This document shows, one piece after another, positions 1 through 32,000 of a stretch of 32,000 nucleotides of DNA. Every line of letters starts with the position of its first letter. The first letter of the stretch is position 1. Source of the DNA: Candidatus Jordarchaeales archaeon. GTDB taxonomy: Archaea > Asgardarchaeota > Jordiarchaeia > Jordiarchaeales > Freyrarchaeaceae. A model generated the notes under the pieces. It did no database searches. It saw only the letters and a list, made by a program, of their open reading frames with translations, and had not been told where the DNA came from. Where the stretch lies: NCBI GenBank assembly GCA_038889235.1, contig JAWAHN010000001.1, positions 884,499-916,498 on the forward strand, in the 5' to 3' direction. The translations under genes were made by a program, and so were the position numbers.

Positions 1-1
1 G

Positions 2-430
2 ATCCCCATTTTTTGTCCAGCGATAACTGACTCGATTCTAGGACTGCAAATGTGGCTTTTTTCTCAAACGAGCGCATTGAAGCTGGATGTGCTGGAAGAC
101 CTTCACAAAATAATAAATATAGCATACGACGCAAAAAAATCGGGGGCGTTCTTCCTGGGGGGTGGTGTACCGAAAAACCACATTTTGCAGGCCATGTTGA
201 TAACGGGCAAAGGCTTTAATTACGCAGTTCAGATAACGCTTGACAGACCGGAGACTGGGGGGTTAAGCGGAGCGACACTAAATGAAGCAAAATCTTGGGG
301 TAAAATTGCTAAAGACGCTGTAACTGTTGATGTGATAGCGGATGTAACAATAACACTTCCTTTGATATTTTCAGCGCTCAAGGAAAAGCTGGGAGGAAAT
401 ATCTCGCGGAAAGGAAGAAAAGTGATTTAA
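2..430 (+). CDS. dys: Deoxyhypusine synthase, C-terminal part (5' end outside window)
   Basis: Frame is open from nt 2 (IPIFCPAITDS). Motifs LGGGVPKNH, YAVQIT, GGLSGATLNEAKSWGK including the active-site Lys. Confidence 0.95.
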   Translation: MPIFCPAITDSILGLQMWLFSQTSALKLDVLEDLHKIINIAYDAKKSGAFFLGGGVPKNHILQAMLITGKGFNYAVQITLDRPETGGLSGATLNEAKSWGKIAKDAVTVDVIADVTITLPLIFSALKEKLGGNISRKGRKVI

Positions 431-436
431 AGGTTC

Positions 437-1756
437 TCAGGGAAAGTGCCAAGGGTTAACCAGCGTTTTTGGAGGAGTGTTTATTTTGTTTATGCGACTG
501 TACGGTCTTGTCAGGTGGCGTTGAGCTCTAGGTGGGGGGATGTATAGGGATTCACTTAAATTGCGGTTTAATGTAACGACTATTTTTTCAGCGAAAAATT
601 TTTCTCCACATTTTTTACACTTAAAGCCTTGTCCTTTCCCAGCGGATGAAGCTCTTTTCCCGCAGCGCGGACAGAAAGGATTAAATGTTTTTACCAGGGG
701 AGCCAGCTTGACTATCTCTATTTTTTCTATGTTTAATGTTTGGGGGTGAAGGGGAGAGGGGGGGCGAATGCCCCCGTAAATTCGGACAATGTCTCCCGGA
801 ATTAGGTCTAGTACGACCTTTCTGAAATCTCCTGTCGGCTCGTATGCAGCACAATTTATTTCTCCCGTTTCGTCCCGTACTTTAAAATAGACATGCCCTC
901 CCTGGGCTATTACAGGCTTGGATGACACTACACCTTCAATCACCGCAGACATGTAAGGGCGAAGTTCATTTACCTTGCGTTTAACACACAAGTGAGCGTC
1001 AGTTCCTTGATTCGAACGGAAGATAACCCACCGCTCTATCGGCTCGTAAACCTTTACGATAGCATGTGCCTTTAACAAAATTTCTGGGGATTCACCACGT
1101 ATCCCGTAGAGGACAGGGTCTGGGCCATGTGGTGTTATGAGAATGCGGTCTCCGTCGATGTTGTTAAACGTGTTAGGTTTCGTTAATCGATCCATCTCCC
1201 TTACCGACTCAGCGTCTACCTTTCTCGGTTTCCCCCAATTTTCAGGCTTCCTATATGTGATTAACTCGTAAGTATGGTCCCCCTCCAACTTTTCACCAAT
1301 AGCTGCAAGGGCTCCTATAATTCCACGCCCTTCACTCTTGAATGTATGAATTTCAACACCACATCTTTCAGCCGTTCGTAGGGCATCATTTAAATCAACC
1401 ACGTCGTGTAAAGCTTTCTCCGATAAATTCTTGAGTTCTGATGGAACTTCTCCAAGCAAAAAAGCAACACCCGGCTCTGTTTCGGTAGAAGAAAGGTCGG
1501 CAAGACGGCGCACTTCTTTTAGAACAAGCTCTTTAACCTTTTCAATGTTTTCTCTTTCAACGTCAAGTCTCAAGCAAACACAGCCGTTCCCTCTCGTCTT
1601 AAAAGGGATGTTTGGGTTCAATCTTATAAGAAGAGGATAATCCACAAACTTGACCCCAAACTTTGAAAGATGCTCAACTAAAACAGCACAAATATAAGTC
1701 GTGCATCCCCCCCTAAGAGAGTCCGTATCGTCGAACCCTACATGAAGCAGAACCAT
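437..1756 (-). CDS. tiaS: tRNA(Ile2) 2-agmatinylcytidine synthetase
   Basis: N-terminal GFDDTDS..GGCTTY, RLNPNIPFKTRGNG, SNQGTDAHL, OB fold (AAYEPTG) and C-terminal Zn ribbon (CPRCG...CKKCG). Confidence 0.95.
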   Translation of the reverse strand: MVLLHVGFDDTDSLRGGCTTYICAVLVEHLSKFGVKFVDYPLLIRLNPNIPFKTRGNGCVCLRLDVERENIEKVKELVLKEVRRLADLSSTETEPGVAFLLGEVPSELKNLSEKALHDVVDLNDALRTAERCGVEIHTFKSEGRGIIGALAAIGEKLEGDHTYELITYRKPENWGKPRKVDAESVREMDRLTKPNTFNNIDGDRILITPHGPDPVLYGIRGESPEILLKAHAIVKVYEPIERWVIFRSNQGTDAHLCVKRKVNELRPYMSAVIEGVVSSKPVIAQGGHVYFKVRDETGEINCAAYEPTGDFRKVVLDLIPGDIVRIYGGIRPPSPLHPQTLNIEKIEIVKLAPLVKTFNPFCPRCGKRASSAGKGQGFKCKKCGEKFFAEKIVVTLNRNLSESLYIPPPRAQRHLTRPYSRINKINTPPKTLVNPWHFP

Positions 1757-1785
1757 AAAGATTCCTCTGCTAAAAAAGGAAGAGA

Positions 1786-2025
1786 TTAAGGTTTTCCTTC
1801 GGCAACTATCAAAGTTAGTGTCGAAACCACTCCTTTTATTCGCCTTATCTGCCAGATAACCGTCTCTTTCAGTTTCTCCATCGACTCGGTCTTTACTTTA
1901 ACTAAAATGTCATATACACCATAGAGAAGGTAGGCTTCAATAACACCTTCGATTTGGGAGACCGCTTTCAGGACAGTTTCTTCGTTTGCCGGTTCCGTGT
2001 TAACAAGAACAAACGCAGTAGGCAA
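1786..2025 (-). CDS. Stand-alone Lrp/AsnC ligand-binding (RAM) domain protein
   Basis: 79 aa, AFVLVN...YGVYDILVKV...IRRIKGVVSTLTLI pattern. TTG start with GAGGTG SD. Confidence 0.85.
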   Translation of the reverse strand: MPTAFVLVNTEPANEETVLKAVSQIEGVIEAYLLYGVYDILVKVKTESMEKLKETVIWQIRRIKGVVSTLTLIVAEGKP

Positions 2026-2129
2026 TCGTGTTCACCTCTCTTTCAGACTTCTATTAAAACTTAGAGATTCACTTTACTTATATAGCTCTTTTTCAACAAG
2101 TTCTCACAAAAAAGGAAGGATGAACTATT

Positions 2130-2639
2130 TTGAGGAACTCAAGAAAAATATTAGTCTATCACGAAAGAAAGTGTGATCCAAGAAAATGTACTGCTTTAAA
2201 ACTCGCTAAACTAGGGAAAGTTACGATCATCGAGAAAATAGCGAACATACCGCACAACTGCATCATTCTAAATCCACTTTCGCAGATAGCCCTATCGCCT
2301 GCAGATAAAGATATTTTCGAAACAGGAGGGCTCGTTGCTGTCGATTGTTCCTGGAACAAGTTGAGCAACATTTTCCGCAGCATTAAGGGGACGCACAGAG
2401 CGTTACCATATCTAGTTGCCGCTAACCCAGTAAATTACGGTATTCCCACAAAGCTTAGTACGGCGGAAGCTATTGGAGCCGCCCTATACATACTCGGATT
2501 TAAAGAGGAAGCGAAAAGCATTCTTGGTTGCTTTAAATGGGGACCAAACTTCTTCACTTTAAACCATGAACTGCTAGAAGCTTATTCTCAAGCCAAAAAC
2601 AGCACAGAGATAATTGAAATTCAAAGCGAGTTTATATGA
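2130..2639 (+). CDS. tsr3: 16S rRNA aminocarboxypropyltransferase Tsr3
   Basis: CDPRKCTALKL, VDCSW, RALPYLVAANPVNYG, LSTAEA, FKWGPNF motifs. Confidence 0.95.
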   Translation: MRNSRKILVYHERKCDPRKCTALKLAKLGKVTIIEKIANIPHNCIILNPLSQIALSPADKDIFETGGLVAVDCSWNKLSNIFRSIKGTHRALPYLVAANPVNYGIPTKLSTAEAIGAALYILGFKEEAKSILGCFKWGPNFFTLNHELLEAYSQAKNSTEIIEIQSEFI

Positions 2640-3048
2640 GGCGGCGTGCCAGGAGTAACCCACCTTCTGTTGGGAGGACCGCCGTCGCCGGCGGCCTCCT
2701 GGCGGCATTCGGCTAAGCGCCCTACCCGCCGCCTCCCGTGGGCATCATCGGCAGCCTATTTGGGCTTTCAACCTCCGAGGCCGGCCGTTTCAACGATCCC
2801 ACTTGCGTCCTCGGCGGGTTAACTCGGCGCTTGTTGCCAAGCGCCTTCTCGGGAGATTTCCCCCCCTCAGCCGCCTCATCGCCATATTGCAAGTGGACGT
2901 GTCGTTTGCAGCCTTACCAATGGTTTCTGCTCCGGAGCCGGGCCTCTCGGCCCGCGCCTCGCGGCGCTCGGATCCCACGGTGGTTGGGTGGAGTTTCCTC
3001 AGCGCCCTTTTCAGGCGCCGTGGGCCGCCCTCTGGCTCGCCGCCTCAT
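2636..3048 (-). ncRNA. rnpB: RNase P RNA (archaeal type A-like)
   Basis: The minus strand carries the CR-I motif GAGGAAACUCCAC and CR-V AACAGAAGGUGGGUUACU, plus GCAGAAAC and UGAAACGGC. The P1 terminal stem is AUGAGGCGGCG...CGCCGCCUCAU. GC-rich island of ~413 nt. Confidence 0.93.
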
Positions 3049-3071
3049 GTAATAGTTAAACTGGCTTTTCG

Positions 3072-3086
3072 GAATTAAACTTTTCC
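3072..3086 (-). promoter_or_regulatory. BRE/TATA promoter of rnpB
   Basis: Minus strand GGAAAAG-TTTAATTC lies ~30 nt upstream of the P1 5' end. Confidence 0.6.
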
Positions 3087-3091
3087 TAACT

Positions 3092-3535
3092 TTAGGCTAT
3101 ACGTCTAGCTTTGGGGAAAAAGTTTACCAACCTTCCATTTCTCGCCAACCCGCACCCCAGAAAGTCGTTCTTTGACTTGTCTTTCACTATGACGTAACCT
3201 TCAAAGTTTGGGGGGATGGGTATGTCCTCTCCTTTCAACCATTTCTCCGCTAGCGAACTGTCTATTTCGATCACATTTTTCGTGGCTTTTGCGCCTATTA
3301 TTTGGGATCCTTCAATAGATAACCTTATTGTATTCATTCCATTAAAAGGTTCTAATGTTGCAAAGTATATCCCCGCAGAAAGTACTTTCTTTTCTTCTAT
3401 TTTTTTGAGTAGGTTCTCTGAAACGGCACGCACCTTCCTCTTACCAGAAAGTATGAATCTTATCCCACTAATCTTAGGAACACCAAACTGAGTGTAAAGC
3501 TGCTGCCAAATTTGCTCCTCAAATTCTTCGTTCAA
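3092..3535 (-). CDS. NIP7-like PUA-domain ribosome biogenesis / RNA methyltransferase-associated protein
   Basis: IRLSIEGSQIIG..ATKNVIEI...KWLKGEDI...GYVIV...LGCG pattern. Immediately downstream of the RsmB/NOP2-family gene. Confidence 0.75.
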   Translation of the reverse strand: MNEEFEEQIWQQLYTQFGVPKISGIRFILSGKRKVRAVSENLLKKIEEKKVLSAGIYFATLEPFNGMNTIRLSIEGSQIIGAKATKNVIEIDSSLAEKWLKGEDIPIPPNFEGYVIVKDKSKNDFLGCGLARNGRLVNFFPKARRIA

Positions 3536-3541
3536 ACTTCA

Positions 3542-4499
3542 TCACCTTTCTTTCTTTATCCTAGCGATGAAAAAGGCGTCAGTGTGATTATCATGCGGGT
3601 ATATTCGCGCACAATTCTCTACGTTTGGATGGAAGGTTTTCCCCTCGAACTCTGTCAAACCAGTATGAAATTTAAGTCCCTTAACATCGAAATACTCAAC
3701 ACGCGCCTTCTCTTCTCGAGAGAGGAGATAGTTAACTACTGCCTCGTTTTCAAGCGGGTGTATGCTGCACGTCGAGTAGACGAGGATGCCGCCGGGCTTT
3801 AGCATTTTAAAGCCGGCAATTAGAAGTTCTCTCTGGAGAAAGTGAAGGGCTTTTATTTTCCCCTTAGTGAAGCTCGGAGGACGCTTGCTTAATAAATGTC
3901 CTGTCGATGAACACGGCGCGTCGACGAGAACTTTGTCAAATTCTTCTTTGAATACCAAGGGGAGCTTTCTGCCGTCAGACATCGTTATTGCCGTATTCAA
4001 CACACCGCATAATTGTATATTGAAGCCTAGCGAAGAGATCCTTTTAAGAGATACGTCGTTTGCAATTATAACTCCTTCATTTCTCATAAGTTGAGCCATT
4101 TGAGTGGTCTTTGACCCTGGAGCCGCACAAAGATCTAATACGTAATCTTCTGGTCTTAGTTCTAGGAAAAGCGGGGGGATCATGCTCCCCCCCTCCTGTA
4201 CATAGACGTATCCTAATGCGCGTTCGTATGCCACCAGCGGTAACGGGTTTTCTCTTGGTTCAATAACTCTAAATCCTTCCTCGAAACCAGCTTAGGGGAG
4301 AGAGACTCACGCCCTTTTCACTTAACCGTCTTACTACCTCAAACACCGGCTTTTTTAAAGTATTCACTCGGATAAAGAACTCAGGAAAGCGCTTCATACA
4401 AGCGAAAACTTCGCCAGCTTCTTCGCCGAGAAGCGAAGTATAAAGATCAACTATCTCTGGAGGGATGTAGGAAGATTTCATGTCAATTTCACCCGCCAT
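3542..4499 (-). CDS. RsmB/NOP2 (NOL1/Sun) family RNA m5C methyltransferase, interrupted by a single +1 frameshift at ~4284-4286
   Basis: ORF 4269-4499 (IRVNTLK) and ORF 3542-4234 (YVQE, DLCAAPGSKT, DAPCS, YSTCS) join as ...LSW-F-EEGFRV... if one T of TGG TTT CGA is skipped. The joined product is ~318 aa. Confidence 0.88.
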
Positions 4500-4523
4500 G
4501 TCCTCCAGTCGTTAAGTTTTAAT

Positions 4524-4721
4524 TTAGAGACCTAATGAGACAAGGAAAATGTGTATCCCGACCCCCAAACAAAGGGAAGCTATAAGTGCAGAAATCAAGA
4601 GTTTTTTGAAGCTTTGTTCTGGATCTCTCAGGGCGAGTATGAACCATAATCCCGAAGCTAACCCTATTAAGAGTAACAGGTATCCAACCCATACTGGAAT
4701 TTCCCATGGCGCGACGAACAT
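4524..4721 (-). CDS. Small hypothetical membrane protein (2 predicted TM segments)
   Basis: 65-aa ORF with two hydrophobic stretches, co-oriented with its neighbours. Confidence 0.6.
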   Translation of the reverse strand: MFVAPWEIPVWVGYLLLLIGLASGLWFILALRDPEQSFKKLLISALIASLCLGVGIHIFLVSLGL

Positions 4722-4745
4722 CGTTCCACCTGCCTTCCTACCTTT

Positions 4746-5462
4746 TCAGATGGATTTTATTTTTCCTTTGTATGCCAATATGCTTTGGATCAACATTGAG
4801 GCGCCTAGTATAGCTGTCGTGCTTGGAAGCACATTGAAAAAGCTCAAGGAGAGTAACGTTCCTCCCAAAGTTAGAGACAAATTAGATCCCTTGCTTCCTT
4901 TTCTGTGGAAAGAAGGCTTCTTAGAGCGCAGCAGATACATTTCTATTTCTTTTGCATTAAGACGATGTGAGAGTAATTTGACAAGTTTGTTTTTCTTCCA
5001 CTTTATCGATGCAATCTCCATGTGGCGTTTCGCTAAGTTATATAGCTGAACACGTGTAAGCTGGTATAACATTTGCTCTTTTACGCTGAAAGTTTTTGTT
5101 GCAGGCTTACCTTCAATAAGTGCAGAACACGAGAGGTAGAGAGTTAAGAACGCTATCACAAGGCTTGGGGTTGCAGCCACGAAGCTTGGGAAAGAGATGA
5201 GCGCATTGCTCCAGACAAACAGTGTTCCAGCCGCGATGGCTAGTATCACAATGCCGTAAAATAGTAGGTCTATAAAGGCGAAGGAGCACGCTTTTCTGAG
5301 GACATAGCTTAGACCTGTAAGCGAAATCGTTGCACCTATTGTGGTCGTCAACAAGGATTCATAAGAAACCATGAAGCCAGTAGTCTGCAAAAGTAATCCC
5401 GTTAATAGGAGCGCCCACATCTGTTTTAACGGCGTAAAATCACCGATAAGCTTCTCCCACAT
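4746..5462 (-). CDS. Hypothetical multi-pass membrane protein with a Rho_N/HeH-like helical motif
   Basis: About four N-terminal TM segments, then LTRVQLYNLAKRHMEIASIKWKKNKLVKLL, then a C-terminal hydrophobic hairpin. Start set at ATG 5462 (GAGGTG SD). Confidence 0.65.
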   Translation of the reverse strand: MWEKLIGDFTPLKQMWALLLTGLLLQTTGFMVSYESLLTTTIGATISLTGLSYVLRKACSFAFIDLLFYGIVILAIAAGTLFVWSNALISFPSFVAATPSLVIAFLTLYLSCSALIEGKPATKTFSVKEQMLYQLTRVQLYNLAKRHMEIASIKWKKNKLVKLLSHRLNAKEIEMYLLRSKKPSFHRKGSKGSNLSLTLGGTLLSLSFFNVLPSTTAILGASMLIQSILAYKGKIKSI

Positions 5463-5718
5463 ACCTCCCCACCTCAGAAAGGAATACACTAACAGTGAAT
5501 ATGAGTTTAGTTTTCGGGAAAGAGGTAATGAAGACTAAGGAACAAAGGGACGCTATTTTTTGGAGCGATTTAACCTCTCGAATTTCCACGTTTCAGTTTA
5601 GGTAATCATTAGTTCAGTGATGAGTGGAGAAGGTACCTTATAAAAGTTTTCTGTTCTAATTTTTAGGGAACGCTCTACGTAAGGTGTGTTGAGTACAAGT
5701 TGAGCACTCAATGGAGAT

Positions 5719-5734
5719 ACGCAAAGTTCAAATA
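5719..5734 (+). promoter_or_regulatory. Putative BRE/TATA promoter of the H/ACA RNA
   Basis: ACGCAAAG-TTCAAATA lies ~30 nt upstream of G5758, where the GC-rich structure begins. Confidence 0.5.
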
Positions 5735-5757
5735 AATAGGATTCGTTAAGAGTAACT

Positions 5758-6064
5758 GGGCTCCCCGTCGAGGGCTAGCTGACTGCCCATAGACGGGTGT
5801 GAATGAAGCTTAGAGCAAGAGGGGAGCTACACATTACGAAGGGGAAGGGCGCCGCGTAAAAACCCACTTGAACGGGCCCTCATCGAAAAAAGGGCGTTAA
5901 GCCCTAAAGATGAGGTGGGGCTTACCCAGGTGGGGGACAGCGGCCTGGAACGCCGGGTAGGTGGCTCCCAGGTCTGAGAGCACGGTTGAGAGGGGCGTAT
6001 GCTCCGCTGTGAAACCGTGTGTTAGTTACCTAGGGAACACCGGCGTTCCCCTTCCCCTTCAACA
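5758..6064 (+). ncRNA. Multi-hairpin box H/ACA pseudouridylation guide RNA (3 hairpins plus clamp helix)
   Basis: Hairpin 1 (5759-5831) and hairpin 3 (5966-6039) each have a P1 stem followed by ACA, an internal pocket and a K-turn. Their pockets pair with the 23S at 12304-12317 and 11730-11741. Hairpin 2 (5863-5939) is similar but has no assigned target. Confidence 0.85.
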
Positions 6065-6082
6065 AATAACACCTCTAACATG

Positions 6083-6098
6083 ATAGAAACCTTAAAAA
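6083..6098 (+). promoter_or_regulatory. BRE/TATA promoter of the aIF-1A gene
   Basis: ATAGAAAC-CTTAAAAA lies upstream of the SD GGGGTGAGG and TTG start at 6142. Confidence 0.5.
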
Positions 6099-6141
6099 TC
6101 TGATGCGAGTCAGTTTAAAGGTGTCGGGGTGAGGGACAAGA

Positions 6142-6456
6142 TTGCCTAAAAGAAAAGAGAAGGAAGAGATGCTTGAGGTAAAGGATGTAAGAATACCCAT
6201 GGAAGGGGAAGTTTTAGGCGTAGTTGAGAGGATGGTTGGCAATGATAGGCTTATTGTTAACTGTGCGGATGGCAAAACCAGGCTTGCAAGGATTAGGGGG
6301 AAATTCAAGAAGAAGGTTTGGATAAAAAATGGGGATGTCGTGCTAGTAGCTCCCTGGGATTTTCAGGACGACCGAGCAGATGTTATATGGAGATACAGTG
6401 AGGGAGAGGTTAAATGGTTGAAAAGTAAAGGATATCTTAATGGTTTAGAAGTTTAA
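6142..6456 (+). CDS. eif1a: Translation initiation factor aIF-1A
   Basis: EGEVLGVVERMVG..RLIVNCADGKTRLARIRGKFKKKVWIKNGDVVLVAPWDFQDDRADVIWRY. Confidence 0.96.
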   Translation: MPKRKEKEEMLEVKDVRIPMEGEVLGVVERMVGNDRLIVNCADGKTRLARIRGKFKKKVWIKNGDVVLVAPWDFQDDRADVIWRYSEGEVKWLKSKGYLNGLEV

Positions 6457-9341
6457 CTTTTGCCGGCGTGACGAATATACTTTAAGTATTTTTCAACGAA
6501 TTCTGGTTTTAAGTAAAAGAGTATTGTTAGAATTATTGTGGTCAGTAGCAGCATAGTGGATAATTGAGTGCATGATTGGTTAAGCTCGTAATGTCTTAGT
6601 ATGGCTTGCAAGATAGGAGGCGATAAAGCATAAATGTTCACTCCTTCGGGGGGAACAACTTCTAGGAGTAGTGAAAAGGTTACGTTTTCTCCATAATCAT
6701 CTGTGGCTTTTATCGTTATGTTTAGTACACCGGTGTAAGTAGGTGTGATGTAAGCCACGTAAACGTTCTCTTCTTCACTTTTTTGCGGCTCAAGAAGCGT
6801 TGTCCCATTTACTATAATACTGATGTCACCAGAGAAGTTTTTCGGGCTTGAAGGTGGGGAATATCCAACCCACACTTTTATGGTATGTGTTTTTCCTAGG
6901 GTCAGTTTTTCATTCGGTTGAATAATGGCTGCAGTTAGCTTATAAACGCGGAAAATGTAAGTAGTCTCGCCGGTGGGACTGAAACGTCTCTCATGGTGAA
7001 TTGTACCATCATAACTAACTATTCTCAAAATGTATTTTCCAGCATCGGTGGGCGTGAAGTTAAAAGTGAAAGTAAAGTTACCTGAGGGAGCCGCTTGAAA
7101 GTCTCTCTTTGAGCCGTTAGGCAACACTATTGTAGCGATAACTGTTTCAGGGTTATCTAAGAAGTTTCCTACTACTATAGCTAGTTCCCTTCCAACGTGA
7201 CTGAAGTCGTGCGTTACACTTAGCTCGGGAAGAAGCGATATTTCTAGATCAAGTTTGCTTCCGTCTGCAAGCAATGGAATGTTTTCGCCTTTTAGTACGA
7301 GTAGGCTGCGAGTTGTTTCGTTTAATGAGAAGTCAAGCCAATCTTCACTTGGAGAAGAATTCAAGACTACATTCTTGACGGCGTATTTTGCAGGGTAGTC
7401 GAGCTTTATGAAGCTTTGTTCAGGAAATATGGTGCTTCCATTGTGAGTGTAGTTATACAAAATTTTTGATGTATCAAACAAAGCGACGTCCTTTAGGGAT
7501 AACTTTGCAAAAGCAAATACGATGAGGCTTTTTTCAACCCAGCCCGATGTATCTTTGAGTTCAACCAGGAATGATACCTCCCCTTCAGACTTATCGTAAC
7601 TTATCTCGTCAGTAGTGAAAGATTTCGTGTAGCCGTTTCCAATCATTGAAGTTAGCTTTGTACCGTTCAAATAAAGCGTGTAACCGCTGAGATTTCCAGT
7701 GTAGTTCACGTAATGAACAATGTATGACACACTGTAGTTTAGCTGTGTGATGGCAGTTACAGAGATAGTTACACTACCATTCACTGGAGCTAACCACAAG
7801 CTGCTGTTCCAGGATAGGTCGTTGCGGACTGGTGTGCCATTAACGAGAAGGAGGAGGTCGTTGAGAGCACGCCAGCTTGTGTAGTCTGGGGCAATTTTCA
7901 TGCAATGCCAGTACCGGTTTCCATATGGGTCTCTTGCATCTAATACCCAACTAGCCCCTCCATCGGTAGTCCAAATCTCGTACCCAAATTCGGGAACTCC
8001 CTCATTAGTTCCCTCCATGTGGCTTCCCCAATCATAGTAGCCGCCGTTAGTTGAGGGAAGCCAGTCTTTCACGTGGAGCACGAGGAAGTATGCACCAGCG
8101 GATAAACTTGAGGTGAAGTTTAACGTCACCCAGGAATAGTTGGAAGATATGAGTGACGGAGGAACATCTATGCTTTCTATGATGGTGCCGGGAACCCAGC
8201 GGTTACCGTCGAGAGTAGCATTACGTAGCTCCGCGGTTAAGTTAACGTTCATTCCAAAGTTAGCTAACGGAACGGAAATGCTAATCCGGTTTACGGCTTT
8301 TCGGAGCAGGAACATTTGCGCCTCTCCCATACTCCCATTTATGCGAGCATAACCTCCGCTATTCATGCGATCTTCTAGAGTAGTCCACACTAACCCCGGT
8401 TTTATGTTTGAGAGGGAAAAAGATGCAGAGTAAACTCTATTACCGGGAACATCGACGGAAAAACTTCCGTTCAGCATGTCAAGTATTCCGCTAGCGCTTC
8501 CCAGGGTGACGCCTTCACATATATCCAAGCATAGATAGTCTAAATCCCAGCCGGGAGGCAAGTTAAACTTGAATCCATCGTAGACCATTAGACTGATATT
8601 CATCCAGCAATCATAATTAACAAGCTCCCATTTGGAAACATCGTTAAGATCGTCAAAGGACATAAAGTTATTCACGAACGCAAACCCTGCGTCGCCATAG
8701 CTGTCTGCCGTAACATTCCAGCCGAAGTGCGTTTCACTAGTTGTGTTTGCATAAACGACAATGAAGAAGATGCCGTCGCATGTATCGGAAACATTTAAAG
8801 TAACAGGAGACTCGTTCAGGAAGGTTACCCATCCAGGCGAGGATGGAACCATAGTGCTCGAGTAAGACTTCTCAATCAAAGTTACGTTCGGCACAGGTAA
8901 GCCGTCTCTGAGCGTAGCATTCCTTAATTGAACGACAAGGCCAACGGCTTCGCCTTCTCCATCTCTCCACAAATAAAGAGAGACTCCAGTAAAGTTTACT
9001 TTTAAACCACCCACACTTGATATGTTAAAGGACATGGCTACAGATTGGTTTGACGATGCAGAACAATTCACCGACAAATATTCGTTTCCATAAAGATTTT
9101 CTTCAAGCATCAATGTTACTGGCTTGCTCGTGCTAAACGACGAAAAGTTTATCCAATAAGCGGAAAGCGTTACCTCAGCACTAACAGGAGATTTTCCTAT
9201 CAATGTGGGAGCCACTAGGCGAGTATTATCGCTCTGTAAATTAGGGAACAAAGGAAACACCGAAACGGATAACAGAACTTGAATCATGAAAAGTGAAACA
9301 AGTAAGGTCAACGTTGCAGCAACAACCTTCTTGGCCTTCAA
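6453..9341 (-). CDS. Large secreted/surface glycoprotein with duplicated beta-sandwich modules and a C-terminal TM anchor
   Basis: N-terminal signal/TM (KKVVAATLTLLVSLF), many N-x-S/T sequons, two LRNATL...VP...WVT..F modules, C-terminal TM followed by a basic tail. Confidence 0.8.
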   Translation of the reverse strand: MKAKKVVAATLTLLVSLFMIQVLLSVSVFPLFPNLQSDNTRLVAPTLIGKSPVSAEVTLSAYWINFSSFSTSKPVTLMLEENLYGNEYLSVNCSASSNQSVAMSFNISSVGGLKVNFTGVSLYLWRDGEGEAVGLVVQLRNATLRDGLPVPNVTLIEKSYSSTMVPSSPGWVTFLNESPVTLNVSDTCDGIFFIVVYANTTSETHFGWNVTADSYGDAGFAFVNNFMSFDDLNDVSKWELVNYDCWMNISLMVYDGFKFNLPPGWDLDYLCLDICEGVTLGSASGILDMLNGSFSVDVPGNRVYSASFSLSNIKPGLVWTTLEDRMNSGGYARINGSMGEAQMFLLRKAVNRISISVPLANFGMNVNLTAELRNATLDGNRWVPGTIIESIDVPPSLISSNYSWVTLNFTSSLSAGAYFLVLHVKDWLPSTNGGYYDWGSHMEGTNEGVPEFGYEIWTTDGGASWVLDARDPYGNRYWHCMKIAPDYTSWRALNDLLLLVNGTPVRNDLSWNSSLWLAPVNGSVTISVTAITQLNYSVSYIVHYVNYTGNLSGYTLYLNGTKLTSMIGNGYTKSFTTDEISYDKSEGEVSFLVELKDTSGWVEKSLIVFAFAKLSLKDVALFDTSKILYNYTHNGSTIFPEQSFIKLDYPAKYAVKNVVLNSSPSEDWLDFSLNETTRSLLVLKGENIPLLADGSKLDLEISLLPELSVTHDFSHVGRELAIVVGNFLDNPETVIATIVLPNGSKRDFQAAPSGNFTFTFNFTPTDAGKYILRIVSYDGTIHHERRFSPTGETTYIFRVYKLTAAIIQPNEKLTLGKTHTIKVWVGYSPPSSPKNFSGDISIIVNGTTLLEPQKSEEENVYVAYITPTYTGVLNITIKATDDYGENVTFSLLLEVVPPEGVNIYALSPPILQAILRHYELNQSCTQLSTMLLLTTIILTILFYLKPEFVEKYLKYIRHAGKS

Positions 9342-9503
9342 ACAGAGGGGCCCCCGCCAGAGAGATTTCTAGATTATGGGAGATGTTCACTCTATAAAAT
9401 GTTTATCCATTAACCCTTTCTGATGGCAGCTTCCCCAAACCCGTTAAAACGCGGATGGCGCTAAAAGTACAAGCAATAAAAGTAAAAATACTCCTTAAAT
9501 AAA

Positions 9504-9546
9504 CCCGAAAAAAATATATTCCCTCGCTATCCGAAACCTTTATTTG
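9504..9546 (+). promoter_or_regulatory. Dedicated (possibly tandem) promoter(s) of the 23S rRNA gene
   Basis: CCGAAAC-CTTTATTT (9531-9545) and upstream CCCGAAAAAAATATATT (9504-9520). Confidence 0.6.
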
Positions 9547-9647
9547 GAGGTTTTACACCTCCCTTATTTGCCTTGCTCAAAATGCAACCCAAGATGGCTT
9601 CACCGTCTTGGGTGAAGGGCGTAGTGAGGTAAAACCTCACGATGACT

Positions 9648-9688
9648 GCCGTGCACAGGACGCACACGCCAACCGGAAGCCCCAATTA

Positions 9689-9699
<11 letters not shown>
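9648..9699 (+). other. 5' strand of the 23S pre-rRNA processing stem with BHB
   Basis: Pairs with 12763-12814. Central helix CGCC(9667-70)/GGCG(12788-91), with 3-nt bulges AAC (9671-73) and AAU (12792-94). Confidence 0.88.
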
Positions 9700-12762
<3,063 letters not shown>

Positions 12763-12773
<11 letters not shown>

Positions 12774-12814
12774 GAAAGGGGCTTCTGGGCGAATTGTTGC
12801 GTCCTGTGTACGGC
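12763..12814 (+). other. 3' strand of the 23S pre-rRNA processing stem, followed by T-rich terminator sequence
   Basis: Complementary to 9648-9699. Followed by TTTCTTTG...TTTTTG tracts. Confidence 0.85.
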
Positions 12815-12861
12815 TTTCTTTGAATTGTTTGGGTTTTTGTGTTGTTTTTGTTTGTGTTTTT

Positions 12862-13551
12862 TTATTTTGTTTGGCTTGTTAGCCAGGTTATCGTGTTTAG
12901 GATTGTTTGTATTTGTAGTGCTTGTGTGAGTGTTGATGTTATGTAGTATGCGGTTGTGAAGAGGGTTAGTGCGGTTAGTGGTGTTTTTGTCGGGTTTAGG
13001 GTTGTTGCGCGGGCTATGAGATACGTGGTTGCGGTTAGGGTTGCTGCGAGTATTATTGGGGTTGTCCAGGTTTGTTCTGGTGTGAGGGGGGTTAGTGTTG
13101 TTTTTAGTTGTGGGATGAGTGCTGATAGTGTTCCTTGGGCGATAGCTGAGGTTAGGATTATTGTTTTTAGTTTTATTTCTTGTGCTTTTAGTTGTCGTTT
13201 TCTTTCTTCTAGTAGTTTTAGGTCTTCTGTGAGTATTGATATTATTTCTTCTAGTGTTTTTCCGGCTTTTGTCGCGTTTTTCTGTAGTGTTGTGGATGTT
13301 ACTTGTATGGCTGCTCGTAGCCTTGGGTTTCTTGTTTTTTGAGAGAGTTGTTTTAGTAGTTTTGGTGGGGGGGTGGATTGGAGGGCGAGTTTTTTCTCGA
13401 TTTTCGCGAGGAGTGGTTTTAGGGTTCCGGTGTGGTTTTCTATTGCTTTTTTGAGTGATAGTTCTGGGCTTAGGCCGGATTTTAGCCCTGCGCTTAGCTT
13501 TGAGAGTAGCAGTATTGCTTCTTTTAACTCGTGTATTCTTTCTTCGAGCAT
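12862..13551 (-). CDS. Type II secretion system F-domain (TadB/TadC/PilC-like) membrane protein, short form
   Basis: L..LSAGLKSGLSPELSL...helical T2SSF-like core followed by TM segments. AGGAGG SD. Strongly Thr/Leu/Lys-biased. Confidence 0.6.
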   Translation of the reverse strand: MLEERIHELKEAILLLSKLSAGLKSGLSPELSLKKAIENHTGTLKPLLAKIEKKLALQSTPPPKLLKQLSQKTRNPRLRAAIQVTSTTLQKNATKAGKTLEEIISILTEDLKLLEERKRQLKAQEIKLKTIILTSAIAQGTLSALIPQLKTTLTPLTPEQTWTTPIILAATLTATTYLIARATTLNPTKTPLTALTLFTTAYYITSTLTQALQIQTILNTITWLTSQTK

Positions 13552-13574
13552 TTTTCTTAGGTGTCCTCCTTTTG

Positions 13575-13847
13575 CTAGGTTTTCCAGGAGTCTACTAGTT
13601 GTTTGAAGGCGGCAGCCTTTGCGTTCTCGGACTTTATCCTGAATATTCTCACTCTGCCGAACCGCTTCTCCTGCACTAGTCCAGCGTTTCGTAGCACTTT
13701 GAGGTGGTTGCTAGTGGCCTTGTGGTTTAACCCTGCTCTCCTAGCTATCTCGGATATGTTGAGTTCTTCTGCTTCCGCGAGTATGCGAAGAACCCTCACT
13801 CTTCCTCTAGACGAGAGCACTTCTTCTATTGTGTACTCTTTAGCCAA
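13575..13847 (-). CDS. ArsR-family winged-helix transcriptional regulator
   Basis: SSRGRVRVLRIL...ELNISEIARRAGLNHKATSNHLKVL...GLVQEKRFGRVRIFRI. TTG start with GAGGTG SD (alternative GTG at 13856). Confidence 0.85.
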   Translation of the reverse strand: MAKEYTIEEVLSSRGRVRVLRILAEAEELNISEIARRAGLNHKATSNHLKVLRNAGLVQEKRFGRVRIFRIKSENAKAAAFKQLVDSWKT

Positions 13848-13871
13848 AGAGTGCACACCTCGCTTGGGGGT

Positions 13872-14924
13872 TTAGGGTTCTGCTGTTAACGCGATTCTTT
13901 TCCTCCCGCTTGCGGTCGTTTTTATGCTTATGACGCCTTGTTTGCTCAGCTTTCTTACGTAGCGCCAAAGCTGCGTGTAGCTTATGCTGTTCGGTTTAAG
14001 TGCTTCGTTGCAGGCTTCAAGCAGCTCCCTCATCGAGGCGGCACGTCTGGTTTGTAAGAAGAGTTTAACTGTTCTAAGCGCTACTATGCGCTTGTTTTTG
14101 GCTGAAATTGTGGAGAAGTTGCTTCCTGCAAGAGCTCTTTTAACGTGCCTTGGGAGTATTCGAGTTGACAGGTCTGCTTCGGCATGACTGGCAGCGCTGA
14201 GCATTATGAGGAGGGCGCACTTTAACCCTTTAACCAACGCCAGTTCCGCCAGCATTCTAAGGGAAGACTTGCTGACGCGCACTCGGAGCACTTTCTCGGA
14301 CGCGTTCTCCAGCACAGACATTAGCTGCGCGTAAGAGTACTTCTCTAGTTTAGTGATGGCGCACTTCAGGGGGTTAACTGAGCGCAGCCCACTCAGGGGT
14401 GACTCGTTCTTCAGCGTTAAAAGCAAGTATATTCCTTGCTTCTCCCTCAGAGCGCTTTCTGCTTCTGAAAGCATCGCGAGCAGCTTCTCACCGTTCTTTG
14501 AAGGAAGCCACAGGTCTGAGTCGTCGAGCACGATTAGGGCGCTCCTTCCGTCGAGTGCTTCTAGGAGTATGTCGACGAGTTCAGTGAGCGAAAGACCCCT
14601 TCCAGGTATGGAGGGCAGGAGGGAACGTATGACGCGAACAGCTACGCGGTACGCGCTAGTTTCCATTTTGCAGTTGACGTAGAGTTTTAAAACTTGGCTG
14701 TTTACAGCGTCGAGAAGGAACCTGGAAATCAGAGTTTTACCCGAGTCATTATCCCCCACAAGAACCCTACAAAAGAAGCCTCCATTGGCGAGTATGAAGT
14801 TCATTTCGGAGAACAATTCGTGAAGAACACTACTTCTACACTTTAATACTTCTGGGGTGATGCGGGCTATCATGTCTTCAATATCCCTAGCCTGAACTCC
14901 CTGAATGGAGTAAAACTCCACCAT
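13872..14924 (-). CDS. Divergent Cdc6/Orc1-like AAA+ ATPase with C-terminal winged helix
   Basis: Walker A GDNDSGKT, YVNC motif, Walker B LIVLDDSD, YSYAQL, wHTH SYTQLWRYVRKLSKQGVI. Confidence 0.8.
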   Translation of the reverse strand: MVEFYSIQGVQARDIEDMIARITPEVLKCRSSVLHELFSEMNFILANGGFFCRVLVGDNDSGKTLISRFLLDAVNSQVLKLYVNCKMETSAYRVAVRVIRSLLPSIPGRGLSLTELVDILLEALDGRSALIVLDDSDLWLPSKNGEKLLAMLSEAESALREKQGIYLLLTLKNESPLSGLRSVNPLKCAITKLEKYSYAQLMSVLENASEKVLRVRVSKSSLRMLAELALVKGLKCALLIMLSAASHAEADLSTRILPRHVKRALAGSNFSTISAKNKRIVALRTVKLFLQTRRAASMRELLEACNEALKPNSISYTQLWRYVRKLSKQGVISIKTTASGRKRIALTAEP

Positions 14925-14987
14925 TTTAAGGGAACCTCCTATAGGAGGGAGGGGGTACGTTGCGTTAAATAAGCTTGAGCAACTAAC

Positions 14988-15013
14988 GTTTCCAGTATTT
15001 CCAATGAAACCCC
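14988..15013. promoter_or_regulatory. Possible mini-ORB-like Cdc6 binding site(s) upstream of the cdc6-like gene
   Basis: The minus strand reads GGGGTTTCATTGGAAATACTGGAAAC, resembling the ORB core GTTCCAGTGGAAAC. One full site plus one half site. Confidence 0.3.
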
Positions 15014-15121
15014 TAACTTAAACTTGGACTAGAAGGGGGGCGTTTCGCGTTGCTTGTAAAAGAAGGGAAGCACAAGAACGGCTACCCAACCAATCTAGCT
15101 AATTTTTAAACATTAGTTATC

Positions 15122-15149
15122 TTTATGTTCTCATATTTATGTTCTCATA
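15122..15149 (+). repeat. Perfect 14-bp tandem direct repeat (TTTATGTTCTCATA x2) in the his operon promoter/leader
   Basis: Read directly from sequence. Lies between the TATA-like TTTTTAAAC (~15103-15111) and the GTG start at 15164. Confidence 0.9.
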
Positions 15150-15163
15150 AAGTCCTCCGGCAG

Positions 15164-16462
15164 GTGGATCCCTTGAAGTTCAAGGAGTTTAAGGACATAG
15201 AAGAGAGAGAGGCGAGGATTATTTTCGAAAGGAAAGCCAGTTTCATGGAAGCGATCAGGAAGGTGCAAAGGATAGTTGAAGAGGTGCGTAAAAAAGGTGA
15301 TGAAGCGCTGGTGAAGTACACAAAAAAGTTTGATGGAGTATTTATTCCTCCTTCAAGGATTAAAGTTACAAAAGAGGAAATTGATGAGGCATACAGCAAG
15401 ACAGGTGAGAAAGTGGTTAAAGCTATCAGGTTGGCAGCTGAGAACATAAGAGTTTTTCACGAAAAACAGATGGCTACTTTTACAGTTGAAAAAGTGCCCG
15501 GTGTAAAGCTAAGCCAGATAGTAAGACCTGTGAACAGCGCCGGAATATACGTCCCCGGGGGGCGCGCCGCTTATCCCTCTACCGCGTTAATGGCGGCAGT
15601 GCCAGCTAAAGTAGCGGGTGTTAAAAAGATAGTAGTATGCACCCCTCCAGACCGCAGCGGAGGCGTTAAGCCCGAAATTCTGGTCGCATGCAACGAGGCG
15701 GGAGTAGACGAAATTTTTAAAGTCGGCGGAGCGCAAGCGATAGCTGCGATGGCGTATGGAACGAAAACCATACCAAAAGTCGATGTACTCGTCGGGCCCG
15801 GGAACATTTACGTTACAGCAGCTAAGATTCTAGTAAGCAGAGAGGTTAGGGTAGACCTACCAGCGGGTCCCAGCGAAATTCTGGTACTAGCAGATGAAAG
15901 CTGCAACCCTCTCTTCGTCGCCGCAGACTTAGTGTCACAGGCGGAGCACGACCCCGCCGCGTCCGTAGTCTTAGTCACTACTTCAAGGAGAGTTGCCGAA
16001 GAAGTTGTGAAGCTGTCGTACGAGCTGGCTACGAAGCTGGACACGAAAGATGTCGTAGTCAGCGTCTTAGACAATGGATGGTGCATTCTAGTGGAGAACC
16101 TTGACGAAGCAGCAGAATTCGTTAATAGTTATGCTCCGGAACACTTGGAGATCCACGTAGAGAACCCCTGGTACGTTTTAGAGAAAGTCGAAAACGCTGG
16201 GGCAATCTTCATCGGAAGCTATACCCCCGTAGCTCTAGGTGACTACGTTGCAGGGTCAAACCACATTCTGCCAACTGGGGGCTACGCTAAAATCTTTTCA
16301 GGCCTTAGTGTGGAAAACTTCATCAAGAGAATTAGCGTCGTCGAATGCAACAAGGAGGGACTCAAGGCTCTCTCGGAAAGCGTTATGGTTCTAGCTGAGG
16401 TTGAAGGCATGCTTGCTCATGCACAAGCAGTTAAGGTGAGGCTTGAAAAAGATGAAGGTTAA
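15164..16462 (+). CDS. hisD: Histidinol dehydrogenase
   Basis: GIYVPGGRAAYPST, GGAQAIAAMAYG, VGPGNIYV, AGPSEIL, SQAEHD, APEHLEI, GDYVAGSNHILPT. Start uncertain (ORF track gives 15125). Confidence 0.97.
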   Translation: MDPLKFKEFKDIEEREARIIFERKASFMEAIRKVQRIVEEVRKKGDEALVKYTKKFDGVFIPPSRIKVTKEEIDEAYSKTGEKVVKAIRLAAENIRVFHEKQMATFTVEKVPGVKLSQIVRPVNSAGIYVPGGRAAYPSTALMAAVPAKVAGVKKIVVCTPPDRSGGVKPEILVACNEAGVDEIFKVGGAQAIAAMAYGTKTIPKVDVLVGPGNIYVTAAKILVSREVRVDLPAGPSEILVLADESCNPLFVAADLVSQAEHDPAASVVLVTTSRRVAEEVVKLSYELATKLDTKDVVVSVLDNGWCILVENLDEAAEFVNSYAPEHLEIHVENPWYVLEKVENAGAIFIGSYTPVALGDYVAGSNHILPTGGYAKIFSGLSVENFIKRISVVECNKEGLKALSESVMVLAEVEGMLAHAQAVKVRLEKDEG

Positions 16463-17558
16463 AAGCGCTCTGGCAACTCTTGAGCCTTATCGTGGGGAAA
16501 TTTCCAGAAGAGAACTCGCCCGAAGACTTGGACTGAAAGAAGACGAGATCCTGCCGCTACACGCTAATGAAAACCTGTTCATAGAGAGAGAGTGGGTTAA
16601 AGAGAGAGTGCTAGAAGCACTAGAAATGGTGGACCCGCGGATGTACCCTGACCCGCAAAACATAGAAGTCCGTGAGGCGCTGGCCAAACACTACAAGGTG
16701 CGAGAAGAAGAAGTGGTTATAGGGAGTGGTGCAGACGAGCTCATAGACGGTATTTCCAGGTGTTTTATAGACAAAGGAGAACAGGTGGTTGTGCTTGAGC
16801 CGACGTTCCAAGTTTACAAGATCTCGGCAGTGCTTCACGGAGGGATTTGTAAAAGCATTCTCTTGAAAGAGGAGGACTTCTCAATAGATGTGCCGAAACT
16901 GCTAAGCGAACTTGACGAGAAAGTTAGAGTACTCTACATATGCTCCCCGAACAATCCAACCGGAAACCAGCATGAAAGAGAAGTGGTCAGAGAAGTAATT
17001 GAAAACGTAAATTGTCTGGTCGTTCTGGACGAGGCATACGTCGAGTTCGCAGACTACTCACTAAGTAACTTAATACGCGACTATGAAAACCTTATAGTAC
17101 TACGAACTTTTTCTAAAGCGTTCGGTATGGCTGGATTGAGGCTCGGCGTCGCCCTTTCAAACGAAGAAGTAGCGAATTTTCTGAGAAAAGGGCTGCAACC
17201 ATACAACGTAAATGTCATAGCCCAATATACGGCACTTACAATGCTAAAGCATTGGGATTATGTGGCCAGGAAGATTGAAGAAATTAAGGAACAACGGAAA
17301 ATACTCTGGGAGAAACTTTCAGAAATAGAAGGACTGAAAGTTTACCCTTCAAGGGCAAACTTTCTTCTCATAAGAATTATGAAGAAAAATGTGAGCGCAA
17401 AAAAGGTGCAGGAAGGCCTTATGATGAAGGGGATACTAGTACGGGAAAGAAGCGGGCTACCCCTACTAGATAACTGCCTCAGAATAACAGTTTGTCCAAG
17501 CCGTGGAGCGGAAAAACTTCTGTCAGCCTTAAAAGAGATGTTACAGGGAGAAGGATGA
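16452..17558 (+). CDS. hisC: Histidinol-phosphate aminotransferase
   Basis: LHANEN, CSPNNPTGN, LDEAYVEF, LRTFSKAFGMAGLRLG (PLP Lys). Confidence 0.95.
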   Translation: MKVKSALATLEPYRGEISRRELARRLGLKEDEILPLHANENLFIEREWVKERVLEALEMVDPRMYPDPQNIEVREALAKHYKVREEEVVIGSGADELIDGISRCFIDKGEQVVVLEPTFQVYKISAVLHGGICKSILLKEEDFSIDVPKLLSELDEKVRVLYICSPNNPTGNQHEREVVREVIENVNCLVVLDEAYVEFADYSLSNLIRDYENLIVLRTFSKAFGMAGLRLGVALSNEEVANFLRKGLQPYNVNVIAQYTALTMLKHWDYVARKIEEIKEQRKILWEKLSEIEGLKVYPSRANFLLIRIMKKNVSAKKVQEGLMMKGILVRERSGLPLLDNCLRITVCPSRGAEKLLSALKEMLQGEG

Positions 17559-18730
17559 AAGTGCACAATTATAAAGAGGTCAGATTAGGTAAGCATAGCA
17601 TATGGATAAGAGAGGGCGCTGAAAAGAGAATAGAGGAGATAGAGGGGCTAGTGTTTGATTGTGATGGTGTGATCCTAGATGTGTCACGGTCCTTCATGGA
17701 AGCAATAATTAGAACAGTCAAGTGGTTTTTTGGTTCAGTCATGGAGGTTAGACAGCCGGCTGTGAGCCTCAGGCACATTCAAATGTTTAAAAATACGGGG
17801 GCGTTCAATAACGACTGGGAGTTAACTTATGCTTTGATTCTATATTATCTCACAGACTTGCTTGTCAAGACCAGGAAAATTGAGGTCGAAAAAGTAGATA
17901 AGGTAAAGATCGCAGAAACCTATAATTTTTTCAAAGAATTAGGACGTGCACTGAAAGGGGCCGAAGTATTCTTTAGCGAGGGGTTAGAAGAGTACGTAGC
18001 GGAAATAGGCAGTGAGGGGCTAAGAAAAGGGATGAGGATCGCCGCGAGAAAACTATCTGAGGCGTGGGGAGTAGAAGACCATGAGGCCGCGAGAATTCTA
18101 GAGAAGCTCTCCCCATTCGAAGGGGAAATTCATGATAAAAACATAATCAAGAGGTTTTTCGAGGAAGTATACTGCGGTGGCAGGCTCTTCAAAGAAATAT
18201 ATGAAGAGCCAGCTTTGTTTTACAGTGGAAAAGGCCTCATAGAGAAAGAGAAGCCGATAGTTAAGCGCGCCACTCTCAGGAAAATTCTGAAGATGGGATT
18301 TCCACCTCCGGGCATAGCCTCGGGGAGAATGAGGAAACAGACAGTTCCACTGCTTGAAAAGTACCGCATTAAAGAGTATTTTAACCTGGAAGCTTCAACT
18401 TTCTTAGAAGAAATCGAGGAAAAAGAAAGGGAGATAAGCAAAAGTGGAAGACTTTTAAAGCTTGACAAGCCAAACCCATATCCACTTGTCGCTACAGCAT
18501 CTAAAATGGGAATAAAAAATTTCGCATATATTGGAGATACAGTCGCCGACGTGCTTGCCTGCATCAACGCGGAAACACAAACAGGACAGATTGTTATGAG
18601 CATTGGAGTTCTCTGCTCCGCTGAAAATAAAAGAGAACTACTTGCTAAATTTTTGGAGCTTGGATGCGATTTAATAATACCCACACCGAATGAGATACCT
18701 AAAGTGATAGAAGGAGCGTGTGGAAAGTGA
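17555..18730 (+). CDS. HAD-superfamily hydrolase, candidate histidinol-phosphate phosphatase
   Basis: Motif I VFDCDGVILD, KPNP and YIGDTVAD motifs. ATGA overlap with hisC and GTGA overlap with hisB. Confidence 0.8.
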   Translation: MKVHNYKEVRLGKHSIWIREGAEKRIEEIEGLVFDCDGVILDVSRSFMEAIIRTVKWFFGSVMEVRQPAVSLRHIQMFKNTGAFNNDWELTYALILYYLTDLLVKTRKIEVEKVDKVKIAETYNFFKELGRALKGAEVFFSEGLEEYVAEIGSEGLRKGMRIAARKLSEAWGVEDHEAARILEKLSPFEGEIHDKNIIKRFFEEVYCGGRLFKEIYEEPALFYSGKGLIEKEKPIVKRATLRKILKMGFPPPGIASGRMRKQTVPLLEKYRIKEYFNLEASTFLEEIEEKEREISKSGRLLKLDKPNPYPLVATASKMGIKNFAYIGDTVADVLACINAETQTGQIVMSIGVLCSAENKRELLAKFLELGCDLIIPTPNEIPKVIEGACGK

Positions 18731-19305
18731 GAGAAGCAACAGTCAGCAGAAAAACTGCGGAGACAAGTGTGAAAGTTAGAGTGAACTTGGATGGAAAGGG
18801 AGAAAGTCAAGTTGACACAGGTATACCATTCCTAGACCACATGTTGAAAACCCTTTCAAAACATTCGATGATCGACATTCATGTGGAAGCGAAAGGGGAT
18901 TTAAAACACCACCTTATAGAAGATGTGGGAATAACTTTGGGGGAGGCTCTTCTAAAAGCCCTAGGAGGTAAGGAAGGGATATTCAGGTTTGGGAGTTGCA
19001 TGGTTCCCATGGATGACGCGCTAGTCAGTGTAGCCTTAGACTGTGGAGGGAGACCATACGCGAGAATAGATCTGAAACTAAGGGGAGAAGAAGTTGAGGA
19101 CGTTAAAGCAGAAGATGTAGTACACTTTCTTACTTCATTTGCTAATGCAGCACGAATAAACTTACACGTAAATGTAATGTGCGGCGAAAACGACCACCAC
19201 AAAGTAGAAGCAACATTTAAGGCATTAGCTGTAGCTCTAAGGAAGGCTATAGAAGTAGATTCCAGGAGAGCGGGGGAAGTTCCGAGTGTCAAGGGAGAAC
19301 TCTAA
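18727..19305 (+). CDS. hisB: Imidazoleglycerol-phosphate dehydratase
   Basis: RKTAET, TGIPFLDHML, GDLKHHLIED, PMDDAL, NDHHKVEATFKA. Confidence 0.96.
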   Translation: MREATVSRKTAETSVKVRVNLDGKGESQVDTGIPFLDHMLKTLSKHSMIDIHVEAKGDLKHHLIEDVGITLGEALLKALGGKEGIFRFGSCMVPMDDALVSVALDCGGRPYARIDLKLRGEEVEDVKAEDVVHFLTSFANAARINLHVNVMCGENDHHKVEATFKALAVALRKAIEVDSRRAGEVPSVKGEL

Positions 19306-19924
19306 GAGGAGCGTAATATGTGTAATAGACTATGGCGTCGGGAACTTGAGAAGCATAAGCAAAGGGCTTGAGAAAGTTGGAGCCGACGTCAGGTTAACAA
19401 CAAATGAAGAAGACATCACCGCTGCTGATGCCATAGTATTTCCGGGCGTAGGAGCATTTAAAGACGCAATGAGGAAGCTTGAGCCTCTGAAGGAAGTGAT
19501 AATTCGTGAGATAGCGAGAGGGAAACCTTTCTTGGGTATATGCCTTGGACTACAGTTGTTGTTTGATGAGAGCACAGAAGGTGGACTGCACAAGGGGCTT
19601 GCACTGCTGAGAGGACGAGTAACCAGGCTTCCCGACAGCGTCAAAGTACCACACATCGGGTGGAACGCAATAAAAGTCAAGAAAGAAAGCCCCTTACTCA
19701 GAGGTGTAAGTGATGGCGCCTACGTTTACTTTGCTCACTCATACTACGCAATTCCACAAAGTGAGGAAGTAGTTGCAGCGACAACAACTTACGGTGTGGA
19801 ATTCCCATCGGTCATATGCTCCAATAACATTTTCGCCACACAGTTCCATCCCGAGAAATCCGGTAAGGTAGGCTTGAAAGTGCTGAGAAACTTCGTTGCT
19901 ATAGTAGAAGGGGGCAAATTGTAA
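19286..19924 (+). CDS. hisH: Imidazole glycerol phosphate synthase glutaminase subunit
   Basis: IDYGVGNL, FPGVGAF, GICLGLQ, VPHIGWN, YFAHSY, QFHPEKS. Confidence 0.97.
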   Translation: MSRENSKRSVICVIDYGVGNLRSISKGLEKVGADVRLTTNEEDITAADAIVFPGVGAFKDAMRKLEPLKEVIIREIARGKPFLGICLGLQLLFDESTEGGLHKGLALLRGRVTRLPDSVKVPHIGWNAIKVKKESPLLRGVSDGAYVYFAHSYYAIPQSEEVVAATTTYGVEFPSVICSNNIFATQFHPEKSGKVGLKVLRNFVAIVEGGKL

Positions 19925-20643
19925 TGATCGTGATGCCTTCAGTCGACATTCTTAGGGGAAAGTGTGTTAGGCTTACTGAGGGAAAAGTAGGAAGTGAGTG
20001 CGTTTTCTTTGAAGACCCGCTCCAAGCGGCGTTGCTTTGGGAGAGTGAAGGGGCAGATGCTCTGCATATAGTCGACTTGGACGGAGCCCTAGGTACGGGA
20101 AACAACTTGGAACACGTTAAAAGAATAATCGAGAACGTGTCAATCGATGTAGAGGTTGGAGGGGGAATTAGGACGTTAGATGCAGCGGTTAAACTATACG
20201 CCATGGGAGCCGAGAGAGTTATAGTTGGGTCGCTTGCAATTAAAGAACCAGCCACGGTAAGGAGACTCGTTGAGGAAATAGGTGGAGAGCACGTTATGGT
20301 CGCGCTTGACTATGTGGGAGAAGAAATTGTAATCGGTGGATGGATAGAAAGAAGTACGAGGAATATCTATGAGATGGCACGTGAAATGGAGGGTATCGGT
20401 GTTAAGTGGATTCTAGCGACATCTGTTAGGCGAGATGGAACGCTGAAAGGGGCAGATGTTGACACTATATCGAAACTCGTAAAGGAAACTAAACTGAAGA
20501 TTGTAGCTTCAGGCGGCATTAGAAGTATAAGCGATATCATTGAACTTAAGAGAGTAGGTAGTAGTGGGGTTGTGGTAGGTAAAGCGCTTTACATGGGGGT
20601 CTTCTCTCTCAAAGATGCTAAAAGGGCGGCGAGAGATTGCTAG
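19924..20643 (+). CDS. hisA: ProFAR isomerase
   Basis: [46 protein letters not shown]. Confidence 0.96.
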
Positions 20644-21443
20644 CAAAAAGGATTATACCTTGCCTCGATGTGAAAGATGGAAGAGTAGTTAAGGGGGTCT
20701 GCTTCGAGAACTTGAGAGATGCGGGAGACCCAGCAGAGCTCGCGCAGTTCTACGATGAGCAAAACGCCGACGAACTAGTCTTTTTAGATATAACCGCCTC
20801 AAGTGACAGGAGACAGATACTGATAGATGTTGTTAAGAGAACAGCGGACAGGGTATTCATTCCCTTTACGGTTGGGGGAGGAATAAGGAGTCTAGACGAT
20901 ATAAGGCAGGTGTTGTGTGCAGGGGCAGATAAAGTTGCAATAAACACGGCGGCAGTTAAGAACCCGGAGATAGTAAGGGATGCCGCTGAGAAGTTTGGCA
21001 GCCAGTGTATAGTGTGCGCAATAGACGCAAAGAGGGTAAGGGTTTGCGAGGAGGTCGAGGGCAAGACTGTCATAAAGACGCCTGAGGGAGAATTTTGGTG
21101 GGAAGTCTACATATATGGAGGACGAACGCCGACGGGAATTGACGCCGTAAAGTGGGCGTGCACCGTTGAAGAGCTAGGAGCCGGAGAAATTCTACTTACA
21201 AGCATCGATTACGACGGAACAATGAAGGGATATGATATTCCCCTCACCAGAGAAATATGTAAAAGAACTAAGATACCGGTGATCGCCAGCGGTGGTGCTG
21301 GCACCCCTGAACACATATATCGCGTGTTGACGGAGGGAGGGGCCGACGCTGCGCTAGCGGCTTCAATATTCCACTATGGCATTTATTCCATAAACGATGT
21401 TAAAAAGTACCTGTTTGAGAGAGGAGTCCATGTGAGGTTGTAG
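20637..21443 (+). CDS. hisF: Imidazole glycerol phosphate synthase cyclase subunit
   Basis: [60 protein letters not shown]. Confidence 0.98.
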
Positions 21444-21445
21444 GA

Positions 21446-22126
21446 ATGGAGCGCGAAAAAATCTTTGAAAAGCTGAACTTCGAAAAAGGAGGAGGATTAA
21501 TACCGGTGGTTGTCCAAGACGTTAAAACAAAAGAAGTTTTAATGTTAGGTTATATGAATAAAGAAGCATTAGAGAAAACGCTCACAACAGGGTTCATGCA
21601 CTATTATAGTAGAAGTAGAGGACGGCTTTGGATGAAAGGGGAGGAATCTGGACACTACCAAGTAGTACGAGAAGCATTCTATGACTGTGACGGCGACACA
21701 CTACTTTTTAAAGTCGAACAAATAGAAGCATGCTGCCATGAGGGCTACTATACATGCTTCCACAACAAAATAGTAGGGGGAGAAGAAGCTTTTGAGAGAA
21801 AATTTGACCCAGGCAAGGTTTACGGTAAAGCAAAAATTTTGGATGAAGTCTTCAAAATAGTGCAGGAACGCATAGAGAAACCCAGAGACAATTCTTATGT
21901 TTCAGGTTTAGTGAAGCAGGGAGACGACGCAGTCATACGAAAAGTTGGGGAAGAAGCCATAGAACTAATCCTAGCAGCAAAGAATCAGGTAAAAGAGGAA
22001 ATAGTGAATGAGGCAACGGATTTAATATTCCACATCCTCATTCTTCTAGCAAGAAGAGGGATAAAACTAGAGGAAATTTATGTCACACTGGAAAATAGGA
22101 GAAAGAAGGCTAGTACACGGGAGTAA
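21446..22126 (+). CDS. hisIE: Bifunctional PR-AMP cyclohydrolase / PR-ATP pyrophosphatase
   Basis: HisI motifs (YYSRSRGRLWMKGEESG, DCDGD, CHEGYYTCF) fused to HisE motifs (SYVSGL, KVGEEA, EATDLIFH). Confidence 0.95.
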   Translation: MEREKIFEKLNFEKGGGLIPVVVQDVKTKEVLMLGYMNKEALEKTLTTGFMHYYSRSRGRLWMKGEESGHYQVVREAFYDCDGDTLLFKVEQIEACCHEGYYTCFHNKIVGGEEAFERKFDPGKVYGKAKILDEVFKIVQERIEKPRDNSYVSGLVKQGDDAVIRKVGEEAIELILAAKNQVKEEIVNEATDLIFHILILLARRGIKLEEIYVTLENRRKKASTRE

Positions 22127-23042
22127 CCCAGTGCTCGTATTTTGGATTCTTACCTAACGTAACATCTGAGAAAGCTTTTTGAAGCTTTCTAGTAATAGGT
22201 CCAGGCTTTCCATCTCCAATGGGTATCTTGTCTATTTCTATCACTGGTGTAATTTCGCCTGCTGTTCCTGTAATGAAAACCTCGTCCATGTTGTAAAGCT
22301 CGGCTCGAGTGATGTCTCGCTCAATTACAGGTATTCCAAGCTCTTCTTTTGCAAGCGTGATTACAGTATCGCGTGTAATTCCCTTAAGTATTGAGGCATA
22401 AGTAGGTGGAGTAATTAGTTCTCCATTTTTCACTGCAAATAAATTCTCTCCGGACCCTTCTGCGACGAAACCGCGATGATCTAGGAACAGGGCTTCGTCA
22501 AAACCATGTTCAATAGCTTCAAGCTTTGCCAAAATGCTGTTGATGTATTGGCCACACGCCTTAACTTCAGGAGGCAGAGCTCTTGGAGAAATTCTCTCCC
22601 AAGAGGAAAACATGCAACGAACACCTTTTTCAAGAGCGTCAGGGCCTAGGTAACGCCCGAATGGGACCACGTAAATTGCTGCTTCAACAGGCACATTAAT
22701 TGGATTCAAGCCTAGAGGACCATATCCCCTAAAAACTATGGGCCTAATGTAAACTGTTTCGTGAAAGTTGTTCCGCCTCACAAGTTCAACGATGGCTTCA
22801 CAAATCTCTTCTTTGCTGTAAGGCACCTTCATCCTGTAAACCTTAGCAGAATAAAACAATCGGTCTATGTGTTCGCGCAACCGGAATATCAAGACGTTGC
22901 CATCTTCGGTTCCATATCCTCTTATCCCCTCGAAGACTCCACTGCCATAATGGAGTGCGTGCGTCTTAATGTGAACCATGGCGTTTTCCCACTTTACAAA
23001 CTTCCCATTAAGCCAGCAGTAGTCAGCGCGCTCCTCAGACAT
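22110..23042 (-). CDS. ilvE: Branched-chain amino acid aminotransferase
   Basis: HALHYGSGVFEGIR, YIRP, KACGQY, EGSGENLF, ILKGITR, GTAGEITPV. ATG 23042 with GGAGGTG SD. Confidence 0.96.
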   Translation of the reverse strand: MSEERADYCWLNGKFVKWENAMVHIKTHALHYGSGVFEGIRGYGTEDGNVLIFRLREHIDRLFYSAKVYRMKVPYSKEEICEAIVELVRRNNFHETVYIRPIVFRGYGPLGLNPINVPVEAAIYVVPFGRYLGPDALEKGVRCMFSSWERISPRALPPEVKACGQYINSILAKLEAIEHGFDEALFLDHRGFVAEGSGENLFAVKNGELITPPTYASILKGITRDTVITLAKEELGIPVIERDITRAELYNMDEVFITGTAGEITPVIEIDKIPIGDGKPGPITRKLQKAFSDVTLGKNPKYEHWVTPVY

Positions 23043-23289
23043 GAAGTACACCTCCAAAGACTTCTCACAATAAGAGAATTAGCAATGAAATATAAGCATT
23101 AACCTTTTTCCTTTACGAAAATCCTGTTAATACCGGCAAATGAGCAAAATTGCAATGAACAGTAGACCAACACGCGAGTAAGAAACTTTCCAGTTTTAAT
23201 TATATTCAGAAAACATTCTTCAGCTGAGTACCGATTCTACAAAAAAGGAAAGCGTATAACAATTATTACATTCTGACGGACGCTGGGTC

Positions 23290-23306
23290 CGCGAAAGCTT
23301 TAATAC
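23290..23306 (+). promoter_or_regulatory. BRE/TATA promoter of the tRNA-Met gene
   Basis: CGCGAAAG-CTTTAATA lies ~30 nt upstream of G23331. Confidence 0.75.
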
Positions 23307-23330
23307 CTACTCTGTGTTAAAAATACCGTG

Positions 23331-23540
23331 GCTGGGGTCTCCTAGACTTGTGGGATAGTATAACCGATCTGTACCACACTAGAATGGATTGCGCCGCCCA
23401 GAACTGGAGCCGGACTCATAATCTATCGTAATGAAAGGGGTCAGACTAGGATGAGAAATCCGGTTACGAGGGTTCAAGAGAGGGATAGCCGCTGTTAACT
23501 TGAGGGCGGCTGTCCACTGGAACTCCCTCCCCCAGCACCA
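23331..23540 (+). tRNA. tRNA-Met(CAU), elongator type, with four BHB introns and encoded CCA
   Basis: Exons 23331-47, 23385-89, 23404-20, 23458-78 and 23524-40 join to GCUGGGG UC UCCU AGACUGGAUC UGGA G CCGGA CUCAUAA UCCGG UUAC GAGGG UUCAAGU CCCUC CCCCAGC A CCA (77 nt). Each junction sits in a 3-4-3 BHB. Confidence 0.88.
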
Positions 23541-23579
23541 TTCTACTTTTTGAGAAACTTTCACAGAAAGCGAAAATTT
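23541..23579. terminator. Bidirectional T-rich terminator region between convergent tRNA genes
   Basis: + strand TTCTACTTTTT after tRNA-Met. Minus strand TTTTCGCTTTCT after tRNA-Thr. Confidence 0.55.
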
Positions 23580-23669
23580 TGGAGCCGCCGGGGGGATTTG
23601 AACCCCCGACCCGCGGATTACAATTGCGGTCTTTGATGTCCGCCGCTCTGCCTGCTGAGCTACGGCGGC
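23580..23669 (-). tRNA. tRNA-Thr(UGU) with a 14-nt intron at 32/33 and encoded CCA
   Basis: GCCGCCG/CGGCGGC acceptor stem, U73, GCUC/GAGC D stem, GCGGA/UCCGC anticodon stem. Removing 23624-23637 gives loop CU-UGU-AA. BHB helix GCGG/CCGC. Confidence 0.93.
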
Positions 23670-23743
23670 AGCTGGAGAAAATGTCCATGAAATTATATCG
23701 TACTTCCGTTTTTAATTTTTATGGAGAAGAATCGGTCCTGAGT

Positions 23744-24262
23744 TCAAGTTGTCCACTTTTTGAGCTTTGCAAAGACCCGTGCAATGAGCTCGGCGTTTTC
23801 TTTGAACCTTGTTGTGTCCTCCCTTGAGAGCACTCTAACTTGAGCTGCAGGTGCGCCAGCTACGCTCGTTCTCGGAGGTATTACAGTGTTCGGAGCTACT
23901 ATTGATCCAGGAGCAACTAGGGCCCCTTCACCTATTGTTGCGCCCTCAAAGATTATTGCTCCATCTCCTACTACTACCATGTCACCACAATAGCAACCGT
24001 GCATAACAACATTGCTTCCTATCGAAGTGAAATTCCCTATTATAACCGGCGCTGCCTCTGAGCGCGCATGGATTATAGTTCCGTCCTGAATGTTAGTGTA
24101 ACTTCCGATCTGTACTTTCCCGAAGTCCCCTCTTATGACGCAGCCCGGCCATACACTTGAATATTCGCCTATTTCAACATCGCCGATTATTGTTGCTTGA
24201 GGGCTAACATACGCGTTTTTGTGAATTCTTGGGTGCTTCCCTTGAAATTCTAATATAGGCAT
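23744..24262 (-). CDS. Gamma carbonic anhydrase-like (YrdA/PaaY family) hexapeptide-repeat protein
   Basis: IGDVEIG..SSVWPG.VIRGD, NIQDGTIIH, MHGC. Start set at MPILEF (24262). Confidence 0.9.
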   Translation of the reverse strand: MPILEFQGKHPRIHKNAYVSPQATIIGDVEIGEYSSVWPGCVIRGDFGKVQIGSYTNIQDGTIIHARSEAAPVIIGNFTSIGSNVVMHGCYCGDMVVVGDGAIIFEGATIGEGALVAPGSIVAPNTVIPPRTSVAGAPAAQVRVLSREDTTRFKENAELIARVFAKLKKWTT

Positions 24263-24422
24263 TTTCCTGTCCCTCCATTTCTTAGCAAAATTCGTGAGAA
24301 AACACGAAACTAAAATATTTTTTGACGGCGAAAAGATGGAAGGTGAAACTAATACGACGGCGGTTACACTCTCAGAGAGGGGCACGCAAACGTCATGGTT
24401 GCGGGACATTCTGGTTTAGTCT

Positions 24423-25472
24423 CTAGTGTGCTATTAGCTCGTCTTGACAGTAAAGTTTCCATTCTAACTTGCATTGGCAATCGACAATTTCTAGTTGCCT
24501 GACATCCTGGGTTACTGAGAAATGTCTTAAAGCCGCATCCACCTGCCTGTCACACGCTCCGCAGTTATGTGGCCCTCTGGGGCGACCTGAAGCTGTAGGA
24601 GTACAAATTATCGTGGTTTTCGTTTTTCCATGTATGTCGAGTATTATCTTTGTCAAAGACCAAAGCCACGGGGGTCTGTATTCTCCTCTTTCCCATAGGA
24701 GTTCCAAGAATGTTCCTTTATGCACAGTGCAGGGGTTTAGCGATACGACGTCAACCCCCATTTTCGACAAATGCATGATGGATTTCTCTGTGTCGATCAC
24801 GGCTTCAACCTCTTTTAAGAACGGGGGTTTAACCAAGAGATAAACTTTGACCCTAACTCCTAGACTCTTCAACGTTTGCAGAGCAGAGTTGAAGTCTTCA
24901 AGAGTAAAACCCTTATTCATAAGCGCTCTGATATTGTCGTTCACGGTTTCTAGCCCTATAGCTACGGTCAACGTTTTTCCTTCGAGAGCTTTAACCGAGT
25001 TACTTATTGTTTCTTCCCTTACGAATTCAGGCCGAGTTTCAACTATTACTTCCTCTATTTTGTCTTCTTTAGAAATAATGCGAAATATTTCATTTCTCAC
25101 TTGTTCAGGAACTTCCCTTTCATCGAAGAAACTTCCAGACGTGAATATTTTGACACTTACGGGAGGGGTTAGAGGCACTATTTTTTCGTAAGCCGCTTTG
25201 AACTGTTTTATGAGGAAGTCGGGTGGTAGGGGGGAGCGCGCGCCGTCGTATATGTAGCCGCACATGGCGCAACCACCGGACGTAATAGCCCAATGGCACC
25301 CCAACGTTGGCAGGATAACTACAAGGGCATGACCTGGTTTTTCGAGGACGCGATCTGGCTCCACCCAAAACCTCGGAGCCACTGCGTCAATTGATTTCCT
25401 GGATGAAAGGTGCTCTTCTCTTAACCTAGAGGAGTAGTGCGAAACGATATTGCTTATGTTTTTAACGTTCAT
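24423..25472 (-). CDS. raSEA: Archaeosine biosynthesis radical SAM protein RaSEA
   Basis: ILPTLGCHW...GGCAMCGY cluster motif, FTSGSFFD, ETRPE, GLET, YLLVKPPFL, GPHNCG.CD. Adjacent to arcS. Confidence 0.9.
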   Translation of the reverse strand: MNVKNISNIVSHYSSRLREEHLSSRKSIDAVAPRFWVEPDRVLEKPGHALVVILPTLGCHWAITSGGCAMCGYIYDGARSPLPPDFLIKQFKAAYEKIVPLTPPVSVKIFTSGSFFDEREVPEQVRNEIFRIISKEDKIEEVIVETRPEFVREETISNSVKALEGKTLTVAIGLETVNDNIRALMNKGFTLEDFNSALQTLKSLGVRVKVYLLVKPPFLKEVEAVIDTEKSIMHLSKMGVDVVSLNPCTVHKGTFLELLWERGEYRPPWLWSLTKIILDIHGKTKTTIICTPTASGRPRGPHNCGACDRQVDAALRHFSVTQDVRQLEIVDCQCKLEWKLYCQDELIAH

Positions 25473-27414
25473 TAGAGTCCCTCTTTTTAGTGAATTTTAG
25501 CTTTACAGCTACGCCGCGGCTAAGCTTAAGCATTTCTTCCCCATTTAGAACGGCTTCACCGATACCAATTAACTCTTTGGACGAGCTTACAACAAAGACT
25601 ATATCGCCGGGCCTTATTTGAGGATCGGCGTCTTCCACCCCGGGAACCATCACCGATGAACCTTTAACGTATTCGCCCTTGAATATAACCCAGTGGCTGA
25701 AATGTGCAAGCCGCTTCCCCCCCTCAAGTGTTGGTACAATGAACCCTGTTGAGGGAGATATACTAGCCAGTAAAATCCCTTTTTCGTAAAGAAGTTTTTC
25801 TTGTCCCGTCTTAACCATAGCGGACTCGGAAAGCAACATTTCTCCTGCCCCAAGTCCAAATTGGTAGTCTGCTGTTTTCTTGAAAACTTCCTTTAAGTAG
25901 TCTATTTCTCCTTGGTTTTGTGAAAAGCGTGAAAGAATCTTCTTTAAAGAAGACAACGAAGAAGAACTGGTAAGGTCTCCTTCCACTTCTGTGTATATTA
26001 TGTCCCTTCCAGCTAGTTCGCCTGCCTTTTTACAGGCTTGCAGGTATCCACCGTCAAGGTGCGCTACTACTGGACAGTCGTCAGGAAATTTGTTTAAGTA
26101 ATTTGCAATGCACTCTGCGGTGATTCTTATCTCTTCTTGATCCCAGTCTCCGGTCACTGGGACATCGTAGTGTGCTGCTGGGTACACTTCTTCGAGTTCC
26201 CGCGGAACTAGTCCAAGGGGGGACGTCACTATGCCTTCACATACCCCTTTAACTCCCGACTCAGTTATAATTTTCCTGAAAAGTCTGTGGGACGGCGAGC
26301 GAGAATAAGGTTTTCTCGCAGAGCAAGGTAGGAGGAGAACGAGGGTAACATTTTTCGGGGGCGTATAGCGCGCAGCCACTCTGCTTCTGAAGCGGGAAAT
26401 AGATGGCCTATTGTAGGATTCAGGTCCTATGCAGTAAACTTTGCCTTTGCCGGAGACAGGAGTATACTTTTCCAGCATAGAGTAAGCAGTTTTGTCAGAT
26501 ATTCTGAGAATTGCTGCTAGCTCTGGTAAGTAGTGACAGGCCTCCTCTACACCTTCGCGGAGCCGCGACTGTTTAATTAGGAAAGAAGCTTTTCTAAGCA
26601 AATTTAACGCTGATAGAATATTGTGGTTAAAAAGAAGTTGACGTCTCTCCTCGCTGCTTAACAAGGAGTCTTTTAGGTGGAGACAAGCTTCACAGAGACA
26701 TGGTAGGTCGCCTATCGAACTGAGCGGATACCACTCGCCTCCGAAAAAATAGAGATTTTTTATGGTTGAATCGATAATGGCTGAGACGTCGAAAAGATCA
26801 ACCCCCAGGTATACTAGGTGAAGGTAGTATGAGGGAGGGATTTTTCCTGGAGCATATAAAAGTGCGTTGGGGCCTATAGTGTAGTTGATTTCATTAAGGA
26901 AAGAGACTAAAACTCTGGGGTTGCGGAGAATATCTTCCAGTCCTTTTAGAACATAGATGGGAAATTCTAGTTTACTCATCTCTGAGAGAAGCATGCTCCT
27001 AAGAGACTTATCTTGGAGGTAGTAAAGGGGAGCAGCTATTGGAAGACTGCTGGCAATTTTTCTTACCGTTTTCATGCTTTCAATAAGCTCGTCAAGTAGG
27101 GCGACTGTTAAATCGCGCAAGTGGGTGATCATTGGAGTTGAAACCAAGAGAATGTCAGCTTTTAAACTCAGCCCGTAGTTTAGGGACTCCTCTGCACCAA
27201 AAATTAAAGGGCTTGGAATTGGAACAATCTTGATTTTTCCTTCAACGTTAGGTAACGCTTCTCTCTCGTGGATAGCAACAACTTCTAGTTGAGGAGGTGG
27301 ATTAAAAGATCCTACGGTGAAGTTGAAAACTAAATTTGGAGTACTAAAAACTTTTGAGCCCACTTTGACGCGGGTAATTCTTCCAGGACCGTCGTGGCGA
27401 AGCACTTCAAACAA
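25462..27414 (-). CDS. arcS: Archaeosine synthase subunit alpha (ArcS/TgtA2)
   Basis: MFEVLRHDGPGRI N-terminus, LLLPCSARKPYS.S.SH, TSPLGLVPRELE..YPAAHYDVPVTGDW, C-terminal PUA domain. Confidence 0.93.
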   Translation of the reverse strand: MFEVLRHDGPGRITRVKVGSKVFSTPNLVFNFTVGSFNPPPQLEVVAIHEREALPNVEGKIKIVPIPSPLIFGAEESLNYGLSLKADILLVSTPMITHLRDLTVALLDELIESMKTVRKIASSLPIAAPLYYLQDKSLRSMLLSEMSKLEFPIYVLKGLEDILRNPRVLVSFLNEINYTIGPNALLYAPGKIPPSYYLHLVYLGVDLFDVSAIIDSTIKNLYFFGGEWYPLSSIGDLPCLCEACLHLKDSLLSSEERRQLLFNHNILSALNLLRKASFLIKQSRLREGVEEACHYLPELAAILRISDKTAYSMLEKYTPVSGKGKVYCIGPESYNRPSISRFRSRVAARYTPPKNVTLVLLLPCSARKPYSRSPSHRLFRKIITESGVKGVCEGIVTSPLGLVPRELEEVYPAAHYDVPVTGDWDQEEIRITAECIANYLNKFPDDCPVVAHLDGGYLQACKKAGELAGRDIIYTEVEGDLTSSSSLSSLKKILSRFSQNQGEIDYLKEVFKKTADYQFGLGAGEMLLSESAMVKTGQEKLLYEKGILLASISPSTGFIVPTLEGGKRLAHFSHWVIFKGEYVKGSSVMVPGVEDADPQIRPGDIVFVVSSSKELIGIGEAVLNGEEMLKLSRGVAVKLKFTKKRDSNER

Positions 27415-27440
27415 AACAGATCACCTATTACCGAGTTTAA

Positions 27441-28064
27441 TTAATAAACGCCTAACAGCTCTTTTATGAAGCGCCCTATTGCAAGGTTAGAAAACTCATC
27501 TGAGATTTGAAGGGTGATGGGGAATCTTTCAGAGGAGGGGCGTGAACTCAGTAAGCTGTGAAGATAGCGGAGAAAGGCGTAGTACTTAGTTCGCCTTATG
27601 GAGCTCCATGTTTTTTTGTTAACTGATTTTCTGGCAGATTTAATGGTGTAACTGAAAAATGAAAGGCCTCCTAGCTTTAAAGCTGTGACAGCAGCCATTA
27701 AAAGCGCTATGGAGGCAAATAGCTTGCCGGTCCTAGAGGGGGTGGAGGAGGCTTTTTGATAGCCTTCAAGAAAGCATTTTAGCGCTTCTCTGAAATGTCC
27801 TCCAGCAAAAAGACAGTCGCCTGCCTTAATGTAGAGCGCAGCCGCCCTGATGTGCATTCCTTCACTCTCGAGGAAAGAGGCGCACAGAAGTAAGAGTGGG
27901 AGGCAAACTTGATGATCATTTGTCACGTCTACTGACAAAACAAAATTTAGTATTGTCCCTAAGGCGTCTATAGCTTCAGTATACATGCTTGCGAGCCTCT
28001 TGCCACCACTTTTTTCCTTGAAAGTAAACATGTAGTTTTCTAAGGTTCGTACTGCTGCCTCCAA
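27441..28064 (-). CDS. Hypothetical all-helical protein with a TPR/SNAP-like repeat
   Basis: AAALYIKAGDCLFAGGHFREALKCFLEGYQKA. Start reassigned to TTG 28064 (GAGGTG SD 7 nt upstream) to avoid a head-to-head overlap with the MBL gene. Confidence 0.6.
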   Translation of the reverse strand: MEAAVRTLENYMFTFKEKSGGKRLASMYTEAIDALGTILNFVLSVDVTNDHQVCLPLLLLCASFLESEGMHIRAAALYIKAGDCLFAGGHFREALKCFLEGYQKASSTPSRTGKLFASIALLMAAVTALKLGGLSFFSYTIKSARKSVNKKTWSSIRRTKYYAFLRYLHSLLSSRPSSERFPITLQISDEFSNLAIGRFIKELLGVY

Positions 28065-28163
28065 GAAGGTGCACCTCTTCTCAAGCCGGGTTCCTGAGTT
28101 ATGGGGCAGAGGAGTGGTTACATTTATAGTTAGCGAGATTTCCCTAGGATTGCAGGTGAAAGA

Positions 28164-29198
28164 GTGGCTGAGTTTTTTGGTTGGAAAGCTTCCGTAACAA
28201 GTTCTAAGGCAGTCATCTTGGGTAAGGAGGTTATATGCGACGGACATGAAAACGGATACAAAGTGAGAATAGTTACTCACGCTCATTCAGATCATACATG
28301 CAGTTTAAAGGAGAGTGTTAGGAAGTGCGACCTCGTTATTTCGACTAAGGAAACGAAAGATATACTGATGGCTTTGGGGAGGAGGGAGGCGAAGCTTCTA
28401 GTGTCAGCTAATGGCGGCGACACCATAAAGTATGGAGAAGAAAAGATTAAGCTTATCCCCGTGGAGCATATTCTAGGAACGGTACAGGTGCTCGTCGAGA
28501 GAGAGGATGGAACACGGTGCCTTTATAGCAGTGACTTCAAACTCCATGGCGCGCCGACAGTTAATTGTGACGTTTTAGTCCTCGACTCGACTTACGGTTC
28601 ACCTGACTACATAAGACCCGACTTAAATGAAGTCTACGACGCACTCCTCACTATAGTTGAGGATCACTTGGCTAAAGGAAGGCCGGTTCATGTTTTTGGA
28701 TTTGTGGGAAAGCTCCAAGACGCAATGGCCTTTCTTAGAGAGAGCAAAGTGGATGCTCCTTTCATAGTCTCACCCAGAATGTACAGGGTGTCAAAGGTCT
28801 ATGAGAAATATGGATTCGACTTAGGTGAATTCTATTCTTCAGAGGGGGTCATAGGGGGAAAAATATTGGAAAAAGGAGAGACACACGTCGCATTTTTCAC
28901 ACCTTTCGAGAAACATCGTTCAAACATAGACTGCGTGCACGTAGAGTTGACAGGATGGCTCTTTAGAACGCCATACATCAGAAAAGGGGAAAATAAGTAC
29001 ATAGTTGCACTTAGTGGGCACGCTGACTTCAACCAATTAATACAATATGTTGAAAGGTGTAGGCCAAAATACGTAATAACAGATAACTCGCGTGGAGGTC
29101 AAGCCGAGAAATTAGCCAAGGAAATAGAGAAGAGGTTGGGAATATACGCTAGTCCCTCTCCACTGAAAAACACTAAAAAGCTAGTTCTCGACAACTAA
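28164..29198 (+). CDS. Metallo-beta-lactamase (beta-CASP-like) nuclease
   Basis: VTHAHSDH, HILG, YSSDFK, LDSTYGSP, SGHADF. GTG start with AGGTGA SD. Confidence 0.85.
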   Translation: MAEFFGWKASVTSSKAVILGKEVICDGHENGYKVRIVTHAHSDHTCSLKESVRKCDLVISTKETKDILMALGRREAKLLVSANGGDTIKYGEEKIKLIPVEHILGTVQVLVEREDGTRCLYSSDFKLHGAPTVNCDVLVLDSTYGSPDYIRPDLNEVYDALLTIVEDHLAKGRPVHVFGFVGKLQDAMAFLRESKVDAPFIVSPRMYRVSKVYEKYGFDLGEFYSSEGVIGGKILEKGETHVAFFTPFEKHRSNIDCVHVELTGWLFRTPYIRKGENKYIVALSGHADFNQLIQYVERCRPKYVITDNSRGGQAEKLAKEIEKRLGIYASPSPLKNTKKLVLDN

Positions 29199-29310
29199 GA
29201 CCTTCTTGCTTTTCTAGGTTTAAAGCCAGTGAACTATAGGACAATGTGAAGAATATCGTGAAAGAGACGCAAAGAAATGTATAGGAACTTTTGAAAAGAA
29301 GCTGGCGCTA

Positions 29311-31698
29311 TTACGGGTATACGTTAAGATTGTAGCGTCGTCGCTCTAAGAACTCTTCTCTTTTAGCATCATTCCACGTTCCTTTGACTCCTTGCAAGTA
29401 TCCTGTAATACGGGAGTATATCTCGGCTTTCTGGCTACCACACTTTGGACACTTAAACTCAAGCAACTCTTTAACCGAGTCAAAGTGAGTGTTTCTCCAA
29501 TCTATTCTGCCTTGTGAGCGGCAATCGGGGCATATCCATATGTCCACCGTAAAGTCGAAGTATGCGGTCAGCGTGTTTCGAGCGATCTTAACTATGAATT
29601 TCCATAAAGCGTAAGGATCCGGGTATACATCATTGAGGAATATGTGTTGGAGGAAGCCGCCTCCAAGCAAGGGGGCGAACATCGCTTCTTTCTTTATCCG
29701 CTCATCCAAGGGGATGTCCGCGTCCACTGGCTGATGCACCGAGTTTGTGAGGTACACGTTTGGATATTTACCCCTAAGGTAAGGTCTTACTTCCGGGTAG
29801 CGCTCATAAAGTATTCTTGCAAGCTTGCCAGCCGCAGATTCTGCAGGTGTCCGTGTGACCTCAAATATGAGGCCTGTTTCTTCCGACCACTCTTTTGCCA
29901 ACTCATTCATGAACTTCAAGATCTTAACAGCGAACTTCAACCCCTCTTCATGCCAAAGCGGATATCCTGTTACAATTTCTACGGTTTCAGCGAACCCTAT
30001 AGTTCCTATCAATAGCTCTCTTTCCTCGGGAACAATCATGTCCTTTCCATTCGGCCTTTTAACGTTATACAACGGGGCTAAACCGAGGCGTTTAATACGC
30101 TTGACAACTTCGTACCTGTAAAGCAGACTAGGAACCGTTATCTCGTTTATTATCCTTCCAAAGTCCTCGAAGAATGCGTCTTCATCCTTCCCCATAGTCC
30201 GCGCAGCCGAGGCGACAGGGTTCGGCGTGTCCATCTGTATGGCACCGTAGACGGCATTTCCAGTAATGTATTCCTCAACTTGCTCTGGTGTTTTGGCACC
30301 CCAGGTGTGGGAGCAACATGAAACGCAGCCGCCGATGATTTTTTTCCTCCAGTTAAGGTAATTGACGAAGTATGGTAAACCGTACTTCGCAGCTAACCTA
30401 GCGGCCCAAATGTAGGCTTCTTCAAATTCTGGTTTCATCCACTCTTCTCTAAGTTCGATGTTAAGCTTGGGATAGTTGAACGGTTTACCGTACCGGTCAC
30501 CGTAATACATGACTTTCATGAATTCTACGAAGTAGGTTTTCACTTCGTCAACAAAGTCACCGTAAACGTATTTTTCGCTTGTCTTACCTCCTGGGAGAAT
30601 TACCGGCTCGTTCATAAACTCTTTCTTTATGCCGGGTCCTATGTCTATTGATGTGAAGGGGACTTGGCCGCCTCTTGCAACATATTGTTGTGTGGCGATG
30701 TATGGAGTGTGCTGGCAGGCTTGTTCAACTTCACGTTTTGCTACACGTTTCAAAACGTAGGCCACAATGGCTTCTATAATCTCTCTCGGAACTTGGCTAA
30801 ACTTCTGATAAAGTTCATCAGTTAAGCCTAAAGCGGGTTGGTTCATTTCTGCAACAAATTGTGCGGCACTCTTTAATGCTTCCTCTTGCTTGAGTCCCCT
30901 GAGGTACCAAGCTATACCTTCCATCCAATTGTGGAATCCTTGACCCCCAGACATGTTGCTTTGCCACGTCGCTAACCATATAGCTGCATGGTTAACAAAT
31001 ACTGCCAAGTGTTTTGGTGGACCAGCACTTGAAGAGTGCATTCCTCTTAAGCCGTCGGGCTCCAGTCCTTGAACAATGAACAGGCGGGGATCCCACGACG
31101 CACAGTAGTCTCTTATACTCGTGTACTCCCTGTCTTTATGGTAGTTATCGCCATTCAAGTGAGCATCTGCAATGTTAGTGTCAAACACTAATTTTTTCCC
31201 ACTAGGAACGGTTACTTCCAAGTGTCCTGGCAAAGTTAGGTATGTATGTTCGGTCATTACACGGTCATAAACGACTTTGGCAATAGTTTCAGGGTTTATT
31301 TGTAGGTTAGCGTTCCAAGTGTGCTGCAGCGGGTTAAGGATCATTTCGTTCAGGTCATAAATAGGTATACCTATCCTAGTGTAGCGTTTTCTGGCTTCTA
31401 TAAGACCCATTTCAGCCAGGACGGAGCAGCACATTTCCCGTATCATTGGGCCTGAAAGCCACTGAATGTTCGCTGAGATTATGCGCTTAACGACATTCTT
31501 AGCTACTTCAGAAGCAACCTCCCTGCTGACACCAGCCTCCTTAACGAGACTGTCAATTATTTTTCTAACGTCAAAAGGCTCTATCATTCCTCGGTTTGTT
31601 CTAACTGCAGGCATCAACGAGCTCCAGAAAGTTTCATCAGTTCTTTCTTCTTTCACATTCTCTTCACTATGATTGAGGGCGGGCTTCACAAAAATCAC
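29311..31698 (-). CDS. nrdD: Anaerobic (class III) ribonucleoside-triphosphate reductase with ATP cone
   Basis: N-terminal ATP cone (FDVRKIIDSLVKEAG), TPAES, YLTNS, Zn site CPDC...CPKCG, glycyl-radical loop YSRITGYL. Start uncertain. Confidence 0.93.
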   Translation of the reverse strand: MIFVKPALNHSEENVKEERTDETFWSSLMPAVRTNRGMIEPFDVRKIIDSLVKEAGVSREVASEVAKNVVKRIISANIQWLSGPMIREMCCSVLAEMGLIEARKRYTRIGIPIYDLNEMILNPLQHTWNANLQINPETIAKVVYDRVMTEHTYLTLPGHLEVTVPSGKKLVFDTNIADAHLNGDNYHKDREYTSIRDYCASWDPRLFIVQGLEPDGLRGMHSSSAGPPKHLAVFVNHAAIWLATWQSNMSGGQGFHNWMEGIAWYLRGLKQEEALKSAAQFVAEMNQPALGLTDELYQKFSQVPREIIEAIVAYVLKRVAKREVEQACQHTPYIATQQYVARGGQVPFTSIDIGPGIKKEFMNEPVILPGGKTSEKYVYGDFVDEVKTYFVEFMKVMYYGDRYGKPFNYPKLNIELREEWMKPEFEEAYIWAARLAAKYGLPYFVNYLNWRKKIIGGCVSCCSHTWGAKTPEQVEEYITGNAVYGAIQMDTPNPVASAARTMGKDEDAFFEDFGRIINEITVPSLLYRYEVVKRIKRLGLAPLYNVKRPNGKDMIVPEERELLIGTIGFAETVEIVTGYPLWHEEGLKFAVKILKFMNELAKEWSEETGLIFEVTRTPAESAAGKLARILYERYPEVRPYLRGKYPNVYLTNSVHQPVDADIPLDERIKKEAMFAPLLGGGFLQHIFLNDVYPDPYALWKFIVKIARNTLTAYFDFTVDIWICPDCRSQGRIDWRNTHFDSVKELLEFKCPKCGSQKAEIYSRITGYLQGVKGTWNDAKREEFLERRRYNLNVYP

Positions 31699-31982
31699 CT
31701 TTCCATTATATTCATCAACATATTCTTCAGCTCTTCATAAGACACAGGTTCCCCGAGAACCAGAGCTTTCATATCATCATCTCTAACAGCGACAATAGTT
31801 GGCGTGCTTACAACGTAAATTTGATTCTTGAGCAATTCGAATTCAAGCTCCTCCGAAAGTTCTTTAACATCTACTATCTCAAATGGGATCTTAAGCTCCT
31901 CACAGACCTTCTCAGCCGACTTTTTTGCTACAGGACAGTTCGGGCAGTTTTCTTGCGTAAAAACAATAAGCTTTCTTATCAT
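31695..31982 (-). CDS. Glutaredoxin/thioredoxin-like protein (NrdH-like redoxin)
   Basis: LIVFTQENCPNCPVAK (CxxC) and VSTPTIV cis-Pro motif. Stop overlaps the nrdD start region. Confidence 0.85.
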   Translation of the reverse strand: MIRKLIVFTQENCPNCPVAKKSAEKVCEELKIPFEIVDVKELSEELEFELLKNQIYVVSTPTIVAVRDDDMKALVLGEPVSYEELKNMLMNIMER

Positions 31983-32000
31983 TGCATTCAAAACCCCCAA

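Follow-up and report, generated by a model that had tools for sequence, protein, structure and literature searches.

What does the short hairpin upstream of aIF1A do in this archaeon, and which base of the ribosome, if any, does it mark? We analyzed it in a 32,000-nt stretch of DNA (the window) from an archaeal genome of 2.14 Mb that is 95% complete. The window also carries a stand-alone 23S rRNA gene (9689-12773) and the RNase P RNA, and the hairpin occupies the gap between a minus-strand ORF (4746-5489) and aIF1A (6142-6456). A first-pass annotation had interpreted it as an archaeal H/ACA guide with U12309 of the 23S rRNA as its target, and the pairing, its conservation and the invariance of the target uridine support this interpretation. 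We propose, with a probability of roughly 0.9, that this hairpin (hairpin 1) of a ~300-nt guide RNA directs pseudouridine formation at U12309 through the K-turn H/ACA mechanism, as sequence comparison and analogy with characterized guides suggest. We observed the anatomy of the RNA, a unique complementarity to the target, conservation with covariation, the genes for the four proteins and coverage in RNA libraries.

Hairpin 1 has the lower stem, internal-loop pocket and upper stem of an archaeal H/ACA unit, an apical K-turn that is recognizable in sequence as a tandem GA/GA, an ANA box at 14 nt from the target (within the canonical 14-16 nt), and bipartite pairing of 7+5 pairs around an unpaired UN. 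Its lower stem, P1 (5759-66 with 5821-28), is made of seven Watson-Crick pairs and a terminal G.U, lies where it had been placed originally, and is followed directly by ACA box 1. The K-turn is likewise as claimed (GA 5781-82, GA 5805-06, bulge 5802-04), flanked by an upper stem (5775-80/5807-13) and an apical stem (5783-5801), although the original description needs two corrections, a bulged U5811 and a G5774/A5814 mismatch in the upper stem. The 5' pocket strand pairs with the 23S rRNA through six Watson-Crick pairs and one G.U and the 3' strand through five Watson-Crick pairs, leaving U12309-U12310 free, and the distance from 5815 to the ACA agrees with the count made before (Table 1). A near-identical strain has a C>T change at 5830, by which the ACA reads AUA (still ANA), and a second ACA is left at 5831-33. 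When we shuffled the pocket and scored it against 16S and 23S rRNA, 1 of 2000 shuffles reached the real score (mean 4.0 versus 11.5 for the real pocket). No comparable second target came close in 16S or 23S rRNA, and the exact bipartite target occurs a single time in the 2.14-Mb genome. The folding energy of hairpin 1 alone is unremarkable relative to shuffles (z -1.45); since the isolated hairpin folds no better than they do, the case for it rests on comparison.

Table 1. Features of the guide RNA locus and of its rRNA target, in window coordinates.
Feature	Position	Strand	Remarks
Putative BRE and TATA box	5721-5734	+	TTCAAATA at 5727-34
H/ACA hairpin 1	5759-5828	+	sequence and covariation
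5' pocket strand	5767-5773	+	pairs with 12311-12317
3' pocket strand	5815-5819	+	pairs with 12304-12308
ACA box 1	5829-5831	+	14 nt from pocket
Clamp helix	5838-6060	+	5838-48/6050-60, enclosing hairpins 2 and 3; three-way junction
H/ACA hairpin 2	5863-5939	+	ACA 5937-39
H/ACA hairpin 3	5966-6039	+	ACA 6037-39; weak Rfam matches
23S target	12304-12317	+	U12309 = E. coli 2496 = P. abyssi 2588 = yeast 2865

The assignment of U12309 to E. coli position 2496 stood, with a window-to-E. coli offset that is constant at 9813 across the peptidyl-transferase region; helix 89 lacks 1 nt in the E. coli 23S strain to which we aligned, and we corrected for this by counting from D2449/A2451 and A2503. Published yeast and E. 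coli equivalences (2826=2457, PMC11077068; 2921=2552 and 2955=2586, PMC2584109) give the same offset, 369, to either side of the site, so that yeast 2865 equals E. coli 2496 and the proposed correspondence to yeast Psi2865, the position guided by snR46 (PMC5699541), holds. In the same way, P. abyssi 2678 equals H. marismortui 2621 and E. coli 2586 (PMC2377435; PMC2584109), and the resulting offset of 92 makes P. abyssi Psi2588 equivalent to E. coli 2496, a numbering based on published equivalences rather than on an alignment of the P. abyssi sequence itself. The P. abyssi sites shared with eukaryotes (2549, 2588 and 2603) have the same spacing, 39 and 15, as yeast 2826, 2865 and 2880. In P. 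abyssi, motif 1 of the guide Pab40 makes Psi2588 in vitro in the highest activity class, and the pseudouridine has been mapped in cellular rRNA (PMC2377435), while Psi2592 of T. kodakarensis, the equivalent site, is lost in cbf5, nop10 and gar1 mutants (PMC6138745). The first-pass annotation had described an archaeal guide for a site that is modified in eukaryotes: the guide role survives, but the novelty that this implied does not, as Pab40 motif 1 was a precedent in 2008 (PMC2377435).

A covariance model of hairpin 1 detected single-copy homologs in no fewer than 61 of the 150 Asgard genomes searched, a lower bound, as laxer filters found one more. The search for covarying homologs, proposed at the outset as a check, showed within the phylum that the stems covary and the pocket is near-invariant. 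Among 49 distinct homologs, 13 of the 14 pairs show two-sided changes, well above slid controls, in an alignment fitted to the covariance model with which a MAFFT-only set agrees. The CGAGG core of the 5' pocket is kept in 49-50 of 50 homologs per position, the GCA of the 3' pocket in 50 of 50, and the UGA of the K-turn in 46-49 of 50 per position. The spacing to the ACA in 48 homologs is 14 nt (39), 15 nt (8) or 13 nt (1), and box 1 reads ACA in 44 and AAA in 3 of them. No covariation between pocket and target emerged, in a comparison where the target hardly varies among guide-bearing genomes and the model had been trained on the invariant pocket; two genomes (G026 and G101) each have one changed target base with no matching change in the guide.

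Families f17 and f19, in which the 23S site has diverged, gave no hairpin 1 match (0 of 12). In f19 (L199, L202, L210) and f17 (L229, L235) the 2497-2503 segment of the peptidyl-transferase loop is strongly changed, with C at the near-universal A2503 position and, in f17, also at 2496. Our search for a compensated guide in f19 returned only matches that lacked hairpin stems on inspection. Loss of guide and site together is only partial: f17 and f19 fit, but f9 retains the site with few matches, a comparison in which strict filters miss matches. A hairpin pattern scan of genome contigs was too loose to use, as the 80 listed matches were almost all bacterial and chance-like. In the 23S rRNA of L218 (G021), a hairpin-forming insertion of ~32 nt, probably a BHB intron, sits precisely at the target dinucleotide 2496-2497; because it splits the target, guiding would have to come after splicing. 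In 19 of 48 homologs, all from other families (including L149, L152, L156, L160, L162, L164, L165 and L252), a box C-like GCRAUGA lies ~20 nt upstream and GAGC just after the ACA, flanks that could form a basal K-turn enclosing hairpin 1 and that are absent from the guide's own family. The position of the guide relative to the 23S target region also varies: it lies within ~1 kb downstream in two genomes of the sister family (G006:C1:1840058 and G008:C44:8617) and ~6.5 kb upstream in G000 and G004.

Hairpin 1 is the first ~75 nt of an RNA of ~300 nt (5759-~6061) that contains three H/ACA hairpins, with ACA boxes beginning at 5829, 5937 and 6037. All five genomes of the family have the octamer TTCAAATA, a conserved TATA-like element ~30 nt before hairpin 1, at a distance of 41-44 nt upstream of the pocket C, and it suggests a transcription start near 5757-59. 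Within the clamp helix, the three-way junction is completed by two basal helices (5851-55/5940-44 and 5947-56/6040-49), and the 5835-6080 region folds with an MFE z-score of -5.8. The whole three-hairpin unit is present in all four other family genomes at 76-80% identity, and the consensus fold of the five homologs has two-sided changes at 25 of 96 pairs. In its surroundings, the minus-strand ORFs 4746-5489 (247 aa) and 6453-9341 (962 aa) are without a Pfam or NCBIfam match, and a NOL1/NOP2-type RNA m5C methyltransferase (3092-4234, minus strand) appears as two adjacent ORFs, a 230-aa catalytic part with no N-terminus in frame and a 147-aa PUA-like part, a gene that may be split, frameshifted or intron-containing. 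We took a CD-box match at 5523-5639 (E 0.52) to be due to chance.

The four proteins of the archaeal H/ACA particle, Cbf5, Nop10, Gar1 and L7Ae-family proteins, are all encoded in the genome. In cbf5, a 29-nt intron splits the catalytic Asp codon behind its first base; removal of the intron restores GTLDP, and this intron position is the one known from Crenarchaeota (PMC2738675). The intron is BHB-like and lies outside the window (G000:C1:835887-835915); split or stop-interrupted cbf5 matches also occur in G001, G003, G004 and G006, and the intron may be order-wide. We found no paper reporting a cbf5 intron in Asgard archaea. Expression of the guide, which the first-pass annotation had required, is supported by RNA-library coverage in a near-identical strain and by stranded reads of a congener. 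In run X1, a 211-nt contig of the near-identical strain spans 5771-5981 at a depth of 207, about 15 times that of the contig for the upstream ORF (13), and aIF1A has no contig; these depths come from assembled contigs, which gauge abundance poorly and could contain some DNA, but a contig restricted to the guide is as expected of a discrete RNA. In run X4, a hot-spring metatranscriptome, we found 90 raw reads over hairpin 3 that show the sequence variants of the congener G003; their first mates are mostly minus-strand, consistent with a plus-strand RNA. Runs X2 and X3 contributed no reads.

The reads of run X4 also raise the question of how the ends of this RNA are held. In 70 reads, a loose tail (median length 21 nt, agreement 0.96) extends past window position 6047, and the consensus of this tail contains 14 nt of the G003 3' end followed by the first 16 nt of G003 hairpin 1. 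The joint defines an RNA of 302 nt in G003 (G003:C36 ~15838-16139; L004), equivalent to 5759-~6061 of the window, in the predicted fold of which the first and last bases are stacked at a nick. The simplest reading of the joint, at about even odds and for the congener G003 in one run, is a circular RNA. For the hot-spring family as a whole, we consider it an evenly balanced proposition that the guide with its three pockets matures into a covalently closed circle of ~300 nt. In such a circle, the first base of hairpin 1 would be linked to the 3' strand of the clamp, the clamp would serve as the basal helix of hairpin 1 and the three H/ACA units would sit on one three-way junction. Closure would involve neither an Rnl3 ligase nor an obvious BHB, and its most likely route would be RtcB sealing the nick. 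In other lineages of the phylum, hairpin 1 appears to be closed by the basal K-turn instead.

Alternatively, the RNA is linear and the joined reads arose during library preparation, when reverse transcriptase crossed the nick or ends were ligated, or stem from a tandem duplication in that strain, a serious possibility to which we give somewhat less than even odds. The joint was seen in one run and one species, in 150-nt random-primed reads of which ~5% of X4 was read, and the abutment of the two ends in one helix could favor template switching. No Rnl3-type circularizing ligase was found in the five family genomes, where weak PF09414 matches were discarded as ~600-aa proteins that are probably DNA ligases, and inspection of G003 revealed no BHB or BHL at the joint. 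On the other hand, the 70 joined reads occur at a local depth of ~87, with 34-35 distinct read starts nearby and the high agreement given above, and the joint falls 14 nt into the tail. Its sequence is absent from G003, from three other genomes and from the JGI metagenome collection. RtcB is encoded, and there are precedents both for circular archaeal sRNAs that lack a BHB and for circles beginning at start sites (PMC3326292; PMC12558985). The proposed circle resembles circular box C/D RNAs (PMC9014305) and the S. solfataricus H/ACA RNA sR109 (PMC3326292), in which a terminal stem likewise holds the ends and the joint runs 3' to 5'. It differs from known circular archaeal sRNAs in size (50-70 nt versus a 302-nt, three-hairpin guide), from sR109 in abundance (two supporting reads per library, whereas the joined form of the guide is apparently common in its one sample) and from the circles of Thermococcus in its enzymology, as these are made with the Rnl3 ligase.

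Whether circular or linear, the RNA would be transcribed from its own promoter upstream of aIF1A. L7Ae would bind the K-turn of hairpin 1 and Cbf5-Nop10-Gar1 would be placed along the stem and the ACA, as in Thermococcales; the pocket would capture the 23S rRNA to either side of U12309, which lies in helix 89 of the peptidyl-transferase center, and this uridine would be isomerized to pseudouridine by Cbf5. The modification may benefit the cell by stiffening helix 89 at high temperature. Hairpin 1 could instead bind the site as a folding chaperone or remain catalytically silent, for instance with ACA 1 masked by the RNA's 3' end. Such masking is suggested by the predicted fold of G003, in which ACA 1 and the next three bases are paired with the 3' end, and in P. 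abyssi there are predicted targets that experiment did not bear out (Table 1 of PMC2377435). The 3' tail of the window genome, however, differs from that of G003 and is predicted not to pair with ACA 1, and a single typical Haloferax hairpin is active without its ACA (PMC7075261). As the geometry of hairpin 1 is canonical throughout and the orthologous motif belongs to the most active class in vitro (+++), we consider a silent hairpin improbable.

Modification of U12310 (E. coli 2497), alone or in addition, by a pocket that slips by one base is more doubtful still. The first-pass annotation had left this register open, a 6+3 pairing for U12310 is possible on paper, and human guides with dual-register pockets are described (PMC8763049). 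We reject it because, among the 34 genomes that have the guide and a site that can be read, position 2496 is invariably U, whereas 2497 is U in 15 but A in 18 and C in 1, so that 19 of the 34, including the congener G002 with the same pocket core, have no uridine to modify there. In addition, the shifted register scores 8.5 versus 12.5, base 5814, which it requires, is not conserved, and in Haloferax the modified U is the most 5' unpaired one of a run (PMC7075261). For the same positions, we gave no weight to UU at 2496-97 as a eukaryote-like trait, since 2497 varies within the genus. That hairpin 1 is a chance resemblance without function, as its folding energy alone would allow, is refuted by the phylum-wide covariation, and also by the homologs, the shuffled pockets and the RNA coverage, which leaves this reading a negligible probability.

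Guiding of U12309 by hairpin 1 agrees with what is known of the HgcG guides of Thermococcales and Archaeoglobus (Pab40, Pf7, Pho40, Tko1 and Afu4), which likewise consist of three K-turn H/ACA motifs in the same order (PMC2377435; PMC6138745). Motif 1 of Pab40 has the same target position as hairpin 1 (P. abyssi 2588, E. coli 2496), and the order 2496, 2586 and helix 69 is shared with Pf7 and Afu4, for motif 2 by inference. The pocket words of hairpin 2, ACGG and ACCC, match 23S positions 12394-97 and 12403-06 around U12399 (E. coli 2586) and are present in 24 of 48 homologs under a strict pattern. Our target search of 16S and 23S rRNA found no canonical match with two unpaired bases for this hairpin, and the 2586 region is its likely target by analogy with motif 2 of Pf7 and Afu4 and with Haloferax (PMC2377435; PMC2584109). 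Hairpin 3 has weak Rfam matches to Pyrobac-1 (34.3 bits) and to HgcG motif 3. Its best canonical target is U11735 in helix 69 (E. coli 1921; 5+5 pairs, including two G.U), whereas Pab40 motif 3 targets 1915; the best pairing, with 11730-11741, falls at 1921 (yeast 2264), other registers are conceivable, and a shift of target within helix 69 is possible. Haloferax sR-h45, with Psi at E. coli 2586, 1915 and 1917 (PMC2584109; PMC7075261), is homologous to motifs 2 and 3 but is without motif 1, the counterpart of hairpin 1.

The Asgard RNA also differs from these guides. Hairpins 2 and 3 stand on basal helices closed by the clamp, whereas the Rfam HgcG consensus has its motifs in series, and the Asgard guide has a possible circular form, with no report of a circular Pab40-type or HgcG RNA in the literature searched, where most subscription journals are not covered. 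In an Rfam E-value scan, motif 1 of HgcG/Pab40 (RF00064) aligned on hairpin 1 with 17.8 bits (E 0.01). This is below the RF00064 gathering threshold of 77 bits, which the best score in the phylum (51.9) does not reach either, and we therefore do not file the guide under RF00064; it is a distant relative and probable orthologue of Pab40, Pf7 and Afu4. Human SNORA16 is the counterpart of yeast snR46. At this locus and in 20 homolog loci, we found no match to snR46/SNORA16 with Rfam or the SNORA16 model. The yeast guide has the same target uridine (Psi2865; PMC5699541) and the same catalytic core but belongs to the eukaryotic two-hairpin H-box/ACA type without a K-turn, unlike archaeal hairpin 1. 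No link beyond the common target was detected, and common descent of the two RNAs finds no support in Rfam similarity at the locus.

The pair of guide and site is not new, having already been shown in Pyrococcus and Thermococcales (PMC2377435; PMC6138745), and the Psi2496 site, common to Euryarchaeota, Asgard archaea and eukaryotes, is not an Asgard-eukaryote signature. Our findings extend a known guide of Thermococcales and Archaeoglobus across the Asgard phylum, and its phylum-wide presence supports the view, put forward in 2008, of Psi2496 as an ancient mark that is placed by guide RNA and shared with eukaryotes. They also yield a testable prediction for Asgard ribosomes, for which we found no pseudouridine map in the literature searched. 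Only the closure of the whole guide into a circle, as the reads of the sister species suggest, is possibly new. If true, it would be a case of a multi-hairpin H/ACA guide that is stabilized by end-joining without the known circularizing ligase, and it would bear on how the ends of guide RNAs are protected in thermophilic archaea.

Follow-up and report, generated by a model that had tools for sequence, protein, structure and literature searches.

A predicted H/ACA guide hairpin in a Jordarchaeales genome whose pocket fits two uridines of 23S rRNA helix 69

Modifications in helix 69 (H69) of 23S rRNA influence subunit joining and decoding. Among archaea, one H/ACA RNA aimed at this helix is known as Pab40 (HgcG, RF00064), P. 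furiosus Pf7 or A. fulgidus Afu4, and its third motif in Pab40 makes Psi2016 (1915 in E. coli numbering, used below) with canonical geometry (PMC2377435, PMC2584109). In Haloferax volcanii the homologue of Pf7 stem III, sR-h45 SL2, makes both 1915 and 1917, so that one pocket with an enlarged unpaired segment of four target bases serves two H69 uridines (PMC7075261). Sulfolobus islandicus has the atypical guide sR148, without lower stem and ACA, whose single 3' strand makes Psi2060 and Psi2066 (1917 and 1923), 6 nt apart in H69, as proven by deletion; Psi was mapped in H69 of that organism solely at these two positions (PMC11077068), and Psi1915 is therefore not obligatory. A reading of S. acidocaldarius Psi2060 and Psi2066 as 1915 and 1921 was ruled out, as these are also 1917 and 1923, and the four Sulfolobaceae 23S sequences checked have C at 1921.

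Eukaryotes modify the stem of this helix as well. Yeast snR3, a two-hairpin snoRNA without K-turn, guides 25S Psi2264 (human Psi3747); yeast Psi2258 is position 1915, which places Psi2264 at 1921, and loss of Psi2264 alters kanamycin resistance and H69 reactivity (PMC2794176). In the archaeal literature on the P. abyssi, H. volcanii and S. islandicus maps we found neither Psi1921 nor a guide for it, the mapped Psi there being at 1915, 1917 or 1923. A literature search for Asgard H/ACA guides found no publication.

The locus described here lies in a 32,000-nt stretch (the window) of a Jordarchaeales genome of 2.14 Mb that is 95% complete. Three hairpins on the plus strand each end in ACA, and all three are kept in the four further genomes of the window's family. 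The last of them, hairpin 3, is placed in the intergenic gap upstream of the aIF-1A gene, 3.6 kb from the sole 23S gene detected in the genome. The pocket of hairpin 1 (5760..5831) matches 23S U12309, which is E. coli 2496 and the Pab40 motif-1 site, with 5+7 pairs at -22 kcal/mol, and Rfam gives this hairpin a weak HgcG/Pab40 match. For hairpin 2 (5863..5941) the motif ACGG/ACCC, taken at the level of the family, points to U12398-99 (E. coli 2585/2586) as the candidate site. The order 2496, 2586, H69 is that of Pab40, with the motif-2 site taken from the family motif and P. abyssi 2588 equated with 2496 on the basis of 2678 being 2586 (PMC2377435, PMC2584109). About 25 nt upstream of hairpin 1, a BRE/TATA-like island, AAAGTTCAAATA (5723..5734, plus strand), is conserved in five of five family genomes and is the probable promoter from which the three-hairpin RNA would be transcribed. 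In the MFE fold a long-range helix (5838..6059, pairing 5838-54 with 6041-59) encloses hairpins 2 and 3, and the complementarity of its arms is retained in relatives.

Hairpin 3 has the lower stem, internal pocket and upper stem of an archaeal H/ACA hairpin. Its lower stem P1 pairs 5966-73 with 6028-36 (5' strand 5966..5973; 3' strand and ACA box 6028..6039, with A6032 bulged and ACA at 6037-39). The pocket is formed by a 5' guide strand, PS1, CUGAGA (5974..5979), derived from the family consensus RAGAGA, and a 3' guide strand, PS2, GUUAGUU (6021..6027). Above it (5980..6020) stand P2, with eight pairs from a basal G.U upward (5980-87/6013-20), a K-turn made of GA 5988-89, GA 6011-12 and a UGU bulge, and a cap stem (5992-96/6001-05). 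P2 and the tandem G.A give 10 layers above the pocket, where 9-10 are expected, and both K-turn GA are invariant within the window's family. The initial annotation had drawn P1, P2, K-turn, cap and ACA in the same way, and its coordinates are correct throughout. The folding z-score is -3.9, with 0 of 200 shuffles equally stable. The pairs are kept in 96% of cells across five family genomes, with three pairs doubly changed, against at most 50% for slid control structures, in sequences that are few and related.

Judged by sequence and fold, hairpin 3 is an archaeal H/ACA pseudouridine-guide hairpin for 23S helix 69, with expression, Cbf5 binding and pseudouridylation predicted. The genome encodes cbf5, nop10, gar1 and l7ae. 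As is established for the class, L7Ae would bind the K-turn, and Cbf5-Nop10-Gar1 would bind P1 and the ACA box.

The RNA has in common with Pab40 the three hairpins at 2496, 2586 and H69, the basal G.U followed by GUUA, the K-turn and the ACA. The RF00064 model, built from Euryarchaeota, scores 11-18 bits in the window and at most 52 in other Asgard genomes, below its gathering threshold of 77 bits, and we treat the window RNA as homologous without assigning it to the Rfam family. The sub-threshold Rfam matches in the window are to Pab40/HgcG, third motif included, and orthologous loci match RF00064 with E of 3e-8 and 3e-6. An Rfam match to Pyrobac-1 spans the K-turn stem alone and was rejected. 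We assign hairpin 3, by this comparison, as the third motif of a Pab40/Pf7/Afu4-family H/ACA RNA and as the predicted orthologue of Pab40 motif 3, Afu4.3 and sR-h45 SL2. Models of hairpin 3 match 101 of 150 Asgard and 61 of 150 Thermoproteota genomes, nearly always in single copy, and once in the window's genome; pattern-selected metagenome matches, which formed part of the training set of model R2 and bias counts toward GAGAGA, are excluded from the tallies. RNA class and family are thus already known. What is new is the pocket, which appears to have drifted toward U1921 in the window's lineage.

The target region in H69 spans 11725..11741 (plus strand), with U11729, U11731 and U11735 at positions 1915, 1917 and 1921. 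The pairing proposed earlier, UGAGA (5975-79) with 11737-41 and GUUAG (6021-25) with 11730-34, is borne out: it gives 5+5 pairs, two of them G.U, around the unpaired UN of U11735-C11736, where at least eight pairs are required. Alignment to E. coli rrlB likewise agrees that U11735 is position 1921 (the E. coli base there is G), the position of yeast Psi2264. The ACA lies 16 nt from the target U in both registers described below (15 without bulged A6032), as annotated, at the top of the 14-16 range. U11735, at -12.4 kcal/mol, ranks first among the canonical sites for this pocket in 16S and 23S rRNA. Equally good canonical sites occur in 3-5% of shuffled rRNAs, a figure that overstates the case because a near-repeat in the helix by itself supplies every helix-69 guide of this family with about 4+4 pairs at U1921. 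Some features speak against the U1921 site. One G.U lies within each duplex, the 16-nt spacing compares with 14-15 nt in active Pyrococcus guides (15 +/- 1 is accepted), and a Freyrarchaeum-type member of the family (G004) has merely 5+4 pairs there. As canonical targets U1917 and U1923 were rejected, the 3' strand failing beyond one pair. G6025, which pairs with base 1916, was given little weight in favour of U1921: from family to family it fails to follow base 1916, and it usually pairs atop P1.

The two pocket strands can also pair with each other. The MFE fold joins CUGA to UUAG, with a PS1-PS2 self-pairing probability of 0.9-0.97 at 37 C and 0.5-0.6 at 70 C, and the genome-wide target search proposed in the initial annotation found 105 sites equal to the U11735 match, as expected for 10 bases, besides a weaker canonical site at U11604. 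The pocket might on these grounds be degenerate, closed by self-pairing, or acting on another RNA. We regard this as very improbable, as no member of the window's family departs from GAGA and GUUAG, which are conserved across two phyla, and no site in 16S or in the 14 unspliced tRNA genes detected by ARAGORN is better than U11735.

Helix 69 contains a near-repeat at a distance of 6 nt, UAAC-U1915 and UGAC-U1921, and PS2 can therefore dock in two registers. GUUA forms Watson-Crick pairs with all of 1911-1914; at the cost of one wobble it also matches 1917-1920, extended by the following G to 1916-1920. Register B is the canonical one at U11735, with UN free. In register A, at U11729, PS2 forms four pairs (and two more past a G.G mismatch), PS1 forms 3-5, and 5-6 bases are looped out, at -10.3 kcal/mol with six unpaired bases or -12.9 if the basal G.U is opened (cost 1.4); all register energies are for the duplex only at 37 C, ignoring junction geometry and proteins. 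The earlier claim that the target is distinct from the H69 loop sites loses its support here, since GUUA also matches U11729 and hairpin 3 belongs with guides of Psi1915 and Psi1917, most of which pair best in the 1915 register. A genome scan and models, which atypical guides would escape, found no further classic H69-loop guide in the 95% complete genome.

The pockets of the orthologues define the family's usual target. PS2 starts with GUUA in nearly all of them. Among the orthologues inspected, 41 of 55 from Asgard archaea and 37 of 50 from Thermoproteota have NAGAGA as PS1, and this strand pairs 5-6 bases with 1920-1926 including U1921 itself, and just four with 1923-1926. In family f7 the rRNA has C1910 and G1920, and the guide, GAGACA with GUUAG, pairs 1920-24 and 1910-14, which destroys the U1921 register; G077 (U1920) is the exception. 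The guides of family f5, whose rRNA carries C1921, form a flawless canonical pocket of 6-7 pairs at U1915. This covariation indicates that the family target is U1915, usually with five unpaired bases. All other correctly parsed Asgard genomes favour register A, mostly by 3-6 kcal/mol; the energy rows of G282, G251, G287, G018 and G122 and of six unparsed genomes were read by eye from the alignment.

Hairpin 3 could accordingly keep the family function and nothing else, making Psi1915 (possibly also 1917) across a wide loop, the U1921 match being a by-product of the near-repeat. The engagement of U1921 itself by NAGAGA in most orthologues fits this account, as do the f7 and f5 pockets. The two G.U at U1921 are unimproved in 29 loci and four variants of the window's family, which also retains U6026-U6027, pairing with 1909/1908. 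We nevertheless think this rather unlikely. It leaves PS1 with three pairs unless the basal G.U opens, and opening it leaves a K-turn stem of 9 layers, a length found to be non-productive in the case of Af4.3 (PMC4652768). Nothing obvious would prevent modification at the canonical 5+5 site.

In the window's family PS1 is one GA repeat shorter than in the sister family, and the rRNA has C1916, which the other Asgard families checked do not. Three members have an assembled target, and in these the energies prefer register B by 1.1-3.6 kcal/mol. In G001-G003, PS1 is extended to UUGAGA, the same strand as in Ignicoccus, with 6-7 pairs at U1921. The lost GA repeat and C1916 both favour register B, which argues that the RNP would most likely make Psi1921, and would still make Psi1915.

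A full retargeting, in which hairpin 3 makes Psi1921 only and Psi1915/1917 are absent or come from an undetected guide, has the following in its favour. U11735 alone combines the canonical UN geometry with 10 layers, G001-G003 share their PS1 with Ignicoccus, and Psi1915 is not obligatory, judging from the S. islandicus map. PS2, however, keeps GUUA and not GUCA. Guide activity depends chiefly on the 3' duplex, and this is still perfect at 1911-1914. No substitute H69-loop guide was found, although atypical guides would escape detection. We consider full retargeting unlikely.

The reading we prefer, tentatively and at somewhat less than an even chance, is that hairpin 3 is a two-register guide through which both U1921 and U1915 would be modified. 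The canonical register B would act on U11735, and the inherited register A, with its wide loop, on U11729 and perhaps then on 1917. We favour this because of the six-base-slip precedent of sR148, the lack of another classic H69-loop guide in our searches and the presence of the four core protein genes. Register A is close in energy to register B (-10.3 or -12.9 against -12.4 kcal/mol). B-type pockets recur in other archaea, while for register A there are the orthologues that make Psi1915 and the f5 and f7 covariation. On the other side, the 5-6 base loop exceeds the four bases proven functional (PMC7075261), and PS1 and PS2 are able to pair with each other. Overall, Psi1921 is probably made by hairpin 3. 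The initial annotation's guide assignment to U11735 thus holds for the best canonical site, which has counterparts in other archaea; this site is likely a lineage-derived or additional target and is not established.

Compared with Pab40 motif 3, the canonical match here is U1921, and the 1915 match needs the 5-6 base loop. The two sites of sR-h45 SL2 share one register, whereas the candidate sites in the window are 6 nt apart and use two. The likeness to sR148, one 3' strand for two H69 uridines 6 nt apart, is one of geometry; homology is not claimed, and the sR148 sites are 1917 and 1923. With snR3 only the target position is in common, and no sequence relationship is claimed.

Pockets of the U1921 type are present elsewhere. 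PS1 matches 1923 onward, and not 1920-24, in Staphylothermus hellenicus (UUAAGA), Pyrolobus fumarii (UAAGA), Pyrodictium occultum (AAGA) and Desulfurococcus mucosus. In Ignicoccus islandicus UUGAGA and GUCAG give 7+7 pairs at U1921, and register A, with two 3'-side pairs at U1915, is unusable. A second Asgard lineage (G014, with H69 unassembled) has UUAAGA. The orthologues in Ignicoccus, Staphylothermus, Pyrolobus and this second Asgard fit 1921 clearly better. Their orthology rests on model scores of 2e-7 to 4e-3, single copy and a position beside tyrS/pheT, a neighbourhood also found in the GAGAGA-type Methanosuratincola; in G014 the basis is the intact arrangement of three hairpins.

These pockets raise the possibility, which we hold with considerable reserve, that archaea, too, carry Psi at the yeast-2264 position and that it had more than one origin there (in the window's Jordarchaeales family, a second Asgard lineage and Desulfurococcales), by a six-base slip of the ancient Psi1915 guide along the H69 near-repeat, through a two-register state of the kind proposed for hairpin 3. 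If true, this would show concretely how an existing guide can give rise to an H69 stem modification of the eukaryotic type, and a real archaeal Psi1921 would carry that mark into Asgard and Thermoproteota. Its physiological effect is probably small. The family supplies natural intermediates of guide retargeting, and in most orthologues from Asgard archaea and many from Thermoproteota the unpaired target loop seems to comprise five bases, above any shown to date.

Several minor observations accompany these results. The pockets of L389 (Caldarchaeum subterraneum), L295 and L292, CCUUAAG with GAGUUAG, may be directed to U1923 (yeast Psi2266) in a third register. Some Thermoproteota (L229-L253; G255, G209, G339) have the 3' strand GAUAGG, with a second-position mismatch in both registers. 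Insertions shortly after H69, after 1924 or 1928, occur in the 23S genes of many Asgard archaea and some Thermoproteota (L067/L076, L068, L069, L070, L072, L374, L375, L378, L379); exon junctions may therefore fall where the 5' guide strand pairs. U11604 (E. coli 1775) shares the UGAC-U context and has 5+3 pairs with the pocket; we presume that it may correspond to yeast Psi2133. The targets of yeast snR3 include Psi2133 (PMC2794176). A K-turn-like hairpin at G000:C2:35430-35510 that also matches U11735 and U11604 was rejected, as it lies inside the rpS28e coding sequence.

In hairpin 2, more than two unpaired target bases are apparently required at 2585/2586, and its sequence departs from relatives, with UUGAACGG here against UUGACGG, and UACCC against AACCC, in other families. 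The cbf5 gene (G000:C1:835691-836673) has a short frame-shifting insert with a helix-bulge-like fold exactly at the catalytic motif, which probably corresponds to the intron described in crenarchaeal cbf5 genes. In the assembly the 23S (G000:C1, 896 kb) and 16S (C2, 20-22 kb) genes are on separate contigs and unlinked. Elsewhere in Jordarchaeales the three-hairpin RNA lies within a few kb of 23S, sometimes just past it (L056/L278 in G006, L076/L096 in G008, L055 in G004). One genome of the window's family encodes the aIF-1A of Ca. Freyrarchaeum guaymaensis. The flanking open reading frames at 6453-9341 (962 aa) and 4746-5489 (247 aa) gave no Pfam or NCBIfam match, and the 962-aa frame is syntenic across the window's family.

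Follow-up and report, generated by a model that had tools for sequence, protein, structure and literature searches.

Introduction

The closest known RNA to the one described here is the guide variously named HgcG, Pab40, Pf7, Pho40 or Afu-4 (RF00064; PMC2377435), which also combines three H/ACA hairpins in a single RNA of ~300 nt, every hairpin having an ANA box and either a K-turn or a K-loop. Its motif 1 acts at P. abyssi 23S position 2588, and its motif 3 has been assigned to the equivalent of E. coli 1915/1917 (PMC2377435). Rules have been derived for the dimensions of productive Pyrococcus guides: the stem from the G.A pairs to the pocket has ~10 layers, the 3' guide is 5–7 nt long, the lower stem (P1) has 8–9 bp, and the ACA lies 14–16 nt from the pocket (PMC4652768).

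Our literature search found no paper linking H/ACA RNAs to Asgard lineages. Here, we analyse a locus of a thermophilic, hot-spring Asgard archaeon (Jordarchaeia). The window, to which all coordinates refer unless an rRNA is named, is the whole stretch of 32,000 nt that was analysed (contig JAWAHN010000001.1). Positions 5759–6060 (+ strand) very probably represent a single box H/ACA guide RNA of ~300 nt, an Asgard counterpart of the three-motif HgcG/Pab40, with large-subunit (LSU) rRNA U2621 as the predicted target of its first hairpin and most likely U2047 as that of its third, and with closing helices and a three-way junction in a proposed insulating or stabilising role. As judged from sequence, its function is most likely the guiding of pseudouridine formation in large ribosomal RNA.

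Results

Locus, promoter and database searches

The stretch from 5700 to 6100 forms a GC-rich island, reaching 58% GC in a genome of 48% GC, and is flanked by an unannotated ORF and by aIF-1A (Pfam eIF-1a, E = 7e-26). A promoter-like block precedes the RNA:

5723–5734, + strand: BRE/TATA-like promoter block AAAGTTCAAATA, ~25 nt 5' of hairpin 1; putative promoter by its position

BLAST of related genomes recovered the RNA from four further species of the same family, representing two genera in all, at 76–80% identity. The promoter-like block was kept as GTAAAGTTCAAATA in all four relatives and stood ~25 nt ahead of hairpin 1 in each of the five species, and the whole unit was syntenic, lying directly upstream of aIF-1A throughout the family. 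Only 6–9 nt separated hairpin 1 from the outer helix described below. The conserved block, the short spacing and the synteny together support the proposal, made in a preliminary description of this DNA, of a nested multi-domain H/ACA guide of ~307 nt expressed from one promoter; we place its length at ~300 nt. Two pattern searches brought no additions: a 15-nt guide pattern run over genome contigs gave mostly chance bacterial matches and re-found only G001 and G004, and a 27-base gapped pattern run over metagenome contigs returned known species only.

The region 5838–6064 (227 nt) folded with a z-score of −6.3 relative to shuffled sequences. An Rfam search of 5700–6100 returned zero matches above threshold. 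HgcG (RF00064) scored 17.8 bits at 5707–5944 and 11.4 bits at 5979–6024, thus failing its gathering score of 77; these sub-threshold alignments placed hairpins 1 and 3 on HgcG motifs 1 and 3, the hairpin 1 alignment being weak. Pyrobac-1 reached 34.3 bits on hairpin 3, below its gathering score of 40. No credible C/D match was obtained from 5500–6300, where the sole match, snoU6-47, lay outside the RNA (5523–5639) and scored 21.6 bits (gathering score, 54). A box C/D RNA or C/D–H/ACA hybrid was rejected, as neither 5838–48 nor 6050–60 is accompanied by a terminal C (RUGAUGA) or D (CUGA) box.

Three H/ACA hairpins

Three hairpins were recognised from the sequence and its folds, the second and third also by an independent descriptor scan:

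5759–5831, + strand: H/ACA hairpin 1; P1 5759–66/5821–28; pocket 5767–74 and 5814–20; upper stem P2 5775–80/5807–13 with U5811 bulged; K-turn G.A pairs 5781–82/5805–06; ACA 5829–31
5863–5939, + strand: H/ACA hairpin 2; P1 5863–70/5927–34; P2 5878–84/5914–20; K-turn G.A pairs 5885–86/5912–13 within GAUGA; ACA 5937–39
5966–6039, + strand: H/ACA hairpin 3; P1 5966–73/6028–36 with A6032 bulged; P2 5980–87/6013–20; K-turn G.A pairs 5988–89/6011–12; bulge 6008–10; ACA 6037–39

All three share a lower stem of 8–9 bp, an open pocket and an upper stem capped by a K-turn with tandem sheared G.A pairs. Counted on the sequence, the G.A pairs stand 9–10 layers above the pocket in each hairpin, and the distance from pocket to ACA is 14 nt in hairpin 1, 15 nt in hairpin 2 and 16 nt in hairpin 3 (15 nt without the bulged A6032). 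These dimensions agree with the rules for Pyrococcus guides (PMC4652768).

Over the whole 2.1-Mb genome, the H/ACA descriptor gave only seven matches, hairpins 2 and 3 among them. When further H/ACA RNAs were sought in this genome with the strict and relaxed descriptors, GC-island filtering and a covariance model of hairpin 3 (model R1, described below) at E ≤ 10, hairpins 2 and 3 were all that was recovered besides false positives that apparently lie within coding sequence (C1:164605 and C1:370069–370322). Both stems of hairpin 2 covary over five species in an alignment read by eye, and among 23 hairpin 3 sequences both-side changes occurred in 8 of 8 pairs of P1, 6 of 8 of P2 and 5 of 5 of the apical stem. 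Hairpin 1 was also predicted to have a closing helix in the present genome (G000), formed by GUAA.UG (5752–58) and CAUUAC (5832–37). This helix was discarded: it is not kept in the genus and probably lies 5' of the transcription start.

Closing helices and a three-way junction

Hairpins 2 and 3 are enclosed by further pairing. GAAGGGGAAGGG (5838–5849) is 100% complementary to CCCTTCCCCTTC (6049–6060), and of 300 dinucleotide shuffles of 5740–6080 just one reached a perfect inverted repeat of 12 nt. The paired elements are as follows:

5838–5848, + strand: outer helix, 5' purine strand GAAGGGGAAGG; perfect inverted repeat, pair probabilities 0.99–1.00
5851–5855, + strand: helix A, 5' strand GCCGC, enclosing hairpin 2; pairs with 5940–44
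5940–5944, + strand: helix A, 3' strand GCGGC; begins immediately 3' of the hairpin 2 ACA
5947–5956, + strand: helix B, 5' strand GGAACGCCGG, enclosing hairpin 3; forms with 6040–49 (CCGGCGTTCC) a perfect inverted repeat of 10 nt
6040–6049, + strand: helix B, 3' strand CCGGCGUUCC; begins immediately 3' of the hairpin 3 ACA
6050–6060, + strand: outer helix, 3' pyrimidine strand CCUUCCCCUUC; abuts helix B without a linker

In this layout, an outer helix of 11 bp opens into helix A around hairpin 2 and helix B around hairpin 3, with junction linkers of 2, 2 and 0 nt. Because no linker separates them, helix B is probably coaxially stacked on the outer helix. The three-way junction was the minimum-energy fold of the G000 sequence at 37, 60, 75 and 85 °C and of its four homologues at 37 °C. 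When the pockets were constrained to stay open, the contribution of the junction at 37 °C was approximately −49 kcal/mol, roughly half of the folding energy; at 75 °C the folding-energy model assigned to it ~−22 of −34 kcal/mol, about two thirds. The internal loops that hold the ACA boxes have 5–10 nt on their 5' side and 3–5 nt on their 3' side, and the 5' linker is long and A-rich, usually starting with G-U/C-A.

The preliminary description had drawn the same region differently, as a single purine/pyrimidine clamp of 17 bp (5838–54/6041–60, with UUC bulged) around hairpin 2, a small CGGC/GCCG hairpin at 5941–55 and hairpin 3. Part of this picture stands: the complementarity between 5838–49 and 6049–60 is real, as the shuffles indicate, and the helix does enclose two H/ACA hairpins, each with a tandem G.A K-turn, a pocket and an ACA (5937–39 and 6037–39). 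The helix is, however, only 11–12 bp long. Its supposed inner pairs, CGCCG (5850–54) with CGGCG (6041–45), can form in G000 at −7.7 kcal/mol, and the corresponding alignment columns (15–19/215–219) remain 96% paired over five species, because the GCCGC, GCGGC, CGCCGG and CCGGCG segments are alike. Against this, the five pairs have no compensatory change, their covariation score falls under the shuffle mean, and G001 forms only 3 of the 5; their strands make helices A and B instead. The same two helices take up the strands of the small hairpin, which is absent from the fold and only 75% paired. With the hairpins fixed in their open-pocket form, the three-way junction was better than the single clamp by 11 kcal/mol at 37 °C, and helix B, which needs the same 3' strand, covaries both within the family and in eight families. 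We therefore hold the single 17-bp clamp to be extremely unlikely and adopt the three-way junction. A further ACA had been noted at 6062–64, at the foot of the clamp; since none of the four relatives has one, we attribute it to chance.

Comparison within the Jordarchaeia family

All five genomes, from two Jordarchaeia genera, fold as the three-way junction. Within-family covariation figures are based on alignment A2, which comprises the five species; the two competing sets of pairs gave the following results:

Helices A and B: 98.6% of cells paired; 4 pairs (6 cells) changed on both sides; covariation score reached by 0 of 500 shuffles; slid controls 35–49% paired
Inner clamp pairing plus small hairpin at 5941–55: 86.7% of cells paired; 0 both-side changes; score reached by 500 of 500 shuffles; slid controls 23–55% paired

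Three pairs of helix B have both-side changes within the family, and helix A carries a compensatory GC-to-AU change in G001. When helix B strands were swapped between species, cognate duplexes averaged −20.0 kcal/mol and non-cognate duplexes −12.6 kcal/mol, the cognate partner being the best in 5 of 5 rows and columns.

The outer helix is carried by five species only. A purine/pyrimidine helix was predicted at the equivalent place in all five, with pair probabilities mostly of 0.6–1.0 and lower values at two terminal pairs. Its A-U pairs shift in register among the species (GAAGGGGAAGG, GGGGAGGG, GGAGGG, GGGAG and GGGGG(AGA)), and the pyrimidine strands shift to match. In strand swaps, the cognate partner of the outer helix ranked first in just 3 of the 5 cases, a weak test because both strands are of low complexity. 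In the loci upstream of aIF-1A, for which the preliminary description had called for a covariance analysis, helices A and B covary (0/500 shuffles), the outer helix does so weakly (3/5), and the inner clamp pairs do not.

The purine and pyrimidine tracts could instead be a DNA-level or termination feature, such as a pyrimidine-rich terminator or a part of the aIF-1A promoter; the Jordarchaeia family does lack an oligo-T terminator 3' of the RNA, unlike other families, in which one directly follows helix B. This reading is highly improbable, given that A/U positions on the two strands move together in register in 5 of 5 species (GGGGAGGG/CCCUCCCU, GGAGGG/CCCUCC and GGGAG/CUCCC, for example) and that the purine tract lies within the transcript, 200 nt upstream. 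Pairing at the RNA level therefore remains our preferred explanation of the tracts.

Closing helices across Asgard families

Model R1, a covariance model restricted to hairpin 3 and lacking its flanks, was searched against 151 Asgard genomes and matched 25 of them, in nine families. In eight of the nine, a helix of 6–13 bp begins 0–2 nt 3' of the ACA, and its partner strand lies a few nucleotides 5' of P1. The sequences of these helices are unrelated among families (GGGGUGGGUGCA/UGCACCCACCCC, GUUGAAGCGC/GCGCUUCAAC, UUGGGAGACGCCG/CGGUGUCUCCCAA and CGCGUCA/UGACGCG). Cognate closing duplexes averaged −17.2 kcal/mol and cross-family combinations −9.6 kcal/mol; for 15 of 24 genomes, no cross-family strand equalled the cognate partner.

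Addition of helix B to the model (model R2) raised the score by 4–13 bits over R1 in 8 of the 10 out-of-family loci compared, L153 and L158 losing 0.5–0.7 bits, and lowered it by 10–13 bits in f19, the sole family without a closing helix. In alignment A5, which was fitted to the tested structure and is hence biased towards the closing helix, both-side changes affected 11 of 11 helix B pairs, and the share of paired cells was 95%, compared with ~44% in slid controls. Because a helix of unrelated sequence recurs in eight families and all 11 pairs covary, closing helices are Asgard-wide.

Hairpin 2 has its own closing helix, equivalent to helix A and of differing sequence, in families f2, f3, f7, f8, f15 and f20. 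Two closed hairpins stand in tandem in f8 and f15, and in f26 hairpins 1 and 3 lie within one interrupted clamp of 6 + 5 + 8 bp. An oligo-U run immediately follows helix B in several families, so in these helix B probably holds the RNA's 3' end. In the sister family f2 the RNA is located elsewhere in the genome; upstream of aIF-1A, nhmmer found no homologue in this family and no clear GC-rich RNA island was seen, apart from one short peak of 53–63% GC in L136. A search with R1 of 151 genomes of the phylum with a Methanoregula MAG gave nothing at E ≤ 0.1, a result that says nothing about clamps outside Asgard.

Among the R1 loci, no clear outer helix was seen outside the Jordarchaeia family, and from sequence comparison this helix looks specific to that family. 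The restriction bears on the suggestion that it is a processing or ligation platform, at whose base cleavage would free a two-hairpin RNA of ~225 nt, possibly circular, apart from hairpin 1. Other archaea are known to have circular small RNAs, and the terminal helix does juxtapose 5838 and 6060. In other families, however, hairpin 1 stays joined to hairpins 2 and 3 with no outer helix present, while here the spacing of 6–9 nt leaves hairpin 1 close to the helix and no second promoter is present. Visual inspection of the sequence and folds revealed no bulge–helix–bulge (3-nt bulge, 4 bp, 3-nt bulge) in or beside the outer helix, nor any other processing signal; the helix runs uninterrupted for 11–12 bp, and its flanks form at most three A-U pairs. 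We regard such a platform as very unlikely and continue to treat the three hairpins as parts of one RNA.

Predicted rRNA targets

Two LSU uridines, both encoded within the window, emerged as predicted targets:

12309, + strand: predicted target uridine of hairpin 1, LSU U2621 (E. coli 2496, peptidyl-transferase region); 5 + 7 bp around U-N, pocket–ACA distance 14 nt
11735, + strand: best-fitting predicted target of hairpin 3, LSU U2047 (E. coli 1921, helix 69 3' strand); 5 + 5 bp, canonical register

The LSU segments CUUGC and CCUCGAU, which flank U2621–U2622, are complementary to the pocket of hairpin 1; our own alignment places the site at E. coli 2496, and hairpin 1 is accordingly predicted to direct modification of U2621. 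The arms of hairpin 3 are short (5 + 5 bp, including two G.U pairs), and most Asgard families retain its guide cores, GUUA and GAGA(G/A); U2047 is its probable target. A slipped register would lead hairpin 3 to E. coli U1917, the site reported for Pab40 motif 3, which tells against U2047; we set it aside since it requires two opened P2 pairs and three unpaired target bases. U1915 was rejected since the 3' arm fails. In a genome-wide target scan, matches as good as that of hairpin 1 arose by chance, and the assignments therefore rest on conservation and geometry. By our own mapping, the two predicted sites would correspond to yeast 25S pseudouridines 2865 and 2264. If the offset of 92 seen at other domain V sites holds, P. 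abyssi 2588 would correspond to E. coli 2496, the same site as that of hairpin 1.

For hairpin 2, no convincing rRNA target was found in the canonical register. Its conserved ACCCAG is complementary to CUGGGU of the peptidyl-transferase centre (LSU 2704–09) in a register that violates the canonical rules, and candidates at SSU 1040–48, LSU 932 and LSU 2740 were rejected as well.

Discussion

By analogy with known guides, each of the three hairpins would bind L7Ae at its K-turn and Cbf5–Nop10–Gar1 at P1 and the ACA box, and each pocket would select one 23S rRNA uridine for isomerisation. Covariation shows a closing helix around each of hairpins 2 and 3, in which the bases immediately 3' of the ACA pair with a segment 7–10 nt 5' of P1; the ACA therefore lies in an internal loop, not on a free tail. 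Closing helices of this kind would insulate the guide units, making them fold independently, would maintain the shape of the short P1 stems and of the open pockets, and would bury the 3' end in a duplex, away from 3' exonucleases. The A-rich 5' linker would leave the PUA domain slack for holding the ACA.

The family-specific outer helix may add thermal stability. A thermostabilising role for it is supported by the share of the junction in stability at 75 °C, about two thirds in the model; thermal protection is thus plausible for the outer helix only. Temperature cannot account for the inner closing helices, because they are kept in eight families, including f2, whose loci are without GC-rich RNA islands.

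An enclosed ACA might need to be pulled out for Cbf5, so that closing helices may hinder assembly. Taken further, this would make them inhibitory or regulatory elements that sequester the ACA in the naked RNA, their opening by Cbf5 or a helicase serving as an assembly checkpoint. The helices do flank each ACA, the linker starts with G-U/C-A opposite the ACA, and the minimum-energy fold at 75–85 °C pairs G5856 with C5938 and U5857 with A5937. We nevertheless consider a checkpoint quite unlikely: linkers of 5–10 nt on the 5' side leave a bound ACA slack, long perfect helices of up to 13 bp that are so strongly kept are more in keeping with a lasting structural role than with a transient one, and there is no known partner protein. 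The insulating and stabilising role outlined above is the one we favour.

A broader possibility is that closing helices represent an ancestral, Asgard-wide H/ACA design with the ACA in an internal loop. This would imply a mode of ACA recognition by the Cbf5 PUA domain, or of RNP assembly, possibly with an extra factor, unlike the free-tail mode known in Euryarchaeota, Crenarchaeota and eukaryotes. The Jordarchaeial junction would then go one step further by setting two RNPs on a common scaffold with a defined geometry. We offer this tentatively and think it rather unlikely as a whole.

Our literature search did not find a description of ACA-adjacent closing helices tied together by a purine/pyrimidine helix. 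The textbook H/ACA RNA carries its ACA on a single-stranded tail; an ACA locked between two helices, as covariation indicates for eight families, departs from this in a clear and testable way. Closed guide units bear on the access of PUA to the ACA, on the definition of 3' ends and on insulated modules in multi-hairpin guides, and the closing helices offer a structural signature for annotating RNAs currently missed by Rfam. In addition, two pseudouridines are predicted at functional centres of the Asgard ribosome.

Among multi-hairpin guides, eukaryotic H/ACA snoRNAs of the hairpin–hinge–hairpin–tail type, such as yeast snR46 and snR3, have an H box in a single-stranded hinge and an ACA 3 nt from a free 3' end. 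They resemble the RNA described here in having several hairpins but are without K-turns and enclosing helices. Canonical single-hairpin archaeal H/ACA sRNAs of the Pab91/Pf9 type share with it the number of layers from G.A pairs to pocket, the 3' guide, P1 and the ACA spacing (PMC4652768); their ACA is on a free 3' tail, whereas here it stands between P1 and a closing helix of 5–11 bp. The K-turn upper hairpin of the Pyrobaculum H/ACA-like sRNAs (Pyrobac-1, RF01722; PMC4652768) resembles that of hairpin 3, but those sRNAs lack a lower stem (PMC4652768), while the RNA here has a full P1 and an additional helix beneath it. The likeness to HgcG/Pab40 extends to the guide sequences: the CGAGG pocket core of motif 1 is shared with hairpin 1, both probably aiming at the same uridine of the peptidyl-transferase region if the numbering is equivalent as we infer, and GUGUUA of motif 3 is shared with hairpin 3, both apparently aimed at helix 69, with Pab40 motif 3 placed at the equivalent of E. 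coli 1915/1917 and hairpin 3 at 1921 by the canonical register. Two target regions out of three would be common to both RNAs. In the HgcG consensus, however, the next P1 follows each ACA after 0–1 nt and no pair spans a motif, whereas in the Jordarchaeial RNA helices A and B and the outer helix all span motifs.

Alternative pairings within the RNA

The purine tract of the outer helix is an internal repeat, GAAGGG GAAGGG, and a slipped register is therefore possible; the alternative pairing, window 5838-5851 with 6041-6054, is 86% complementary. Behind the 5' strand of each closing helix, the linker opens with G-U/C-A, facing the ACA box (5856-5858 and 5957-5959). In the minimum-energy fold at 75-85 °C, G5856 pairs with C5938 and U5857 with A5937. 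Because of these predicted pairs, the ACA may be partly masked in the naked RNA.

Complementarity of hairpin 2 to 23S rRNA

The sequence ACCCAG in the 3' pocket and lower stem (P1) of hairpin 2 (window 5924-5929) is kept in most Asgard families. It is complementary to CUGGGU at positions 2704-2709 of the 23S rRNA (window 12392-12397), which adjoins the uridines of the peptidyl-transferase centre (E. coli 2584-2586). The guide register of this pairing is not canonical.

Neighbouring genes and the rRNA operon

The RNA/aIF-1A locus is flanked by two ORFs, neither of which matched a Pfam family (E <= 0.001). These and the RNA genes considered here are as follows.

2644-3040, minus strand: archaeal RNase P RNA (149.6 bits)
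4746-5489, minus strand: 247-aa flanking ORF
6453-9341, minus strand: 962-aa flanking ORF
9689-12773, plus strand: 23S rRNA gene
23583-23669, minus strand: tRNA (Rfam, 55.8 bits)

The 23S rRNA gene stands alone, with the 962-aa ORF upstream, and the sole 16S rRNA gene found in this genome lies on another contig (C2:20259-21755), indicating that the rRNA operon is split.

Two further RNA genes carry insertions. The RNase P RNA, at ~400 nt, exceeds its 288-position model by ~110 nt, with several large insertions, and the tRNA has a 20-nt insertion at its anticodon loop.

Hairpin 3 homologues in two other Asgard families

In family f19 (loci L151, L154 and L156), the hairpin 3 homologue lacks a closing helix, and a long, near-perfect hairpin adjoins it directly on the 5' side (e.g. 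GCCAAUACGGCC...GGCCGUAUUGGC). The L160 locus of family f26 comprises hairpins 1 and 3 only. There, hairpin 3 is enclosed by a single interrupted clamp of 6+5+8 bp (AGCGCCGG..UACAG..AACACC and its complement), followed by UUUU.

Follow-up and report, generated by a model that had tools for sequence, protein, structure and literature searches.

A predicted elongator tRNA-Met gene with four BHB introns in a Jordarchaeales (Asgard) archaeon

A Jordarchaeales (Asgard) archaeon probably encodes a functional elongator tRNA-Met(CAU), apparently its only one, in a single gene of five exons and four bulge-helix-bulge (BHB) introns (probability about 0.88). The gene occupies positions 23331-23540 (+) of the window, i.e. 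the whole stretch of 32,000 nt that was analysed (C1:884499-916498), in a genome of 2.14 Mb that is distributed over 8 contigs and 95% complete (G000). It would be transcribed from its own TATA/BRE promoter into a precursor of ~215 nt. Intron 1 would be removed first and intron 2 thereafter, and the five exons would be joined by RtcB to a 77-nt tRNA already bearing CCA.

Results

The gene consists of five exons (17+5+17+21+17 = 77 nt) and four introns (37+14+37+45 = 133 of 210 nt), hence 63% of it is intron. Exon 1 (23331-23347, +, 17 nt) contains the 5' strand of the acceptor stem, U8 C9, the 5' strand of the D-stem and A14-C17. It is followed by intron 1 (23348-23384, +, 37 nt) at position 17/17a, which forms an hBHBh' motif with the helix CUAG/CUAG. 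Exon 2 (23385-23389, +) is a micro-exon of 5 nt, UGGAU, that supplies U17a G18 G19 A20 U20a, and intron 2 (23390-23403, +, 14 nt) is inserted at position 20a/21 with the BHB helix CUGG/CCAG. Exon 3 (23404-23420, +, 17 nt) comprises C21, the 3' strand of the D-stem, G26, the 5' strand of the anticodon stem and C32 U33 C34 A35 U36 A37. Intron 3 (23421-23457, +, 37 nt) resides at the canonical 37/38 position, again as hBHBh', with the helix CUCA/UGAG. Exon 4 (23458-23478, +, 21 nt) covers A38, the 3' strand of the anticodon stem, a 4-nt variable loop, the 5' strand of the T-stem and U54-G59. Intron 4 (23479-23523, +, 45 nt) at position 59/60 has the BHB helix UUCA/UGGA; the T stem serves as its outer helix, and a long hairpin lies inside. 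Lastly, exon 5 (23524-23540, +, 17 nt) holds U60, the 3' strands of the T-stem and the acceptor stem, A73 and the encoded CCA (23538-23540). The first-pass annotation had proposed that removal of these four segments leaves a 77-nt cloverleaf with encoded CCA; its coordinates proved exact, the four positions 17/17a, 20a/21, 37/38 and 59/60 in one tRNA-Met(CAU) gene were upheld, and ARAGORN assigned the 77-mer, spliced in silico, to tRNA-Met(cat). It had also expected the gene to escape standard finders. Among those that it named, ARAGORN gave no call on the unspliced gene with the intron mode on or off, and the Rfam tRNA model likewise had no match in the gene, even at E<=10, in a 471-nt stretch.

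The spliced tRNA conforms to a class I cloverleaf with a 7-bp acceptor stem, D, anticodon and T stems, anticodon and T loops of 7 nt and a discriminator base. U8, A14, G18 G19, U33, U54 U55 C56 and A58 are all present. The D arm is slightly off consensus, with U10 (paired with A25) for G10, a U13-U22 mismatch and C21 for A21. At positions 10 and 21 the congeners have A, G or U, and they form the pairs A10:U25, G10:C25, U13:G22 and U13:A22; since they keep the 10:25 and 13:22 pairs with other bases, the D arm is under pairing constraint. All stems pair in the four species of the genus except 13:22 in two of them. In the MFE fold of the precursor (z = -2.96) the acceptor, anticodon and T stems are retained, the helix of intron 3 forms together with the anticodon stem, and the inner hairpin of intron 4 is also present.

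A purine-rich BRE-like GAAAGC followed by a TATA box, TTTAATA, is located at 23293-23305 (+), 32 nt 5' of the first tRNA base. This spacing is as expected for an archaeal promoter. In an alignment, the upstream block CACGAAAAnTTTAATA is kept before the orthologous genes of the three congeners, and 23293-23305 is hence the putative promoter of the tRNA-Met gene. A T5 run downstream of the gene (23547-23551, +) is likely its terminator, as oligo-T serves as terminator in archaea.

The anticodon CAU is common to Met and to the minor isoleucine tRNA (tRNA-Ile2, in which C34 is converted to agmatidine), and ARAGORN labels any CAU tRNA as Met. The gene might hence be real and spliced as described but encode tRNA-Ile2 instead of elongator tRNA-Met, a reading that the comparison with the other CAU tRNAs renders improbable. 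Scanning for anticodon stem-loops with CAU, in which a canonical intron was allowed but not required, gave hundreds of chance matches and was replaced by a genome-wide spliced alignment by DP with the anticodon fixed to CAU, which yielded three genes including the present one. The second, with one intron in the T loop, is the initiator (C5:19303-19403). The third (C1:665903-666012, two introns) has the acceptor stem GGGCCCG/CGGGCCC and A73, identical to the organism's own tRNA-Ile(GAU), and is read as an Ile2-like tRNA. The acceptor stem of the four-intron gene, GCUGGGG/CCCCAGC, is unlike that of tRNA-Ile(GAU). Its G1:C72 pair and anticodon stem CCGGA/UCCGG also set it apart from an initiator tRNA, for which A1:U72 and three G:C pairs at the end of the anticodon stem are diagnostic. 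Moreover, the A31:U39 anticodon arm 'GACUCAUAAUC' is common to the candidate and to a CAU tRNA (L035) of genome G034, which is itself taken as elongator Met by sequence likeness. Judged by the likeness of acceptor stems, the four-intron gene would be an elongator tRNA-Met and not an Ile2. It is the only elongator tRNA-Met found, because the other two CAU tRNAs are the initiator and the Ile2-like tRNA. The first-pass annotation had asked for a check on further elongator tRNA-Met genes; the CAU search of the 95% complete genome found none, and a genome-wide search for paralogues of the four-intron gene gave nothing above the null.

A DNA search of 40 relatives located the gene in all three congeners, and its four introns occupy the same positions in each. 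The lengths of introns 1/2/3/4, 37/14/37/45 nt in G000, are 26/16/39/44 nt in G001, 30/15/45/42 nt in G002 and 14/15/39/44 nt in G003, and all spliced products are tRNA-Met according to ARAGORN. Identities of the three congeners to G000 amount to 97, 80 and 78% in the exons and 64, 54 and 61% in the introns. Compensatory changes on both sides were found in the acceptor stem (3:70 and 5:68), the D-stem (10:25, as U:A, A:U and G:C) and the T-stem (49:65 and 50:64). Each of these pairs links bases of different exons; 3:70, 5:68 and 10:25 connect exon 1 with exons 5 and 3 in the four species. The exons hence evolve jointly, as parts of a single cloverleaf. All of the four species encode CCA except G003, where the end reads CUA.

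Each intron was said to reside in a 3-4-3 BHB that is cleaved after the second bulge nucleotide. The recomputed geometry matched, and cutting after this nucleotide on both strands produced a valid cloverleaf in silico in the four species; intron 2 reaches a 4/4 helix only after removal of intron 1. The bulges of intron 1 are AC^U and AA^U, flanked by h' of 5 bp and h of 2 bp. Those of intron 2 are AU^U and AA^C (h' of 2 bp), whereby its flanking helices are short, 1-2 bp. In intron 3 (bulges UA^A and AA^A) the anticodon stem forms h, while h' has 3 bp, and the central helix is 4/4 in three species and 3/4 in the fourth. In intron 4 (bulges AG^A and AC^U, T stem as h) the helix includes one G-U; it is 4/4 in the four congeners and includes a compensatory exchange from UUCA/UGGA to UUCG/CGGA (A57:U to G57:C). 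Altogether, a 4/4 central helix occurs in 13 of the 16 intron instances of the four species versus 2.2% of random boundaries of this genome. The canonical class, a 4/4 helix with a flanking helix of >=2 bp, arises at 0.64% of random boundaries. At this rate per boundary, four canonical motifs at exactly the boundaries that restore the cloverleaf are far beyond chance.

It is very unlikely that fewer than four segments are removed, be it that one or both D-loop insertions are kept as an enlarged D loop or that the D-loop introns and the micro-exon are removed in another manner. The BHB of intron 2 is the weak point, with a 3/4 helix in two species and the short flanks mentioned above, and a preprint describes such D-arm stretches as unpaired insertions in annotator output (10.64898/2026.10.13.758758). 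Intron 1, however, has a perfect 4/4 central helix at the same position in the four congeners and an inner stem that varies by species (UGUGG/CCACA versus CGCCG/CGGCG) and covaries in spite of a length range of 14-37 nt. Furthermore, UGGA of the micro-exon is invariant in the four species between two fast-evolving introns and provides G18 G19, which the cloverleaf requires, whereas removal of the whole of 23348-23403 would result in a D loop of 5 nt that has no GG. That the gene is a decaying pseudogene, or resembles a tRNA by chance, has a negligible probability: in this species the D arm departs from consensus and the gene is not called by standard finders, but compensatory stem substitutions, a conserved promoter, four canonical BHBs, orthologues in four species and, with fewer introns, in other Asgard families, and the position as sole elongator Met candidate of a 95% complete genome all argue against it. 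From the comparative evidence, the tRNA-Met gene with its four BHB introns is real and almost certainly functional.

The two D-loop introns of this gene share bases. In BHB 1, C17 is a bulge base, U17a is the exon base of the 3' bulge and G18 G19 form the short outer helix; in BHB 2, C17 and U17a are the first and second helix bases, and G18 G19 also belong to the helix. Because the bases of the micro-exon UGGAU serve both motifs, BHB 1 and BHB 2 cannot coexist in canonical form. The helix of intron 2 is AUGG/CCAG (3/4) in the primary transcript and CUGG/CCAG (4/4) once intron 1 is gone; its first C is C17, the last base of exon 1, so that it is complete only after joining of exons 1 and 2. 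Simultaneous cutting at both introns would release a pentamer. Introns 1 and 2 are hence not expected to be cut simultaneously, and the predicted order is intron 1 ahead of intron 2. Among the congeners, G003 shows the same change from 3/4 to 4/4 on removal of intron 1, while the helix is 3/4 in G001 and G002, from which the dependence on intron 1 removal is absent.

The genome encodes two EndA paralogues, alpha at C1:1056164-1056754 and beta on contig C3, as well as RtcB (C1:704115-705422). The EndA of 196 aa possesses the Tyr/His/Lys triad and has its best match, end-to-end, in the catalytic subunit of Aeropyrum pernix (chain 3P1Z_B, E 4e-47). Its loop IRKPKTPQF is aligned opposite VEKPRGADF of A. 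pernix, Lys included. Reportedly, the loop with this Lys gives the (alpha-beta)2 EndA of A. pernix its broad specificity. The EndA of 195 aa has Val at the site of the catalytic His. A broad-specificity splicing endonuclease, which the first-pass annotation took to be implied by the four motifs, is consistent with this pair of a catalytic subunit and a His-less paralogue, apparently of the (alpha-beta)2 type. Two EndA paralogues are likewise listed for 44 of 60 Asgard genomes in the preprint (10.64898/2026.10.13.758758).

Intron 3 contains an invariant core, GGGGUCAGA, at 23437-23445 (+), with the consensus GGGGUC(A/G)GA, which is kept while the rest of the intron varies. Of the 251 Asgard genomes searched for the pattern ACTCATA-N6-30-GGGGTCRGA, all Jordi- (4/4), Freyr- (6/6) and Odin-like (4/4) genomes and 2/3 of the Atabey family had it, and few others did. 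In these lineages the core is again found in the canonical intron of elongator tRNA-Met (loci L002, L003, L012, L008, L009, L004-L006 and L083-L085), and the match at G031:C1:792679 falls within the published tRNA-Met of Atabeyarchaeia-2 (792623-792753). Elsewhere in G000 the core was not enriched (13 matches versus ~16 expected). It had no Rfam match. Conserved C/D boxes are likewise absent, and the motifs of this kind that had been considered in intron 3 were rejected, as G003 has no upstream GA. A search for a box C/D guide to methylate C34 gave no candidate. The consensus fold of intron 3 from ten orthologues comprises a single 4-bp pairing and is uninformative, because this pairing joins invariant bases.

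Orthologues of other Asgard lineages differ in their intron content. The Freyr-family gene has an intron at 20a/21 with the same CUGG/CCAG helix in addition to the canonical one, and its T arm is intact. In the sister genus (G004) introns 1, 2 and 3 are present, intron 2 with the same helix and position, and the T arm is uninterrupted. The gene of Atabeyarchaeia-2 has introns at 30/31 and 37/38. The number of introns is thus two in the genes of the Freyr and Atabey families, three in that of the sister genus and four in that of Jordarchaeum, and the canonical intron alone is widely shared. The elongator tRNA-Met of a complete Odin-like genome of 1.42 Mb (L006, G011:C1, ~581300-581480, -) contains four insertions of 14, ~35, 23 and 30 nt at 30/31, at 37/38, after position 43 and in the T loop, of which only the canonical one is in common with the elongator tRNA-Met of Jordarchaeum. 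In a boundary search with ARAGORN 83 of 1296 combinations were valid, hence the exact boundaries in the Odin-like gene are ambiguous while the four insertions are clear. The distribution among orthologues implies that intron 3 is old, intron 2 at least order-level, intron 1 family-level and intron 4 genus-level; the last is the youngest of the four, since the T arm of the sister genus is without it. The series of orthologues provides a dated case of one tRNA acquiring introns step by step.

Discussion

Tentatively, and with more doubt than confidence, we propose that the canonical intron is a functional RNA element rather than a passive spacer, and that in Jordarchaeum the micro-exon of the overlapping BHBs enforces an obligatory splicing order. 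The core of intron 3 could bind a factor acting on the precursor, or it could be the active part of a stable circular RNA formed from the intron.

The first-pass annotation placed the gene in the frame of the multi-intron tRNAs of Thermoproteales and considered that four introns may equal or exceed the known record. Neither view held: the host is an Asgard archaeon of the Jordarchaeales, and tRNA genes with four and even five introns were already on record for this lineage. Supplementary Data 4 of Valentin-Alvarado et al. (2024) provides four intron columns and includes an Atabeyarchaeia tRNA-Trp with 4 observed introns (PMC11291895). In Atabey- and Freyarchaeia 92-95% of the tRNA genes contain introns, and over half contain several (PMC11291895). 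For Jordi- and Freyrarchaeaceae the preprint gives 2.0-2.4 intervening sequences per gene and 'up to five' in one (10.64898/2026.10.13.758758). In G000 itself, a rough spliced alignment indicated about five insertions at the tRNA-Ser(CGA) locus and about four at the tRNA-Cys locus. Most tRNA genes of Freyrarchaeaceae, Jordiarchaeaceae and Atabeyarchaeaceae resemble the present gene in that they are interrupted by several introns of the BHB type, of which many lie in the D arm and many are missed by standard annotation, and they are accompanied by a two-paralogue EndA. Since earlier work has documented both the phenomenon and such intron counts, the view of tRNA intron biology does not change. 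We found no mention of this particular gene, its 5-nt micro-exon, the overlapping BHBs or the intron 3 core in PMC11291895 or in the accessible portion of the preprint (10.64898/2026.10.13.758758).

Two further systems are similar in part. Multi-intron tRNA genes are reportedly a feature of Thermoproteales. Up to three introns per gene are known from that order. Shared traits are BHB introns outside the canonical position, an (alpha-beta)2 EndA that has a Crenarchaea-type loop, and genes that call for special finders (SPLITSX). In contrast, the gene described here belongs to another phylum and has four introns versus three or fewer there. The mean for Pyrobaculum calidifontis is given as 1.54 introns per gene in the preprint (10.64898/2026.10.13.758758). 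Nuclear tRNA genes of the red alga Cyanidioschyzon merolae contain up to three BHB introns that are removed in order, and RT-PCR of intermediates related the processing order to the quality of the BHB motifs (PMC3728597). Both the alga and Jordarchaeum have several ectopic BHB introns, located in the D arm, at 37/38 and in the T loop. However, C. merolae is a eukaryote with a maximum of three introns, and the order was measured there, whereas in our case it is predicted from two motifs that share bases.

Methionine decoding in this archaeon appears to rest on one gene that needs eight cuts and four joins; as a natural substrate, it is therefore a demanding test of the range that the Asgard splicing endonuclease covers. 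Since ARAGORN and the Rfam tRNA model do not see the gene, annotations of Jordarchaeum genomes may show the elongator tRNA-Met as absent. The preprint finds that tRNAscan-SE misses 30% of intervening sequences, mostly in the D arm, and its census is limited to genes detected by this program (10.64898/2026.10.13.758758). Published counts built on tRNAscan-SE output may be too low for such genes, and the four-intron gene, being 63% intron, may be missing from the census of the preprint.

Other RNA genes

In the whole genome ARAGORN called 14 tRNAs and Rfam 12 above threshold. With only these recognised in a 95% complete genome, most tRNA genes of the organism must be cryptic, hidden by introns. 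A tRNA census by spliced DP with 51 compact references from two other Asgard genomes had a null maximum of 19-25. The four-intron gene scored <24 against these distant references, and the census was dropped because it is too insensitive for genes with three or more introns.

The window also contains a 23S rRNA gene (9689-12773, +) and an archaeal RNase P RNA (2644-3040, -). The rRNA genes appear unlinked, as no 16S rRNA gene is located in the 32-kb window. A tRNA-Arg(UCG) gene at C1:1074151-1074283 (+) is, judged by eye, interrupted by three insertions: one follows position 7, and the others lie in the anticodon and T loops. On contig C6 (~100-250, -) there is a free-standing copy of the 3' half of the initiator tRNA-Met (positions about 38-76, with CCA), preceded by a TTTATAA box and a G-rich leader; it may belong to a tRNA that is split or duplicated or, on a contig of 5.7 kb, be an assembly variant. 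Finally, a tRNA-Thr(UGU) gene (23580-23669, -) lies convergent with the tRNA-Met gene, 40 nt apart, and its anticodon region contains 14-20 inserted nt (ARAGORN i(33,14); Rfam tRNA 55.8 bits).

Follow-up and report, generated by a model that had tools for sequence, protein, structure and literature searches.

The elongator tRNA-Met(CAU) gene located at 23331-23540 (+) of the window (the whole 32,000-nucleotide stretch analysed here) contains four introns, two of them in the D-arm, where the bulge-helix-bulge (BHB) motifs of introns 1 and 2 share bases around an exon of 5 nt. Partition-function folding suggests that, in this gene, intron 1 is probably removed before intron 2, as a matter of preference. 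Crowded tRNA introns are already known to produce such an order as a side effect, and it does not amount to a fixed checkpoint.

Identification and organisation of the gene

The tRNA-Met gene is entirely missed when ARAGORN and Rfam are applied to the raw window, where only the convergent tRNA at 23580-23669 is seen, and ARAGORN run on the whole genome with relaxed settings returned only noise. Once four inserts (23348-23384, 23390-23403, 23421-23457 and 23479-23523) are removed, ARAGORN calls a 77-nt tRNA-Met(CAU), and the same four introns were returned by an independent whole-genome beam-search parser. Excision at the bulge cut sites restores the cloverleaf, with a D-loop that matches those of intron-less orthologues. 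One long D-loop intron, or other registers, gave a lower score or no cloverleaf. We also rejected the unusual C21 as a sign of a wrong register, since orthologues have U, G or A at this position and the intron-less genes of family f2 have U. The parts of the gene and its putative signals are as follows.

23292..23305 (+): putative archaeal promoter (BRE and TATA-like), about 26 nt upstream of tRNA-Met, from the sequence
23331..23347 (+): exon 1, tRNA positions 1-17 (motif enumeration and parser)
23348..23384 (+): intron 1, 37 nt, position 17/17a, hBHBh' (enumeration, parser, shuffle P 7e-5)
23385..23389 (+): micro-exon UGGAU, 5 nt, U17a G18 G19 A20 U20a (motif enumeration)
23390..23403 (+): intron 2, 14 nt, position 20a/21 (enumeration, parser, shuffle P 1.8e-3)
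23404..23420 (+): exon 3, positions 21-37, anticodon CAU at 23417-23419 (motif enumeration)
23421..23457 (+): intron 3, 37 nt, canonical position 37/38, helix CUCA/UGAG (enumeration, parser)
23458..23478 (+): exon 4, positions 38-59 (motif enumeration)
23479..23523 (+): intron 4, 45 nt, T-loop position 59/60, helix UUCA/UGGA (enumeration, parser)
23524..23540 (+): exon 5, positions 60-76, encoded CCA at 23538-23540 (sequence, enumeration)
23547..23551 (+): T run, probable terminator that faces the convergent tRNA-Thr gene (sequence)

A CGAAA...TTAATA-like element is found at the equivalent place upstream of the tRNA-Met orthologues. The gene combines the CAU anticodon with G1-C72, and the genome contains two further CAU genes, one with A1-U72 (C5:19304) and one with an Ile-type acceptor stem (C1:665902). 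By sequence type, we take the gene at C5:19304 to be the initiator Met and the one at 23331-23540 to be the elongator Met, their charging being a prediction. The elongator gene is single-copy among the parsed tRNA genes of the genome, and a genome search for an intron-less or split second copy found none; the pseudogene reading was therefore rejected, and all four introns need to be spliced.

The protein encoded upstream is IlvE, whose nearest relatives belong to Jordarchaeales MAGs (89-91% identity), which assigns the window to the class Jordarchaeia of the Asgard archaea. The convergent tRNA-Thr(UGU) gene (23580-23669, -) carries at 32/33 an intron of 14 nt (23624-23637, with the helix GCGG/CCGC) and cannot be typed by ARAGORN; the Met-Thr pair is likewise adjacent in genomes G004 and G005. 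The archaeosine genes arcS and raSEA (24423-27414, -) adjoin the two tRNA genes, and G15, the position that they target, belongs to the central helix of intron 1. The window also includes a 23S rRNA gene (9689-12773, +) with no 16S gene, the RNase P RNA gene (2644-3040, -) and an ORF of 962 aa (6453-9341, -) with no NCBIfam match. Intron 3 (23421-23457) encloses a purine-rich GGGGUCAGA core which is kept in the 37/38 intron across both families (f1 and f2) and is also present in the 21/22 intron of tRNA-Leu(UAA) of this genome. Targeting by a guide RNA, or intron copying of which it would be a trace, could account for this core; no guide RNA for it was found, and no convincing candidate emerged when a C/D guide was sought for C34 of the elongator tRNA-Met.

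Overlap between the motifs of introns 1 and 2

Introns 1 and 2 are arranged in tandem with 5 exon bases between them, and neither lies inside the sequence of the other. The preliminary description had them parted by UGGAU (23385-23389) alone, which is borne out base by base. The central helix of intron 1 pairs CUAG (23342-23345, in exon 1) with CUAG (23379-23382) at 4/4 positions, with bulges ACU and AAU, a 5-bp inner helix and a 2-bp outer helix composed of C23341-G23386 and U23340.G23387 (C11-G18 and U10.G19). Exon 1 also provides C17 (23347), the first base of the intron 2 helix. The 3' strand of the latter is CCAG (23398-23401), with an inner helix of 2 bp and an outer helix of 1 bp. As had been proposed, the helix CUGG/CCAG (4/4) needs C23347 and hence the removal of intron 1; in the precursor, it reads AUGG/CCAG (3/4), with an A23384.G23401 mismatch.

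Three bases, U17a (U23385), G18 (G23386) and G19 (G23387), are common to both motifs. U23385, absent from the earlier list of shared bases, is both the third base of the 3' bulge of intron 1 and a paired base in the intron 2 helix. Because the introns are 5 nt apart and their motifs share these three bases, both strict motifs cannot coexist. G23386 and G23387 had rightly been placed in both motifs, but the competition attributed to the outer helix of intron 1 needs qualifying, this helix (one G-C and one G.U) having a near-zero probability in the folded ensemble. Shuffled introns equal the observed motif with P = 7e-5 for intron 1 and 1.8e-3 for intron 2, and all four central helices of the gene reach 4/4 jointly with P = 2e-7 in the shuffle test.

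Folding of the precursor and probable order

The precursor and its intermediates were compared by partition-function folding (ViennaRNA) at 37 C and 65 C, in four set-ups. Removal of intron 1 raises the probability of the central helix of intron 2 from 0.02 to 0.90. When the inner helix is included, the motif passes from 0.006 to 0.34 at 37 C and from 0.0007 to 0.10 at 65 C, a 54- to 150-fold rise and absolute values that should be read with the weakness of ViennaRNA on 3-nt bulges in mind, several true motifs receiving low probabilities. Across set-ups, the gain of the intron 2 motif on removal of intron 1 is 54- to 5,400-fold in this genome (G000). In the full precursor, intron 1 is favoured 33-40:1 over intron 2, and all four set-ups favour it in this gene, by 27- to 79-fold. 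The earlier suggestion that splicing preferentially proceeds from intron 1 to intron 2 agrees, for this gene, with this comparison of precursor and intermediate, and the 5' position of intron 1 in the transcript would help its precedence.

The modelled penalty in the precursor comes largely from mispairing of intron 1 with intron 2, not from the shared G18-G19; the outer helix of intron 1 almost never forms and is not its source. About one fifth of the intron 2 folds retain the central and inner helices of intron 1, and a relaxed intron 2 motif (3/4 helix, 2-bp inner and 1-bp outer helices) can form in the precursor, rarely according to folding. The probability of the intron 1 motif is 0.21 whether or not intron 2 is removed first, so that the reverse path is productive.

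We propose that the gene would be transcribed as a single precursor, in which each BHB would be cut by an EndA of (alpha-beta)2 form whose loop is of the CSL type, and RtcB would rejoin the exons, both enzymes being assigned by homology and their activity presumed. Intron 1, transcribed first, would offer a far stronger hairpin with a complete helix, and the terminal pair of the intron 2 helix would be A.G for as long as C17 has not been supplied by ligation; the main path expected from folding would be cut 1, ligate, cut 2. This order would be a preference and not a requirement, the relaxed 3-of-4 form of intron 2 being probably cuttable and also yielding mature tRNA. The dependency would be a by-product of an intron landing in the helix strand of a neighbouring motif, in a lineage steadily gaining tRNA introns. 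The hazard would be that both cuts occur before ligation and release the 5-mer, a risk that the overlap of the motifs may passively lower.

Mismatch tolerance and splicing enzymes

An obligatory order, in which any cutting of intron 2 would have to await the cutting and ligation of intron 1, as for the dependent introns of Thermoproteales, is unlikely. It has a published precedent in dependent archaeal introns, and the intron 2 motif is intrinsically weak: given its 2 inner pairs, the loss of one central pair may abolish its cleavage. The strict 4/4 helix of intron 2 exists solely after ligation in G000, G003 and G004, and the motif gain calculated for this genome has an equivalent in G003 (70- to 8,800-fold). 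Against this, permanent mismatches in the genome, an EndA predicted to be of the relaxed type and orthologues that break the gate formed by C17 argue that the order is not obligatory.

Indeed, among the 88 core introns of 41 parsed tRNA genes in this genome, each helix being scored after all upstream splicing, the central helix is imperfect in 25, and the pair concerned here, beside the 3' bulge, is mismatched in 12; these permanent-mismatch controls depend on a parser that we wrote, some genes having uncertain registers. In the 18/19 intron of tRNA-Trp, A.G is permanent (AGCU/GGCG) and the inner helix has 2 bp, a geometry that intron 2 shares before intron 1 is removed. The genome encodes RtcB and two EndA paralogues (alpha at C1:1056473, beta at C3:444309). 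The alpha paralogue has the catalytic Tyr-His-Lys, its best PDB match is the EndA of Aeropyrum pernix (E 5e-47), and its Crenarchaea-specific loop (CSL) aligns to that enzyme without gaps, with a Lys at K44. Judging from these sequences, the EndA would be a CSL-type (alpha-beta)2 enzyme, for which relaxed specificity is predicted; a CSL with Lys at K44 confers on EndA activity on relaxed motifs (PMC6379350). The stronger earlier claim, that splicing must proceed from intron 1 to intron 2, thus loses most of its ground, a relaxed 3/4 motif being possible and the same pair being permanently mismatched in these 12 introns, whose motifs have to be cut as they are.

At the other extreme, there might be no meaningful order, EndA acting on either motif as it happens to breathe into shape, with similar amounts of the two single-intron intermediates. 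The possible coexistence of both motifs in relaxed form is in line with it, as are the tRNA-Ala(GGC) of this genome, with an equal 5-nt exon and no mismatch, and a modelled preference that varies among orthologues (below). This reading is nevertheless a little less probable than an obligatory order: the four set-ups agree on intron 1 in this gene, intron 1 is transcribed first, and in Cyanidioschyzon merolae the order of removal tracks motif free energy. A preferential order is the reading that we retain.

Orthologues and history of the D-loop introns

Besides this genome, four members of the family keep introns 1 and 2 and the 5-nt exon; three share its genus and one belongs to another. Across all five, the micro-exon is UGGAU or UGGAA and the intron bodies differ (12-37 nt). 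The C17 gate is absent in 2/5 of the orthologues. In G001, the last base of intron 1 is C and CUGG is already present in the precursor. In G002, whose parse was set by hand after the parser had failed on it, the intron 2 pair is a permanent C.A mismatch, even after splicing, and this mismatched version has to be cut. In G006, the single D-loop intron permanently faces A17, with an A.G in its helix in every register tried. The modelled preference is for intron 1 in G000 and G001, is tied in G003 and is for intron 2 in G002 and G004.

Both D-loop introns are present in 5/5 genes of family f1. In family f2, four orthologues have no D-loop intron and two have one intron near 20/21, which ends like intron 2. 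These f2 genes indicate that the pair was assembled stepwise, and comparison of the sequences makes it fairly likely that intron 1 landed later, inside the helix strand of the pre-existing intron 2 motif. Alternatively, D-loop introns near 20/21 may have been gained independently. A pattern scan of metagenomes retrieved only the G002 sequence and chance matches. A second elongator tRNA-Met, in tandem with the first in G006 (L086/L088, G006:C356:8358-8700), has no matching 5' acceptor strand within 130 nt upstream and is probably a decayed duplicate.

Micro-exons in other tRNA genes

Three further genes of this genome contain a 5-nt exon. Asp(GUC), with introns at 32|37, and Leu(CAG), at 18|21, have an equivalent one-pair dependency, and Ala(GGC), at 53|58, has none. 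Exons of 4 nt or less number 0-1 among the 44 adjacent intron pairs of this genome vs about 10 expected under independent placement, a count in which mis-parsing comes most easily with the shortest exons, and an ambiguous tRNA-Trp is the possible exception. This shortage suggests selection against tighter overlap. A hard floor of 5 nt was rejected as a rule, since relatives have exons of 2 and 4 nt and an exon of 3 nt is implied by a published table, for a gene marked there as possibly a pseudogene (PMC11291895). In the Pro(GGG) gene of G004, introns at 23/24 and 25/26 are separated by 2 nt and the second helix passes from 1/4 to 4/4 after the first splice; in Ala(GGC) of G005, the exon is 4 nt and the second helix passes from 2/4 to 4/4. 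The first of these is located as follows.

L232 (G004:C8), 1384-1567 of the reversed locus (-): tRNA-Pro(GGG) with a 2-nt exon

This tRNA-Pro(GGG) is a better test of an obligatory order than tRNA-Met, in which intron crowding has one of its ordinary consequences in a mild form.

The tRNA-Trp gene (G000:C2:111365-111550, +) has an anticodon-loop insert with C/D-box-like elements, whose guides are complementary to positions 34 and 39. Two readings of the insert are possible, a single 79-nt intron at 37/38 or introns of 64 nt and 15 nt around a 2-nt exon; if right, the latter would be a strictly dependent pair. Five introns were parsed in tRNA-Ser(CGA) (G000:C1:1018102-1018308, +), where the variable-arm call is uncertain.

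It is doubtful that, in intron-saturated Asgard tRNAs, selection keeps the BHB overlap for enforcing cut-ligate-cut and preventing micro-exon loss; were it so, the shortage of exons below 5 nt would mark the limit of a safe handover from EndA to RtcB. Less probable still is a selected checkpoint, a form of quality control or regulation in which the overlap would be retained to make the maturation of elongator tRNA-Met conditional on a ligase that matches the pace of the endonuclease: five genomes from two genera share the two-intron layout and exon spacing is somewhat constrained, but C17 is not conserved as a gate, close relatives lack both introns, similar layouts exist in the Asp, Leu and Ala tRNAs of this genome, shorter exons do occur in relatives, and the ligase is already required by every intron-containing tRNA. 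The built-in maturation checkpoint of the preliminary description finds no support, the C17-dependent step being missing in two of the five orthologues, the modelled preference being reversed in two and the reverse order being productive.

Comparison with known systems and significance

Ordered removal of dependent archaeal pre-tRNA introns has been published (Sugahara 2007; Tocchini-Valentini 2009, as reported in PMC3978253 and PMC3728597). As these two articles present them, the dependent (nested) pre-tRNAs of Thermoproteales resemble tRNA-Met in that the full BHB of one intron appears only after removal of the other, in non-canonical D-loop positions and in a host with a CSL-type (alpha-beta)2 EndA and a ligase. 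Unlike the nested introns so described, those of tRNA-Met are in tandem around a 5-nt exon, belong to an Asgard host and are known here from sequence. Their dependency is also weaker than in the accounts given there, only 1/4 central pairs hinging on the first splice. The tRNA-Met introns would work like these dependent introns, in a weaker tandem form.

Multi-intron tRNAs of C. merolae undergo sequential BHB processing, in an order, established by RT-PCR, that shows a correlation with motif free energy (PMC3728597). An order led by free energy is the mechanism that we favour for tRNA-Met, whose motifs share bases in an archaeal host, whereas those of C. merolae fold independently in a eukaryote.

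In Jordarchaeia and Atabeyarchaeia, 92-97% of tRNA genes are interrupted (PMC11291895; bioRxiv 10.64898/2026.10.13.758758), with up to five introns per gene and D-arm introns often missed by annotators (10.64898/2026.10.13.758758). Multi-intron Asgard tRNAs are thus published, and Supplementary Data 4 of PMC11291895 includes four-intron genes. The tRNA-Met gene belongs to the same lineage and is a worked example of overlap and order, subjects that a word search of the preprint (10.64898/2026.10.13.758758) did not find treated in the text searched.

The tRNA-Met gene shows neither a new splicing mechanism nor a regulatory checkpoint. It is a real and essential gene overlooked by ARAGORN and Rfam, and its five family orthologues constitute a natural series (gate present, gate absent, permanent mismatch, no inner helix) that bears on how much central helix the Asgard EndA needs and on whether the overlap of motifs imposes an order.
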